Of a stretch of DNA of 50,057 bases, positions 1 to 50,057 are shown piece by piece; position 1 is the first letter of the stretch, and each line of letters begins with the position of its first letter. Source of the DNA: Methanothrix sp. (lineage in GTDB: Archaea; Halobacteriota; Methanosarcinia; Methanotrichales; Methanotrichaceae). The DNA lies in the NCBI GenBank assembly GCA_030611205.1, contig JAUWQF010000001.1, positions 1-50,057 of the forward strand. The letters are read 5' to 3'. A program made the position numbers and the translations under genes. The notes beneath the pieces were generated by a model. That model saw only the letters and a list, made by a program, of their open reading frames with translations, was not told where the DNA came from and ran no database searches.

Positions 1-192
1 GAGCCCCCACCCTTCGCGCCTTCGCGGCTTCGCGTGAGAGCTGTTCCCCAATGATCTCATCGACGAGCCCCCACCCTTCGCGCCTTCGCGGCTTCGCGTG
101 AGAGCTGTTCCCCAATAATCTCATCCAGCAGCCCACTCCCCTCGCGGCTTCGCGTGCCCCCTACTTTCTTATTCACGCGAAGGCGCGAAGTC
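1..192. repeat. Tandem 64-bp direct repeat: units 1-64 and 65-128, a degenerate third unit at about 129-160, and an inverted partial copy at 173-190. Truncated by the window edge.
   Basis: Units 1-64 and 65-128 differ at 3 of 64 positions. The core cttcgcgccttcgcg recurs as its reverse complement cgcgaaggcgcgaag at 175-189. Confidence 0.85.
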
Positions 193-525
193 CTAATGTT
201 TGTTCACTACCCGTCTGATGCCTTCCTTGAAGGTCGCTGCACCAAAGTTGATAAGCAATCCGACAGGCAGGTTCAGGAGGCGCAAGTAGGTCACATGGAC
301 GAGGGCAAGCTTCTCCACGGATTTCAACTCGATCACCATGCAGTCGTCCACCCGCAGCCCGCGCTCTTCAAGCATACGTGCAAGGACAGCCTCATGGATC
401 CGGAAAAGTAAAGATTCGGGCTGCCTTGACGCCACAGGACTTGGGTCAGCGCCATTGCCTTCAGCATCTTCTCGACGGGCCGCCTTCATCCTCATGGCAT
501 CGAGCATCCTCGGGTCCCCCGACAC
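193..525 (-). pseudogene. GxxExxY-family (PD-(D/E)XK-like) protein, degenerate or internally deleted copy
   Basis: The C-terminal part (MVIELKSVEKL..HVTYLRLLNLPVGLLINFG) matches the conserved tail of GxxExxY proteins. The N-terminal GxxExxY region is unrecognisable, and a segment between RGL and VDDCMVIELK appears to be missing. Confidence 0.4.
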
Positions 526-570
526 CAGGCCGAAGAATACCCCTCCGATGGTATCGTCCCGGACCGCGGG

Positions 571-1110
571 TTATCTCATTTGCGTCAGATAACGATGGAG
601 AAGACGCTCTTCTTCGGCCGGGGCGCCGTCCAGCAGCCACTCGACGGGCCGTTCATTTTCCTTGGCCGGGTTTACCCATACAATATTCCGCAACTCGCCA
701 ACTCCATCTGATACGGCTGCAAAAGGCACCCTCGCATTCTCATCAAGAGAGACGATACTCCTGTCGGTCGCCATCGCAGCATCGATGAGGTGGAGATCCT
801 TCAACATTTCATCGAGATCCCTCTCCTTGGAAGTTTTGTCTTCAATTTTGATGCGCAGAATATCATCCGATTTGAGACTTGGACGATATACTCTCCTTTG
901 CGAATACATGCTAACTCGCCACTTGCGCGTCCATGGGCTGGCGTGCCGATCCCATTCAGAGCCAATAGCCTTCGTCATGACCAGCATGTGGCGCGTATCG
1001 TCTTTCATGGTCGTTAGAAAGGTCCGGATAGGGCTAGGAGCCGTGATAGGACCCGTGTCGCAGGCAACACAGGCATCGATGACCAGGCTCTTCGATCTTT
1101 GTGATCTCAT
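571..1110 (-). CDS. PIN-like nuclease domain protein (hypothetical); downstream partner of the ATPase
   Basis: The acidic pattern resembles a PIN fold: SLVIDACVA (Asp after a hydrophobic strand), SEWD, and DLHLIDAAMATDRSIVSLDE. Its ATG (1108-1110) directly abuts the TAA of the upstream ATPase (1111-1113). Confidence 0.45.
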   Translation of the reverse strand: MRSQRSKSLVIDACVACDTGPITAPSPIRTFLTTMKDDTRHMLVMTKAIGSEWDRHASPWTRKWRVSMYSQRRVYRPSLKSDDILRIKIEDKTSKERDLDEMLKDLHLIDAAMATDRSIVSLDENARVPFAAVSDGVGELRNIVWVNPAKENERPVEWLLDGAPAEEERLLHRYLTQMR

Positions 1111-2511
1111 TTAGCCGGTCCCCAACCGTGATTCTACAGCATCGAGGTAGCGGCTCTGCATTTCGAGTTCCGTATCTGCAAAGTCTTCCGGCCAGTCTCC
1201 AAACGCGCCCGCCTCGTCCAAGTCCGCGCTGTTGATCTTTGTCGTGCCATCGTCCTGTAGTTCAAACCAGTGGAGCTTTACCATCTCGGGAGACAGCTTA
1301 CCCTCTGCAACCAACGTCTGGACCCCCAGAAGCAGTAATTCGCTGTGCGTCTCCACGACAACCCGGATACCGCGATTTGCGGCATCTGCAAGAACCTGCG
1401 CCATCGCCGTCTGCGCACGGGGGTGGAGATGGATCTCCGGTTGCTCTATGTAAACCAGCTGACCAGCCTCCGCTGCCAGGAGGGCAACCAGTACCGGTAA
1501 ACTCTGTGATACGCCGAACCCTACATCGGCGATGTTCACCAGGTCACGGGCCTTTTTTCTAGCAGGCAAGCGGCCGACACGAAGTTCGACACGAGTATCA
1601 TCGACCTGTTTCGTATGAACTTTCCAGGTTAGTCCCAGCATCTCAAGCAAGCGTCCCAACTCCTGGAGACGAGGATCTTCGCTGACTTGCCAGTGATTGA
1701 TTATACTGGCGACATAATTTTCGAATGTTCCGGAGAATTTGGTACCGATTGCCGTCGTTTTATATGTTCGCTCTGGGTTGCCCCTCAGCGCCGGTACGTG
1801 AATTAGCCTCCTGATGTGCGACTCGAAAGGTTCATTAAAGTGGTGGATGGTGCTGAATATCAAGTCTGTTTTATCTTTTTCGATTGTAAATAGCCCGGCG
1901 TCGAGAAAACACCGCATTCGTCTTACTCTCGCTTCAAGTCTCTCATAAGTGCGCATTGTTTTGAATGCGTCCACATAAGATTCATTCATATAAGATTTAA
2001 GATGGGGGACTGCCGAGATTATCTCCTCATGCGTCATCTCCGGTCGTAGTGATACAGAGTGATATTCGTATTCGTATCTCGCTTCGACAATTTCGATACC
2101 CTTCTTCTTCTCTGTCCTAAATATTTCTCTAATTGAACTGCCGCCTTTTTCGCCCTTGACATCGAGCCCGATCTCGAACTCTTCGACATTCTTCTGATTG
2201 CATTTTGACAAAAACTGTTCGACTGATGTGAACCGGACGTGAGGCCCATCGATCAATAATGCACCTGGATCGTATGTAGCTTCCAGCGTCTGTTTCATCA
2301 TCAATAACGGCTGCATGATGCTCGATTTGCCCGAGCTGTTCGCTCCCGCTAGTATCGTCAGCGGGCGAACCTCGATAGAGCTGCCCTCGGAAAGTGATTT
2401 GAAACCGCGTACATATAGGCTCGAGATGCCGCCTGATGATAGATTTTTATTATTTTTCCTCTCGGATTTTGGGGACAAAGCCATTTTTACTACCTCACGG
2501 ATGGTGCTCAA
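1111..2511 (-). CDS. ABC/SMC-like AAA ATPase (AAA_21/AAA_15 type with a DUF3696-like C-terminal tail)
   Basis: Walker A LAGANSSGKSS; Walker B/D-loop QLVYIEQPEIHLHP; H-loop VVETHSE. The C-terminal tail is LHWFELQDDGTTKINSADLDEAGAFGDWPEDF. Confidence 0.7.
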   Translation of the reverse strand: MSTIREVVKMALSPKSERKNNKNLSSGGISSLYVRGFKSLSEGSSIEVRPLTILAGANSSGKSSIMQPLLMMKQTLEATYDPGALLIDGPHVRFTSVEQFLSKCNQKNVEEFEIGLDVKGEKGGSSIREIFRTEKKKGIEIVEARYEYEYHSVSLRPEMTHEEIISAVPHLKSYMNESYVDAFKTMRTYERLEARVRRMRCFLDAGLFTIEKDKTDLIFSTIHHFNEPFESHIRRLIHVPALRGNPERTYKTTAIGTKFSGTFENYVASIINHWQVSEDPRLQELGRLLEMLGLTWKVHTKQVDDTRVELRVGRLPARKKARDLVNIADVGFGVSQSLPVLVALLAAEAGQLVYIEQPEIHLHPRAQTAMAQVLADAANRGIRVVVETHSELLLLGVQTLVAEGKLSPEMVKLHWFELQDDGTTKINSADLDEAGAFGDWPEDFADTELEMQSRYLDAVESRLGTG

Positions 2512-2682
2512 CTCATCAACGAGTTTCTGATTGCGTACCTTCTTCCGATTCTCAAAGCCCTGGATAACTTATTGTGCCCCTCATTATATAAGCTACCGCG
2601 CCTTGATCTATGTGGAAGATAATCAATAAAATAATATATAAACACACTCCACCAGAAACCACAGCATTCAGACCTGACGATA

Positions 2683-3990
2683 TTACACGATCACTTCTCT
2701 ATATTTCTCCAGCAGCGCCATCACCTGCTTTATATCTCTCCCCTGGACCCTGGCCTCTTCCAGAAAGCTCTGGTACATGGCATCGTTGACCAACCTAGGC
2801 ACTAACTTGCAGTTCTGGCCGTGGAGCATCAAATTGAAGCACCTGGCCTCGGCCTCGGATAGCTTCAGAGCCTTATACTCGCCCTTGTGCTCCCGGTAGA
2901 GGAGGTTCTCTTCGCGGGGATAATCGAGAGCAAGCCGGGCCAGGGGCGTCCCCGGTATGGGCTCGGCGACGCTGGAGAAGACGTCGTCCAGCATGGCATC
3001 CTCCATGAACTCCAGGGTCTCATCATAGTCCTCCTCGGTCTCGCCGGGATAGGCCACGATGAAGGACCCGCCCACCTTGACGCCACAGGACCTGGCCAGC
3101 TCCACCGCTTCCAGGTTCTTCTCGACGGTCACCCCCTTCCTCATGGCGTTGAGCATCGTCTGGCTGCCCGATTCGATGCCGAAGAAGACCCATCCGATGG
3201 TATAGTCCCGGATCGCCTCCAAAATCTCCTGGTCCACGAAATCTACCCTCATGTCGGGGACGGAGAGGTTCCTCGGCCCCAGGATCTCCGACATCGCCCG
3301 GACCAGCTCGATGAAGGCACCCTTGTTGACGTCTTTGCCGTAGCCGAACAAGGACCCGGTACCGCCGCTGACCGCTACCTTCTGAACCCCGGCCCGCTTC
3401 AGCTCCCGGACCTCCGCCAGGATGTTCTCCAGGGACCTGGACCGGATGGTGCGACCGAAGAACCGGGGAACCTGGCAGAAGGTGCACGCCCCAAGACAAC
3501 CCCTGTGGGTCTCTATGTAGACGTTGGCCCCGCGGACGTTCTGAGAGCTCAGATCCTCGGGTATCAGGGGGAGGGGATGGTCGAGGTTGCCCACCGGCCG
3601 GGACTTGGTCTTGACGATCTCGTCGCCTTCTACGAAGGCCACCCCCGCCAGGTCGCCGGAAGGACCATCCTCTACCAGGCTGGCAACCACATCTTCGCCC
3701 TCGCCCACCACCACCGCGTCGACGTCCAGCTCGCCTAGGACGATCTCCGGTGTGAACCCCACGGGACCGCCCACGTAGACCGTGGGGAGGGTCTTCACAA
3801 AATCTCGGATCCGGGGGTCGAGGAGCTGGCCGGTGGAGAACAGGCTGAGGAGGGTGACCTCTCCGTCGGACCGGAGCCGGTGGGTGACGGTGACCGTATG
3901 CCCCCTCTCCTTCAGAACGCCTCCCAGGACCAGGGAGCCATAGGTGTAAGTCCCGGGCGATACTATGCTGACTCTCACCCTCATCCTCAC
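2683..3990 (-). CDS. B12-binding-domain radical SAM protein (class B radical SAM methyltransferase-like)
   Basis: N-terminal Rossmann-like B12-type domain, followed by the radical SAM cluster motif CLGACTFCQVP. Its start overlaps the stop of the upstream Mmp10-like gene by 4 nt. Confidence 0.75.
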   Translation of the reverse strand: MRMRVRVSIVSPGTYTYGSLVLGGVLKERGHTVTVTHRLRSDGEVTLLSLFSTGQLLDPRIRDFVKTLPTVYVGGPVGFTPEIVLGELDVDAVVVGEGEDVVASLVEDGPSGDLAGVAFVEGDEIVKTKSRPVGNLDHPLPLIPEDLSSQNVRGANVYIETHRGCLGACTFCQVPRFFGRTIRSRSLENILAEVRELKRAGVQKVAVSGGTGSLFGYGKDVNKGAFIELVRAMSEILGPRNLSVPDMRVDFVDQEILEAIRDYTIGWVFFGIESGSQTMLNAMRKGVTVEKNLEAVELARSCGVKVGGSFIVAYPGETEEDYDETLEFMEDAMLDDVFSSVAEPIPGTPLARLALDYPREENLLYREHKGEYKALKLSEAEARCFNLMLHGQNCKLVPRLVNDAMYQSFLEEARVQGRDIKQVMALLEKYREVIV

Positions 3991-5204
3991 ACGCCCAGCG
4001 CGTTGATCTCTTCGATCAGATCTGTGAAGCCCTCTACCTCCACCTCGATCACCTCACGGGGCGTCATGCTGATGCTCATCTCCCCGTCGACGGTGAGTCG
4101 GTCGGGACCTCTCCTGATCAACCTGTCCACACCATCCCTGGTGAGAACCTGACGGATATCACTATCGCATGCGAGGGTCCTTCCCGGGAGGATCACCGTC
4201 TCTTTCACCTCGCCGAGGTCCAGCTCTTTCAGGTCCTCGATGGTTATGAGACAACCGATATCTTGCCCGACCGAGACCACGTTCACCTTATCTCCCAGGT
4301 CCCGGAAGATGGAAGATAAGAGAGGCTCGGCGACGGAACCGGTGATCAAAGTGGCGCTCTTTCTCAGGGGTGGGAGTCGGGCCAGCTCGTCCCGGCGGCT
4401 GGCCAGGGCAAAGGGCGCGCCGGTCTCAGGGTCCCAGAGCGGCGTACCGGTGACCCTGAAGCTGTACCTTTCATTGATCTCAGTCACGATCTGCTTGAAC
4501 TCCTCCACTGTGTGAGGAACCACCCCAGGCAGTATGGGCGCGTTTCCCAGGACCAGCCCTTGTTCTCTGGCGTTGGCAAACCTCATCAGTATGAGCCTCT
4601 TGATCCCCATCTCTTCCAGGTCCGAGCAGGTATTCTCCAGCTCCGGACCGTCGTTGGCACCGGGAACGAGTATCACGGCCGCGTAGACGTCGCAGCAGTC
4701 CGAGAAACGTCTCAGATTGGTCAGGGCCGCCTCGGGATGTTTGTCCCTCATGTACCTCTGGCGGAGGTCGGGTCTAGTGGAAAAGACGGTAAAGGATACC
4801 TCTTTCACCCCCGCCTCGATGAGAGCATCCGCCTCGTCACCCTTGGTGAAACCCTTGCCGCTGGTGTACCCCAGATGAACGGGCACGTCGCTCTGGCCCA
4901 CCAGCCGGGTCAGCTCCAAGAGATGAGGGTAACAGCTCAGGTCCCCCCCACCACTGATCGTCACCTTCTCTGGTATGGAGTGAAAAGCCGTCTGGGCCAC
5001 CTCCATGACCACCATCTCCAAGGGCTTGAATCCGGAGTAACCCTCTCTGATCGCCCGCGTACAGTAGTCGCAACCCTTCTGGAAGGGGAGACAATGTTTG
5101 CACCCCAGAGGCGCGACGTCCTTGACACCCTTGAAGTAACAGTAAGTGCAAAACCCTTTGCAGTCCAGGCCGGGCCGGCCTCCAACGTCCGCCAGAATCT
5201 CCAT
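3987..5204 (-). CDS. mmp10: Methanogenesis marker protein 10 (Mmp10)-like radical SAM enzyme (McrA arginine C-methyltransferase family)
   Basis: The N-terminus MEILADVGGRPGLDCKGFCTYCYFKGV carries a CX3CX2C motif at the extreme N-terminus, as I recall for the Mmp10 family. The size is about 400 aa and the gene lies near mcr. Confidence 0.65.
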   Translation of the reverse strand: MEILADVGGRPGLDCKGFCTYCYFKGVKDVAPLGCKHCLPFQKGCDYCTRAIREGYSGFKPLEMVVMEVAQTAFHSIPEKVTISGGGDLSCYPHLLELTRLVGQSDVPVHLGYTSGKGFTKGDEADALIEAGVKEVSFTVFSTRPDLRQRYMRDKHPEAALTNLRRFSDCCDVYAAVILVPGANDGPELENTCSDLEEMGIKRLILMRFANAREQGLVLGNAPILPGVVPHTVEEFKQIVTEINERYSFRVTGTPLWDPETGAPFALASRRDELARLPPLRKSATLITGSVAEPLLSSIFRDLGDKVNVVSVGQDIGCLITIEDLKELDLGEVKETVILPGRTLACDSDIRQVLTRDGVDRLIRRGPDRLTVDGEMSISMTPREVIEVEVEGFTDLIEEINALGV

Positions 5205-5259
5205 CGAGTATAGCTCGGCAGGATGGTAAAAAGCTTTTGCGGGGCGGTGGCCATCGTCC

Positions 5260-6282
5260 TCAGAGTGTGTTGAGGATCGCCAGGAAGTATATCGCCACCA
5301 ACAAACTTCCCTCGAACCTGGTGATCTTGTTGCCCAAGACCATGAACCCCAGAAGAACGCTGATCAGGACCACCGCGGGAAGGGCGGCATATATGAAGGC
5401 CTCGCTCACCACCACATCACCCACAAAAGATATGGCGCCCAGGACGATCAGGGCGTTGAAGGCGTTCGAGCCTATCACCGTACCTATGGCGATATCTCCT
5501 CGCCCGTTCTTGGCCGCGACTATCGCCGTGCTCACCTCGGGCAGGGAGGTTCCCAGGGCCACTAGTATGAAAGATACCACAGCCGCGTCGATGCCTAGGG
5601 TGACGGCGATATCGAGGATGGAGGCTATCAGGTACTTGGCCCCGAGATAGAGGAGGACCACTCCTGTCAGGAACATCATCGGATATCTGGGCTTGAGGCT
5701 CTCGCTGCTCACGACATCGTTCTTCCGATGCTGAGAGATCTCGTGATAGATGAAAGAGAGGTACATGAGGATCAGGAATAGACCTTCGACTCCGGTAACC
5801 CTGAGATCGAGAAGGACCACGAAGACGGCCAGAATGGGGGCGAGGAGAAAAGACAGATCGTTCTCGAGGATGTCTCTGTCGATGTATATGCTGTAAAGCA
5901 TGCCGGCGGCGCCCAGGGCGAGGCCTATATTTGCCAAGTTCGACCCCAGGACGTTTCCCACCGCCACCTCCGGATATCCGCAGTCGGTGAGCATGGCGGT
6001 GATCGAGGTGGAAAGCTCTGGGAAGGAAGTACCGAAGGCGATCACCGTTGCTCCTATCACGAACTCCGATATCCCCAGAACCTTTGCGAAGTGGACGGCG
6101 CTGTCTGTGATGAATTTTGCTCCGTAATAGAGGGCAAGCATACTCACCACAAATATCAGAAACTCCAACACCCGACGATCCTCTCCTCGACCAGGTCTAT
6201 CTATATACTGATAATAACTTGTTGCCTCATAAGGTCGGCCCACAAACAAAAGATTCCTCGAGCGAATCCACATCTCGGTCAA
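5260..6282 (-). CDS. Ca2+/cation antiporter (CaCA family, YrbG-like)
   Basis: Two alpha-repeat motifs, GTSFPELSTSI..GNVLGSNLANIGL and GTSLPEVSTAIVAAKNGRGDIAIGTVIGSNAFN, in a polytopic membrane protein. The true start may lie downstream of 6282. Confidence 0.8.
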   Translation of the reverse strand: MTEMWIRSRNLLFVGRPYEATSYYQYIDRPGRGEDRRVLEFLIFVVSMLALYYGAKFITDSAVHFAKVLGISEFVIGATVIAFGTSFPELSTSITAMLTDCGYPEVAVGNVLGSNLANIGLALGAAGMLYSIYIDRDILENDLSFLLAPILAVFVVLLDLRVTGVEGLFLILMYLSFIYHEISQHRKNDVVSSESLKPRYPMMFLTGVVLLYLGAKYLIASILDIAVTLGIDAAVVSFILVALGTSLPEVSTAIVAAKNGRGDIAIGTVIGSNAFNALIVLGAISFVGDVVVSEAFIYAALPAVVLISVLLGFMVLGNKITRFEGSLLVAIYFLAILNTL

Positions 6283-6703
6283 ATTTAACTTGAGTATGTA
6301 ATGTTATATATTGTATATAATGGCATGACCGCATAGGGAAAACAATATATACAACTTTGAATACATATTTCAACGAGGTTGTTCTGGGCGGTTTTCCGGC
6401 CGAGAAATGGCGTTGAAGGGGGCTTCATGGACCAAAAAGACCTGAACGCAGGTTTCAAGTAGGTGGGGAACGTCAGAGGTGGAGGCTTGGCGATATAGTG
6501 CATAACCTTATGTTTTAGACGTGTTTGGAACTAGTTGGACATTCCAACTTCGTCTATTGCCATCGTTAAGCACCATGCTGGCGAGGAACTGGTTAGTATG
6601 ACCTAATGGGTTCTTGTATATAATGTATAGCATTGTATACTTCGAGTATATCCGACCAGATGGCGGATTTACTCGTTGACTATAATCTGAAGGGGGGTAG
6701 TGG

Positions 6704-9700
6704 TTGCACATTAAGGAGATCGAGCTCAGGAACTTCAAGTCTTTCGGTAGGAAGGTCTCCATCCCCCTGGAAAACGACTTCATAGCCATCACCGGTCCCA
6801 ACGGAAGCGGCAAGTCGAATATCATAGACGCTCTGCTCTTCGCCTTATGTCTATCCAGCTCTCGCGCTATGCGTGCGGAGAGGCTCCCCGATCTGATATA
6901 CAAGGGCGATAACGGCAAGAACCCCGACTTCGCCCAGGTCACCGTCAAGTTCGACAACTCCTGCCGTACCATGCCCGTGGAGGAGGACGTCGTAGAGATA
7001 TCCAGAAAGGTGAAGCTCACCAAAGATCGATATCATAGTGTTTATTCTTTTAACGGCGACACCTGCAGCCTGAGCGAACTTCATGATATTCTCTCCCGAT
7101 CTGGGATTACCCCCGAAGGCTACAACGTCGTTATGCAGGGCGACGTTACCAGGATAATCGAGATGAACCCCACGGAGAGGCGAAAGATCATAGATGAGAT
7201 CGCCGGGGTGGCCGATTTTGATGAGAAGAAGCGGAAGGCTCTGGGCGAGCTGGAGGTCGTCCGAGAAAGGATAGACCGGCTGGACGTGATCCTGGATGAG
7301 GTATCGGCCCAGCGGCTGAAGCTGGGCGAGGAGAGGGACCGGGCCATCACCTACCAGGCCCATCGGGACGAGAAACGGCATCAAGAAGCCTTCCTTCTCC
7401 TGGCCAAGCTCAGGGAAGCGGAGGCGGAGCAGGCTTCTCTGGAGAAGGAGACCGAGGACCTGTTGGCCCAGGACGAGCTCTTTCGGGAAAGATACCGGGC
7501 CAAGAAAGATGCGCTGGCCTCTCTGGAAGATGAGCTGAAGAGGCTCAGCTCCGATATCGCCCATAAAGGCGAAGACGAACAGCTGGAGGTCAAGAGGAAG
7601 ATCGAAGAGCTGAAGGGGGAGATCGAGCGGGAGGAGAGCCGCATCGAGATGGCCGATAGGGAGATCTCGGAGACGGAGGTGGAGAGGAGGAGGATCTACC
7701 TGGAGATGGCCCGTCTCAGCGAAGAGGCCGAGGCCCTGACCACGAAGATCAGAGACGCCGGCATAAGAGAGGCCAGCCTCGTGGCCGAGCTGGAGGAGGA
7801 GAGTGAGAGACTGGAGGGGGTCCGGTCCGAGATCGCCGAGGCCGATGTGGAGTACGCCCAGCTCAGAGACGAGATGGCCGTGGTCAAGAGGAAGAGGGAA
7901 GATGTCAAGACCGAGATGGCCGACCTGATGCGGGACCGGGACCGGTACCTGGACGCGGCCAGGCGGAGGTCGAGCGATCAGGAAGATATCTGCAACCAGA
8001 TCTCCGAGTACGAAGAGACGATCCGCAGTTCAGAGAGAGAGGCGGAGCGGATTAAAAGAGAGATCGACCAGCTCGAAGAGAGGGGGCGAGAGCTGGAACG
8101 AAACGGCGATGACCTGGGGTTCGCCATGATCGGGGTCAGACGGGAGCTGGCGGAAGCCGACCAGAGGTTGCAGGAACTCCAGGTGGAGAAGGCCAAGGCA
8201 GAGGCCAGCCTCCGGTCTGCACGGGAGGGACCTGGGTTCAGCAAAGGGGTCGAGGTGGTCAGGACGGCCTTGCAGAAGGGGCAGCTCGAAGGCCTGCACG
8301 GGACCATAGCCGAGCTGGGACGGGCAGATAATAGCTACGCCACCGCGTTGGAGGTGGCGGCGGGAGCCAGACTTCAGAGCATCGTAGCTCAGACCGATGA
8401 GGACGCATCGCAGGCCATAGCGTATCTGAAGAGGGTGAGAGGAGGACGGGTTACCTTTCTGCCCCTGAACAAGATGAAATGCGGACGGGTGCCGCCTGAT
8501 CCGCCCAGCCTTCCGGGGGTCGTAGACTACGCCCTGAACCTGGTCCAGTTCGATGGAGAGTTCTTGCCCGCCTTCTGGCACGTCTTCCGGGATACTTTGG
8601 TGGTTGAAGATATGACCTCTGCCCGGCAGCTGATGGGGAGATACCGGATGGTGACCCTGGAGGGCGACCTGGTGGAGAAGAGCGGGGCCATGACGGGAGG
8701 CCACTACCGGTCGAGGGTCAGCTTCGCCGCCGACGAGGGGAAGAGGCTGGCCGAGATATCGGGTCGGCTGGCTCTGGCAGAGGAGGAGAGAGAGGGGATC
8801 TTAGACAGGCTGGACCGCGTGGAGGGTGAGATCTCCAGGTTGAAGAGAGACGAGGATGAGCTGAACAGGGAGATGTCCAAGAAGTCCTTCCGCCTGGAGG
8901 AGACAAAAGACCAGACGGTGAGGCTGGATAGGACGATCCTGGAGCAGAAGGCCCGGCTGGAGGATATGGAACAGGAAGCCGCTGGGGTAAGAGAACAACT
9001 GGATTTTTTGGAGACGGTGCTGGAAAAGGGCAAAAATACCCTGGCCGGGCTTGACTCGAAGATCGAGACCCTGGAGAAGGGTCTCGAGGGGTCTGAGATA
9101 CCTGCGTTGACCTCTCGAGCAGAGGAGGCAGAGGCCAGGATCAGAGATCTGGAGCGGCGGAAGGGTGTGATCGATGCAGAGGTCACCAAAGAGAAGCTGA
9201 AAGAGGAGATCGGCTCCCAGAGAATAGATGAGCTGGCCGCCAGAAAAGAGATCCTGGAAGATAAGAAGAAGGATGCCCTGGATCGGAAGAGAATCGCCGG
9301 AGAACGGAGGGTCGAGAATAAGAAGGTTATGGAGGCGAAGAGAGAGAGGGAAAAAGAGATTGAGCAGGAGCTGCACGACCTGAAAGGGGTACGGGGAAAG
9401 CTCCTGGAGGATGTTATGGCCCGTCAGAGAGAGGTCGACTCTCTCCAGATGGAGTCGGAACGGATCAAGGCCAGGATGACCGCGACATCAATTGCAGGCG
9501 ATGAGGCGAAGGCCAGGGCGGAGGAGATCAGGGCGGAGATCGTGGGCCGTGGTGTGGACGTCACCGCAGAACCGCCCAAGGTTCAGACCATAATGAGGAA
9601 GATCAAGGCTCTGGAGAGGTCGATGCTGGAGCTGGAGCCGGTGAACATGCTGGCCATCGAGGAGTATGGGCAGGTCAGCGATCGGTGCGACTTCCTCCTG

Positions 9701-10222
9701 GACCGGAGAGATACCCTTCAGAGGGAGAGAGAGGACATACTCGGCAAGCTCGAAAGGTATGACTTGATGAAGAAAGAGGCCTTCATGACATCTTTCAACG
9801 CCATCAACGAGAACTTCGAAGGTATCTTCAACCAGCTATCGGGCGGTGAGGGGGGGCTGATCCTTGAGGACGAAGAAGACCCCCTCGGCGGAGGTATGAC
9901 TATTCGGGCCAGACCGGCTCGCAAGTCCTTCCACCGCCTGGAGGCCATGTCCGGCGGGGAGAAGAGCCTGACGGCACTCGCTTTTATATTCGCCATACAG
10001 AAGTTCAGGCCCGCACCATTCTACGCCCTGGACGAGATCGACATGTTCCTGGACGGGGCCAACGTGGAGAAGGTAGCCAAGCTGATCAGCGACGTCTCCG
10101 AGGTCGCACAGTTCATGGTGGTCTCTCTCAGGAAGCCCATGATCCAGGAGGCTAGGTACATATTGGGCGTGACGATGCAGGAGGATAACATCTCCAGCGT
10201 GACGGGGCTGTGCCTGAGCTGA
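6704..10222 (+). CDS. smc: Chromosome segregation protein SMC
   Basis: 1172 aa. N-terminal Walker A ITGPNGSGKSN, long coiled coils, a hinge, the C-terminal signature LSGGEKSLTALAFIFA, and Walker B FYALDEIDMFLD. TTG start. Confidence 0.95.
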   Translation: MHIKEIELRNFKSFGRKVSIPLENDFIAITGPNGSGKSNIIDALLFALCLSSSRAMRAERLPDLIYKGDNGKNPDFAQVTVKFDNSCRTMPVEEDVVEISRKVKLTKDRYHSVYSFNGDTCSLSELHDILSRSGITPEGYNVVMQGDVTRIIEMNPTERRKIIDEIAGVADFDEKKRKALGELEVVRERIDRLDVILDEVSAQRLKLGEERDRAITYQAHRDEKRHQEAFLLLAKLREAEAEQASLEKETEDLLAQDELFRERYRAKKDALASLEDELKRLSSDIAHKGEDEQLEVKRKIEELKGEIEREESRIEMADREISETEVERRRIYLEMARLSEEAEALTTKIRDAGIREASLVAELEEESERLEGVRSEIAEADVEYAQLRDEMAVVKRKREDVKTEMADLMRDRDRYLDAARRRSSDQEDICNQISEYEETIRSSEREAERIKREIDQLEERGRELERNGDDLGFAMIGVRRELAEADQRLQELQVEKAKAEASLRSAREGPGFSKGVEVVRTALQKGQLEGLHGTIAELGRADNSYATALEVAAGARLQSIVAQTDEDASQAIAYLKRVRGGRVTFLPLNKMKCGRVPPDPPSLPGVVDYALNLVQFDGEFLPAFWHVFRDTLVVEDMTSARQLMGRYRMVTLEGDLVEKSGAMTGGHYRSRVSFAADEGKRLAEISGRLALAEEEREGILDRLDRVEGEISRLKRDEDELNREMSKKSFRLEETKDQTVRLDRTILEQKARLEDMEQEAAGVREQLDFLETVLEKGKNTLAGLDSKIETLEKGLEGSEIPALTSRAEEAEARIRDLERRKGVIDAEVTKEKLKEEIGSQRIDELAARKEILEDKKKDALDRKRIAGERRVENKKVMEAKREREKEIEQELHDLKGVRGKLLEDVMARQREVDSLQMESERIKARMTATSIAGDEAKARAEEIRAEIVGRGVDVTAEPPKVQTIMRKIKALERSMLELEPVNMLAIEEYGQVSDRCDFLLDRRDTLQREREDILGKLERYDLMKKEAFMTSFNAINENFEGIFNQLSGGEGGLILEDEEDPLGGGMTIRARPARKSFHRLEAMSGGEKSLTALAFIFAIQKFRPAPFYALDEIDMFLDGANVEKVAKLISDVSEVAQFMVVSLRKPMIQEARYILGVTMQEDNISSVTGLCLS

Positions 10223-10234
10223 AGGTGGTTTCTT

Positions 10235-10951
10235 ATGGTAGACGAAGGTTCTGAGCAGGATCCTGTGGAGGTTCTTCTGGATCTGGCCAAGAGTGGCGAG
10301 ATCGATGCCTGGGATATCGACCTATCGAAGGTCACGGAAAAGTTCCTGGAGCACATAGACACTCTGAAGAGCAATGACCTCCGGATCCCTGCCAGGACGC
10401 TCCTCTACGCCAGCATCCTCCTCCGCATGAAGTCGGATTTTATGGTGGAGGATGATGAGGGGGACGACGACCTGCTGGATGAATATGAGGAACCTCCAGG
10501 ATGGTTTTACAGGAAGGAGACGCTCCCCAAGCCCCCCATAAGGAGAAGGTCCAGGCGGCCGGTGACCCTGGTAGAGCTGATATCAGAGCTGAAGAACGCG
10601 GAAAGCGTTGCGAAGCGGAGAGAGGTCCGGCGGGAAAGCAGGCCCGAAGAACCTGTGGAAGCGGATATCGACAAGGCTCATGAGGAAGGCATCGAGGAGA
10701 GGATCAAGTCTCTGAAGGCGGTGATATACCAGAAGCTGGAGCGTGAGGAGAGGGTGGCCTTCACGGAGATCGGCGGCGACGTGCTCGACTACCTATCCGT
10801 CCTCTTCATGGCCAACCGGAGGGAGATCTGGCTCGAGCAGGACCGGATATTTGGCGAGCTCTACTTGAGAAGATACCCCAGTGAAGTGAGCTCAATCTAT
10901 TCGGGCGAAGGCGTCATAGAGGAGGAAGGGTTAGTTGCCGGAACTTGCTGA
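10235..10951 (+). CDS. scpA: Segregation and condensation protein A (kleisin)
   Basis: Lies immediately after smc. The N-terminus LLDLAKSGEIDAWDIDLSKVTEKFLEHI is typical of ScpA. Confidence 0.85.
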   Translation: MVDEGSEQDPVEVLLDLAKSGEIDAWDIDLSKVTEKFLEHIDTLKSNDLRIPARTLLYASILLRMKSDFMVEDDEGDDDLLDEYEEPPGWFYRKETLPKPPIRRRSRRPVTLVELISELKNAESVAKRREVRRESRPEEPVEADIDKAHEEGIEERIKSLKAVIYQKLEREERVAFTEIGGDVLDYLSVLFMANRREIWLEQDRIFGELYLRRYPSEVSSIYSGEGVIEEEGLVAGTC

Positions 10952-11972
10952 CCCGAAGGCTGTGGTGGAGGCGGCCCTCTTCGCCGCAGGGGGGGCGCTT
11001 TCTCTGGGAGAGATATCGGAAGTAGTCGGTCTGCCTCCAAGAAAGACCAAAAAGCTGATGGAAGGGCTGATCGACGAGTACGCCGACCGGGGCGGTGGTA
11101 TGGAGATTTTGGGGTTCGAGGACCGGTACGTGATGCAGGTCCGGACCAACGTGGCCAAAGAAGTGAGCCGGGTGGCACCCAGGGAGCTGGCTGCACCGCT
11201 GCTGAGGACCCTGGCCGTGATCGCCTACAACCAGCCCATCGCCCAGAGCGAGCTTGCCGGATATAGGGGCAACAAGATCTACGGTCACATCAAGGAGCTG
11301 GAGGAGAAGGGCCTGGTCCGCTCGGAGAAGAGCGGGAGGACGAAGATCCTCACCACCACGAAGAACTTTGCAGATTATTTCGGGATCGAGTTCGACGATC
11401 CCGAGTTCGTGAGGCATGCCATGACGGAGGAGACGAGGCTGGGGGTCACCCCCATGTACGAGAGCCTGGCCAGGAGGATGGGGCTGGAGTTCGTGGTGGT
11501 GAACCCTTACAAGCCGTACAGGGATGACCTGGAAAAGCTGAAAGAGATCGATCTGCTGGTGGTGGCGCCCGGCTACGCGGAACGGGTCCGAGAGCACTAC
11601 CCGGGAGATCTTCTGGAGGCGGGGGTGAGAACTTTCTCCCAGCTGAAAGATAGCGCGGAGGAGATCGCCGGTAAGGCGGGACGGATCGACGAAAAGATGA
11701 AAGAGGAGCTTTTTGCCGAGATCGACGAGCTTCTGGACAGGTACAGAGAACGAGCGCGAGGAGCGCTGCCGATCAATCCGCTCACGCCCATGATCGGAGA
11801 TATCGCCGAGGACCTGGGGATCTCCGTAGAAGGTGACGGGATCATCGCGGCGCCCGATTATGCGGAGATGGAAGCTCAGATAGAGGTGCCCACCCACCAG
11901 CCCTATGATATGGATATCCTGGAGCGGGTGAAGCAGCGGTACGAGGCCCTTCTCGATGGGTGCGGGGTCTGA
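10935..11972 (+). CDS. scpB: ScpB-like protein with a long C-terminal extension
   Basis: The N-terminal ~155 aa (VVEAALFAAGGALSLGEISEVVG..; LRTLAVIAYNQPIAQSELAGYRG) has the tandem wHTH pattern of ScpB. It overlaps scpA by 17 nt. About 190 extra C-terminal residues have no motif I recognise. Confidence 0.7.
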   Translation: MPELADPKAVVEAALFAAGGALSLGEISEVVGLPPRKTKKLMEGLIDEYADRGGGMEILGFEDRYVMQVRTNVAKEVSRVAPRELAAPLLRTLAVIAYNQPIAQSELAGYRGNKIYGHIKELEEKGLVRSEKSGRTKILTTTKNFADYFGIEFDDPEFVRHAMTEETRLGVTPMYESLARRMGLEFVVVNPYKPYRDDLEKLKEIDLLVVAPGYAERVREHYPGDLLEAGVRTFSQLKDSAEEIAGKAGRIDEKMKEELFAEIDELLDRYRERARGALPINPLTPMIGDIAEDLGISVEGDGIIAAPDYAEMEAQIEVPTHQPYDMDILERVKQRYEALLDGCGV

Positions 11973-11991
11973 ACGATATGGAGTAAGCAAG

Positions 11992-12378
11992 ATGACAGAA
12001 GATGAGTCTGTCAAGTGTCAGGGCTGCGGCTCTCGGGTACCCAGAGACGAGGGCATCGAAGAAGATGGCCTGGTGCTCTGCGAGGACTGTTACTTCGATC
12101 AGCACCAGAGGATCAAGGCCTGTGACCCATGGGGTGCGCGCTCCAAGAAGCTCCTCCGGGAGCAAGCAGGCCTCGAGGGCACCGAGGGTCTGACGGAGGA
12201 GCAGAAGAATATCTACGAGTTCGTATCTTTCCGAGGAGGCGCCACCCCGGGAGAGATCGCCGAGAAGTTCGGGCTCTCGGTGCGGGAGGTGGAGAACCAG
12301 TTCGCCATACTGAGGCACTGTGAGCTGCTGAAAGGAGAGATGCGGAACCGGAGGTTATATGTGGTGCCCTTCGAATGA
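11992..12378 (+). CDS. Zinc-ribbon plus winged-helix protein (hypothetical regulator)
   Basis: CQGCGS..17..CEDC zinc-ribbon spacing, followed by an HTH-like GATPGEIAEKFGLSVREVENQFAILRHCELL. I placed the start at the internal ATG after the scpB stop. Confidence 0.5.
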   Translation: MTEDESVKCQGCGSRVPRDEGIEEDGLVLCEDCYFDQHQRIKACDPWGARSKKLLREQAGLEGTEGLTEEQKNIYEFVSFRGGATPGEIAEKFGLSVREVENQFAILRHCELLKGEMRNRRLYVVPFE

Positions 12379-12472
12379 TAAACGCAGGGTTCAACGAACC
12401 GTCTTGATGCTCACAGCCCACCGAGCCTACGCAAACGTATTCGGCACCGACAACGACACGTGACAACTATTC

Positions 12473-12545
12473 TTTTTTATAGTATACAAAGTATAACTTT
12501 GTGTGCTCAAGTAAATGCGAGCGTAAGCGAGCATTTTCTTGTTGT
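12473..12545 (+). repeat. Copy 1 of a ~70-nt two-hairpin element (candidate structured RNA) after a T-run
   Basis: 57/65 identical to 37593-37657. Hairpin 1: 12484-12491 pairs with 12497-12504. Hairpin 2: 12513-12518 pairs with 12531-12536, enclosing GA-GC-GUAA-GC-GA. Confidence 0.7.
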
Positions 12546-12598
12546 ATATAATACACAATACCACATCCGTGTGGTATATAATGTCACATATTATATAC

Positions 12599-12639
12599 AA
12601 AAAAAAAGTAAAAAAATGTGTGTAGGCTCTCGCCTACAC
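12599..12639 (-). terminator. Candidate mcr operon terminator: stem-loop across the mcrA stop codon, then T7 and T9 runs
   Basis: An 8-bp stem spans 12620-12627/12632-12639 with loop tctc. On the minus strand it is followed by TTTTTTT-AC-TTTTTTTTT (plus-strand A-runs at 12610-12616 and 12599-12607). Confidence 0.55.
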
Positions 12640-14322
12640 TGCCGGCATTACCAGGCCTCTCTCGCCTGCTGCGCGGAACTCTCTGGCACCGCCCATGCCG
12701 TATCCCTTGCGGATGTCTTCCCATGTGAAGAGCAGCGCGGGGTTGGCGAAGGCTACCTTGATCAGCGGGTTGAGACAGTAGGCGTCTCCGCGGCCCGCGT
12801 GAGCTGCGCTGGATATGCCAGCGTACTCGCCCTGGTGACCGACGTTCATGGCGTAGTTCGGATAGTTGGGTCCTCTGATCTCCAGTGGGTTGCCCTCGTC
12901 GCCCTGGTAGCTGTAGACGTTGGTGGGACCGCACTGGTCCTGGAGGTCGTATCCGAAGAAGCCCATCCGGCCCCAGCCTTCCTTGTGGATCAGGTGGCTG
13001 AGATACCAGCCTGCAAGAGCTGCCTGGCTGTTCCCTGTGAGACAACCGCAGGTGACACCGCAGGAAGCTGCCATGATACCGGACCTCTGGGATCCACCGA
13101 AGTGGTCCTCCAGCAGGGTCGGGTAGGCCTCATACTGTTCCATGTCGTAGAGGGTGGTCTCGGTGGTCAGGTCCTTGATAACTTCCAGGGTAGCCGGAGC
13201 CTCTCCCCATCCTCCGTACTTGTCTACGCCGTAGTCGCAGCCATAGTAGGAGAAGTCGTCAAGCACATCGTTGGTGTAGGCGGCGGTCGCGTACTGGGTG
13301 AACCCAACACCACCGGACATGTAGCTGCCGAGCCAGATCTGATCGTAGAGCATGACTCCTGCGGCCACAACGTTCAGTGATATCTGTGGCGGGTCCCAGG
13401 GTTTGACCCTCTGGGTCTGGACCATGTCGGCCAGGAAGCCGAAGCTGACTCCACCGGGCTCGTTGGGTCCTCTGGCCCTCCTGGCGGGCAACATCTCGCC
13501 CATCTGGATGACCGCGGCGTGCTTCGCGGCGTAGGCCAGGTCGGCCACCGCGGCCTCACCGGCGCACATGCGGTAGGCGTCGATGAATGTCATGGAGAGC
13601 TGCATGGCGCTCCACCTGGAAGTCGTACCACCGTCACAGGTCCTGGAGACTATGGTGGGGATGTGGACAGCCTGCCAGGAAGTCTTGCCCATGGCGGCCT
13701 TGATCTCTTCGGCCTGGTCGGCGGGGAATAGCTTGTTGATGTCGATCAGGTACTGATCATCGATCTCGTCTGCCAGGTCGTCGTCACCGGTGAACATCCT
13801 GACGTTACAGTCGTCCACCAGTCCGGGGTGGGTCTCGACCATGTGCTCCTGGACCACAGCAGCGCCGGGCATGGCATGGTTCAGGATCTCCAGGTAGTTG
13901 TTGATCGTCTCAGGAGTGACCTCTTTTCCCAGCCTCTTTTCCAGCACCTCGTGGGCCATGTCAAGACCGACGAGTACGGTCCTTCTGATATCGTCCCACA
14001 TCTGCTGCATGGCAGGGTTGTTGACGAAGTGGAGGTCGTCGCCCTCGACTATGTACTCTGTGGTGGAGAGCTTGTAGGGGACGATCTGCCTCTGCCCCAT
14101 CGGGATACCACCAGCGTGTAGCATCGGGTTGTACATGGAGATGCCACGCTTGCCCTCCAGCTTCTTGGAAGCCGCCATGAACTCCTTCTTACGGTCGCTC
14201 TGAAGGACGCCCAGCTCCTTGAAGGGTGCATAATCGGTTTTCTTGCCCGTAAGGTCGAAGTCTTTTCCAAACTTCTTGTTCAGGGCCCTTACGAATAGCT
14301 TTTTAGTATGAATCTTTCCCAT
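12634..14322 (-). CDS. mcrA: Methyl-coenzyme M reductase alpha subunit
   Basis: 562 aa with hallmark segments [29 protein letters not shown] and [11 protein letters not shown]. Confidence 0.97.
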
Positions 14323-14337
14323 TTATCTCACCACCGT

Positions 14338-15105
14338 TTACTCTGGTCTGAAGCCCCATCTGCTCCTGCGCTCCCACATGTGGTGCAGGGCGATCAGTCC
14401 CTCATCGAGCTTTCTGTCGCCGATGGATCCTCCGAAGGCCACGTTGTCGTACCTGAAGATGGTGGTCCTCTTCGCTGCTTCGTCTTCGCTCATGGGTTTC
14501 CCGGCGTTGACCTTCTGGTCGATGGGGACACCTACCTGGTCCTTGTTGTAGTAGACGTTTCCGTCGTCTCCAACCTCACACCTGGCCAGCATGTCGAACA
14601 TCAGGCCGTTCTCCTCGAGCCTCAGTGAGTGGCCGTGCACGGTACAGCCCCTCATCGAAGCGAGGGCCGGACAGTACATCTCGCTGTCCATTATGGTCTT
14701 GGTGTAAGCGTCTATGTCTCTCTCTCTGGCCTCGATGATCTGTCGGCCCGAGAGGGTTCCTGGGTCGACACCCCTGCAGTTGATGGCTGCCCAGTAGGAT
14801 CGCCAATAGGGGACCGCGGGGGCGTTGTACATGGAGTCTGTGAACTGAGAGTACCTGATCCGGTCTCCTGCGGCCGCACCAGGGGTTGGCTCTACTAGCT
14901 GCCTTATGGGGCAGTCCGGCTCACCCATCTCTGCCAGTGGTGGGTGGGTGCTGGGATAGTCTGCACCAGGAGCCCTGTGACCCATGACGGCTACGATATC
15001 CATATCGGATATGTCTCGAAGCTTCTCCACGTCACCAGACATGTGCTTCCGCCTGTTAACGCCGGCAGACGTGGTGCCTGGATAATATTGTGGTGTGTAT
15101 ACCAT
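14338..15105 (-). CDS. mcrG: Methyl-coenzyme M reductase gamma subunit
   Basis: 255 aa. It begins MVYTPQYYPGTT and sits directly upstream of mcrA. Confidence 0.93.
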   Translation of the reverse strand: MVYTPQYYPGTTSAGVNRRKHMSGDVEKLRDISDMDIVAVMGHRAPGADYPSTHPPLAEMGEPDCPIRQLVEPTPGAAAGDRIRYSQFTDSMYNAPAVPYWRSYWAAINCRGVDPGTLSGRQIIEARERDIDAYTKTIMDSEMYCPALASMRGCTVHGHSLRLEENGLMFDMLARCEVGDDGNVYYNKDQVGVPIDQKVNAGKPMSEDEAAKRTTIFRYDNVAFGGSIGDRKLDEGLIALHHMWERRSRWGFRPE

Positions 15106-15135
15106 ATCTTACCATCTCCTTCTGAAAATTACATG

Positions 15136-15627
15136 TCACACTCTTTCATCAGACAGTATGGCCAGATCTCTCTCCGCCTTGGCCTTCGGATCAACCAGTC
15201 CCAGGATACGCTTGTCTTTGATATCGTCCCCGTACTTCGCATAATCGGAGATCGTTGGTTTGGTGTGGAATAGCGTTCCTTTTTTGAGTTCGAAGGGGAA
15301 GGGCAGCGTTCGCTCACATGCCGCCTTCACGCCCTCAAGATATTCCTCGTTCTCCAGCTCGAGCCAGATCCGTCCCACCTTGACCCTCAGCTCCAGGGCC
15401 TGGTCCCCCACCTCGAGGAGAAGGTCTTTGTTCTCCTCGATGGGAAGACCCCTTCCGGGACCGTAAGGGATTACTTTCGATAGGCTGGGCCCTTGGACCA
15501 TGATCCTGGTCACGCCGCCTTCTTTGTATATCTCATTGAGAACCCGCTGGGCGGTTTCCGGCCTCAGCAGCCTCCGGGGGAATATCTCTATCTGGACCGG
15601 TTCCGTGTCTGATTCATTAGCGACCAT
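15136..15627 (-). CDS. mcrD: Methyl-coenzyme M reductase operon protein D
   Basis: 163 aa. The IEIFPRRLLRPETAQRVLNEIY and VKVGRIWLELE patterns and the size fit McrD rather than the ~200-aa McrC. It lies between mcrB and mcrG. Confidence 0.8.
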   Translation of the reverse strand: MVANESDTEPVQIEIFPRRLLRPETAQRVLNEIYKEGGVTRIMVQGPSLSKVIPYGPGRGLPIEENKDLLLEVGDQALELRVKVGRIWLELENEEYLEGVKAACERTLPFPFELKKGTLFHTKPTISDYAKYGDDIKDKRILGLVDPKAKAERDLAILSDERV

Positions 15628-15641
15628 GCATTCAACCAGTT

Positions 15642-16946
15642 TTACACCGCCTCCGCAACAGAGACGATGGGCTCACTGAACTCCTTTATCCCGCCGTAGA
15701 TGGTGCCAACCAGTCCAGAGGTCATCTCTGGTGAGAACATCTGGGTGCCTGCATCAAGACACATTGCCGCAGAAACACAGGGTATGGCGAACCCTCTGGA
15801 GTGCCTGGTCACGATGTGGTTGCCGTTGAATACACCAGGTCCGCCGCCACCGTAGATGGAGTGGCTGAAGAAGGAGAACCCGACCGCGGTTCCCATGACC
15901 TTACCCCAGTCGCAACCGGGCAGGGCGGTCTCTTTCTCGATCAGGTCGTTGAAGTAGAGCAGCGTTGAGGAGACTGCCTGGCCACCTCTCAGAGCACCAC
16001 AGTTGACCATGGTCGCGGCCAGGGTCCCTGCTGCACAGTAGGCGTTCCACAGGGGGATGTCCTCTGCCTCGTACATTATGAACCCGGAGGGAAGAGTCTC
16101 GCCTGCCTTTATTACGCCGTCATCGATGGCCCTTTCGACCGTGGACTGCACGACTGTTCCGATGGTACCGGTCTTGCCGTTGGTCTTGACCATGTCATAG
16201 ACCATGTTGTTGGCGTTCAGGCCCTGGTATGCCAGGCCCAGAAGCTGGTACCTCTCGAAGATCCCGATGGCGTTGCCCATCTCGAAGTTCCCGATCTGCT
16301 CGAAGATCGAAGAGAGTGCTGCGGCGTTCATGGCGTTCTTCTTGGTGATCACGGCGATGTGGTTGGCCATGATGTTCCTCAAGGCGAAGCCGAGACCCTC
16401 ATCGTTCTGGGGGATGTTGAGAACAGAAGCTATGTTCCCGCCAGACATGGGGACCGTCTGCGGGTACTGGCCCCAGACCGAGGCGTGGACCATGGGTGCC
16501 TCGAGGTAGGTAACACCGAACTGCTGAACGAGCGCCTCTGTGGCGGCCGCTGCCGTCGCGGTCATTCCCACAACGAACTCTGCAGCGACGTCGACCCTGG
16601 CGGTGGGGATCTGGACCAAGAGCTGCTTTCCGCCGCCCATGACTTCCACGTTGGTGTCGTCGCCCTCGTCTACTTGGATGAGCTCTTTGATCTTTCCGGC
16701 GATGGCGTCGGCGTTGGCCACGACGTCATAGTCGAGTTCTCTGCCCTTGATCTGCCTGCCAGCACCGCCGACCTTGCCGGTCTTAAGGGCGTTCTCTATT
16801 CCTGCCAGGTTGACCGCAACGGTTCGCTTGGTCAGGGCAATTAGTTTTTTCATCGCTGCGTTCTTGAGGGGGCTGATCGCGTTCAGATCAACGTCACTCT
16901 TTAGAAGAACGCCGCGGTCACTGTATAGGTCTATCTTGTCAGACAC
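15642..16946 (-). CDS. mcrB: Methyl-coenzyme M reductase beta subunit
   Basis: 434 aa. It begins [12 protein letters not shown] and is the first gene of the operon. Confidence 0.93.
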
Positions 16947-17059
16947 GTTCGTCTTCCTCCTTTTACCTTTTAGCAGATAGGCCGTCGTGGAGCCATATCG
17001 CCGGAGCGAATGGTATGATGGTTAATCTAAAAGTCTTCATACCCAGCAATGTATCTCTC

Positions 17060-17112
17060 CAGTACAGCATCCTGCCCTGAGCCCTTTGTTATATAGATAC
17101 TTAAAGTTTTTG
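17060..17112 (-). promoter_or_regulatory. Candidate BRE/TATA promoter for the mcr operon
   Basis: The minus strand reads caaaaactttaagtatctatataacaaa (reverse complement of 17085-17112), about 140-165 nt upstream of the mcrB ATG. No TSS data are available. Confidence 0.3.
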
Positions 17113-17818
17113 CGCGCCAATTATTATTAACATGTTCATTATAAAAACATAACCATGTGGTGTTACCGCTGTACCATTAATTATGTTGAACCGCGCGACA
17201 TCCTGCTTCAAGACAAATGATGCAGTTTATCTTTTATATTGTGTTGTATAACAGGACAAAATAGTACATTATATGTACACGTATTTATATGATTGACGTA
17301 AGAATGCGATGGGCGGCAGGTGTTTAACATATATCCAACATATAAAGAATTTTGATAAGAATGTCGGGTGTATACAGTTCTGCTACAATGGTTGGTCGAT
17401 GATGTAGATGGTTGAAGCTAGCTCTAAAACCGAAAACATGCGATCCACTTCTGATCTATCGGCGGGCAGGCCAACCGTTTGTGATCTTCAGTTTATCTGC
17501 CCATAAAATCGTCAACTGCACGTAGTATGTGTAATCCACAAATGGGTCGCTTTCGGGCTCCGCGGTGATGCCTCATGGCTGAGTACGTCCACGTTCCAAA
17601 AACTTCCGCAATGCGTGTTCGATAACCTCGTTGGCACACCGTCCCCGACTTTGAAGACACAAAACCATATTCGATGAGTTATAATGATGTTTTTTTTTAT
17701 GTTATAGTTTTTATAATATATAATATAACGACTACATCACAATCATAGGCCGTGTCCCCTGGAGGTGTGGAGTCGAGTACCACAAAAATGTGATCGTATC
17801 AAAAGATTTTTCTATCAT

Positions 17819-18976
17819 ATGTATCTTAGATACTTGGCAACATCGCTTAATAGAACCCCCAAGGAGGGGATCACGTTGATAGGAAGAAATAGGGTTTTCA
17901 TACCGTTGTTGCTTCTCTGCATATTGATTGGAGCAAAACCCGGCCCAGTCTCCGGTGAGTCCGATGGTGGTGGTTTCATAGGAGGCGTCACCAGAGATTC
18001 CGGCGATGGCGGTTCAGTCATAGGGATGTCGAACCCTGCCGCCGATTATTGTGTTAACAAGGGATACGAACTCAGAGATGGTAGATGCTATTTTCCCGAC
18101 GGTTCGTCCTGTGAGGAGTGGGCTTTCTACAGAGGAGAGTGCAGCTACGATCCTGGACCCCTCATAGGTCCTGGCGGAGAGAACCCTGCCTCGGTCTATT
18201 GTACCGAACAAGGATATAATCTCCAGATCAAAAACGGTGTGGGACACTGCATATTCCCCGATGGATCGTCCTGTGAAGAGTGGGCTTTTTACAGGGGAGA
18301 ATGCCATTACAACCCTAAACCAAAGCCGGATCGTTACCACGAGTACTGCACCGATCAGGGGTATCGGTGGCAAGACGATGGATCCAAACATGGGATATGC
18401 GTCTTCCCCGACGGCACCCGCTGTAGTGCGGTGGCCTTCTACGACGGAAGTTGCAAGTACAACCCAAGACCACCATCGCCAACGCCCGTAACGCCAACCG
18501 CCACTTATACATGTCAGCCCCCTCTCGCATCGGACCAGGGCGCGATGCACATATACGATGTGAACGCGGCGCCACCCGGCCATGTCTACTATCAAGGGGC
18601 TGAACTATCCTGGAGCGAGTTTGGGACAACGTTTTTGGCCACCTCTCCGGCCATGTGGGTAGACACCACCTCAGGCTGGTCATGGAACGCCGTCTGCCCC
18701 ATCGGCGTCTGGATACGTGAGCTTGTGTACATCCCCGGAAACGGGGCCGTAAATGTATACGAGATATACCCCAACGGGATCATACAGAACCGCAGCCTGG
18801 GTCAATCTTCCGAGGGCTACAGGTATATCTGGTTCTATGTTGCCTCACCGGGACGTCATACGATCATGTTCACCGTCGACGAGGTGCCGAGCAACGCGAT
18901 CTTTATGGATGTGAAGGCGGACGAGAGTCCCTGCGGACCGCCTACGTCCCCTCCTTTTTCCGGGATATCCGCCTGA
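17819..18976 (+). CDS. Secreted protein with three DUF333-like Cys repeats plus a C-terminal domain of unknown function
   Basis: Signal or anchor segment VFIPLLLLCILIGA. Three repeats of YC..GY....G.C.FPDG(S/T).C..(W)AFY.G.C.Y(D/N)P. The start is uncertain (17765, 17819 or 17876). Confidence 0.7.
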   Translation: MYLRYLATSLNRTPKEGITLIGRNRVFIPLLLLCILIGAKPGPVSGESDGGGFIGGVTRDSGDGGSVIGMSNPAADYCVNKGYELRDGRCYFPDGSSCEEWAFYRGECSYDPGPLIGPGGENPASVYCTEQGYNLQIKNGVGHCIFPDGSSCEEWAFYRGECHYNPKPKPDRYHEYCTDQGYRWQDDGSKHGICVFPDGTRCSAVAFYDGSCKYNPRPPSPTPVTPTATYTCQPPLASDQGAMHIYDVNAAPPGHVYYQGAELSWSEFGTTFLATSPAMWVDTTSGWSWNAVCPIGVWIRELVYIPGNGAVNVYEIYPNGIIQNRSLGQSSEGYRYIWFYVASPGRHTIMFTVDEVPSNAIFMDVKADESPCGPPTSPPFSGISA

Positions 18977-19310
18977 GATGGGTGATGATGCCCCCGCCGC
19001 CGTCTCTATCTTCGCCATGTAGACCTTCTGGGGCTCCGCTCTTATTGCTGTCCTACCAAGAGCCTGCTCCTTCGGACCCTACCCATACGTGCCCAAACCC
19101 CCTGAAGTCTCTGGACCGTGATCGGCGCCTTCGGCCAGAGAACGGTGGGATGTTATCACCATCGTCCACGCCGGATCTACAAAAGGAAAGCTTAATAAGG
19201 CGAGGGTTAGGGACGCTACCCTGGCTTATGAAGCTCATGCTCTCTTGAAGTCGGAACGGCCTTGATGAAGCGTTATCCTGATCGCCGGAAAATCAGATCG
19301 CGCCCGAGGG

Positions 19311-20444
19311 ATGGTCCGTATGAAGACGATAATCGAAATTCCGACATATGCAATAGTTCAAGGCACGGAGCATCGGATATACGATCATTCCCTGACCTTT
19401 AATGAGGAATGCAACCTACTAGGTCGGCTATTGAATAGCCTATCCCGGTCCGATCTCAAAGATACGCCGATCCTGATCCTCCCCACATCGTTCACGCCTC
19501 AGAGCGAGGAAAAAAGGAGGCGTTTCGTTGCAAATTATGATCTGGAGATCGATGTACTTACCGAAGATCGGCTGAATAATCTCAAGAGACGTGTAAGCGA
19601 TTTTTCGCCAGAGCTGTCAGAAAATATCGGAGTATCCGGGTATTCGTGCTGTAGAAATACCGGATTACTGCTGGGCGCTATGGAAGGTGCGGAGAATATT
19701 ATCTTTCTCGATGATGACGAGGTCGTGGAAGATAAACACTTCTTGAGGAAGGCCACCGAATTTGTGGGCAAGAGATACGGTGGCGAGGTTGTGGATGGGA
19801 TAGCAGGGTATTACGTCAACCCGGAGACGGGAAGCTACAAAGTAGAAGAATCGGTGCCCTGGTCGAGACGTTTCTGGAAAAAAGAGGAAAAGATGAACGA
19901 GGCCTTCTCGGTCATAGACTCCAAAGAGAGGTTGAATAAAACAACCATCGCCCTTGGAGGAAACATGGTCATAAATCGAAGGCTCTTCACCCAGGTACCC
20001 TTCGATCCCTGGATCGCGAGAGGCGAAGACGTCGATTATCTGCGGAACGCGGATCACTTCGGGTTCCAGATCCTGCTGGACAGAGAGCTGAGCATAAAGC
20101 ACCTTCCGCCCAAGATCCCTCTACCCTGGTGTACCCTGATGAGAAATGATATCTATCGCTTTTTTTACGAGAGGGAGAAACTGCTCCGCTGGGGGATCTC
20201 TGCAGCCTCTCTCGATCCCTATCCAGGTTTCTTCGTGCGCAAGAACCTGGGCATGAGGGTGTTTATTACCTCTCTATTGCTCACAATCGATCTCCTTTCC
20301 AAAGCCCGGTGGGAAGAGGCGAAAGAATGCCTGAGGAACATTCGGCATCTGCCGAGAGCAAGAAGATATGCGGAACGAAATGCGGGTAAATATGAAACGT
20401 TTAGAGAAGAGTGGGCGGCGTTTATGAGGGTGCACGCCCGATAA
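19311..20444 (+). CDS. Glycosyltransferase-like protein (GT-A fold, DxD motif)
   Basis: IIFLDDDEVVED (DxD), then GGNMVINRRLF..ARGEDVDY. This is pattern-level similarity only. Confidence 0.4.
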   Translation: MVRMKTIIEIPTYAIVQGTEHRIYDHSLTFNEECNLLGRLLNSLSRSDLKDTPILILPTSFTPQSEEKRRRFVANYDLEIDVLTEDRLNNLKRRVSDFSPELSENIGVSGYSCCRNTGLLLGAMEGAENIIFLDDDEVVEDKHFLRKATEFVGKRYGGEVVDGIAGYYVNPETGSYKVEESVPWSRRFWKKEEKMNEAFSVIDSKERLNKTTIALGGNMVINRRLFTQVPFDPWIARGEDVDYLRNADHFGFQILLDRELSIKHLPPKIPLPWCTLMRNDIYRFFYEREKLLRWGISAASLDPYPGFFVRKNLGMRVFITSLLLTIDLLSKARWEEAKECLRNIRHLPRARRYAERNAGKYETFREEWAAFMRVHAR

Positions 20445-20590
20445 GAGTACCTCGCCAGGCGATCACGTTCGAATACCTCTTTTATACCTTTGACCTTCGA
20501 ATTAGCATCGGTCTTCTATTTTTCGGAGTGCTGAGCCACTACCATCTATCCCGAAACGGATTCATATGATCACCGCGCCCATTACCTTAG

Positions 20591-21079
20591 ATGAAGGTGA
20601 TCGTCAAGAGATCGGCCCGGCGCAAGAAGACCATCCAGGCACGGATGGTCGACGGCGCCATGGTGGTGATGGCTCCCGCCACAATCTCGGACGAAGAACT
20701 CGAGGAGCACATATCTCAGTTCCGGGCCAAGATGGAGATGAAGATCGCGCCCAAAGACAACGCCCATCTCCAGAAGAGGGCCGATTATCTCAACCGGAGG
20801 TACTTCGACGGTGCCCTCGGCTGGAAGAGCATCAGCTACTCATATCGACAGATGAAGAGGCGCGGGAGCTGCACCCCGGCAGACGGGACCATCAGGATCA
20901 GCTCCCGGATGAAGAACGTACCTCAGTGGGTGGAGGACTACATAATCGTCCATGAGCTGGCCCACCTGGTCGAGCCCAACCACGGAAAACGGTTCAAGAA
21001 CCTGGTTCGCAGGTACCCGCTATCGGAACGGGCCACAGGCTACCTCATGGCCCTGGACGCCATGGGTCTCAAGGATTAG
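20591..21079 (+). CDS. DUF45/YgjP-like zinc metallohydrolase (M48-like)
   Basis: The C-terminal motif YIIVHELAHLVEPNHGKRFKNLV and the N-terminal SARRKKTIQARMVDG pattern are typical of DUF45. Confidence 0.75.
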   Translation: MKVIVKRSARRKKTIQARMVDGAMVVMAPATISDEELEEHISQFRAKMEMKIAPKDNAHLQKRADYLNRRYFDGALGWKSISYSYRQMKRRGSCTPADGTIRISSRMKNVPQWVEDYIIVHELAHLVEPNHGKRFKNLVRRYPLSERATGYLMALDAMGLKD

Positions 21080-21097
21080 CACCCGCTCGTTCATGTA

Positions 21098-22060
21098 CTA
21101 CATGAAAAACCCAGTGATGTTCCAGAGCTGCCGGTCCTGGGGATCCATATGGGTGTAACCTCCGGCGCAACAACGGAGCCAGTTCTTGTCTTCGGAACTG
21201 GCAGAGTAAAGAACGTCGCACGTTGCGGTCACATTTTTGCTGGAGAGAACGTATACCCATGTAACCCCTCCATCGGGACACCTGGCCCAGGTACGATCAT
21301 CGTTCTTGGTATCGTCCAGGGGGATGGTCCTGTCGACCACGGGCCCGGCATCCGTCCTCAGGAAGATAACCTCATTGCTGTTGTAGAGCCGCCCTTCCTC
21401 TATGGTCACCACGTAGAACCCCCTTGCTCGGATCGTGGCCTCTTCGGGTAGGGTCAAGTTTAGTCCATGGGCAGAGGAGAGGGTCCAGCCGCCCATATAG
21501 ATATCTTCATCGCCTCTGTTGTACAGCTCTACCCATTCGCCCCCTTGATCGTCCCCCTCGGGGTTGAGTTCCACCTCGTTGATGACCAGCGGGATTCCTA
21601 GATCAGAAGCCGACCACCAGTCGACGGGGTCAAACTCGTTGGTCTCGAAATCTCTGACCGTGGCATGACCGGCGTCTACCAGCATCTTGTTGAAGGACTC
21701 GTTATTGATGCTTCCGTTGGGCGTCTTTTGATAGACCACACAGATTAGCCTACCGTAGGGTCCGCGTCCGTCTTCGCTCTTGTTATCGATGTCCAACCAG
21801 ACGCGCTTATTCAGGAGCATGGCCTCGGTGAACTCCTTCGCGGCTCGTCCTTCGGCGGTATTCGAGCCAGGTGAGTCGACGTCTGCGAGCCTCACCACCT
21901 CGTAGCCCTCCTCTATTCGGGGATCGAACTTCTCTATCCATACCTCGAAGGTATCACCACTCTCAACGTAAGTAACGACGCCCATTGCCTCATCGGGTGC
22001 GGCCGAGGACGGTGATATCAGAAACATCAACAAAATCAAATTTAATATAATCCATCTCAT
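21098..22060 (-). CDS. Secreted staphylococcal-nuclease-like (thermonuclease) protein fused to a lamin-tail domain
   Basis: Signal peptide MRWIILNLILLMFLISPSSA. SNase pattern GDTFEV..VRLADVDSPG..AKEFT..YGRLICVVY. LTD pattern INEVELNPEGDDQGGEWVELYN. Confidence 0.75.
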   Translation of the reverse strand: MRWIILNLILLMFLISPSSAAPDEAMGVVTYVESGDTFEVWIEKFDPRIEEGYEVVRLADVDSPGSNTAEGRAAKEFTEAMLLNKRVWLDIDNKSEDGRGPYGRLICVVYQKTPNGSINNESFNKMLVDAGHATVRDFETNEFDPVDWWSASDLGIPLVINEVELNPEGDDQGGEWVELYNRGDEDIYMGGWTLSSAHGLNLTLPEEATIRARGFYVVTIEEGRLYNSNEVIFLRTDAGPVVDRTIPLDDTKNDDRTWARCPDGGVTWVYVLSSKNVTATCDVLYSASSEDKNWLRCCAGGYTHMDPQDRQLWNITGFFM

Positions 22061-22241
22061 CTGCTCACCGCCCGTTCTGATAAACCGGTCATTTGGTTCT
22101 CCATCTCCACCTAAATGTACTTTTTCACGCAGGCGCGTGGACGCCTTCGATAAGGTGGCCAGGGTGAGTGACCGACTGTCGTGGGAGATTGCGTTCCTGG
22201 ATGCCTCCGGCCTCCCCCCTCCGAAGTGCGGTCAGAATCCA

Positions 22242-23636
22242 TCACTTTGAACACAGCCTCTCCTCGATCGCCTGCATGCGTAGGCTCTCCTGGGCTCCGC
22301 TCTCCATGTCCCGCAGGGTTAGCTCGCCGGACTCCACCTCTTTGGGCCCCAGGATCACCACCTGCCGGGCGCCGATGGCGCTGGCGTACTTCATCTGGGC
22401 CCCAAGGCTACGGCCCATCACGTCCAGGACCACGGGAAAACTTCTCCGCAACCTCTTCGCCGCCTCGATCGCTTCCGCCCTCACCGAAGGGACGAAGGCC
22501 AGGACGACGGGAGAGGGTCTCTCGACGCCGACCCGGGCGACCTCCATGATCCGGTCGAAGCCGATGCCGAACCCGGTGGAAGACGTCTCCTTTCCTCCCA
22601 GAAGCCCGGCCAGGTGGTAGGTCCCGCCACCGCAGACCTGGTTCTGGGCCCCCAGTCCGGTGGCGTAGGCCTCGAAGACCGTTCCCGTGTAGTACTCCAG
22701 GCCCCGGACGATCTCGAAGTCCACAACAGCCTCCACCCCATAGCAGTCCAGAAGGTCCACCAGCTCCCCGAAATCCTCCAGACCTTCGCGGATCGAGCTG
22801 CTTGCCCCACCGACCGTATCAGACCTGGCCGACCTCCCGTTTTCGGGGTCTGCCGAAGAGGGTGATCCCCCCAGATCAGATGAAGATGACTCTTGTCGAC
22901 CAGACGAGATGGCATCTTCCGGGGCCGGGCTCGAACCACCGCTCGATATCCGGTCCAGCTCTTCCGCCAGGTCCATCGCCTTATCCAGCGCGCCCCGCCC
23001 CTTGAGATCGATCAGCTCATCGAGACCCAGATGATCCGCTTTGATCTCTTCGAGCTTTTCAGCGAGAAGCTGGCGTTCTTTCTTATCGATGAACCTCATG
23101 ATGGCCGGTCTATCTCCGGCGGGGATGCGACCGAGGATGGCCCTTATCAGACCGAGGTGGCCGACATGAAGGTCCACGGGAACGTTGACGCTCTTCAGAA
23201 GATCATGGGCCAGGGCGATGACCTCTGCCTCGGGGTCGGGCTTCTCGCTTCCAATAAGCTCCACGCCCAGCTGCCAGAACTCCCGGAAACGGCCCCTCTG
23301 CGGCCTTTCGTACCGGAAACAGTTGCCGAAGTAGTGTAGCCGGAGAGGCTTGGGTGCGTTCTGGAGCTCGTTCACGTACATCCTCATCAGGGGCGCGGTA
23401 AGTTCCGGACGGAGAGCCAGACCCCGCCCGCCCTTATCTTCGAACGCGTATATCTCGTCGATTATGGACTGGCCAGACTTGATCGTAAAAAGCTCCAGTT
23501 TCTCGAAGGTGGGAGTGGACACCTCCTGATAACCCCACCGCACCAGCAGGTCCTGCATCACCCTCCTCACCGCAGCCCTCTGGAACGCCTCATCGGGAAG
23601 GAAGTCTCTCGTACCTCTCGGTCTTTGGATCGTCAT
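22242..23636 (-). CDS. hisS: Histidine--tRNA ligase with a Ser/Gly-rich insertion
   Basis: RGTRDFLP, LRPELTAP and FRYERPQRGRFREFWQLGVE are class II HisRS motifs. About 55 aa of low-complexity sequence is inserted at about aa 232-290. Confidence 0.92.
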   Translation of the reverse strand: MTIQRPRGTRDFLPDEAFQRAAVRRVMQDLLVRWGYQEVSTPTFEKLELFTIKSGQSIIDEIYAFEDKGGRGLALRPELTAPLMRMYVNELQNAPKPLRLHYFGNCFRYERPQRGRFREFWQLGVELIGSEKPDPEAEVIALAHDLLKSVNVPVDLHVGHLGLIRAILGRIPAGDRPAIMRFIDKKERQLLAEKLEEIKADHLGLDELIDLKGRGALDKAMDLAEELDRISSGGSSPAPEDAISSGRQESSSSDLGGSPSSADPENGRSARSDTVGGASSSIREGLEDFGELVDLLDCYGVEAVVDFEIVRGLEYYTGTVFEAYATGLGAQNQVCGGGTYHLAGLLGGKETSSTGFGIGFDRIMEVARVGVERPSPVVLAFVPSVRAEAIEAAKRLRRSFPVVLDVMGRSLGAQMKYASAIGARQVVILGPKEVESGELTLRDMESGAQESLRMQAIEERLCSK

Positions 23637-23825
23637 GCTAACCCAGACAATATCACAAAACGCCCTTATAGTTTATGCCGTGCAGAGAGGCGCGCCAGGC
23701 AAAACAGATGTCTGGAACAGTACCCCGGCCGGCCGTATTCGCTCGTGGTAAAAAAAATCGGCGCAGGGATATCCGACATGTGCTGGAGACCTGTCCGGCA
23801 CCTGTCCATGTACGAGCGCTAAGCG

Positions 23826-24317
23826 TTAAGGCCCGGTGACGCCCTGGGTGGGTTGGACGAGGATATCCGAAGTCGCTATGGCAGTGCCACCCCTGCCGGT
23901 GTTGATGGCTATCACTATTATCTTGCTAACGTCGATCTCCATGAAGTTCAGATCCGGAGATTCTGCGCCGAACCGATCGGTACAGATCACCGTGTTGCCT
24001 TTATCGGTGTTGATGGCCACCACGCCGTAGAAGGTCTCTTCAGGTTCGGGGTCGCCGAAGGGATAACCATCGGGCCGCCGAATCCGGAGCGCTCCTGCGT
24101 CGAAGATGCTCGGGGCCGCCGATAAATTGGGGGCGCACCCGAAAGACGGCGGATCTGCAAAGCTGGAGCGGAACGCCACCAACTCGCTGAACGCCGGATA
24201 GCTTTGATCTGCCTCCCAGCCAGGGAAGATATCATCTCCACCCGCTGAGGTGACGGAGCTAAAAAGAAGGGCTGCGCCCACCAGCATCAAGCCGATGGAC
24301 CATCGTTTTGTAACCAT
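23826..24317 (-). CDS. Secreted hypothetical protein
   Basis: N-terminal signal-like MVTKRWSIGLMLVGAALLFSSVTSAGG. No motif recognised. Confidence 0.5.
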   Translation of the reverse strand: MVTKRWSIGLMLVGAALLFSSVTSAGGDDIFPGWEADQSYPAFSELVAFRSSFADPPSFGCAPNLSAAPSIFDAGALRIRRPDGYPFGDPEPEETFYGVVAINTDKGNTVICTDRFGAESPDLNFMEIDVSKIIVIAINTGRGGTAIATSDILVQPTQGVTGP

Positions 24318-24366
24318 AGCATCCCAGTCTCGACCTTGTACAGAAGCATCTTCCCTTCTGCCGCTA

Positions 24367-24879
24367 CTAGGCCTGAGTTGTATCTAGAGTCACATGGTTA
24401 CTCGCGACCGCCCTGCCGAAGATACCCGTACCAGCAGCCATGGCGATCTGATCGCCGGAACGGATCAGCTCGACGTTTACCACCATCGAATCAGAGCGCT
24501 CCTCAAGCTGTAATCTACCAATTTCGCTGGAGATCAACGACGTATTTCCGTTAGACTGAGACTTTACTATCTCCTGTGCTCTCATAGTAGGAGTAACAGC
24601 CATATTCCCCGCCGTCTGACTTTTCGTGAGGTCGAAGAAGTTCGTCGCCCATCCGTTCGACACAGCAAACGCTCGCTGGCTGCCCAGATCGACAGCATCG
24701 AAGTTGACGTTAGGCGCGGTTACCACGAACGCCATACCGCCATCAAATCGCATGCCATCAAACTGCATGCCGCCAAACTCTACGTAAGCTACGCCCTCGG
24801 GTAGCTCCCACTCCTGTGCCACGGCCGGAAGCACGAAGATGGCCATGGCCAACACTAATAGTGCCGCAATTTTTTTCAT
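24367..24879 (-). CDS. Secreted hypothetical protein
   Basis: Signal peptide MKKIAALLVLAMAIFVLPAVAQE. No motif recognised. Confidence 0.55.
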   Translation of the reverse strand: MKKIAALLVLAMAIFVLPAVAQEWELPEGVAYVEFGGMQFDGMRFDGGMAFVVTAPNVNFDAVDLGSQRAFAVSNGWATNFFDLTKSQTAGNMAVTPTMRAQEIVKSQSNGNTSLISSEIGRLQLEERSDSMVVNVELIRSGDQIAMAAGTGIFGRAVASNHVTLDTTQA

Positions 24880-25112
24880 AACTTCACCCCTTCATTGCTA
24901 ATGTATTTGTAACTACCACAGAATCATACTTATAATTTTTGGTAACTTTGATATTCCGAATGACTATAGACATATCGTTCCCGATCCACATCGGAAGCCC
25001 TTATAGCGTGGGCCGAAGACGTTTTAGGATGATATTTATCGGGCAGGGCTATCGTCCGCCACCCGTAGAATGATATGGGATAACAGAGCGACCCTAATCT
25101 TCGCCACGGCGG

Positions 25113-26738
25113 TCAGGCGAAGATTAGCTTCCTGACCCGCATCGTCTTCAGATCGATATGGGGCACGATCCCCGGTACCGGCTGGATGTTCATCTTCTTC
25201 TGGTAATCGGTCTGAGACTGCCAGGTACCGCTGTTTACCACGGTCACCCCCTTGTAGCGGGTTATGCCCATGGTATGAACATGGCCACAATGGAGGATGG
25301 CAGGCGGTTTCTGGATCACCAGGAGGTCCTCCCGTTCGGGGGCGATGGAGACCCTGTTACCATATATGGGGGAGAGGTGCCTCCTTTTCAGCATCTCTAC
25401 CATCACCTTCTCGGGCTCGCCGTAGGAGAGGCCGGGTATCTTGAGAACCAGGTCGTCGATGCTCCGGCCGTGATATACCAGCCAGTCCACGCCGCCCAAC
25501 CTGAACCAGGCCGGGTTGCCCAGAAAAGATACGTTGTCTCCAAACAGGTCCTGCACCGGCTCGAAGAGGGCAGGCTGTGGCTCGGCCTGCCTCACCGCGT
25601 CGTGATTGCCGGGAGATATCACTATACGAACCCGTTTGGGGATGGCCGCCAGGAGTTCCGCGGCCAGTTCATACTGTTCCTGGACGTCCTTTATGGCCAG
25701 GTCGGCCTCCTGACCCGGATAGATCCCGATCCCGTCGACCAGATCTCCGGCTATCACCAGATACCTGACCGCCGAGGCCAGCCCGTGAGGATCGTCCACC
25801 TCTCCGTTGATCCAGGATACGAACCTCTCCCATGCCCCCTCCATGAAGTATCTGCTCCCCACATGAAGGTCGGAGGACAAAAGAGCACCACCCTCGCCTA
25901 TGGGGGTGGACTGGCTCTGGATGTCGGGCCAGATCAGAGAAGTTGCGAAGACCATGCGCCCTCCGTCGGTGGTGCCGGTAACACCGATCACCTCGTCCGT
26001 GACCAAAGATGTCGCCTGCTCAAAGGCGCTGGATCCCTTCTGGAAGACCACCGTGACCATGCCTGTGGGATCTTCCAGCTCCACTATCCGGTTCCCCCGG
26101 GCGCTGGTCCTGAGATCCATCACCATCCCCGCGATGGAGATCTCCCTGCCGACGGCGCTCTTTCCCAGGCTCTCTATCGGCCTGGCGTTCAGCCTGGCGG
26201 AGAGCATCTCCCTGATCTTGCCGTAACGATCCCTGAAGTACCTGACGAAATCCTTGTACTCGCCCACACAGGTGGACCTACCGGTTATATCGCTCAGCAC
26301 CTCGACGTCTCCCAGATTGTCCGACGCCGAGGAAAAGCTGGACTGGTGTGGTCTCGGCGAGGGGTGGTCCACAGGATCCGGTATCCGACGCTCTCCGCGA
26401 AGATATGACTTCTCTCGCTCGATGACGGCAACATCTCCGCTGACCGGAGATGGCCCGATCTTTGATCCGCCATCCGGTCCGCCACCGAACAAGACCCGCG
26501 GCCGGTGCGACGGGCTGGGCCTCGCTCCGGAGAGATCGCCACATGAAGGCGCCCGAGCAGGTCCGATCCCGGCGGATCTTATGTCGGATGCGCTGACCAC
26601 CAAGGTAGAAGGATCGAGTTTCTCCACCACGTTCTCTATCAGCGCTTCCTTCGATCCCGGGTAGAAACCGATCAGCTCCAGCGCGTCGGGATCTATCAGA
26701 TAGCCCTCCTCGGCAAACCGCCGGACGATCTCCTGCAT
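25113..26738 (-). CDS. DNA polymerase II (PolD) small subunit DP1
   Basis: N-terminal IVRRFAEEGYLIDPDALELI. Calcineurin-like phosphoesterase motifs include SDLHVGS, GDLVDG, GNHD and CGHVH. Confidence 0.9.
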   Translation of the reverse strand: MQEIVRRFAEEGYLIDPDALELIGFYPGSKEALIENVVEKLDPSTLVVSASDIRSAGIGPARAPSCGDLSGARPSPSHRPRVLFGGGPDGGSKIGPSPVSGDVAVIEREKSYLRGERRIPDPVDHPSPRPHQSSFSSASDNLGDVEVLSDITGRSTCVGEYKDFVRYFRDRYGKIREMLSARLNARPIESLGKSAVGREISIAGMVMDLRTSARGNRIVELEDPTGMVTVVFQKGSSAFEQATSLVTDEVIGVTGTTDGGRMVFATSLIWPDIQSQSTPIGEGGALLSSDLHVGSRYFMEGAWERFVSWINGEVDDPHGLASAVRYLVIAGDLVDGIGIYPGQEADLAIKDVQEQYELAAELLAAIPKRVRIVISPGNHDAVRQAEPQPALFEPVQDLFGDNVSFLGNPAWFRLGGVDWLVYHGRSIDDLVLKIPGLSYGEPEKVMVEMLKRRHLSPIYGNRVSIAPEREDLLVIQKPPAILHCGHVHTMGITRYKGVTVVNSGTWQSQTDYQKKMNIQPVPGIVPHIDLKTMRVRKLIFA

Positions 26739-26778
26739 CGAAAACGATTATATCAAGTACCACTGATAAAGCTGCCCG

Positions 26779-27555
26779 ATGAGACTCATTGAGTGGCTGA
26801 AAGGAGAGGGGACCGGTCGGGGTTTTCTCCGCGACCTGATATTCGTAGTCCTGGTGGTGGGAGCCATCTCAGCGATCTCCCAGATCACCCTCGGCGTGTG
26901 GACCCCCATGGTGGCTGTGGAGTCGGGCAGCATGGACCCGAACATGAAGATAGGAGACATCGTGCTGATCCAGGGCGTCTCCAAGACGGATGTAATCGCC
27001 TGGGAAAATGGAGAAACGACGGGTCACGACACCTTCAACAACCCGGGAGACGTCATCCTTTACCGTCCTTACGGGAAGGAAAAGCTTACCCTCATCGACC
27101 AAGCGTCTCACCTGTTCCTCAGAAAACCCTACCCTCCCGAGAAGGCCACGCCCATAATACACCGTGCCCTCCGTTGCGTTGAGGAAGGCGAACCCATGTG
27201 GGAGGGTGGCCCCCCAGCGCCCTTCTCCGGGTACATCACCAAGGGGGACAACAACACCGAGATCGATCAGCGAGCCGGCGAGATCCTGGGTGTGGTCAAC
27301 CAGAAGTACTTCCACGATCAACAGATGAAGGGCGAGATAATATCCATCGGCAAAGACGCCTATCTAGACAAAGAGACCGGTCTTGCCTTCATCGATATGG
27401 ATAACGAGACCTACGCCGTCTGGGGGATCAACTACAGAATGCCCGTCAGAGACGAATGGGTGATCGGTGTGGCACGTCTCAGGATCCCTCTGATCGGCTA
27501 CGTCAGGCTGCTGCCCAGCATAATCAGGGACAAGATCAAAGATCTGCTGAGCTGA
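26779..27555 (+). CDS. Signal peptidase I (archaeal/eukaryal S26B type)
   Basis: A TM segment is followed by the VESGSMDPNMKIGDIVLIQ catalytic Ser motif. ITKGDNN lies downstream. Confidence 0.85.
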   Translation: MRLIEWLKGEGTGRGFLRDLIFVVLVVGAISAISQITLGVWTPMVAVESGSMDPNMKIGDIVLIQGVSKTDVIAWENGETTGHDTFNNPGDVILYRPYGKEKLTLIDQASHLFLRKPYPPEKATPIIHRALRCVEEGEPMWEGGPPAPFSGYITKGDNNTEIDQRAGEILGVVNQKYFHDQQMKGEIISIGKDAYLDKETGLAFIDMDNETYAVWGINYRMPVRDEWVIGVARLRIPLIGYVRLLPSIIRDKIKDLLS

Positions 27556-27556
27556 A

Positions 27557-28183
27557 TCATAGGCTCTTTTTGGCGATAACCGCCCAGTGATCCTGGTGGT
27601 AGGGTCTCAGATCTACCACCTCCTGCAGATCTGCCCCCTCCAACCGGCCCAGCTCGGCATGGAGAACCTCCTTGGGCGGGCGGGTCACGTCTATGCTCCT
27701 GGTCTTGACCATTAAGATCAGGATGCCCCCGGGCTTCAGATATCTGGCAACGTTCCTGCTGGCGATCTCTGCCTGGTTCCTCTGGGCCACATCCTGGTAG
27801 ACCAGATCTACGGGCTCCAGAAAGGCGCCGTAGCTCTCCGGCCGGGACGCATCTTCCAGCAGAGGGACGATATTCTCTCTAGACTCGCAGAGGCGGAGGA
27901 GGTCGCGCATCGATCGGGGCGAGAACTCCACCGCGTAGACCAGGCTCACCATATCGCTGACGTGGCTCACCGTGGTCCCGGTGGCCGCGCCCAGGTAGAG
28001 CACCCTCGAGGCCGGTGATAGGCCCAGCTCGGACCGATGACTTTTCAGCAGGAGCGCCCCGAGCTTGCTCCGGAAAGGATCCCAGATCCGGTAGCCCTCG
28101 ACGATCCTCTCCCCGTAGACGGAGACGGGTGCCTTCGGACGGGTAGCTATACGCCTCCGATCGCCCAGATCGAGGTCGTACAC
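27557..28183 (-). CDS. flpA: Fibrillarin-like rRNA/tRNA 2'-O-methyltransferase
   Basis: YRIWDPFRSKLGA, VLYLGAATGTTVSHVSD and DVAQRNQAEI. Confidence 0.9.
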   Translation of the reverse strand: MYDLDLGDRRRIATRPKAPVSVYGERIVEGYRIWDPFRSKLGALLLKSHRSELGLSPASRVLYLGAATGTTVSHVSDMVSLVYAVEFSPRSMRDLLRLCESRENIVPLLEDASRPESYGAFLEPVDLVYQDVAQRNQAEIASRNVARYLKPGGILILMVKTRSIDVTRPPKEVLHAELGRLEGADLQEVVDLRPYHQDHWAVIAKKSL

Positions 28184-28230
28184 CCCAGAGATGATCTCCG
28201 AGACCTGCAGAGTCTCACCGCCAAACCGGC

Positions 28231-28662
28231 TCAGAGGTCCGTGCCCACTGAGGTGGTGGTCAGCTTGACGTGCTTGACCCCCTTGAGAGCCATCATCTTC
28301 TCCGCCGCCTCTCTCACCACCTGACCTTCACCTCTGAGAGTCACGATCTCCAAACAGTTGTCTTCATCAAGATGGATATGGAGCGTGGACTGGATGGTGC
28401 CCACGAACTCGTGCTGTATGTTGGTAAGAGAGTCCACCAGACCACGCTGATGATGGGAGTAAACCATGGTTATGACCCCGATACGATCGCCTTTGACGTC
28501 GCTCATCCACTCGTAGTGGATGATATAGTTCCTGATCGCGTCTCTTATGCCCTCCGACCGGGAAGAATATCCACGCTTTCCGATTATCCCGTCGAACCTG
28601 TTCAGCAACGATTCCGGGAGGGATACCCCGATTCTCATGAGTTCTTGTTCCATAAAGTACAC
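28231..28662 (-). CDS. nikR: Nickel-responsive regulator NikR
   Basis: Ribbon-helix-helix [36 protein letters not shown], plus a C-terminal ACT-like domain with an HHH/LHIHLD pattern. Confidence 0.85.
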
Positions 28663-28795
28663 CTTAGGGCAGCATTATAATCACATATAGTAATAAACTT
28701 ATTGGAGTGATTTCTGAAAAGGTATACTAAAGATCTTCGATTCATGCGAAGCCGAACATAAAAGCTTTTAGCTCTGACCTCAGATCGTAGACGGT

Positions 28796-29359
28796 ATGCC
28801 AGACATAGCGTTCATCGGCGAGAAGACCTTCCTCTTCGAGAAGCTGCTCAAAGAACAGGGACGTGAATACCAGTTTGTCGATCCGGGGATACTGGGTAGC
28901 CCTTTTCTTCCACGGTTCAAGATGATCATCATACCTACCGGCTTTGCCAACCCCTTGTATTCCAAAACCTTGCCGGGCTTGAAGGCATGCAGATCGAAGA
29001 TAGCCGACTTTGTGGAGAAAGGGGGGGTATTATCCGTCTTCGGGCCGCTGGTGCCCGAGCACCGTTACGACTGGCTGCCGCTAACGCTCAGATACGTCCA
29101 GGATTACAGATCCACGGAGTTGATCCCCGCCTCGGACCATCGGTGCTCTTGCCTGGCGGAGAAGACGTCCGTGGAATGTGACGGCTACCTGATCCCGGGA
29201 GAGGGGTTCGAGACCGTGCTCACCGACCCGGAGAAGAGAGCGGTCCTGGTGGTGGGAAAGTTCGGAAAAGGGCTGATAGTAGCCACCACCCTGCACGAGT
29301 TCCCCACCACAGAGTACATCAGCTGGGCAGCAGACGAGGGGCAGCCAGCGAAGATATGA
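28796..29359 (+). CDS. Hypothetical protein (possible class I glutamine-amidotransferase-like fold)
   Basis: The ORF has host-like composition. The MIIIPTGF..FVEKGGVLSVFG pattern is only suggestive. Confidence 0.35.
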   Translation: MPDIAFIGEKTFLFEKLLKEQGREYQFVDPGILGSPFLPRFKMIIIPTGFANPLYSKTLPGLKACRSKIADFVEKGGVLSVFGPLVPEHRYDWLPLTLRYVQDYRSTELIPASDHRCSCLAEKTSVECDGYLIPGEGFETVLTDPEKRAVLVVGKFGKGLIVATTLHEFPTTEYISWAADEGQPAKI

Positions 29360-29366
29360 GGCGCAG

Positions 29367-29858
29367 GTGGTGGAGGCTGTCATGACATATCTGCCCATGC
29401 CCGACCTTGATCAGGGTATCTTCTTGGTTTTTTCCGTGTTGATCATCGGAGCGATCATCGGCGCCTTGATCTGTTATATCCTGATCAGGCGTCAGGTTCG
29501 AAGAGAGTACGAGCTGGCCTTCAAGGAATGGATGGCAGATGCCGAAAAGCGGATCAGGCGGGACACGCTGGGAAAGAGCCGGGCGGTTCTGAAGGGAAAG
29601 ATCGCAGAGCAGCTCGCACCATTGCTTCCCGGGTTTGACTATAACCCTGCCGACGCCAGGTTCATCGGGAGCCCCATAGACTACATAATCTTCGATGGCT
29701 ACTCTGAGGCGATGGAAGGAGACGGAAAGATCCGCAGGATCGTTCTCATGGACGTGAAGACAGGGAAGGCCAGGCTCAGCCGGACCGAGAAGAAGGTCAA
29801 GAGTGCGGTAACGTCGGGCGCGGTAGAATGGGAGACGCTGGTTTTGGACGACGTGTAA
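29367..29858 (+). CDS. Membrane-anchored Holliday-junction-resolvase-like endonuclease (Endonuc_Holl/PF10107-like)
   Basis: N-terminal TM helix IFLVFSVLIIGAIIGALICYILI. C-terminal SPIDYIIFDG..IVLMDVKTGKARLSRTEKKVK pattern. Confidence 0.55.
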   Translation: MVEAVMTYLPMPDLDQGIFLVFSVLIIGAIIGALICYILIRRQVRREYELAFKEWMADAEKRIRRDTLGKSRAVLKGKIAEQLAPLLPGFDYNPADARFIGSPIDYIIFDGYSEAMEGDGKIRRIVLMDVKTGKARLSRTEKKVKSAVTSGAVEWETLVLDDV

Positions 29859-29889
29859 ATCCGGGATCGGTGAGCATCTTGCTGCCTGC

Positions 29890-30234
29890 GGTCACCCCGC
29901 GCCGTTGAGGGGCGGATGTCCAACCGTTCCCATAACCCGCCGGCTCATCCAGCCGTTGAGCGATAATAAGATCAATAGACCCAAGCTCGATTGGAATAGG
30001 CAGGTGCCCAGGCTGAAGAGGTTCCACCAAGCCTGGTGCAACTTCATCATGCTTCAGCTCTGCTGAAGCAGTCCCAGATCTCTGATCTGGGACTAACCAC
30101 ATGATTCTCTAAAGTTGGAGATACCTCAGAGCAAAAGAAGGTAGTTGCGGCGAACTCTAGCCATGGCGAAAGGACTTACAGACCATATCTGGACCATTAA
30201 AGAGTTGATGACTTTCAGCGTCCCTGTTCAGTAG
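29890..30234 (+). pseudogene. 3' remnant of a second IS1-family transposase gene (5' part missing; W to TAG change)
   Basis: It translates to ..RFHQAWCNFI-[48-nt insert]-PHDSLKLEIPQSKRR*LRRTLAMAKGLTDHIWTIKELMTFSVPVQ*. Positions 30034-30234 are roughly 85% identical to 34046-34246. The left boundary is approximate. Confidence 0.6.
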
Positions 30235-30290
30235 GCCCCAGCCTCTCCACGCTCGGACTGAAGTCCGAGGCATCCACGGGGGCCGTGGGA
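30234..30290. repeat. Hairpin element A (family A-D), 3' of the OLD gene
   Basis: ggccccagcctctccacg-CTCGGAC-tgaa-GTCCGAG-gcatcc, followed by a second hairpin ccacgg-ggg-ccgtgg. Confidence 0.7.
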
Positions 30291-30415
30291 TGGGGTTTTG
30301 TTTTATCTTTAACATTCTCTTATTTCAAGTGTTTTACGTGTAACGAATGGCGCATTCGCGAAGCAATGTGCTGGATTTTAGCGCAGTTATGCGAAGTTCC
30401 ACTCGCGCTTACGTA

Positions 30416-32383
30416 CTACGTTTTTTCAAATGAAGCAAGTAACGAATTAAGTATATTGAAGAGTGAATCAAAATTGTCAATAGTCTCTTGATCCAAGTTT
30501 GGGAAAATAGCATCACGGTTTCTGAGTAGGAAATCCGCTGGTTTCCCATGGTCAAAACTATCAATCCCTTCGGCACGAGCAATTTGCTTGACAATTGGAT
30601 CATCACCGTTCAAGACAGAAGCACTGAGTTTCTTGCCGAATGCACCGTTGTACAAATTAAGATAGTCCTGAGGATGGAATAGATCTTCGATGTCTGCTTG
30701 ACTACGATCCAATATCTGACCTATGGTAACTATGTTGTTAATTGTTATATATCCCCGTTCAACTAGTCTTGATATTTTCTGAGTCCCCCCTTTCTTAGAA
30801 TCAATCAAGACTCCGAGATTCAGATGTGTACCCAATAAAGCAATGAAAGTGGGAATGAGATCCACACCTCCAACTGGGAGAATCGTCCAAGCGTCATCTA
30901 AAGGTGTACAACCAGTAAGACTTTCTAGATGTCGTGAAATAAGGTCCAAGTATGTAAAATCTGATGTCCCCTCCACCACAAGATTATTGGGTGCAATAAA
31001 GAGATTCTGAGCAATGTCATAGCCGAGTGCTCCTTGTAGAGGGAATAAAGTGTCCGGATCAGTCGAAAGAACATCTAATGTGACTTTAGCTCCTGTGTCT
31101 TGGCCTTGATCTTCAATCAGCCTTACGCGATGTAGAAAGCCTGGCTGAATCATGAATGGAGAATGCGTTGTATATACAACTTGGCACTTAGGTGCCAGCC
31201 TATCCTCAATAAAGTGCAAGAAATCAGCCTGTGCTCTGGCATGAAGATTCAACGCCGGTTCGTCAAGCAATATGACAATTGACTCTTGTGCGTATTCGTG
31301 TTCGGAAAAAGCTGCTAAAAATGAAAAGAACCACCTGAAACCTGAGGAGTGTTCATCAAATGGTAAAGACAACGAATGGCGTTGATCCCAAATGCGTAAT
31401 TTTAGCTCATCTAGTACTGAATGCTGTCCTTGTGTATCCTCAACTGTCTTCTGATTTATATCTGGCTGTACCCTGAGTTCAGGATTTTGAGACCAATACT
31501 TAAGGACATCTGAGGTGAGTGTATTAGCAACATTTTCCAGTTCTCGCTTTCGTCGTTCATAGTCTGGATTCAAAAGGTAATCATCATCAGCTGCGGCCAT
31601 ATTGAGTAGTGCTCTTGCAGTTAGCTCGGAATCACTAAGTTCCTTTTGATCTGTTTTTAGTATTCTTTGAATTTCACACGAGTACGGCAATTTACTATAC
31701 TCGTCGAAGTACAGAAACTTAGGAAGTAATTGTTGCGCGCTGTCAGTGACTGCCTCTACAAGGGATTTGCCACCAAGTATGGAATTTACACTTTTCCGAA
31801 GGCTCACCAAAGTTTGCGTTAGAGTTCCTTCGATCTCATCAGACTCCGGGATAGTGTCATCAGATGCTTCGCCCTTCTGAGAAGATTCTAGATCACTAAT
31901 TGCTTGGTCTAGATCGTCTATGGTTGATGCTTCGCTCAGATTTTTTATTTCTGGAGTTCGATCCACGGAATCCAAGATGTAACTGATAACTATTTTCTCA
32001 TCAATATCTATTTGGCAAACCAATTCTCCATTGTAATGTCTTTCGAAGGAGATCTCCGTTGATTTGATAGATTTTGGGCCAAATCGATCTTCTAGTTTCT
32101 TAATGTCAACATCCTCAAGCTCAAAGGTACACACGATTGGAGCAACTTGGTCTAAGTCAATACCACTTAGACCATCTCTTTTTTCTATCCAAGCGGGGTA
32201 ATGATCAATAATTGAGAATTGTACATTAGGACGAGATGGATTTAGGCGGTAAACTGCATGTAGCAGAGCAGTTTTCCCGGATTCATTTTTGCCGACTAGG
32301 CACGTAATATCAGGTTCAATAGGTACTTCACCCGAATCCAAGAAGTTCCTAAACTTGCAGATACGAACTTTTTTAAGCTTCAT
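30416..32383 (-). CDS. OLD-family nuclease: N-terminal ABC-type ATPase plus C-terminal TOPRIM domain, stand-alone
   Basis: Walker A LVGKNESGKTAL; Walker B IVILLDEPALNLH; H-loop YTTHSPF. TOPRIM Glu motif NLVVEGTSDFTYL, then ILPVGGVD and GVLIDSKKGG. The gene is AT-rich relative to the host. Confidence 0.8.
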   Translation of the reverse strand: MKLKKVRICKFRNFLDSGEVPIEPDITCLVGKNESGKTALLHAVYRLNPSRPNVQFSIIDHYPAWIEKRDGLSGIDLDQVAPIVCTFELEDVDIKKLEDRFGPKSIKSTEISFERHYNGELVCQIDIDEKIVISYILDSVDRTPEIKNLSEASTIDDLDQAISDLESSQKGEASDDTIPESDEIEGTLTQTLVSLRKSVNSILGGKSLVEAVTDSAQQLLPKFLYFDEYSKLPYSCEIQRILKTDQKELSDSELTARALLNMAAADDDYLLNPDYERRKRELENVANTLTSDVLKYWSQNPELRVQPDINQKTVEDTQGQHSVLDELKLRIWDQRHSLSLPFDEHSSGFRWFFSFLAAFSEHEYAQESIVILLDEPALNLHARAQADFLHFIEDRLAPKCQVVYTTHSPFMIQPGFLHRVRLIEDQGQDTGAKVTLDVLSTDPDTLFPLQGALGYDIAQNLFIAPNNLVVEGTSDFTYLDLISRHLESLTGCTPLDDAWTILPVGGVDLIPTFIALLGTHLNLGVLIDSKKGGTQKISRLVERGYITINNIVTIGQILDRSQADIEDLFHPQDYLNLYNGAFGKKLSASVLNGDDPIVKQIARAEGIDSFDHGKPADFLLRNRDAIFPNLDQETIDNFDSLFNILNSLLASFEKT

Positions 32384-32431
32384 GTTTGTTTTACTCCTTC
32401 CATGTTTTTATTATTATCACCTTTCTCTTAA

Positions 32432-32474
32432 GCCCCATCCACGCCACACTCGGACTAAAGTCCGAGGCATCCCT
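32432..32474. repeat. Hairpin element B (family A-D), between the hicA stop and the OLD start
   Basis: gccccatccacgccaca-CTCGGAC-taaa-GTCCGAG-gcatcc. The hairpin spans 32449-32466. Confidence 0.7.
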
Positions 32475-32533
32475 GTTTAAACCTCCTACCATCTTAAATA
32501 TCCCTTTCTGAGTCCGAATACTGCCTTTTTCCA

Positions 32534-32755
32534 TCATAACAACTCAACAAACTCCTCAACGGTCAATCCGGCATCTTTAATCAAATCTCTAAGCGTACCT
32601 CTCTTTAGCTCCCTGTGTTTTGGCACAGAAAGCGTAGTGGAATATCCAACTTTTTCCATGATGACATGATTTCTCGTTTGCCTACTTACGACCCAACCAG
32701 CTTTACTGAAAGCTTTTACTGCTTTGAGTCCGGATATTACTGGTAACTTCGCCAT
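32534..32755 (-). CDS. hicA: HicA-family mRNA interferase toxin
   Basis: 73 aa. GLKAVKAFSKAGWVVSRQTRNHVIMEK..LSVPKHRELKRGTLRDLIKDAGLTVEEF is typical of HicA. Confidence 0.85.
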   Translation of the reverse strand: MAKLPVISGLKAVKAFSKAGWVVSRQTRNHVIMEKVGYSTTLSVPKHRELKRGTLRDLIKDAGLTVEEFVELL

Positions 32756-33013
32756 TTACACGACTACTTCTATGGCTTGTTCTTCGACCCCTTTCAATGC
32801 TCTCTGATTAATAACTTCCATACATCCCTGTATTGCATCTTTGATATTTTCCAGAGCCTCTTCTATCGTGTCGCCTTGGGAATGGCATCCCGGTAATGCT
32901 GGGCAGCTCACATTGTATCCCTCATCTTCTAAATCTTCCTTTATAACAACTTTGAAGTTCATTTCCTCACCACGCTTAATAGATAGATTTTTGATATTTA
33001 AAAGGCTTTCCAT
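32756..33013 (-). CDS. hicB: HicB-family antitoxin (UPF0150-type)
   Basis: FKVVIKEDLEDEGYNVSCPALPGCHSQGDTIEEALENIKDAI. Its TAA abuts the hicA ATG. The more likely start is the internal ATG at 32962. Confidence 0.8.
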   Translation of the reverse strand: MESLLNIKNLSIKRGEEMNFKVVIKEDLEDEGYNVSCPALPGCHSQGDTIEEALENIKDAIQGCMEVINQRALKGVEEQAIEVVV

Positions 33014-33018
33014 TTTCA

Positions 33019-34261
33019 GGTCGTGTCCACCGGAAACTGAAAGCTTTATATACTTTTAGCTAAATTCTGACTGTGGGGGAGTAGCTTTGCAGGATGAGTT
33101 AGATCTGTCGCAATTTTGGTGTTGGAACGTGGATTGCCCAAACTACGGCAAGAAAGGTCTTGGTAACATCGTTCTAAAGGAACGATATGGGGAAAAATAA
33201 CACAGCGCTTCTACGATGTAAGACATGTGGTCATTGTTTTAGTGAGACTCGAGGCACGCCGTTTTTCGGTTTGATCACACCTTGGGACGAAGTACTCAGG
33301 ACCCTGGCGATGTTGCCTGAGAAGGGCAGCATTCGCGGAGTGGCTAGAGCCACTGGTCATGACAAAGATGCAATATGTCGATGGGTAGACCTGGCTGGAG
33401 CCCACTGTAACGAGGTTAACAACTACTTTTTAAACAATCTTAACCTAGATAAAGTTCAAATTGATGAAATATGGTCATATATTAAAAAAAAATAAAAATG
33501 TTGAGGAGGGGGACCCTGAGGAGTACGGAGACGTTTATTCTTTGACGGCCATAAAGACCGACACAAGACTGTTCATCGCTCATCATGAGGGGGGTCGTAC
33601 AACCAAAGACGCCATCGGACTATTCCAAGACGTGGAACATAGACGAGATCCTGATTCTCCGATCCCGGTTTTCACTTCGGATGACTGGGACCCATTTGAG
33701 GAAGGGCTGTTGGCGGTCTATGGGGTACTGGAAACACCTCCGTACAAGGGAATAGGAAGGAAACCCCTACCTGTGCTCGTTCCCCCACCTGACTTAAAAT
33801 ATGCACAGGTCTGCAAGAAACGAGAAAAAAACCAGGTTGTTGCGACGGTCCAGCGGGTGGTCTTTGGGAATACGGACGACGTTTTAGAGGCGCTTGGTAC
33901 CAACTCTGAAGGTAAGATAAGCACCTCCTATGTAGAGAGGATTAACCTCACAATCAGAAACTCCTTGGCCAGGTTCATTCGCAAAGGTACGAACTGTAGT
34001 AAGTCTATTGTGATGCATTCTCGTGCAATCGACTTCTTCCAAACATGGTACAACTTCATCATGCTTCAGCTCTGCTGAAGCAGTCCCAGATCTCTGATCT
34101 GGGACTAACCACACGATTCTATAAAGTTGAAGGTCCCCCAGGGCAAAAGAAAGTGGTTGCGGCGAACTCCAGCCATAGCAGAAAGACTTACAGATCATAT
34201 CTGGACCATTGAAGAGGTGATGAACTTCAGAACCCCTGTTCAGTAAGTGAGGGACACGACC
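33019..34261 (+). mobile_element. IS1-family insertion sequence (1243 bp) with imperfect terminal inverted repeats
   Basis: IRL starts at 33019 with ggtcgtgtcc. IRR ends at 34261 with ggacacgacc. About 16 of 22 positions match when extended. Transposase segments lie inside, and IRL sits 6 nt from the long hicB ORF start. Confidence 0.75.
33087..34246 (+). pseudogene. IS1-family transposase reading frame split into four segments
   Basis: Segments are 33087-33203 (CWNVDCPNYGKKGLGNIVLKERYG), 33187-33495 (..LLRCKTCGHCFSETRGTPFF..DEIWSYIKKK), 33461-34078 (DDE region ..WYNFI) and 34109-34246 (PHDSIKL..TPAIAERLTDHIWTIEEVMNF). The breaks are +1 shifts at G4A5 and A9 runs, plus the 48-nt insert. Confidence 0.7.
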
Positions 34262-34535
34262 AAATTTGTATTGGATATGTAAATGCCACTGAGGTTCTAA
34301 TTTTTTCCTAAGCCATTGAAAAAATACAATGTCCGTATCTTCTGTGGGCATTTATATCTCCTAAAAACCTAAATTTCAGATTTATATAAACTTTATGCCT
34401 TAGTTTATACAACATAGGGATAAAATAACGATGCAGAAGGGTTAGAATAATCAAAAACCAGGAGTTAAATTTATATACTCTGAAATACAGGTAAAAAGAT
34501 ATTACTAAATTCTTTTATGATCTTCCTGTATATAA

Positions 34536-34610
34536 GCCCCGTCCGCGCCACACCCGATTGAAATCGGGTGCATCCGTGGGACGGAGGTCGGGTGTTGGGG
34601 GTGTGATGGC
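34536..34610. repeat. Hairpin element C (family A-D), 3' of the 191-aa gene
   Basis: gccccgtccgcgcca-CACCCGAT-tgaa-ATCGGGTG-catcc, followed by tccgt-ggg-acgga. The layout matches A and B, but the stem sequence differs with pairing preserved. Confidence 0.6.
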
Positions 34611-34744
34611 GGTGGGGTTAGGTGTACATTCTCGAGGGCGGCGCAGAGTTTGGTTATCGCTTTCGACATCTGCAAAGTTGTGATCAAAGGCAATGTCACG
34701 AAGAGCAAAAACCACGAAACCAGATAACCCCAATAGGCAAAGTT

Positions 34745-35320
34745 TTACTTTGGATAGATATAATTGTTTCTAATTCCTTCTGGTGTCATTGTTTCACTTA
34801 TAGTTCTGAGCAAAAAATATATTCGTTGTTTGTTTAGTGAACCTGATATTTTTACATCGTCAAATTTTTCATTTTTTTGTAATAACTCCATCACATCGTT
34901 TAATTTGGTAGAATCTAAAACATCTACAAAAGGCTTGAACTGGACTCCTAACGTCTTATGGATTTTTATAGGAAGCGTAATACAAAACAACTTTTGATTT
35001 CTATCATAATGGCTTTTGCCGAACACTTCTTCAATTTGGAGGATGGCATCTTTTCTTTCACTATCTGTTGCAGTTTCTTTTAGAAATTCATCGGTCCCAA
35101 ATCTTACTAAAAGGTATCCAAATTTGACATAGTTGGTTAAATCAGAATCGAGATCTTCAATGCAGAATTCTATTGGTTCTTTTCTTGTATGCAATAAAGT
35201 GCGAATTTTGTCTAATATATGCGAAACCGATTTTTCTAGTAATTTATATAAAATCAAACCTGCAACTGTCCCCTGCCAAAAACTGGGATTGTTTAAAGAA
35301 AACCAAATCATGTCCCACAT
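34745..35320 (-). CDS. Hypothetical protein with one N-terminal TM helix (orphan, AT-rich)
   Basis: A 191-aa ORF with the hydrophobic segment FWQGTVAGLILYKLL. No motif recognised. It is the only long ORF in this interval. Confidence 0.5.
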   Translation of the reverse strand: MWDMIWFSLNNPSFWQGTVAGLILYKLLEKSVSHILDKIRTLLHTRKEPIEFCIEDLDSDLTNYVKFGYLLVRFGTDEFLKETATDSERKDAILQIEEVFGKSHYDRNQKLFCITLPIKIHKTLGVQFKPFVDVLDSTKLNDVMELLQKNEKFDDVKISGSLNKQRIYFLLRTISETMTPEGIRNNYIYPK

Positions 35321-35476
35321 ATAGATTTCTCCATTATCCGAACTCTTTGCTTTATGGCACCGAAATATTTTTCAGATGACATAACGCCATCCTCTGGTAC
35401 TCACCCCCCATAAAACCCTTTTGCTCACACGACCCACCCCGACCTCCATATACTTCATGTCAGCCTCCCGAAGTCA

Positions 35477-35932
35477 CTAAACCCCAGACTTAAGTCCAAG
35501 GCCTGTACATCGCGTTTTTGCATTCGGTTTCTCCTGATTCTGTATGTAGCGCTCAACAACCTCCCACCCATGACCAACCGAGCCATGGAAGCAGGATGGT
35601 GCCCAGAGACTTTTACTGCACCATTCCTTGAGATGTGGAAACGCCTTGCGCAGTTCTCGACTGCTCTACCCTTTTATTCTTTTGGCTATATAACTCACTG
35701 AATATTTCGGGGGATATTTCACAAAAAGGTGAACATGATCAACATTCACTGTCATATCGATGATCTCGATGTCAAGATCCTTGCAAGTCTTGCGAATGAC
35801 CTCATCGAGCGCAAGCGCGACATCTCCGACCAGAATCTTCCCGCGATATTTTGGCGAGAAAACCATGTGATCAGTCAGAAGTGAAACCGTGTGTCGATCG
35901 TGGTGGAGTTCTCTGCGCTCCATGCGCATCAT
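35477..35932 (-). pseudogene. tnpA: IS200/IS605-family Y1 (HUH) transposase TnpA interrupted by one in-frame TAG
   Basis: HUH motif VDHVHLFV. The sequence reads ..IAKRIKG-TAG-SSRELRKAFPHLKEWCSKSLWAPSCFHGSVGHGWEVVERYIQNQ. The amber codon is at 35666-35668, where the family normally continues in frame. Confidence 0.75.
35482..35504. repeat. Hairpin element D (short member of family A-D) at the 3' end of tnpA
   Basis: cccca-GACTTAAGTC-caaggc matches gactgaagtccgaggc of element A at 14 of 16 positions. It contains a 10-nt perfect palindrome. Confidence 0.5.
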
Positions 35933-36664
35933 CTTTGGACTAATCCTAGATAAAGATTATGGGATGTTTTGACGATTATTTTTATAAAAAAATAATCCTC
36001 CCACACATGATGCCACCAACCCCCTATCCTAACTATAAATCTTGCACCGCGCTTGTTTTGCGCAGGTATCATGTATGCGTACAGACCAGATGCAATAATC
36101 GATGACCCACTACTACCGGCACACAGATTTTCATCCGACTTAGCGCCCCCGACCCTGCCCTAGCCACACCGGCTCGCCGCTTGCATTATCAGCAGCCGGG
36201 CTTTACCGCGTGCTTCGGGCGGCATACGGGCGACGCGGACGCAGTGATCCGCGATAGCGAACATACGTAACTATCCGGCCCCATTTTATTCGTCGTCAAG
36301 TTCAACCTTGGGCGGCTCCAGGCTCATGGCGCGGGGCTACCGCAGATGCTTCGCATGCGCTTCGCGTCGGAGAGCCGGTGACTGGGCCGCACCATATTGG
36401 CGCAAACCAAATTACAAAAAATTCGTTACGCTACCAAGATAGTTCCACACATCGTTGTAGAATGTATGATGATGGGCAAAATTATATGTATACGTTGAGT
36501 ATAGTTAACTGTCGCAGACGAGACGAATTTGATGTCGATATCCACATACATATTCATGATAACTCGTCTATAACAGATGCCGATAAGCATATCAGATGAG
36601 CACACACTGTATGTGCTTTCGGGCGGTGTAAGGGCACCATCCGATACGCACGGGAGGAAAAAGA

Positions 36665-37075
36665 ATGAACATAGATATGGAGAACATGGAACTGGCCGGT
36701 GCTGGTACGAGGTTTATGTCCTATATCATCGATGGAATTGTAGTTGGCGTGATCGGCTCGATCCTCAACTACGTCACCTTGAACTCCGGGGAGGTGGTCG
36801 GCCAGATAGCCCGCATTCTGAGTGTGTTAATATCCATGGCATACTTTACGTACTTCTTTGGAAATGGACAGACACCGGGCATGACGATGATGAAGATAAA
36901 ACTGTGTGGGACCGATGGGATGTACCCAATAGGATACGGGAAAGGCTTCCTCAGATGGGTCGGGATGATCATATCGGGTCTGGTACTGCTCCTGGGCTAC
37001 ATCTGGATCTTGATAGACAAAAAGAATCAGGGATGGCACGATAAGATAGCCGGTACCTACGTGATCAAAGAGTAG
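36665..37075 (+). CDS. RDD-family membrane protein
   Basis: RFMSYIIDGIVVGVIG at the N-terminus, TM segments, and C-terminal GWHDKIAGTYVI. Confidence 0.75.
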   Translation: MNIDMENMELAGAGTRFMSYIIDGIVVGVIGSILNYVTLNSGEVVGQIARILSVLISMAYFTYFFGNGQTPGMTMMKIKLCGTDGMYPIGYGKGFLRWVGMIISGLVLLLGYIWILIDKKNQGWHDKIAGTYVIKE

Positions 37076-37387
37076 ATCGGGGAGAGAAGAAGAGGCTCGG
37101 TTCCTATCGAGAGCCGATCGTGGCGGTGGCATCCTGAAGATCGTTCTCTTTTCGGGACGCTGCCACCCTTCCGGCGCAGACCCGGACGATGCTAAAGTTC
37201 ATCCGACTTGATGAAAGAGTTCTAAATCAACAACACTGCTTGATTTAACTACATATAATCTAATCAAGTAGATTTAATTTTTGGTCCGTTCTTTTTGATT
37301 TTAAGCCTAAATTGAGGTTTAACCGCAAGATATATTAGCTTTAACGTCGTATTATGCCTAGTAAGTCCCTGAGGAGGTGAATATCCC

Positions 37388-37573
37388 ATGATGGACAAGT
37401 TCATATCGGAGCATCTATACAGCAAAGAGATAGAAGTCTACTTCGGCGGCCGAGCAAATGAGCGCCTCAGCGGCAAGGTCGTTGGCAGCGCAGACGGCGT
37501 CCTGGTCCTGGAGAAGAACGGCAGAAGAGATTACGTGAACCTGGATAGAGTACTGGCAGCCTGGGAGATGTAG
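37388..37573 (+). CDS. Small hypothetical protein (61 aa, possibly Sm-fold-like)
   Basis: A Shine-Dalgarno-like ggaggtga lies 8 nt upstream of the ATG, and a T8 run follows the stop directly. The IEVYFGG..LSGKVVG..DGVLVLEK pattern is only suggestive. Confidence 0.5.
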   Translation: MMDKFISEHLYSKEIEVYFGGRANERLSGKVVGSADGVLVLEKNGRRDYVNLDRVLAAWEM

Positions 37574-37582
37574 TCTCCCGAC

Positions 37583-37657
37583 TTTTTTTTATGGTACATA
37601 AAGTATAGCTTTATGTGCTCAAGTAAATGTGAGCGTAAGCGAACATTTTCTTGTTGA
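37583..37657 (+). repeat. Copy 2 of the ~70-nt two-hairpin element (candidate structured RNA) after the T8 run
   Basis: Hairpin 1: 37596-37603 pairs with 37609-37616 (perfect 8 bp). Hairpin 2: 37625-37630 pairs with 37643-37648, enclosing gagcgtaagcga. Confidence 0.7.
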
Positions 37658-37685
37658 TTATTATCGAACGTCGCCCGGGTCCCGT

Positions 37686-38387
37686 TTATTCTCCGGAGCC
37701 TTTTGCCCCCCAGCGCAAGCTCCTGATCACGCCGTGCAGCGTCTGGACCTCTCTGTCGGTCAGCTCGGCCCGCCCCAGGATCCGCCTCAGCATAATCATG
37801 GTCTTCTCCAGCTTGTGCGGGTAATACTGGGACTCCACCAGAGCCGACCGGAGGTGATCGATGAGCCGGTCCCGATCTTCCCTGTCGGCCAGGGTTATCT
37901 CGCCCTCGTCTACATGGCTCAGCTCGTAGAGGATCACCGCCGCGGCATGGGAGATGTTCATTATGGGATAATCCTGGCTGGTGGGAACGGTGACGATCAT
38001 ATCGCAGACCCTCAGCTCCTCCCGGCTCAGACCGTTGTCCTCCCGTCCCAGGAGCAGGGCCACCGTCCCTTCGGTCCCATGGAACTTGGTGGCCAGCTTT
38101 TTGGGGCAGAGTGCGGGAACCCGGAGGTGCTCGTCCGTCTTCAGCGCCTTTACCCCGGAGCTGCCCACCACCAGGTTGGCGTCTTTTATGGCCTCCTCCA
38201 GTCGGTCGAAGATCTCCGCTTCCTCCAGGAGGTCTTTGGCATGAGAGGCCATGGCGCGCCCGAAGTCCCCCAGGATACAAGGGTTTACCAGGACCAGGTC
38301 CGAAAACCCGAAGTTCTTCATGGCCCGGGCGATGGAACCCACGTTCCCCTCGTAGATGGGTTCGACCAGGACCACCTTCAGCCTCAT
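37686..38387 (-). CDS. trmJ: TrmJ/SpoU-class RNA 2'-O-methyltransferase
   Basis: MRLKVVLVEPIYEGNVGSIARAMKNFGF and LLLGREDNGLS. Its start overlaps the rtcB stop by 4 nt. Confidence 0.8.
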   Translation of the reverse strand: MRLKVVLVEPIYEGNVGSIARAMKNFGFSDLVLVNPCILGDFGRAMASHAKDLLEEAEIFDRLEEAIKDANLVVGSSGVKALKTDEHLRVPALCPKKLATKFHGTEGTVALLLGREDNGLSREELRVCDMIVTVPTSQDYPIMNISHAAAVILYELSHVDEGEITLADREDRDRLIDHLRSALVESQYYPHKLEKTMIMLRRILGRAELTDREVQTLHGVIRSLRWGAKGSGE

Positions 38388-39814
38388 CCCTTGGATACTC
38401 CTAGCGGTTGTAGCTGGGCCACCTTGGCGGCTATCCCCAGGTTGTGGACCACGTCCACCACCTCGTTGCTGGGTTTGTATACCTCGGGAGCCTCCTCGGC
38501 CAGCATCTTGGGATGGGTGGCCATGACCTTGATCCCCCTCTTTGCAAGGGCGGCCTTCACCTCTGCGCCGACGTAAGTCTTCTTCGCCCTCGTGCGGCTC
38601 ATCACCCTGCCGGCCCCGTGGCAGGCGCTCCCGAAGGTCAGGTCCATGGACCCTGCCTGCCCGCAGAGAACATAAGAATAGGTCCCCATGCTCCCGGGGA
38701 TGAGGACCGGCTGGCCCACATCTCTATAGGCCGCGGGAACTTCGGGCCTGCCCGGACCGAAGGCCCTGGTAGCGCCCTTCCGGTGAACATAGAGCTTCTC
38801 TCTCGACCCGTCGAGATCATGCTCCTCGATCTTGGCTACGTTGTGGGCCACGTCGTAGACCAGGTCCAGGTCCGCATCGCCGAAGTACCTGTGAAAGACC
38901 TCTCTCGTCCAGTGGGTGATAATCTGCCGGTTGGCCCAGGCGTAGTTGGCGGCGGCTGCCATGGCTCCGAAGTAGTTATTCGCCTCCGGGGTGCCCAAGG
39001 GTGCACAGGCGAGCTGCTTATCGGGAATGTCTATCCCGTACTTGCGAACCGCCTTGTTCAGGATCTGGAGGTGATCGGTACAGATCTGGTGTCCCGCGCC
39101 CCTGGACCCGCAGTGGATCATCACCGTAATCTGATCCTCGAAGAGACCGAACTGCTTCGCCAGGTCCGAATCGAAGATCTTGTCGACCCTCTGAATCTCA
39201 AGAAAGTGGTTCCCGCTCCCCAGGGTCCCCAGCTGGGGCCTCCCCCTCTTCCTGGCCTTCAGGCTGACCTGACCCGAGTCGGCGCCTTCCATGCTGCCCA
39301 TCTCCTCGCAGTGTACCAGGTCGGCTTCGACGCCGTAACCAGCCTCTACAGCCCAATCTGCCCCCTGGGTGAAGACCTGGTCTAGCTCGTTGTCGGAGAT
39401 CCGGAGACGTCCGGTGGCACCCACCCCCGAGGGTATGTCGTGAAAGAGGTCCTCAACGAGGTTAGTGATGAGAGGATATACATCCTCGGTAAAAAGGTCC
39501 GTTCTGAGCATCCTGACCCCGCAGTTGATGTCGAACCCCACCCCTCCCGGGCTGATCACGCCGTCATCTTCTCGGAAGGCCGCAACCCCTCCGATGGGAA
39601 AGCCGTAGCCCAGATGTACATCGGGCATGGCCATGGAGTATTTCGCTATCCCCGGGAGGGTGGCCACGTTCGCCACCTGGTCGATGGTGCCCTCCTCTAC
39701 CAATTCCAGGAGGCCCTCGGAGATGAATATCCTGCCCGGCACCCGCATGCCTTCCTGGTGGTCGATGGGCACCTCGTAGATACATTCGTCAACTTTATTC
39801 AGCATGAAGATCAC
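38384..39814 (-). CDS. rtcB: RNA-splicing ligase RtcB
   Basis: 476 aa with GFDINCGVR, GSGNHFLE and HCGSRGAGHQ motifs. Confidence 0.95.
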   Translation of the reverse strand: MIFMLNKVDECIYEVPIDHQEGMRVPGRIFISEGLLELVEEGTIDQVANVATLPGIAKYSMAMPDVHLGYGFPIGGVAAFREDDGVISPGGVGFDINCGVRMLRTDLFTEDVYPLITNLVEDLFHDIPSGVGATGRLRISDNELDQVFTQGADWAVEAGYGVEADLVHCEEMGSMEGADSGQVSLKARKRGRPQLGTLGSGNHFLEIQRVDKIFDSDLAKQFGLFEDQITVMIHCGSRGAGHQICTDHLQILNKAVRKYGIDIPDKQLACAPLGTPEANNYFGAMAAAANYAWANRQIITHWTREVFHRYFGDADLDLVYDVAHNVAKIEEHDLDGSREKLYVHRKGATRAFGPGRPEVPAAYRDVGQPVLIPGSMGTYSYVLCGQAGSMDLTFGSACHGAGRVMSRTRAKKTYVGAEVKAALAKRGIKVMATHPKMLAEEAPEVYKPSNEVVDVVHNLGIAAKVAQLQPLGVSKG

Positions 39815-40243
39815 CTACACGTCCAGGACAACTTGAGCGGTCCAGAACTCGTCTCTTTTGATCTGGAACTGGTGAAGGGTAACCGCTTTCACCTCATTCT
39901 CGAAGGCATGCCGGGCGAGGTCTATCTTCTCTCCGCCGATCCGCGCCTTCAGAGACCACGTTCCCTCGCCCTGGCTCAGGTCCACCCGGAACGAAGAGAA
40001 TACCACCGACTCCACCTCGGACAGGTAGAGAAGCTCCGACAACCAGTTGTATAAAAGCTGTTCGAGGTCTTCGGCCGCCAGGTCCATTTTCCAGGTCTCT
40101 CTCTCCCGAACAGAGGAGGTCTCGACCATGGCGTTGAGCATGGCCAGGGCGGCGTTCTCGAACATCTCTTCAGGAGACGCACCGTGGGCGCGGAACTTCA
40201 CGTCGGCGGTGTGCTCCAGGTACTCGTAGGGTTCCATCCTCAT
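39815..40243 (-). CDS. Archease (RtcB activator)
   Basis: YEYLEHTADVKFRAHG at the N-terminus. 142 aa. Its stop abuts the rtcB start. Confidence 0.9.
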   Translation of the reverse strand: MRMEPYEYLEHTADVKFRAHGASPEEMFENAALAMLNAMVETSSVRERETWKMDLAAEDLEQLLYNWLSELLYLSEVESVVFSSFRVDLSQGEGTWSLKARIGGEKIDLARHAFENEVKAVTLHQFQIKRDEFWTAQVVLDV

Positions 40244-40264
40244 ATATCCAGAGATGAGAGCTTA

Positions 40265-41164
40265 TTAATAGATTGCCAGGCCGCGGGAGAGACCTGCCTC
40301 TTGAGCCAGCCGGATCGCTTCGCCGTACTCCCGCAGGGTCAGAGGCCTGTCGACCTCTGGATAGCTCCGGGCCCGATAGGCAGGCCTGTACTGGGCCATC
40401 ACGTTGAGGTAAGTGTTTCTGGATACCTCGTCCGCCAGGAACCTTACCACCTCGGCGGTGCCGGCGATATCGTTGGGGAGCACCAGATGGCGGACCAAAA
40501 GGCCCCTGACCGCCACACCTCCCTCGACTGCCAGGTCTCCCACCTGGCGGTGCATCTCCAAGATCGCCGCTTTCATGCGCCTCGTATAATCGGGAGCGTT
40601 CGAGTACTTCAGCGCGGCCTCGTCCGAGCCGTACTTTGCGTCAGGCATATAGATATCGAATATCCCATCGAGGAGCCGGATCGTTTCCACAGACTCGTAC
40701 CCTCCGCAGTTGTAGACCAGGGGCACGGCGAGCCCCATCTCCCTCGCCTCCACCAAGGCCTCCAGGATCTGGGGCACGAAATGAGTAGGTGTGACGAAAT
40801 TTATGTTGTGACAGCCGCCGTCCTGGAGCTGGATCATCATGGTCGCGAGCCTTCCGGCCGAGACCTCTACTCCTTCATCGAGCTGGCTGATCTCGTAGTT
40901 CTGGCAGAATATGCAGTGCATGTTGCAGCCGGTCATGAAGATGGTGCCCGATCCGCGGGTGCCCACCAGGGGCGGCTCTTCGCCGAAGTGAGGGGCGTAG
41001 CTGGATACCCTGGCCGGACGGCCTCCCCGGCAGTAGCCGTGCTCGTTTTCCCGTCGATTTACCCGGCACTGCCGGGGGCAGATCTCGCAGGATTCCAGTC
41101 TCTTTATCGCCACCCGGCTTCGTTCTTGCAGGATATCCGGGGGCATGTGGTTATAGCTCGCCAA
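40265..41164 (-). CDS. Radical SAM protein, PflX-like (putative activating enzyme family)
   Basis: CEICPRQCRVNRRENEHGYC, then the radical SAM cluster motif GCNMHCIFCQNYEISQ. Confidence 0.75.
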   Translation of the reverse strand: MASYNHMPPDILQERSRVAIKRLESCEICPRQCRVNRRENEHGYCRGGRPARVSSYAPHFGEEPPLVGTRGSGTIFMTGCNMHCIFCQNYEISQLDEGVEVSAGRLATMMIQLQDGGCHNINFVTPTHFVPQILEALVEAREMGLAVPLVYNCGGYESVETIRLLDGIFDIYMPDAKYGSDEAALKYSNAPDYTRRMKAAILEMHRQVGDLAVEGGVAVRGLLVRHLVLPNDIAGTAEVVRFLADEVSRNTYLNVMAQYRPAYRARSYPEVDRPLTLREYGEAIRLAQEAGLSRGLAIY

Positions 41165-41723
41165 GAGAACACCTTCTTAAAGATATTAAACGCTACTACA
41201 CCAGGTAACATATCCGATCAGAGCTCAGACGAAGATATGCGTCCCGATCCGGCCTGCTTTAATAATATATTATCTTATGGGTCTGAACATCCTTGGTGTT
41301 ATGAACTCACAGTAATACCCGCTCCCCCGCTTAACCGCTCGCAATCTTTTGATTATATATAATATATAACATTATATATTCTGGGCGGATGATGGATCTT
41401 CTCCGGCCTGTGTCTTGGTCCTCGTCAGCGCTCTCTGCCTCACAGGGTGCTGGCCGTACATCTGTTAAGTATTTTATGCAAGACGATGGGGATGATGGGC
41501 CCAACGTAACCGCATCTAATTGATTTTCCCCCAATTGGTTTTTATATCATGAAGGTAATAACCAGTACATCTTGGTGCTACGGGTGTAGATCCGATAGCA
41601 GAGAGGATTATCCCTGGAAGGTACTACGATCTGACTTCTGGTGGTAGGCGACGAAACTACGATCCCGGGCCTCGCTTATTCCCAGCAAAGCTTTTATCTG
41701 ACCGCAGGCGATGCTCAACTCTC

Positions 41724-42278
41724 ATGAGATCGAAGCACTTTGCCCTATTATTCATAGCCACAGCGGTTATTCTTGCATCGGGATGCGTATCGGGAGACGA
41801 GGACGTCAGCAGCAGCAGCATCGCGGTGCCCACGGAGAACCTGCCCGAAGGGTTCGAGCTTCTCGCGGACATAAACGAGTCCACGCCGGGAGTGGATATG
41901 GAGGCCGAGATAGAGGACTTCCGGGGAGCAGAAGAGATCAAAGATGTCAAGGCCACCGTGGGGATCTACCAGTGGGGCGAGCTGGGCAAGGATTACGATG
42001 CCAGAGTGACGGTTCTTGAGTGTCAGGACCCGGAATGCGCCCAGGCGGCCTACAGCAACTATGTCAACCAGACGAAGTTCCAGAATCCGCCTTTTAAGGG
42101 TGTGGACCGGTTCGGCACCGCCATCGTCAGCGGCAAAGAGGTCACCGAGATCAGAGACCGCACCGGCAGAGAGATCAGGTACTATTATATCTGGACCGAC
42201 GAGAACCTGGTGGTGCTGGTAGAGGGCAATAATGATCGTGCGGCCAGCCTGGAACTGGCCAGCGCCACGAAGCTGTAG
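41724..42278 (+). CDS. Putative lipoprotein (hypothetical)
   Basis: Signal plus lipobox: MRSKHFALLFIATAVILASGC. Confidence 0.55.
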   Translation: MRSKHFALLFIATAVILASGCVSGDEDVSSSSIAVPTENLPEGFELLADINESTPGVDMEAEIEDFRGAEEIKDVKATVGIYQWGELGKDYDARVTVLECQDPECAQAAYSNYVNQTKFQNPPFKGVDRFGTAIVSGKEVTEIRDRTGREIRYYYIWTDENLVVLVEGNNDRAASLELASATKL

Positions 42279-42351
42279 AAGGCCGTCTTATTTATTTTGG
42301 GATAAGATGGTCATGCTGTCTTGTTGATCTTATTTTGATAAAGGAGGTTAG

Positions 42352-44139
42352 ATGTGGACGATCGATGACTCCAGCCGTCTCTACGGTCTGGATGACTGGG
42401 GAGGAGGTTACTTCTCCATAAACGAAGAGGGCAACCTGGAGGTCCGCCCCAGAAGGGACCGGAAGCAGAGCGCCGACCTGATGGAGGTTATCGGAGAGGT
42501 CGCCCGAAAAAGCGTCCAGTTCCCGGTCCTGTTCCGCTTTCCCCAGATCATCGAGGACAGGCTGATCGGGATCAACCAGGCCTTCCGCTCTTCCATCGAA
42601 GAGCTCGGTTACCAGGGCAAATACCGGCTCGTCTTTCCCGTTAAGGTAAACCCCAGGAGAGCCGTGATCCGACAAGCGGTCGAGGGCGGGAAGGCCGGCC
42701 TGGAGGTGGGTACCAAGGCCGAACTGCTGGCAGCCCTCTCCATGGACCTGGACCCGGACGCCCTCGTAGTCTGCAACGGTTACAAAGACGACCGGTACCT
42801 GAAGCTGGCCATGGGGTCTCGCATATCTGTGGTGGTGATAGACCTCTTTGAGGAGCTCTCCTCTGTTCTGAGATGCTCCGAAGAGATGGGCATCAGACCA
42901 AGGCTGGGCCTGAGGGTACGGCTCTTCTCCAAAGGCGTGCGCTCCAAGTTCGGCCTATCCACCACCGAGATCTTAGAAGCGCTCGAGATACTATCCAAAA
43001 ACGAGATGCTGGACCGTCTCGAGATGCTCCATTTTCATCTGGGCTCGCAGATAACCGATATCAGAAACGTCAAAGACGCCGTGAACGAGGCCGCCAGGAT
43101 CTATGCCAAAGTCAGAAAGACCGTCGATCTCCGATACTTCGACGTGGGCGGGGGCCTGAGCGTCGACTACGACGGGTCCAGGACGACTTCTCCCTCCAGC
43201 ACCAACTACAGCCTGAAAGAGTACACCAACGACGTGGTCTACACCCTCCAGAGGGTATGTGAAGAAGAGGGCGTCCCCTGTCCCGACATAATATCCGAGA
43301 GCGGGAGGGCCATCGCTGCCTACTATTCCGTTCTGGTCTTCAAGATCATCGGCGAGAAGAACTCTTTTTTTGGCGACATCCGGTCCCAGGGGGACGGCTC
43401 TATCCAGGTCGAAGACCTCCGTTTCGCCCTCGATAAGATAAACGCCGAGAACCGCGTCGAGTACTACCACGACGCCCTCCACTACCACGACGAGCTCTTC
43501 GCCTCCTTTAACCTGGGCAACATCGGGCTGGAGGAGAAGGCCGAAGGAGAGAACCTCTTCTGGAATGTCTGCCGGAAGGCCTCACGCCTCGCCGAGGAAG
43601 TCGGAGACGAATCCAGAGAGTTTCAGGACCTGAAGAAGCTCCTCTGCAAGAAGTACATCGGCGACTTCTCCATCTTCCGGTCTGCGCCCGACATCTGGGG
43701 GGTGCACCAGCTCTTCCCCACCATACCCTTGCACAGGTTGGGCGAACGGCCCACCGAGAGGGGGACGATCGCAGACATAACCTGTGACTCCGATGGAGAG
43801 ATCGCGTCTTTTGCTGGCGAGAACGTGGGTTATCTGCCCCTCCACGCCTTGAAGAAGGACGAAGACTACTACCTCGGCACATTTCTTCTGGGCGCGTACC
43901 AGGATGCTCTGGGAAGCTTCCACAACCTTCTGGGCCGGGTGAACGAGGTTCACGTCCTGGTCGACGAGAAGGGGTGGCGCATATCCAAAGTTATCGAAGG
44001 CCACCGTTGCGAGGACGTTCTCCGGGTCTTCGACTACCATCCGGCCTCTTGGTGTGGTCTACAGGGCAAAGCAGAGATGGAAGACCTGCAGAAGGCGCTG
44101 GAGGGATACCCCTACTTCGATGACAGGTACCAAAAATAA
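42352..44139 (+). CDS. speA: Biosynthetic arginine decarboxylase, PLP-dependent SpeA type
   Basis: N-terminus YGLDDWGGGYFSINEEGNLEVRP. PLP-lysine context VFPVKVN. 595 aa. Confidence 0.88.
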   Translation: MWTIDDSSRLYGLDDWGGGYFSINEEGNLEVRPRRDRKQSADLMEVIGEVARKSVQFPVLFRFPQIIEDRLIGINQAFRSSIEELGYQGKYRLVFPVKVNPRRAVIRQAVEGGKAGLEVGTKAELLAALSMDLDPDALVVCNGYKDDRYLKLAMGSRISVVVIDLFEELSSVLRCSEEMGIRPRLGLRVRLFSKGVRSKFGLSTTEILEALEILSKNEMLDRLEMLHFHLGSQITDIRNVKDAVNEAARIYAKVRKTVDLRYFDVGGGLSVDYDGSRTTSPSSTNYSLKEYTNDVVYTLQRVCEEEGVPCPDIISESGRAIAAYYSVLVFKIIGEKNSFFGDIRSQGDGSIQVEDLRFALDKINAENRVEYYHDALHYHDELFASFNLGNIGLEEKAEGENLFWNVCRKASRLAEEVGDESREFQDLKKLLCKKYIGDFSIFRSAPDIWGVHQLFPTIPLHRLGERPTERGTIADITCDSDGEIASFAGENVGYLPLHALKKDEDYYLGTFLLGAYQDALGSFHNLLGRVNEVHVLVDEKGWRISKVIEGHRCEDVLRVFDYHPASWCGLQGKAEMEDLQKALEGYPYFDDRYQK

Positions 44140-44189
44140 GGAAGTCTACGTACCCAAACCTTAAACCCTATTACTTCATCTCCATCGTC

Positions 44190-44612
44190 ATGCTCTTCGA
44201 CCGGGGCGGGATCAAGGTTGACATCTACATAAATTATGGCAAAGATTCGATCAGGCACCATACGGTGAAAACCGTCTCTGAAGCCAGCGTCCTGGACGTC
44301 CTGAAGGACGCCGCCGAAATCGAGCTCACCGAGGACGAGAGCGCCACCGGTCATGAAGGCGCCATGGTGACGTCCATCGACGGGATCAAGAACAACGCCG
44401 ATCACTGCTGGATCTACTATGTCTTCGAGCTTGGTAGCTCCGGGTGGCGCATCCCCGGGGTGATGCCGGACAAGCTTGAGGTCTCGGACAAGATGAGGAT
44501 CGGCTGGCGATATTACGACTTTGCCAATAGAGGATCCGAGATCAAGGACGGGCCACGGTGGACCCGCCGGTGTGTCAGCAAGACCAGAACCTGCGCCCGG
44601 CAGTTTTTATAG
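44190..44612 (+). CDS. DUF4430-like protein
   Basis: GAMVTSIDGIKNN..HCWIYYV..L..DKMRIGWRYYDF resembles the DUF4430 pattern. No signal peptide is seen and the start is uncertain. Confidence 0.4.
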   Translation: MLFDRGGIKVDIYINYGKDSIRHHTVKTVSEASVLDVLKDAAEIELTEDESATGHEGAMVTSIDGIKNNADHCWIYYVFELGSSGWRIPGVMPDKLEVSDKMRIGWRYYDFANRGSEIKDGPRWTRRCVSKTRTCARQFL

Positions 44613-44619
44613 CTTCTGT

Positions 44620-46122
44620 TCATAGCTCCCTCGGCGACTTTTCCTTCAGACGGTGGCCCGGTTCTCTGGGACACCGTCCCGATGCCACCACCACGGAGAT
44701 CCCGGGCCGGGCCAGCTCTCTTTTCAGCACCGCCTCGATCTCGTCCTGAGGCACGGGCATCTTCAGTCTTTCGACCCTGGGCACGACGGCCTCCACCACG
44801 GGAACGATATCCGGTACCCTTTGTCCTCCGGTCATGGCGGCCACTTCGTTCTTTAGCAGAACTATCAGAACTTCTCGCCCGTGATACAAGGCGTTGATAA
44901 GCCCCTGGAGCCCGGTATGGGCCAGGGCATAGTCCCCGACGACGGCGATCCCCTTCCCGGCGAAACCCGAGGCCACGCCCACCGACGACCCCAGCCCGTA
45001 GACCACATCCACCACGTCCAAAGGCGGCCTCACCGCCCGGATGCTGCAGCCTGCGTCTCCTGCCACGGGGACGCCCAGGTTCTTGATCGCTTTGTAGAGC
45101 GGGAGATAGGGGCAGTCGTCGCATATCGTCCTGGACCCCTGCCCCCGTCCGTTGGCCGTCTCTACATCGTATCTTTGGCGGCCTGGCTTGTCGATGGTCT
45201 CCAATGCCCTTTCCAGGTCTGCAGCTTCCAGCCTGCCGAAAGGCAGGTGGCCGGTCAGCTTCCCGCAGACCTTATCGCTCATCCTGAGCCGAGACTCGAC
45301 GAAGGGTCCCGGCTCCTCTGCCACCAGGATCTTCTGGTGATCTGAGATGAACCGCTCGATCATCTTCCAGGGGAGCGGGTGGGCGTAGCCCGGGGCCAGG
45401 AGCGAGACCTGGAGATCTCTGGCAAGATGGGCAGGTCTGCCGCAGGCGATGATGCCCAGGTCGCCGGAGGATTCCAGGAAGTTCAAGGATGTGGTCTCTG
45501 AGGCATTTGCGATGATCGGAAGCACGTTGCGAAGGTACCTCTGATGCCTACCCTTGGCGGTGAGGCCCCAGATAGCCCTATCGAAGGTCTTGCTTCCGGG
45601 CAAGATCCGGGTCCGGTGGATCTCGTCCTCGTAGGTCTCGGTAGGCCGAAAAGTCATCCTCACCATAACCGGGGCGCTTATCCGTTCCGATAGGCGGTAG
45701 GCCTCGATGATAGATGGATAGAGCGATTTTGGCCCAGTGGGATCCAATACAGGAAGCTCGCAGAGGGCGGCGTGGTGTCTCACATCCAGTTCGATCTGGG
45801 AACCTTTGGGACCCACGTCCTCGCCCACCAGGACCACGAGACCCGCGCCGATGGTGTGGGTGGGCGATATGGAAAGAGGGTCGGCGAGCAGGTTTGCGCC
45901 GAGATGCTTCACCAGGACCATCGACCTCTGGCCGGTGGCCGAAGCTCCCAAGGCTACCTCGAAGGCCACCTTCTCGTTGACCGCCATCTGGGCGCCTAGA
46001 GCCTGCCCGGCTTCGGTTATGGGATAACCCGGGACGTACTGGAGGACCTCTGTGCCCGCGTCGGTGACGGCCATCTCCAGAGCGTCCAGTCCTGTCTGTT
46101 GTCCTCGTTCCCCTTTTTTCAT
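44620..46122 (-). CDS. Thiamine-diphosphate enzyme resembling the indolepyruvate:ferredoxin oxidoreductase alpha subunit (IorA-like)
   Basis: TGLDALEMAVTDAGTEVLQYVPGYPITE at the N-terminus. The C-terminal CDDCPY..GDAGCS..GLGSSVGVASG..VVGDYALAHTG is a TPP-binding pattern. I placed the start at the internal ATG 46122, which overlaps the upstream stop (ATGA). Confidence 0.6.
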   Translation of the reverse strand: MKKGERGQQTGLDALEMAVTDAGTEVLQYVPGYPITEAGQALGAQMAVNEKVAFEVALGASATGQRSMVLVKHLGANLLADPLSISPTHTIGAGLVVLVGEDVGPKGSQIELDVRHHAALCELPVLDPTGPKSLYPSIIEAYRLSERISAPVMVRMTFRPTETYEDEIHRTRILPGSKTFDRAIWGLTAKGRHQRYLRNVLPIIANASETTSLNFLESSGDLGIIACGRPAHLARDLQVSLLAPGYAHPLPWKMIERFISDHQKILVAEEPGPFVESRLRMSDKVCGKLTGHLPFGRLEAADLERALETIDKPGRQRYDVETANGRGQGSRTICDDCPYLPLYKAIKNLGVPVAGDAGCSIRAVRPPLDVVDVVYGLGSSVGVASGFAGKGIAVVGDYALAHTGLQGLINALYHGREVLIVLLKNEVAAMTGGQRVPDIVPVVEAVVPRVERLKMPVPQDEIEAVLKRELARPGISVVVASGRCPREPGHRLKEKSPREL

Positions 46123-47018
46123 ATCTCCGGCCTTACCGATTCGTCGGGCCTTGCGCAGAAGGGTAGGGCGGCGAGCGCTCCGATCAGGCCCTGGCCGCTC
46201 ATCACCATCTCCACGCCCATCTCGTCTGCGGTGGCGACCGCAAGATCGTAGGATATCCGCTCCGTCCTGCATCTATGAGCGTAATCCATCAGCGGCGAGG
46301 GATCGAAAGCCCTGTAGACCACCATCCCGGTCTCATCAGAGACGCTATACCGCTCCAGAAGAGCCTGGAAATCCTGGAGCATCTCATCGGTCTTGCCCGG
46401 CAGACAGGCGAACTCCGCCACCGTAGATACGCAGTTCTGGGTCTTGGTGGGCACGGGGAAGAGCTGGACCAGGGAATGAGATATGTACCGGGCTTCGGGC
46501 CGGTCCACCCTGGCCGAGATGTTGTGGACCAGCGACCAGGTGGCGCCTTCGGTCTTGGAGTCGGTATCGTCCACCCCGATCATCACCCTCTCCCGCCGGG
46601 GCAGAACTATCGTCCCTCTCCCTACCCTGCCCCCTCCTGACGCACTGGTCTCACTCCGGATCACGTCCCCTGCCCGGGACCGGGTGATGGTGGCGCCCAC
46701 CCCGCCGCCACCCAGGCCTGCGTAGGTTATCTCCACCTCGTCGTCTTTTACCAGAACCGACTCGAAACCGGCAGATCTTTGGGAAGATGCCAGGTCCAGA
46801 TCGACCTTTCCGCACCGGACCAGGTATCTGAACCATTCGCCTATCGACCGGGATCCGATTACCAGCGGTCCCTGGGAGTAATGGTACCTGGACCAGGCCG
46901 AACCGCCGTAGCAGGTGGAACGCTCCAAAAGCTCGATCATATCATTCTCCGGACTGCTGATTGCGTGGATCTGCTTGTAGACGACCGCATAAGGATCTTC
47001 AAGATGCACGTGCAACAC
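46119..47018 (-). CDS. Protein with a TiaS-like (DUF1743-type) domain; hypothetical
   Basis: The central motif VMIGVDDTDSKTEGATWSL..LVQLFPVPTKTQNCVS resembles the G(I/V)DDTDS..LVRLNPN.P.KTRGN kinase-like domain of tRNA(Ile2) agmatidine synthetase. An extra ~140-aa N-terminal region is unassigned. Confidence 0.4.
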   Translation of the reverse strand: MLHVHLEDPYAVVYKQIHAISSPENDMIELLERSTCYGGSAWSRYHYSQGPLVIGSRSIGEWFRYLVRCGKVDLDLASSQRSAGFESVLVKDDEVEITYAGLGGGGVGATITRSRAGDVIRSETSASGGGRVGRGTIVLPRRERVMIGVDDTDSKTEGATWSLVHNISARVDRPEARYISHSLVQLFPVPTKTQNCVSTVAEFACLPGKTDEMLQDFQALLERYSVSDETGMVVYRAFDPSPLMDYAHRCRTERISYDLAVATADEMGVEMVMSGQGLIGALAALPFCARPDESVRPEI

Positions 47019-47058
47019 CTCAAACTACTTCGATGATAAGGTTTCCGACTTCTGCCGC

Positions 47059-48357
47059 CTATTTCATATACTCCCTCAGAACCACGGTGGCGTAAGACCC
47101 AGGAGGCAGGGTGAAACCTAGCAGGGCCGAACCCTCGACCACCTGGACCTGGGGATCTAACTTCAGGAGCGCGGGCCGCCGGACTCCTTTCGAGCCCAAC
47201 CCAGGGTTCGCCGCCACCCTGAAGCCCTCGAGGCCCATGCCCTCCTCCTCCTCCTCCTCCTCGAGCACCGCTCTCTCAATCCGGCCTGGGTCGTCCTCCG
47301 CGAACTGGGATTCGTAGCCGAATAGAGGCAGAGTGACGTAGGCTCGGCCCCGGCTGGCCAGGCGGTTGACCGCATCCAGGTTGTTCCGATCTACATGCTG
47401 GGTACGGGACGGGTTCGGGATGCCTTCCTTGAGGTAACATACTACGTCTCCTTCTACCGCCCTGTCGAGGGGGAGGCCACGTTCCATCCTCCGGCTCAGG
47501 ACCATGTTGAAGAGGTAAGACTGGTAGGCATGAACGAAGAGACGCTTCAAGTTGGTGGACAGGACATCGAAGGATGATGCGTACTCGCCGCGATGTTCTA
47601 CCAGGTGGTTGAGGATGGCCCGCTCGTAACGGAGGTGGTGAGGATACTCTCTCAGCGCCCGGGTCAGGTCCTCTGTCTCCTGCAGGTCCGACCTGGCCTC
47701 TCTGGTCGCCTCGGGCTCGCCGGGAAAAGGCATGGTCAGGTAGATGAAGACCGCCTCCTTCGGGTCGCCTTTAACCAAAGCTTCGCCCACCAGATGAGTT
47801 ACCGGCCGGACCTCACCGAAGCGCTGGACGCCGAAGTAGTTGGGCAAGCCTCCAAGACCTTCGACTTCCGCTGTGATCCTGTCCAGACGCCGGATAGCCT
47901 CTTTTTGCCCGACTTCCAGATCCCTGATCCTGACCTGGAACCGATTTCCAGATAGATCGCCCAGGGCAACGGACCTGTTGGACCTGCCCAATACTTTTAT
48001 GTCGACCCCGGGGAGCGAGACCCGCTCAAGTTCTTTCTCGTCCAGGTTTATGATGCTCATCCTCTGCCTGGTGATGGCTCTCTTGTCCTTGGTACCGGCC
48101 CACCCGAACCGTTTCTGGCTGATCTTCAACCGGCGAGATAGATCCCGGATGAGATGGTGGGTATCCCAGTTCTTTTTCTCTACTGTCACCACCAGGTAGC
48201 GTCCGCCTTCGTAACGGCGCTCTTCCCAGAGTTCCTCCACCAAAAAGTCCTCCGGGTGCTGGCGGAGTTTCCCCCCGCATCCTGGTGAGTCGGTGGCGTA
48301 GTACTTCACCCCGATAGATAGATCAGGCTCTTGGGCTGCGATCATTTTTTCCTCCAA
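47059..48357 (-). CDS. truD: tRNA pseudouridine synthase TruD/Pus7 family
   Basis: GGKLRQHPEDFLVEE, GTKDKRA and NYFGVQRFG motifs. Contains an E7 run. Confidence 0.9.
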   Translation of the reverse strand: MEEKMIAAQEPDLSIGVKYYATDSPGCGGKLRQHPEDFLVEELWEERRYEGGRYLVVTVEKKNWDTHHLIRDLSRRLKISQKRFGWAGTKDKRAITRQRMSIINLDEKELERVSLPGVDIKVLGRSNRSVALGDLSGNRFQVRIRDLEVGQKEAIRRLDRITAEVEGLGGLPNYFGVQRFGEVRPVTHLVGEALVKGDPKEAVFIYLTMPFPGEPEATREARSDLQETEDLTRALREYPHHLRYERAILNHLVEHRGEYASSFDVLSTNLKRLFVHAYQSYLFNMVLSRRMERGLPLDRAVEGDVVCYLKEGIPNPSRTQHVDRNNLDAVNRLASRGRAYVTLPLFGYESQFAEDDPGRIERAVLEEEEEEEGMGLEGFRVAANPGLGSKGVRRPALLKLDPQVQVVEGSALLGFTLPPGSYATVVLREYMK

Positions 48358-48377
48358 TTGTCCACGGGATCGACGTC

Positions 48378-48722
48378 TCAGAGCAACTTCAGGTCGCTGG
48401 TTACCTTGTCCAGCACCTTTGCAGGAGCAGGCCCCATGCCCAGGGCAGTTATAGTTCCCGGCGGTATCTCGGTCAGGCCGGCATCGATCACTACGGCGCA
48501 GGGCACACCTGCCCCCTCCGCCTCTGCTCTGAGCCTGAACATATCCTTCAGTTCGGGAACCTTAAGCACGATCTTCCTCTGACCCTCTGCTTTCCAGGCT
48601 TTGATCGTCTTCTTGTCGGCGTGTTCCAGGGCGAGGATCGCGGCGTGGGCGGTCTGTACCGCCAGCTTGCCCGGCGATAGTTTCAGATCTTCGCGGATCA
48701 CGATACACTGCTTGAACTCCAT
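48378..48722 (-). CDS. pth2: Peptidyl-tRNA hydrolase, archaeal Pth2 type
   Basis: KQCIVIREDLKLSPGKLAVQTAHAA and DAGLTEIPPGTITALGMGP. Confidence 0.92.
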   Translation of the reverse strand: MEFKQCIVIREDLKLSPGKLAVQTAHAAILALEHADKKTIKAWKAEGQRKIVLKVPELKDMFRLRAEAEGAGVPCAVVIDAGLTEIPPGTITALGMGPAPAKVLDKVTSDLKLL

Positions 48723-48877
48723 GGTTTTAGATTGGACCGACCACAGATAAAGGCGTCACCGATACAGGACGGATAGAAAACATCAACCAAACTCCGGTTT
48801 TTCCGTCTTCGGCACCTTCTCTCGGCCCTCCCTCAAGCCGATGCCAGGAAGCGCCCCCGGGTGGCGAGTACCGCCAC

Positions 48878-49432
48878 TCATCTCATCTTTCGCAGCGCCC
48901 GGTTGACCTCGTCCAGATCGAAATACTCCGGGTCGAAGTCCTCGTCAACCCACTCCAGATAGTCTTCGTGCTCCGGGTGGTCAGGGTCTTGGATGGCCTC
49001 CAGAAAGTCGGCGTAGCCCCACGGGCCTCCCACGTCTTCGGGCGGGCAGCCCCGCTTCCCCTTCAGACAGACGGGGTAACGCTTTCCCGGATCCATGGGC
49101 AGAATCTTCTCCACCAGGATCTCATGTATCCAGCCGTCGCCGAAATCGTACTCGTAGAGAAAACGCTGCTTCTCGCTCGATATCACCTGGCGCAGCCTTA
49201 TCCTTCTCTCGTCCTCATCGGTGGTGGTGCCGGAAAGCTCGGGTTCGCGAAAACCAGCCCCACCGGTATCGAAGGTGTGAAGATGGTAACCGTCCCATTC
49301 CATAACCTCCTGTATTGTCCTGTGTAACTCACCAAGGGTGATCGTCCCGGTCACCTGGATGCGACGCCAGATGGGGGGCCTGATGCCCTTGAGGGTTATC
49401 TTCAGCTGATATACGTTGAGTTCCTTGACCAT
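48878..49432 (-). CDS. pRiA4b ORF-3-like family protein (PF07929-like; IS-passenger type)
   Basis: YQLKITLKGIRPPIWRRIQV..TLGELHRTIQEVMEWDGYHLHTFD..YEYDFGDGWIHEI..CPPEDVGGPWGY. Confidence 0.8.
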   Translation of the reverse strand: MVKELNVYQLKITLKGIRPPIWRRIQVTGTITLGELHRTIQEVMEWDGYHLHTFDTGGAGFREPELSGTTTDEDERRIRLRQVISSEKQRFLYEYDFGDGWIHEILVEKILPMDPGKRYPVCLKGKRGCPPEDVGGPWGYADFLEAIQDPDHPEHEDYLEWVDEDFDPEYFDLDEVNRALRKMR

Positions 49433-49495
49433 GACATCATCCCCGCGGTCGGGTTTTCCCGTTGTTGATACCTTATTTCAGCCTCCTGCCGCCGG

Positions 49496-49806
49496 TCATC
49501 TCATCTTTCGCAATGCTTCGTTGACCTCGTCCAGGTTGAAGGCCTCCTGTTCAGCCTCCGCCGCCTCTCGTCTTCCTGACCGAGTTCATTGGGAACGGGG
49601 TCGCCAGGGAGGGGGTTGGTGTAACTGATCCCATCGATCTCAAACTGGTGGAGATGGTAATCATCCCACCCAATGACCACCTGCAGTACGTTGTGCAGCT
49701 TGAGGAGGGTGATTGCGCCCTTCACCTGGATGCGGCGCCAGATGGGCGGGCTGATTATCCATGAGGGTTACCTTGAGCTGGTAGACCGTCCCGGCAGAGG
49801 GATCAT
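49496..49806 (-). pseudogene. Decayed tandem paralog of the pRiA4b ORF-3-like gene (frameshift plus internal deletion)
   Basis: VYQLKVTL, then a shifted frame reading ISPPIWRRIQVKGAITLLKLHNVLQVVIGWDDYHLHQFEIDG. It then jumps to the C-terminal ..AFNLDEVNEALRKMR* in another frame. Confidence 0.7.
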
Positions 49807-49914
49807 ATTTTGTCATAATATTGTATAATCCCGCTCGGAGTTTATAACGTTTTTTGGTAACTATTCAGCCCACCATGGCCATAAAACGCATTTCCATCCG
49901 GGATGCACCCACAA

Positions 49915-50057
49915 TTAGGGTTCAGTTAAAGAGGCGGCTGAAGGAGGCACATAGGGCTTTCCCTCAAACGCACCTTGAATAGCATCGAGAACCGGAACGG
50001 AGTTCTTCCTGGCGGTAGAGATGTATCCCCTGATGCGACAGAACGAATCCGCACCCG
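49915..50057 (-). CDS. IS66-family transposase, C-terminal end only (partial; continues beyond the window)
   Basis: It translates to ..ADSFCRIRGYISTARKNSVPVLDAIQGAFEGKPYVPP..*, the conserved IS66 C-terminal block. Confidence 0.6.
   Translation of the reverse strand, partial: GADSFCRIRGYISTARKNSVPVLDAIQGAFEGKPYVPPSAASLTEP

Follow-up and report, generated by a model that had tools for sequence, protein, structure and literature searches.

Near one end of the window, by which we mean the whole 50,057-nt stretch of Methanothrix DNA that was analysed, two genes lie one directly behind the other on the minus strand. The first encodes an ABC-type ATPase, and the second a small single-domain PIN-like protein that is presumed to be its nuclease effector. 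The coordinates of these genes and of the features associated with them are collected in Table 1. One flank of the pair carries tandem repeats and gene remnants, much as set out in a preliminary description of the locus made from its sequence, while the other carries two radical-SAM genes, read there as MCR-maturation genes and so placed that the upstream neighbour of the ATPase encodes a radical-SAM protein. Other neighbours in the window include an ion exchanger, SMC/ScpA and the mcr genes. A comparison with Rfam found no RNA families within the window.

Table 1. Features of the ATPase–PIN locus; residues of the ATPase are numbered on the 466-aa open reading frame.
Feature	Position	Strand	Remarks
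64-nt tandem repeats	1-190		with gene remnants, on one flank of the pair
PIN-like protein gene	571..1110	minus	179 aa, single domain; presumed nuclease effector
LVIDAC	partner residues 9-14		
DLHLIDAAMATDRSIVSLDE	partner residues 105-124		
Stop/start junction TAAATG	1108..1113	minus	GGC TAA ATG, zero spacer
ABC-type ATPase gene	1111..2484	minus	457 aa from ATG 2484 (almost certainly the true start)
Mechanical ATPase ORF	1111-2511	minus	466 aa, TTG start at 2511
Walker A GANSSGKSS	ATPase residues 56-64		
LRGNPER	ATPase residues 242-248		Arg replacing Q-loop Gln
DVGFGVSQ	ATPase residues 329-336		GFG replacing SGG signature
Walker B VYIEQPEIHLHP	ATPase residues 353-364		E-Q replacing D-E
QPEIHLHP	ATPase residues 357-364		
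ETHSE	ATPase residues 387-391		
Helical tail GDWPEDFAD...YLDA	ATPase residues 438-457		C-terminal
AT-rich upstream spacer	2485..2682	minus	41% G+C; holds GAGGT and TATA-like boxes
GAGGT	2492-2496		Shine-Dalgarno-like
TATA-like box TTATATAA	2584-2591		in upstream spacer
TATA-like box TTTATATA	2635-2642		in upstream spacer

The ATPase had been assigned a length of 466 aa. An open reading frame of that length does exist, but the true start is almost certainly the internal ATG, giving a somewhat shorter protein. The GAGGT motif is located 8 nt 5′ of this ATG, and in an alignment with a close relative, L001, the homology to the window begins just 5′ of the same motif. The upstream TTG is thus in sequence that is missing from L001.

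The motifs by which the ATPase was originally recognized are all present, and Walker A, QPEIHLHP and ETHSE are kept across its homologues (n = 78). The protein matches the Pfam families AAA_15 (E = 1.2e-24) and AAA_21 (E = 8.8e-23). Its similarity to Pfam DUF3696 is below threshold (18.1 bits where the cutoff is 22, E = 0.0032), and for this the earlier wording of a ‘DUF3696-like’ tail was a fair one. Among the models of PADLOC the best match is NsnB (2.8e-60), followed by the HEC-03 ATPase (2.2e-43 over residues 31–450; labelled HEC-03B in the database) and PDC-M55A (4.7e-42), with weaker matches to AriA (6.4e-29) and GajA (∼1e-11). On these similarities the window ATPase is classed as a member of the DUF3696/NsnB/HEC-03 clade. 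The replacement of D-E by E-Q in the Walker B motif suggests that ATP hydrolysis may be slow or even absent.

The 179-aa partner has no direct match in Pfam, NCBIfam or PADLOC (E ≤ 1), nor in PHROGs. A word-indexed search returned only six homologous proteins, and it was an exhaustive HMMER search that exposed the family, which comprises 2125 clusters at 50% identity. Pfam PIN_3 is reached by 6 of 132 family members, the best at 3.1e-6 (28.4 bits against a cutoff of 27). AlphaFold2 modelling with the six-sequence alignment gave a pLDDT of 42; the model used here comes from the 132-sequence alignment and has a pLDDT of 96.2 and a pTM of 0.91. It places strands at residues 8–11, 42–44, 74–75, 118–120 and 144–146 with helices in between, and the predicted structure is a three-layer α/β/α PIN-like fold built on a parallel sheet with some five strands. 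PIN-like proteins make up 12 of the 15 best Foldseek matches in the PDB, headed by HARP/PRORP, VapC, AF0591, Nob1 and Utp24, with marginal E-values (best 2.5e-3) and TM scores of 0.45–0.51. A profile search of PDB sequences found no PIN protein, the best matches being unrelated and non-significant, and Foldseek comparison of the model with viral structures gave one weak PIN match only. The model also has two additional helices (approximately residues 83–104) between strand 3 and the helix that begins at D105. They recall the insert of helices in HARP-type RNase P.

The acidic residues of the partner are strongly conserved. D12 and E52 are each present in 130 of the 132 members, D105 in all 132, D116 in 126 and D123 in 116, that is in 88–100% of the family; W53, P148 and W158 are further invariants. 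In the model D12 comes after strand 1 and E52 is part of the helix that succeeds strand 2; D105 is at the start of a helix, and D116 and D123 are placed on either side of strand 4. With its D-E-D-D type residues in place the PIN protein appears to be catalytically competent. The preliminary description had located this reading frame and its two acidic stretches correctly, and had made its proposal depend on a PIN or other nuclease fold; the predicted fold, the family profile and the retained catalytic-type residues all point to a PIN-like protein.

The stop codon of the ATPase abuts the start codon of the PIN gene, confirming the zero-spacer junction that had been reported, and this implies that the two genes form a single operon with translational coupling. 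To this may be added the arrangement in other genomes, from which 80 loci were collected with a 19-sequence subset of the 132-sequence PIN alignment. In all 80 of these PIN-found loci the PIN gene is immediately preceded, on the same strand, by the gene of an ATPase homologue (42–57% identity), and the gaps between stop and start are mostly −4 to +2 nt, being exactly 0 nt in L005 and L006. Approached from the ATPase, a window-type PIN gene is next downstream in 58 of 59 metagenome loci where the ATPase is at least 36% identical and enough downstream DNA is available. Where the ATPase is only ∼29% identical to that of the window, a PIN gene of the HEC-03 type is found instead in five of eight metagenome loci, and this indicates that the two families have co-diversified. 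The pairing is near-obligate in both directions, far beyond chance, and the two genes are conserved as the unit that they had been taken to be. There is no conserved third gene, the 441 neighbours in the 80 genome loci falling into 362 clusters. Two ATPase reading frames of 851 aa (L054) and 920 aa (L061), which could be read as fusion proteins, are in our judgement probably over-extended in high-G+C DNA and were set aside.

Is there a known system built in this way? The preliminary description recognized no named system that combines such an ATPase with a PIN effector, and on this point it was mistaken. HEC-03 (Hma-embedded candidate 03), described by Payne et al. (bioRxiv 10.1101/2024.01.29.577857) and included in PADLOC-DB, is just such a pair of a DUF3696-type ABC ATPase and a PIN protein. 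The pair from Pseudomonas cichorii was tested in Escherichia coli, where phage defence needed both genes and induction was toxic (bioRxiv 10.1101/2024.01.29.577857).

Both proteins of the window are homologous to those of HEC-03. Comparison of the ATPases by BLASTP (HEC-03 ATPase WP_025259138) gives an E-value of 3e-25, at an identity of no more than 27%. Alignment of the two PIN families by hhalign, using 55 homologues of the HEC-03 protein, gives a probability of 95.9% (E = 5.6e-9), with the confidence limited to the N-terminal 91 columns, i.e. the N-terminal half. The PADLOC model of the HEC-03 PIN does not match the window PIN (E ≤ 1) and matches just one of the 132 family members (0.0047). 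By these comparisons the window PIN belongs to a sister family of the HEC-03 PIN, and not to the same family. The two systems share a two-gene operon with the DUF3696-type ATPase first and a small PIN gene that overlaps or abuts it (the overlap in HEC-03 is 14 nt), and the ATPases have in common the motifs NSSGKSS, LR..P, DVGFGVSQ, EQPEIHLHP and E(S/T)HSE. They differ in more than the divergence of the ATPases. The window-type PIN is ∼20 residues longer, accommodating the additional helical pair, and the two PIN types accompany separate ATPase branches in metagenomes. Moreover, HEC-03 is embedded in the Hma systems of Pseudomonas, whereas the window family stands alone, in environmental bacteria and a methanogen. 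We see in the pair no novel type of system but a remote relative of HEC-03 that has until now escaped annotation.

We therefore consider that the locus holds two genes that make up an intact HEC-03-like cassette, whose likeliest role is immunity against viruses or other mobile elements with the ATPase guarding the nuclease, and we assign this a probability of roughly 0.65. The proposed defence function is carried over from the experiments on HEC-03, a relative with an ATPase that is only 27% identical. In the mechanism that we envisage the ATPase would first oligomerize, and the PIN protein would be kept inactive by its C-terminal DUF3696-like helices. A cue arising from infection would then alter the binding or turnover of ATP, or the conformation of the ATPase, so that the PIN nuclease would be freed or activated. 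Cleavage of RNA, with tRNA or rRNA as the likeliest targets, would stop translation and with it the production of virus. The clamp-and-release element of this scheme draws on AlphaFold3 models of NsnB–NsnC and on the PARIS and Septu structures to which PMC12065111 refers, and the choice of RNA as the putative target on the activities of PIN, VapC and HARP enzymes.

Menshen (NsnABC) is a second named system that pairs an ATPase of this clade with a PIN-like domain (PMC12065111). Its NsnB ATPase belongs to the same clade and has in common with the window ATPase the DUF3696-type tail, the Q-loop arginine, GxG replacing SGG and an altered Walker B (R for Q, GxG and the altered Walker B being described in PMC12065111), and in both systems the partner of the ATPase has a PIN-like fold. 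In Menshen, according to prediction, the PIN-like domain of NsnC is clamped between two of the DUF3696 tails of NsnB (PMC12065111). NsnC comprises a PIN-like N-terminal domain reported to be inactive, followed by a C-terminal toxin or nuclease domain, and NsnA, which has the domains ParB-DUF262 and ParBDB, is encoded upstream of the ATPase (PMC12065111).

It could be argued that the window pair is a degraded Menshen, deprived of NsnA and of the half of NsnC that acts as effector. NsnB is after all the best PADLOC match of the ATPase, the PIN-like domain at the beginning of NsnC is predicted to dock on NsnB, and one member of the window family matches the NsnC model weakly (0.0028). Yet across ∼140 loci two genes are the norm, which is not what an accident of decay would leave. 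There is no DUF262/ParB gene beside the window pair, and DUF262 is absent from the 25 most frequent of the 155 Pfam families found in 148 flanking proteins of the 80 loci. Unlike NsnC, the partner consists of one complete domain, lacks a C-terminal effector and retains its D-E-D-D type residues, and these are reported to be absent from all the major NsnC PIN-like families (PMC12065111). With neither NsnA nor an inactive PIN or fused effector domain to account for, we have rejected this origin as very improbable.

The more general analogy drawn in the preliminary description, with the sensor-ATPase and nuclease logic of Septu (PtuA/PtuB), PARIS (AriA/AriB) and Gabija (GajA/GajB), provides the right frame. 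In each of these an AAA_15/AAA_21 ABC ATPase controls a nuclease. Their effectors are however Toprim (AriB, GajA) or HNH (PtuB) proteins in place of the PIN-like partner found here, and their ATPases belong to other branches that lack the DUF3696-type tail. The partner has no match to the PADLOC models of these three systems.

How general is the pair, and in what context does it occur? It is found patchily across many bacterial phyla and extends into the Methanotrichaceae, and the ATPase of the window is as similar to bacterial ATPases as to archaeal ones. Such a scattered distribution over unrelated phyla and two domains, at similar identities, points to horizontal transfer of the pair. No match to the family was found in 72,556 plasmids or in 50,697 phage genomes, and there were two matches only in the contigs of IMG/VR, a scarcity that weighs against the immunity reading.

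Addiction modules are common on plasmids, and the absence of the family from those searched argues against another reading, in which the pair is a selfish toxin–antitoxin-like element, with a VapC-like toxin and an ATPase that merely neutralizes it, persisting by post-segregational killing or drift with no dedicated antiviral role. The PIN/VapC-like fold, the tight two-gene operon, the scattered and variable genomic positions and flanks with little defence-island signal are what such an element might exhibit, as are the toxicity of HEC-03 when induced and the frameshift that interrupts the PIN gene in one related population. The resemblance to VapBC extends to a PIN-fold effector with its acidic residues kept, and the fold matches include structures of VapC. 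The partner is nevertheless a 457-aa ABC ATPase with its nucleotide-binding motifs fully kept, in place of a small labile antitoxin of the VapB type, and its size and the ATPase-first order misfit the type II VapBC arrangement; in addition, most of the PIN sequences lie outside the Pfam PIN models. Since the homologous HEC-03 pair protects against phages and requires both genes to do so, we think a purely selfish element unlikely.

The immediate flanking genes in the 80 loci bear on a further explanation. Among the matches listed these are mostly housekeeping genes (AhpC/redoxin, PhyH, epimerases, YqeY), and other defence-type ATPases account for 2 of the 148 flanking proteins. The scan covers the immediate neighbours and the 25 commonest of the 155 Pfam families, and so gives a coarse picture. 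Co-occurrence mainly with housekeeping genes had been held in the preliminary description to count against a defence module; within this limited check the flanks do in part take that form, but the pair itself is strictly co-conserved. The defence label consequently rests on homology with HEC-03 and not on a defence-island context. One might instead propose an RNA-processing or quality-control pair for housekeeping or stress, made up of a PIN ribonuclease and its ATP-dependent regulator, without any conflict with mobile elements. The flanking genes would suit this, as would the tRNA-processing HARP enzymes among the best fold matches and, in L001, an ATPase start that is operon-like in lying ∼25 nt past the stop of the radical-SAM gene. 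Against it, there is no conserved neighbourhood, as the diversity of the 441 neighbours indicates, and the pair is patchily spread.

The composition and turnover of the locus argue in the same direction. The ATPase gene has 45% G+C in its 5′ half and the spacer upstream of it 41%, compared with 59–62% in the neighbouring genes and mcrA, so that the AT-richness pointed out earlier is real, and GC3 is 0.56–0.57 in the pair against 0.70–0.83 in its neighbours. The codon composition is thus atypical, dN/dS relative to L001 is high at 0.44–0.56, and the PIN gene is decayed, by the frameshift noted above, in a close relative. Combined with the fact that each of the two proteins has a homologue in a validated defence system, these properties make a housekeeping role less probable still than an addiction module, and we continue to favour the guarded-nuclease cassette.

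A more speculative and less probable reading is that the pair represents a large, unmodelled branch of ATPase–PIN immunity, of at least about 2100 clusters, in which docking of the PIN protein on the DUF3696 tail is ancestral and an active, stand-alone PIN is guarded. The inactive adaptor of Menshen, fused to other toxins, would then have been derived later, and the helical pair might direct the nuclease to tRNA. The family links HEC-03 and Menshen via their common ATPase-tail/PIN pairing, and provides a simple two-protein model for the control of effectors by ATPases of the DUF3696 clade.

The family is widespread and sister to an experimentally supported defence system, yet it has been missed by Pfam, NCBIfam and PADLOC 2.0.0, and in NCBI annotation it goes under the guise of a ‘hypothetical protein’ beside an ‘AAA family ATPase’. 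New profiles for it should improve censuses of defence systems, above all in environmental bacteria and archaea. To our knowledge the antiviral systems of methanogens have been little studied beyond CRISPR and restriction, and the present locus, as a possible archaeal case, would be among few such cassettes in a methanogen.

Lastly, the spacer upstream of the ATPase gene contains the two TATA-like boxes in addition to the GAGGT motif, and could possibly serve as a candidate promoter belonging to the pair itself. Approximately 174 nt of this spacer are missing from L001 in the alignment.

The ATPase gene and its PIN-like partner appear, from sequence comparison, to be a new and currently unannotated member family of the HEC-03-like kind of ATPase-plus-PIN pair, and the pair is a relative of the NsnB–NsnC core of the Menshen system. 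We put the probability that the architecture and homology are as described here at about 0.9. The sequence confirms both genes, each on the minus strand, every motif quoted in the preliminary description was found, and the junction reads TAA ATG with zero spacer. The true start of the ATPase is likely to be the ATG rather than the TTG; similarity with L001, a close relative, begins just 5′ of the GAGGT motif, and L001 lacks the stretch surrounding the TTG. As had been noticed, parts of the ATPase gene are richer in AT than the neighbours: G+C is 45% in its 5′ half and 41% in the upstream spacer, against 59–62%. Third-position G+C is 0.56–0.57 for the pair, compared with 0.70–0.83 for the neighbours.

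Features of the ATPase–PIN locus and its surroundings
Feature	Position	Strand	Details
ATPase ORF	1111-2511	minus	466 aa counted from TTG
ATPase, likely start	ATG 2484	minus	457 aa; GAGGT motif 8 nt upstream
PIN-like partner gene	571-1110	minus	179 aa
Radical-SAM copy	424-567 vs 3075-3216	minus	144 nt, 78% identical, internal piece of neighbouring gene
Chimeric debris ORF	193-525	minus	N-terminal part radical-SAM remnant, C-terminal part PDDEXK_3
64-nt tandem repeat	1-190		two copies 95% identical, partial third
AT-rich spacer	about 2508-2681		174 nt, between radical-SAM stop and ATPase ribosome-binding site
SMC (1172 aa) and ScpA pair; methyl-coenzyme M reductase cluster (alpha, gamma, beta)	6704-10951 and 12634-16946		

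The ATPase matches AAA_15 (1.2e-24) and AAA_21 (8.8e-23) in Pfam, its DUF3696 tail being sub-threshold (18.1 bits, cutoff 22), and in PADLOC it scores best against Menshen NsnB (2.8e-60), followed by the HEC-03 ATPase (2.2e-43), PDC-M55A (4.7e-42) and AriA (6.4e-29). In an alignment of 78 family members the Walker A loop is strongly conserved, arginine occupies the position of the ABC Q-loop glutamine, and GFG replaces the SGG signature. Walker B is conserved as E-Q-P-E, not D-E-P-E, and both the ETHS switch and the C-terminal GDWPEDF...YLDA tail are preserved. The same peculiarities have been described for NsnB (PMC12065111). The E-Q Walker B sequence suggests binding of ATP with slow or no hydrolysis.

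Taken alone, the 179-aa protein has no match in Pfam, NCBIfam, PADLOC or PHROGs, and a word-indexed search returned six relatives only. An exhaustive HMMER search with the alignment of those six extended the family to 2125 representative clusters at E ≤ 1e-3, 371 of them at E ≤ 1e-30, and most of the best 150 matches are 170–190 aa in length. Members are labelled 'hypothetical protein' by NCBI, and the ATPases 'AAA family ATPase'. A small number of members hit Pfam PIN_3 or PIN_12; the best PIN_3 match (3.1e-6; 28.4 bits, cutoff 27) covers the whole model. The proposal that this partner is PIN-like is supported by its AlphaFold2 model (132-sequence alignment; pLDDT 96.2, pTM 0.91), in which five short strands alternate with helices, by the top Foldseek matches in the PDB, and by conserved acidic residues. 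The structural matches ranked highest are PIN-like (HARP/PRORP RNase P, VapC toxins, AF0591, Nob1 and Utp24), with marginal E-values of 2.5e-3 and above and TM about 0.45–0.5. D12 and E52 are each present in 130 of the 132 members, D105 in all 132 and D116 in 126; D123 is found in 116, with glutamate in 10 more. Relative to the predicted strands this acidic set is placed like PIN catalytic residues. Two extra helices (about 83–104) lie N-terminal of D105 in the model; HARP enzymes, the best structural matches, also have a helical insert, which we take as a lead only.

Close relatives are of four kinds, and in each of them, as in the 37%-identical P0006, the ATPase gene precedes the PIN gene. 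Among genomes of GTDB species, an ATPase homologue (42–57% identity) lies immediately upstream on the same strand in 80/80 loci found from the PIN side, with stop–start gaps mostly of −4 to +2 nt. These loci include Cyanobacteria, Latescibacterota, Acidobacteriota, Chloroflexota, Planctomycetota, Spirochaetia, Myxococcota, Bacillota, Proteobacteria and two Methanotrichaceae MAGs, among others. Searched from the ATPase side, a window-type PIN gene comes next in 58 of 59 metagenome loci in which the ATPase is ≥36% identical and is followed by ≥450 nt of sequence. The pair is conserved as a unit. Where the ATPases are ~29% identical, a HEC-03-type PIN is next in 5 of 8 metagenome loci; subfamilies of ATPase and of PIN therefore go hand in hand. 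The clade seems to have further PIN partner subfamilies, because the small downstream proteins of two more loci (L162 and L163, ATPases ~28–29% identical), undetected by both PIN profiles, look PIN-like by eye (IDT/LDT ... EY ... D.SDW.FV.VA). No third conserved gene was found among 441 neighbours (362 clusters) of the 80 loci, nor was DUF262 (NsnA) among the 25 most frequent of 155 Pfam families in 148 proteins flanking them.

Is this an unnamed kind of system, as first suggested? HEC-03 of Pseudomonas cichorii already combines a 'DUF3696 domain-containing protein' ATPase with a 157-aa PIN protein downstream of it, encoded by genes that overlap by 14 nt; in E. coli it lowers phage plaquing, requires both genes and is toxic on induction (Payne et al., bioRxiv 10.1101/2024.01.29.577857). 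The window ATPase aligns along its length with that of HEC-03 (27% identity, E 3e-25). Comparison of our PIN-family profile with that of 55 HEC-03 PIN homologues using hhalign gave a probability of 95.9% and E 5.6e-9 over 91 N-terminal columns, with the common pattern vVIDtNVAiAAnG...C..FL...E[WY]..H.S. The C-terminal halves were left unaligned; by eye each has a comparable D...A...D...D stretch, KD.HLIEAA..TD..V.SLD in the window family and DKSDRKFLAVA...NALDTD in that of HEC-03. The parts are homologous and the two-gene architecture is the same, but the window PIN family falls outside the present HEC-03 PIN model of PADLOC, and we therefore regard it as a sister family. The first interpretation is borne out in part: the proposed defence module stands as an ATPase–PIN pair with homology to HEC-03, and what is new is an unannotated family within a known kind. 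In PADLOC-DB 2.0.0 it is the HEC-03B model that the ATPase hits, HEC-03A being apparently the model for PIN; naming in the preprint is reversed, HEC-03A being the ATPase and HEC-03B the PIN protein.

With Menshen the pair shares the NsnB clade of ATPases. In AlphaFold3 models NsnC is docked by its N-terminal PIN-like domain between a pair of NsnB DUF3696 tails (PMC12065111). Menshen depends on NsnA as well, and in it the PIN-like domain is joined to a different toxin and has lost the catalytic residues (PMC12065111); neither holds for the window pair.

The immediate flanks of the 80 loci are mainly housekeeping in a coarse survey of the Pfam families listed, with only two other defence-type ATPases among the neighbours examined. 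The pair has no match in plasmid and phage-genome collections and is present on two IMG/VR contigs only. It is therefore homology to HEC-03, and not the company that the genes keep, that justifies the word 'defence', and on our analysis a defence role is reasonably probable. The most likely model would be the guard-and-release scheme of this ATPase superfamily, in which an ATPase oligomer would grip the PIN nuclease by its C-terminal tails, a cue of infection would change the nucleotide state or conformation, and the nuclease would then be released or activated to cut RNA. We infer docking, trigger and RNA target with lower confidence than the defence role.

Several observations, the gene debris described below among them, together indicate that the pair is subject to horizontal transfer and turnover. 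Its position is common to close relatives (about 90% nucleotide identity), and L001 lacks the AT-rich spacer, its ATPase ATG lying ~25 nt past the radical-SAM stop; from its sequence the spacer may be an inserted, promoter-bearing segment. In L010, a Methanotrichaceae MAG, the pair lies ~6 kb from homologous radical-SAM genes in the opposite orientation (L010 21-2274 vs window 2939-5194, two homologues, 68% nucleotide identity), which hints at a recurrent spot of insertion or rearrangement. A crude pairwise comparison with L001 gives dN/dS values of 0.44 (ATPase) and 0.56 (PIN gene). In one related population (L002, L003 and L004; about 1143-1675) a frameshift around codons 35–40 interrupts the PIN gene, splitting D12 from the remainder with the ATPase frame open to the contig edge; the three contigs may stem from a single sample, so that the frameshift may be a sequencing error. 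Finally, the window ATPase is no closer to archaeal than to bacterial homologues.

Since mcrA, mcrB and mcrG are present, the window derives from a methanogen. The neighbours of the pair are housekeeping genes: two radical-SAM genes, a Na/Ca exchanger, SMC and ScpA. The SMC/ScpA and mcr regions are ordinary, confirming a methanogen chromosome. Downstream, the PIN gene is flanked by gene debris. The radical-SAM copy there, what is left of a truncated paralogue, follows the PIN stop codon directly and is also found in the relatives L001, L002 and L005; it reads AVRDDTIGGVFFGLVSGDPRMLDAMRMK vs AIRDYTIGWVFFGIESGSQTMLNAMRKG. The C-terminal part of the chimeric ORF matches only the last third of PDDEXK_3, a GxxExxY-type nuclease (6.4e-10, profile 66–117 of 117). 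Sub-repeats of CTTCGCG(G/C)CTTCGCG occur inside the tandem repeat, which also has an inverted arm (173-190); it continues past the left end of the window, within which there is no other copy. TATA-like boxes occur in the AT-rich spacer, among them TTTATATA (2635-2642, minus strand).

Follow-up and report, generated by a model that had tools for sequence, protein, structure and literature searches.

What organizes the AT-rich island of this Methanotrichaceae methanogen, in which one minus-strand gene or operon after another is followed by a hairpin element? A preliminary description of the window (the whole 50,057-nucleotide stretch of DNA analyzed) had recorded four such elements, A to D, and regarded them either as IS200/IS605-type hairpins recognized by the neighboring Y1 transposase or as attC-like sites of an integron-like cassette array. 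Using blastn against the window, we observed that the flanks of a related, near-identical strain, L185, were 93-95% identical up to position 29862 and again from 36441. The intervening 6.6-kb island (29863-36440) is missing from L185 and takes the place of 138 nt at the empty site. This empty site and a G+C content of 39-47%, compared with ~57% in the flanks, agree with the earlier proposal of an AT-rich island of foreign composition. The island is a decayed, horizontally acquired cassette array in a Methanotrichaceae genome, and three cassettes are left in it, carrying a 191-aa gene, hicBA, and an OLD-type nuclease gene.

Elements A, B, and C each follow one of these minus-strand genes or operons, in a single orientation, as had been described. 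Core A (30235-30275, or 30235-30296 with a short 3′ extension, minus strand; 56.5 bits, model R1) ends the cassette of a 655-aa OLD/AriA/GajA-type ATPase-nuclease gene (30416-32383, minus strand; Pfam AAA_15 and AAA_21; PADLOC AriA 6e-25, Old 5e-18). Core B, a short form (32432-32472, minus strand; 67.7 bits), closes the hicBA cassette on the 3′ side; the segment upstream of it (32534-33018, minus strand) comprises hicA (32534-32755; Pfam HicA_toxin 9e-15), hicB (32756-33013; HicB_lk_antitox 3e-11), and the start of a promoter-like leader that is conserved in L048, L167, and L080. Core C (34536-34575, minus strand; 68.8 bits) ends the cassette of the 191-aa cargo gene (34745-35320, minus strand), for which Pfam and PADLOC searches returned no family match. 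The long-form extension of C (to 34625) is common to L024, L027, L028, L095, L128, L133, L169, and L173. Downstream of C, an AT-rich stretch without a convincing ORF (34262-34535, minus strand) is probably a cassette leader or remnant.

With a covariance model of 90 family members, A, B, and C scored 56-69 bits and the rest of the 50 kb 13 bits or less. A and B are 86% identical over 44 nt without gaps and share a 24-mer that had 0 chance matches in shuffles; A, the 5′ arm of which is partly decayed, is together with 45 further nt 85% identical to L176. In all three elements an 18-nt arm is invariant, a stem of 7-8 bp covaries, and a T(G/A)AA loop and GCATCC are present; read in the sense of the cassette gene, the core is (A)ACARCAG-GGATGC, an 8-bp stem, a TTCA/TTTA loop, GYGTGGMGNGGMYGGGGC, and then TT. 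The stem of C differs in sequence yet still pairs, and folding confirmed a second small hairpin in A and in C. A, B, and C are thus real, homologous elements, as the preliminary description had maintained.

Element D (35482-35504) had been taken for a short version of A-C. It lies within the last nine codons of tnpA, an IS200/IS605-type Y1 (HUH) transposase gene (35477-35932, minus strand; Pfam Y1_Tnp 3e-20), folds no better than shuffled sequence (z = +0.4), and scores 5.5 bits with the covariance model (E about 3). Furthermore, D matches at ~33 of 38 positions a conserved right-end motif, GTACAGGCCYYGTACTTAAGTACGGGGTATAGTGACTT, which at least 14 loci carry downstream of tnpA. We therefore rejected D as a core; it belongs to the right-end (RE) palindrome, now degenerate, of the IS200-type element next to it (35473-35514, minus strand; profile match). 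The tnpA product matches an intact TnpA at 70% identity over 141 aa, and its gene contains an in-frame TAG (35666-35668). A ~75-nt module ('TTCGGGAGGCTGACATG...GGAGGTCGGGG...', 35400-35472, minus strand) opens the first cassette directly behind the right end. In L115, L123, L128, and L169, it is cores that this module directly follows, so that it adjoins either a core or an IS right end, at an identical C|TT junction.

Searching for further copies beyond the window, we found by pattern scans that the core is present in dozens of archaeal MAGs and metagenome contigs, ~200 times in 136 loci from ANME-1, ANME-2, Methanosarcinales, and relatives. The cores are a widespread, undescribed archaeal family of sites of ~40-45 nt. 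When 150 copies were aligned on the basis of the model, 84% of the cells in the stem were paired, compared with 68.5% in shuffles, and 168 stem cells were compensatory against 67 expected, a number reached in 0 of 500 shuffles (slid-register controls, 5-42). The stems are 96% Watson-Crick, and G.T and A.C mismatches are symmetric (11 to 12), as would be expected if selection acts on a hairpin of DNA and not of RNA. Being GC-rich hairpins that stand behind genes, the cores might be ordinary intrinsic terminators or chance hairpins without a common identity. We regard this as virtually untenable and already refuted by family-wide conservation: the 18-nt and 6-nt flanks are invariant across orders of archaea (56-75 bits), chance did not reproduce the A/B 24-mer, and T-runs of at least 5 are just as frequent in a control window as behind cores (5%).

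The position of the cores ties them to the upstream gene. Where this was determinable, 64 of 70 cores lay 3′ of a co-oriented ORF, at a median of ~45 nt past the stop codon. In all 46 loci with at least two copies, every copy was co-oriented, with a spacing of 0.1-3 kb; L015 and L047, for example, contain series of small TA, TIR, and membrane-protein genes with a core after each. The cassette-like organization first suggested for the window thus holds for about 140 archaeal loci. Single cassettes are also gained or lost at element boundaries, as had been anticipated: L109 and L009 are 98% identical apart from one 1,012-nt leader-gene-core unit with GGGGC|TT junctions. Similarly, the B-hicA-hicB unit of the window is 89.7% identical to L048, with homology stopping at the outer edge of B, and this hicB leader adjoins a different core in L167 and L080. 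Among groups with a common upstream gene and core, the downstream context differed in 22 of 35.

These data bear on whether the cores could be MITE/PATE-type non-autonomous transposons, mobilized by TnpA in trans and inserting singly behind genes, in which case the cassettes would be no more than genes between insertions. In L175, the right end is followed directly by tandem 99-nt units that consist of a leader hairpin and a core and contain no gene, and the near-constant TT at the outer edge of cores resembles a target-site preference, both as this explanation would have it. However, between-locus homology spans gene and core jointly and stops at the outer edge of the core (168 locus pairs were alike on the upstream side only, 27 on the downstream side only), no orthologous locus pair differing by a core alone was found, and the copies of a locus are all co-oriented and keep to islands behind the right end, unlike a MITE that disperses. 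We consider single insertion improbable.

The link to the IS200-type element extends beyond the window. tnpA or its remnants occurred in 14 loci, and all cores there were downstream and co-oriented. Around the right-end motif, detected in 47 loci, 68 cores were downstream and co-oriented and 3 upstream; in tnpA-anchored 20-kb contexts, cores were found solely 0.5-4.6 kb after the right end. This association, and the interchange of right end and core at one junction, support part of the earlier reading of the elements as IS200/IS605 hairpins. The other part did not stand: the IS has a right-end motif of its own, and the cores are neither its left nor its right ends; nor, judged by the defining features that were tested, are they REP/BIME or PATE elements.

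Alternatively, the core may be a passive 3′-end element (an RNA stabilizer, a processing site, or a protein-binding site of the 3′ UTR) that is carried along with its gene. Homologous recombination between the dispersed 40-nt repeats in hypervariable hotspots would then produce both the arrays and the cassette polymorphisms, and the IS200-type element would be a mere frequent neighbor. The strict position and orientation 3′ of genes agree with this, as does the promoter-like leader that the hicBA cassette, at least, has of its own. Some breakpoints lie inside the core and some hairpins appear chimeric, which would also fit homologous recombination between repeats, and in arrays with 2.5-4 kb of upstream sequence the right-end motif was detected in only 44-50%; both observations count for a passive element and against the mechanism that we favor below. 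We nevertheless find a passive element unlikely. Besides the lack of an oligo-T signature, G.U-type pairs were not enriched in core stems on the transcribed strand, and cores are absent among the housekeeping genes flanking the islands. Neither the 68 to 3 bias nor the common junction of core and right end is expected of a chance neighbor. Lastly, the L109/L009 indel keeps one parental core complete, with the crossover limited to the terminal GGGGCTT.

In architecture, the core arrays are identical to cassette arrays of integrons, including CALINs (PMC9668308): one or two genes precede a structured recombination-type site that moves with them, cassettes follow one another head to tail without change of orientation, the site has its junction at the distal edge, directly before TT, toxin-antitoxin and defense genes abound in the cargo, and single cassettes come and go. 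The array likewise adjoins the gene of a DNA-strand-transfer enzyme, with an outward promoter-like motif there too. Canonical integrons and CALINs occur in archaeal MAGs (PMC9668308), and the cores might be attC sites of a true integron with its tyrosine-recombinase integrase outside the sampled DNA. We consider this very improbable. An attC is an imperfect palindrome of 57-141 nt with R and L boxes, whereas the core is ~40 nt, with a short perfect hairpin (only 20 nt in short forms) between long, non-complementary conserved arms; the end 7-mers are not complementary (2.2/7 versus 1.75 expected at random), leaving no R''/R' pairing. The junction is C|TT and not the G|TT of integrons, with a triplet of CTT in 106 of 146 copies and GTT in 0 of 146. 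Neither intI nor any other Phage_integrase-family (tyrosine recombinase) gene was present in five 20-kb contexts, nor was another recombinase found within 10 kb in these five. Instead, tnpA, a Y1 HUH transposase gene co-oriented with the array, is the only enzyme gene that consistently heads arrays, and some core cassettes at least, unlike those of integrons, carry their own promoter. The integron-like reading therefore survives in its layout and cargo and fails in its site and enzyme.

We favor, at a probability of roughly 55%, integron-like cassette arrays that begin at an IS200-type right end and whose core sites are worked by the Y1 (HUH) TnpA. Each core is the 3′ end of a mobile cassette, in which it is preceded by one or two genes and, before these, a short leader; the cassettes are head to tail and co-oriented, and an array opens immediately past the right end of the IS200/IS605-type element. 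The data show this cassette structure, whereas the action of TnpA is inferred. TnpA, probably the enzyme, would bind the core hairpin on what is probably single-stranded DNA, the 8-bp stem and TTNA loop being as at its own right end, and would nick after C, probably exactly at ...GGGGC|TT in cores and ...GTGAC|TT at the right end. Two nicks would exchange strands and free the leader-gene-core segment as a circle, which could re-insert at another core or right-end site. If so, archaea would have integron-like gain, loss, and shuffling of cassettes, apparently based on another enzyme than that of integrons.

Several features are shared with IS200/IS605 elements and their derivatives (REP/BIME with RAYT, and PATEs), namely a Y1 HUH TnpA with DHVH and Y motifs, short subterminal hairpins presumably recognized on single-stranded DNA, and no terminal inverted repeats. 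The right end forms a palindrome of the typical kind, and the element ends ~9 nt past the hairpin foot. In contrast to IS ends, cores bound cargo genes in tandem arrays, and are neither inverted around tnpA, as in a REPtron, nor scattered over the genome; they have no GTAG-type 5′ tetranucleotide, and the TnpA is an ordinary IS200 subclass 1.1 protein, not a RAYT. Classical IS200/IS605 transposition requires left and right ends of differing geometry. We looked for a conserved left-end-like motif at cassette starts and found none, and cores share with the IS right end only hairpin geometry, loop, and C|TT junction, the hairpin-to-junction distance being ~15 nt in cores and 9 nt at the right end; both points count against the favored mechanism. 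A row of same-orientation end-like sites downstream of a transposase gene fits the one-ended logic of HUH capture (IS91/ISCR, Helitrons) and of Rep release between tandem origins, by which an HUH enzyme could start at one nick site, stop at the next co-oriented site, and mobilize the interval. Those enzymes, however, are Y2 or Rep-helicase proteins with rolling-circle replication, and we know of no regular single-gene cassette arrays with a conserved site in one-ended systems. A 2018 survey reports REP-type systems from bacteria alone (PMC6006769).

Structural variation has been reported in highly variable genomic hotspots of ANME-1 (PMC13385816, 2026), that is, in the same organisms, with hicAB and other TA genes, restriction-modification, ABC-2 permeases, and indels around hicA. 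The hairpin site, the array structure, and the transposase link were not described in that study, and the cores supply a candidate sequence basis for the variation.

Decay is evident throughout the island of the window, in the tnpA stop codon, the degenerate right-end motif, and the loss of a ~260-nt region conserved upstream of tnpA in other loci, where a GC-rich orphan segment now forms the island edge (36030-36440). The other edge is also GC-rich orphan DNA (29863-30021), without a homologue among the compared loci, and contains one of the two arms of an 18-nt inverted repeat (the other at 36328-36345). That these edges are not element ends, and that tnpA is inactivated, weighs against the favored mechanism. 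The preliminary description had left out an IS1-family element between C and hicB (33019-34261, plus strand; terminal inverted repeats 33019-33041 and 34239-34261; DDE_Tnp_IS1 match), which splits the hicBA leader ~5 nt from the expected cassette junction, and a distal right-end remnant of this family (30022-30233, plus strand). The remnant is 87% identical to 34034-34245 and lacks its last ~28 nt, a tip with no match elsewhere in the window; it adjoins core A exactly at the outer edge of A.

Three of the four hairpins in the preliminary description (A, B, and C), claimed there to be related and each to lie 3' of a minus-strand gene or operon, were confirmed as such by their folding, model matches, and gene positions. 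Element A (30235-30275, with an extension to ~30296) lies 3' of an OLD/AriA-type ATPase-nuclease gene (30416-32383, minus strand), B (32432-32472) 3' of hicB-hicA (32534-33013, minus strand), and C (34536-34575, with an extension to ~34625) 3' of a 191-aa open reading frame (34745-35320, minus strand) without a family match. Read on the plus strand, all three follow one plan: GCCCC-R-K-CC-N-C-K-CCAC-R-C, a 7-8 bp stem, a T(G/A)AA loop, the return stem, and GCATCC. The stem CTCGGAC/GTCCGAG is common to A and B; C carries CACCCGAT/ATCGGGTG in its place. Each element folded better than shuffled sequences (z = -2.2 to -2.7), and a covariance model of the family of ~40-nt sites to which they belong, hereafter cores, matched only A, B, and C in the window, with no core in the remaining 44 kb outside the AT-rich island (29863-36440).

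The fourth hairpin, D (35482-35504), had been misassigned as a short member of this family: it did not fold better than shuffles (z = +0.4), scored 5.5 bits with the core model, and matched another motif instead. The frame of the Y1 (HUH) transposase gene tnpA (35477-35932, minus strand) reaches 35477, so D codes for the last residues of TnpA. D agrees at ~33 of 38 positions with the motif GTACAGGCCYYGTACTTAAGTACGGGGTATAGTGACTT, which lies 200-290 nt downstream of the conserved part of TnpA in at least 14 other loci. The motif has the form typical of IS200/IS605 subterminal palindromes; it is the right end (RE) of the tnpA unit, of which D is a degenerate copy. The window tnpA is full length, 70% identical to an intact homolog over 141 aa (Pfam Y1_Tnp, 3e-20), and retains the DHVH and Y motifs. 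A single in-frame TAG (35666-35668) stands where homologs encode Arg and the remaining frame is intact; the gene is probably a recent pseudogene. A block of ~260 nt upstream of tnpA is conserved in other loci and absent from the window; no clear left-end hairpin of the tnpA unit was identified.

That the cores themselves are the two ends of the IS carrying tnpA was rejected: this IS possesses an RE of its own plus a conserved upstream block, and the first core lies 0.1-2.6 kb past that RE, with unrelated genes between. As a side observation, a BRE/TATA-like motif, CGAAAAGyTTTTATA, is duplicated in L134, L150, and L179-L184, with one copy upstream of tnpA and the other ~70 nt before the RE hairpin. 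The RE-side copy points into the cassette array, an arrangement reminiscent of the integron Pc promoter.

The core family extends well beyond the window. A degenerate A-C pattern retrieved 57 loci in representative genomes and at least 120 metagenome contigs; ~136 of the matched loci are archaeal and have the same invariant arms and hairpin. The carriers are Methanophagales/ANME-1, ANME-2, Methanosarcinales, Syntrophoarchaeum, Ethanoperedens, and other 'Halobacteriota' metagenome-assembled genomes (MAGs). Bacterial matches were GC-rich chance matches without a hairpin, and viral contigs gave 0 matches for both patterns. The search for further copies with the covariance model returned 159 in 100 loci. 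On a MAFFT alignment, misplaced 7-bp and 8-bp registers led RNAalifold to under-call the stem, and a model-based alignment was used instead. In this alignment 84.4% of stem cells were paired versus 68.5% in shuffles, and compensatory double changes were found in 168 cells versus 67 expected, a count reached by 0 of 500 shuffles; slid-register controls gave 5-42. Stems were 96% Watson-Crick, and G.T and A.C mismatches were equally rare (11 versus 12), a symmetry that does not call the folding strand. A search of Rfam 15 had no match at the gathering threshold and, with E relaxed to 10 on the island, nothing beyond noise, and a full-text literature search with core 12-mers returned irrelevant matches only.

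Cores belong to the 3' ends of genes. Of the 70 cases that could be determined, 64 had the core 3' of an ORF in the same orientation, usually 7-110 nt past the stop codon, and the downstream neighbor was less constrained than the upstream gene. The upstream genes are varied and encode PGF-CTERM surface proteins, large secreted proteins, PIN, HicA, and membrane proteins. These units form arrays: cores in multi-copy loci were co-oriented in 46 of 46, at a spacing of 0.1-3 kb. One locus (L015) has five cores in 7.6 kb and another (L047) four in 1.5 kb; in both, small co-oriented genes, including toxin-antitoxin (TA) pairs and genes for TIR and DUF4062-like products and for small membrane proteins, are each followed by a core within tens of bases.

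We observed that gene and core move together and that a unit can be gained or lost precisely at its junctions. Two loci, L109 and L009, are 98% identical up to ...GGATGGGGC. There, L109 has an extra 1,012 nt that start with TTAAAAC and end in a different core, ...GGTTGGGGC, after which both loci resume with TTCTTTTATTTCACC; the difference is exactly one leader-gene-core unit. The cassette-like organization proposed from the window is strongly supported, and it generalizes beyond the window. In the window, B-hicA-hicB is 89.7% identical over 582 nt to a locus in another MAG (L048), with homology that stops at the outer edge of B and on the other side runs ~55 nt into a promoter-like leader. In two further loci (L167 and L080), the same hicBA leader directly adjoins a different core at its outer edge, and the window IS1 copy lies ~5 nt from the point where leader meets core there. 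More broadly, 22 of 35 groups with a homologous upstream gene and core had two or more unrelated downstream contexts, and sharing was confined to the upstream side in 168 pairs versus the downstream side in 27. The core is directly followed by TT, giving the junction triplet CTT, in 106 of 146 copies. No orthologous pair differing by a core alone was found; the varying units were gene plus core.

Some breakpoints fall inside cores, and homologous recombination between core repeats would also produce these. Several hairpins are chimeras of two stem types: in L007, L029, L034, L082, and L154, the 5' and 3' half-stems belong to different common types and pair with mismatches, which suggests crossovers within or beside the loop. 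Separately, several unrelated loci (L032, L088, L124, and L140) have a second recurrent partner sequence, GACATCCCCC..CTTCCATTC.AAGTCCCC, directly after the core, where the usual TT is absent; it may mark the point at which an array terminates, or the end of a different element.

The arrays begin at the RE of the IS200-type tnpA. In the 14 loci with tnpA or its remnants, the window included, every core was downstream and co-oriented (14 of 14). A profile of the RE motif matched 47 loci, themselves among the loci ascertained by the elements. Cores lay downstream of the RE in the same orientation in 68 cases, compared with 3 upstream, and ten 'opposite' RE/core cases were mostly secondary matches on the palindrome itself. 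An RE lay within 2.5 kb upstream in 14 of 32 arrays with at least that much upstream sequence, and in 8 of 16 at 4 kb, so about half of the arrays had no detectable RE within the sequence available. We also approached the association from the tnpA side, which is unbiased as to cores, using the TnpA family (n = 816 at E < 1e-20) and four independent 20-kb contexts. Three of the four showed the same order of housekeeping genes, tnpA and RE, one to four small co-oriented genes each with a core, and housekeeping genes again; the fourth (L181-L183) had lost its core. No core was found elsewhere in those three contexts, nor among the housekeeping genes of any of the four. Insertion of the IS beside a core as its target was rejected, since none of the contexts anchored on tnpA had a core upstream of that gene.

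The RE and the cores are interchangeable at one junction. A ~75-nt module (TTCGGGAGrCTGrCATG...GGAGGTCGGGG...TGTGGGGTGGG) follows cores in L115, L123, L128, and L169, and the same module follows the RE in the window (35400-35472) with an identical C|TT junction. Hairpin geometry is also alike, with 8 bp and a TTAA loop in the RE and 8 bp and a TTCA/TTTA loop in the cores (gene sense), whereas the distance from hairpin to junction differs between the two. No left-end-like motif was found at cassette starts. In one locus (L175 1300-1530, minus strand), two tandem gene-less 99-nt units directly follow the RE, and each consists of a core and a small leader hairpin. The ~75-nt module (TTCGGGAG...GGAGGTCGGGG...TGTGGGGTGGG) opens some cassettes and is also found inverted just upstream of long-form cores (window 34576-34625), so that in L128 and L169 the core lies between two inverted copies; a long palindrome formed by these copies was rejected, as it folded no better than shuffles (z = -0.4 and -1.4).

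One of the two readings first offered was that the hairpins are attC-like sites of an integron-like array. The behavior is indeed that of an integron, with the same co-oriented gene-plus-site arrays and single-cassette gain and loss, but membership is not borne out. Integrons rely on one tyrosine-recombinase family and are headed by the IntI gene and attI, whereas the head here is a Y1 tnpA and its RE. No Phage_integrase-family or other tyrosine recombinase was present in the window or in the Pfam tables of five 20-kb contexts. A Pfam summary of 148 neighboring proteins, in which a hidden recombinase was sought, gave mostly singletons, with TIR, GNAT, and PGF-CTERM cargo. The sites differ as well. 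attC has R'' (RYYYAAC) and R' (GTTRRRY) sites and crosses over at G|TT; GTT occurred in 0 of 146 core junctions, and AAC was enriched upstream (75 of 146) within ACARCAG, a fixed motif that shows no pairing with the junction. Cores lack R''/R' complementarity, their flanking 7-mers being complementary at 2.2 of 7 positions versus 1.75 at random. Whereas attC forms an imperfect palindrome of 57-141 nt in which the R and L boxes pair and some bases are extrahelical, short-form cores pair in the 7-8 bp stem only and have non-complementary conserved arms; long-form cores have extra complementarity and fold no better than shuffles. The archaeal integrons in the literature were detected by means of the canonical attC model and IntI (PMC9668308).

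The other reading first offered was that the hairpins are of the IS200/IS605 or REP/PATE type and are used by the neighboring Y1 transposase. Its enzymatic part is favored, although unproven, by the RE-headed arrays, the shared geometry, and the C|TT junction, and the tnpA at the array head encodes the Y1 HUH transposase that characterizes IS200/IS605; the cores, however, are neither IS ends nor REP/BIME elements. REP/RAYT systems have a class 2 TnpA flanked by inverted REPs and hundreds of intergenic copies genome-wide, whereas the TnpA here is of IS200 subclass 1.1 (DHVH, YI.nQ; classification of PMC6006769), and cores lie on one side only, in direct orientation, confined to islands and lacking the GTAG-type 5' tetranucleotide of REPs. 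A 2018 survey found IS200 subclass 1.1 only, and no REP systems, in archaea (PMC6006769). MITEs and PATEs are short elements with two transposon-type ends that insert on their own, and the element alone is present or absent; here the units that vary were gene plus core, and gene-less units exist in L175. An oligo-T intrinsic terminator was ruled out, as T-runs of at least 5 within 15 nt after the core were at control level (8 of 146 versus 5 of 145 in a control window). A tRNA or tRNA-like origin was rejected on the basis of a 4-nt rather than 7-nt loop and an ARAGORN search that gave nothing, and CRISPR repeats, BHB motifs, and K-turns were rejected by inspection, given the kb-scale spacing and the absence of the defining bulges or GA pairs.

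We reasoned that the arrays may constitute a new gene-capture platform, a 'HUH integron', in which single-gene cassettes with 40-nt hairpin sites would be excised and inserted at GGGGC|TT by a Y1 (IS200-type) single-stranded DNA (ssDNA) transposase, with its own RE as the primary site. The platform would extend across ANME-1, ANME-2, Methanosarcinales, and relatives, and would account for the defense and TA hypervariable hotspots of these archaea and for cassette transfer to other methanogens, such as the Methanotrichaceae host of the window. We put the probability of this reading at roughly 0.45, slightly short of even. The transposase would nick ssDNA just 3' of the hairpin, after ...GGGGC in a core or ...GTGAC in the RE; strands would be exchanged between two nicked sites, and through this exchange leader-gene-core circles might be released and inserted.

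To our knowledge, integrons are the only system so far known to store and shuffle single genes as site-tagged cassettes. An archaeal platform with a different site and, probably, an HUH ssDNA transposase would show that cassette arrays had more than one evolutionary origin and, if true, would widen the known repertoire of IS200/IS605 enzymes. It would also give a testable sequence basis to the strain-level hotspots of ANME-1 (hicAB, TA, restriction-modification, transporters), so far without a mechanism (PMC13385816). That 2026 study describes hypervariable hotspots with hicAB, other TA modules, restriction-modification systems, and ABC-2 permeases, and insertions around hicA, and gives no hairpin site, array structure, or mechanism (PMC13385816). 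The cargo of the arrays is largely unannotated small genes and defense genes, and the 40-nt core is a practical marker with which the covariance model finds arrays and cargo directly in metagenomes.

The AT-rich island of the window is thereby explained as a decayed, horizontally acquired array, absent in a sister strain. The strain with flanks 93-95% identical (L185) has an empty site with the resolvase-like and RDD genes 370 nt apart, and window 29863-36440 (6,578 nt) stands in place of 138 nt of it (L185 10482-10619). A third strain has an ISAzo13-type transposase gene at the same intergenic spot (L186 10322-11491), which marks the spot as a local insertion hotspot. G+C is 39-47% in the island versus ~57% around it. 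The array is degraded, with tnpA inactivated, the RE degenerate, and IS1 insertions; it was presumably acquired by this high-GC methanogen from a low-GC ANME or Methanosarcinales-type donor.

Neither IS1 feature had been mentioned in the preliminary description. A complete IS1-family element (33019-34261) with 23-nt imperfect terminal inverted repeats and split orfA/orfB, and with no visible target duplication, lies between C and hicB. An older right-end remnant (30022-30233; 87% identical, last ~28 nt missing) stops exactly at the outer edge of core A, a junction that either recombination at the core or a deletion mediated by the IS could have produced. Insertion of the whole island into an IS1 copy was rejected, because the opposite end of the island does not have the IS1 tip that the remnant lacks. 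The outermost segments (29863-30021 and ~36030-36440) are GC-rich and non-coding and have no match in the ~190 loci compared. An 18-nt inverted repeat has one arm in each segment (29886-29903 and 36328-36345), and the segments may be the termini of a different element, either a carrier or a recipient of the array.

Elsewhere in the window, a second AAA_15 defense-type ATPase gene (1111-2511) lies in a lower-GC patch, its best PADLOC match being NsnB (3e-60), and G+C dips to 0.41 at 17000-18000, upstream of a DUF333 gene; neither interval has a core. The gene content is of methanogen type (mcrBDGA, fibrillarin, PolD small subunit, RtcB), homologs of the genes flanking the island assign the host to the Methanotrichaceae, and the mcr operon (12634-16946) has the order mcrB-D-G-A, with no mcrC between D and G.
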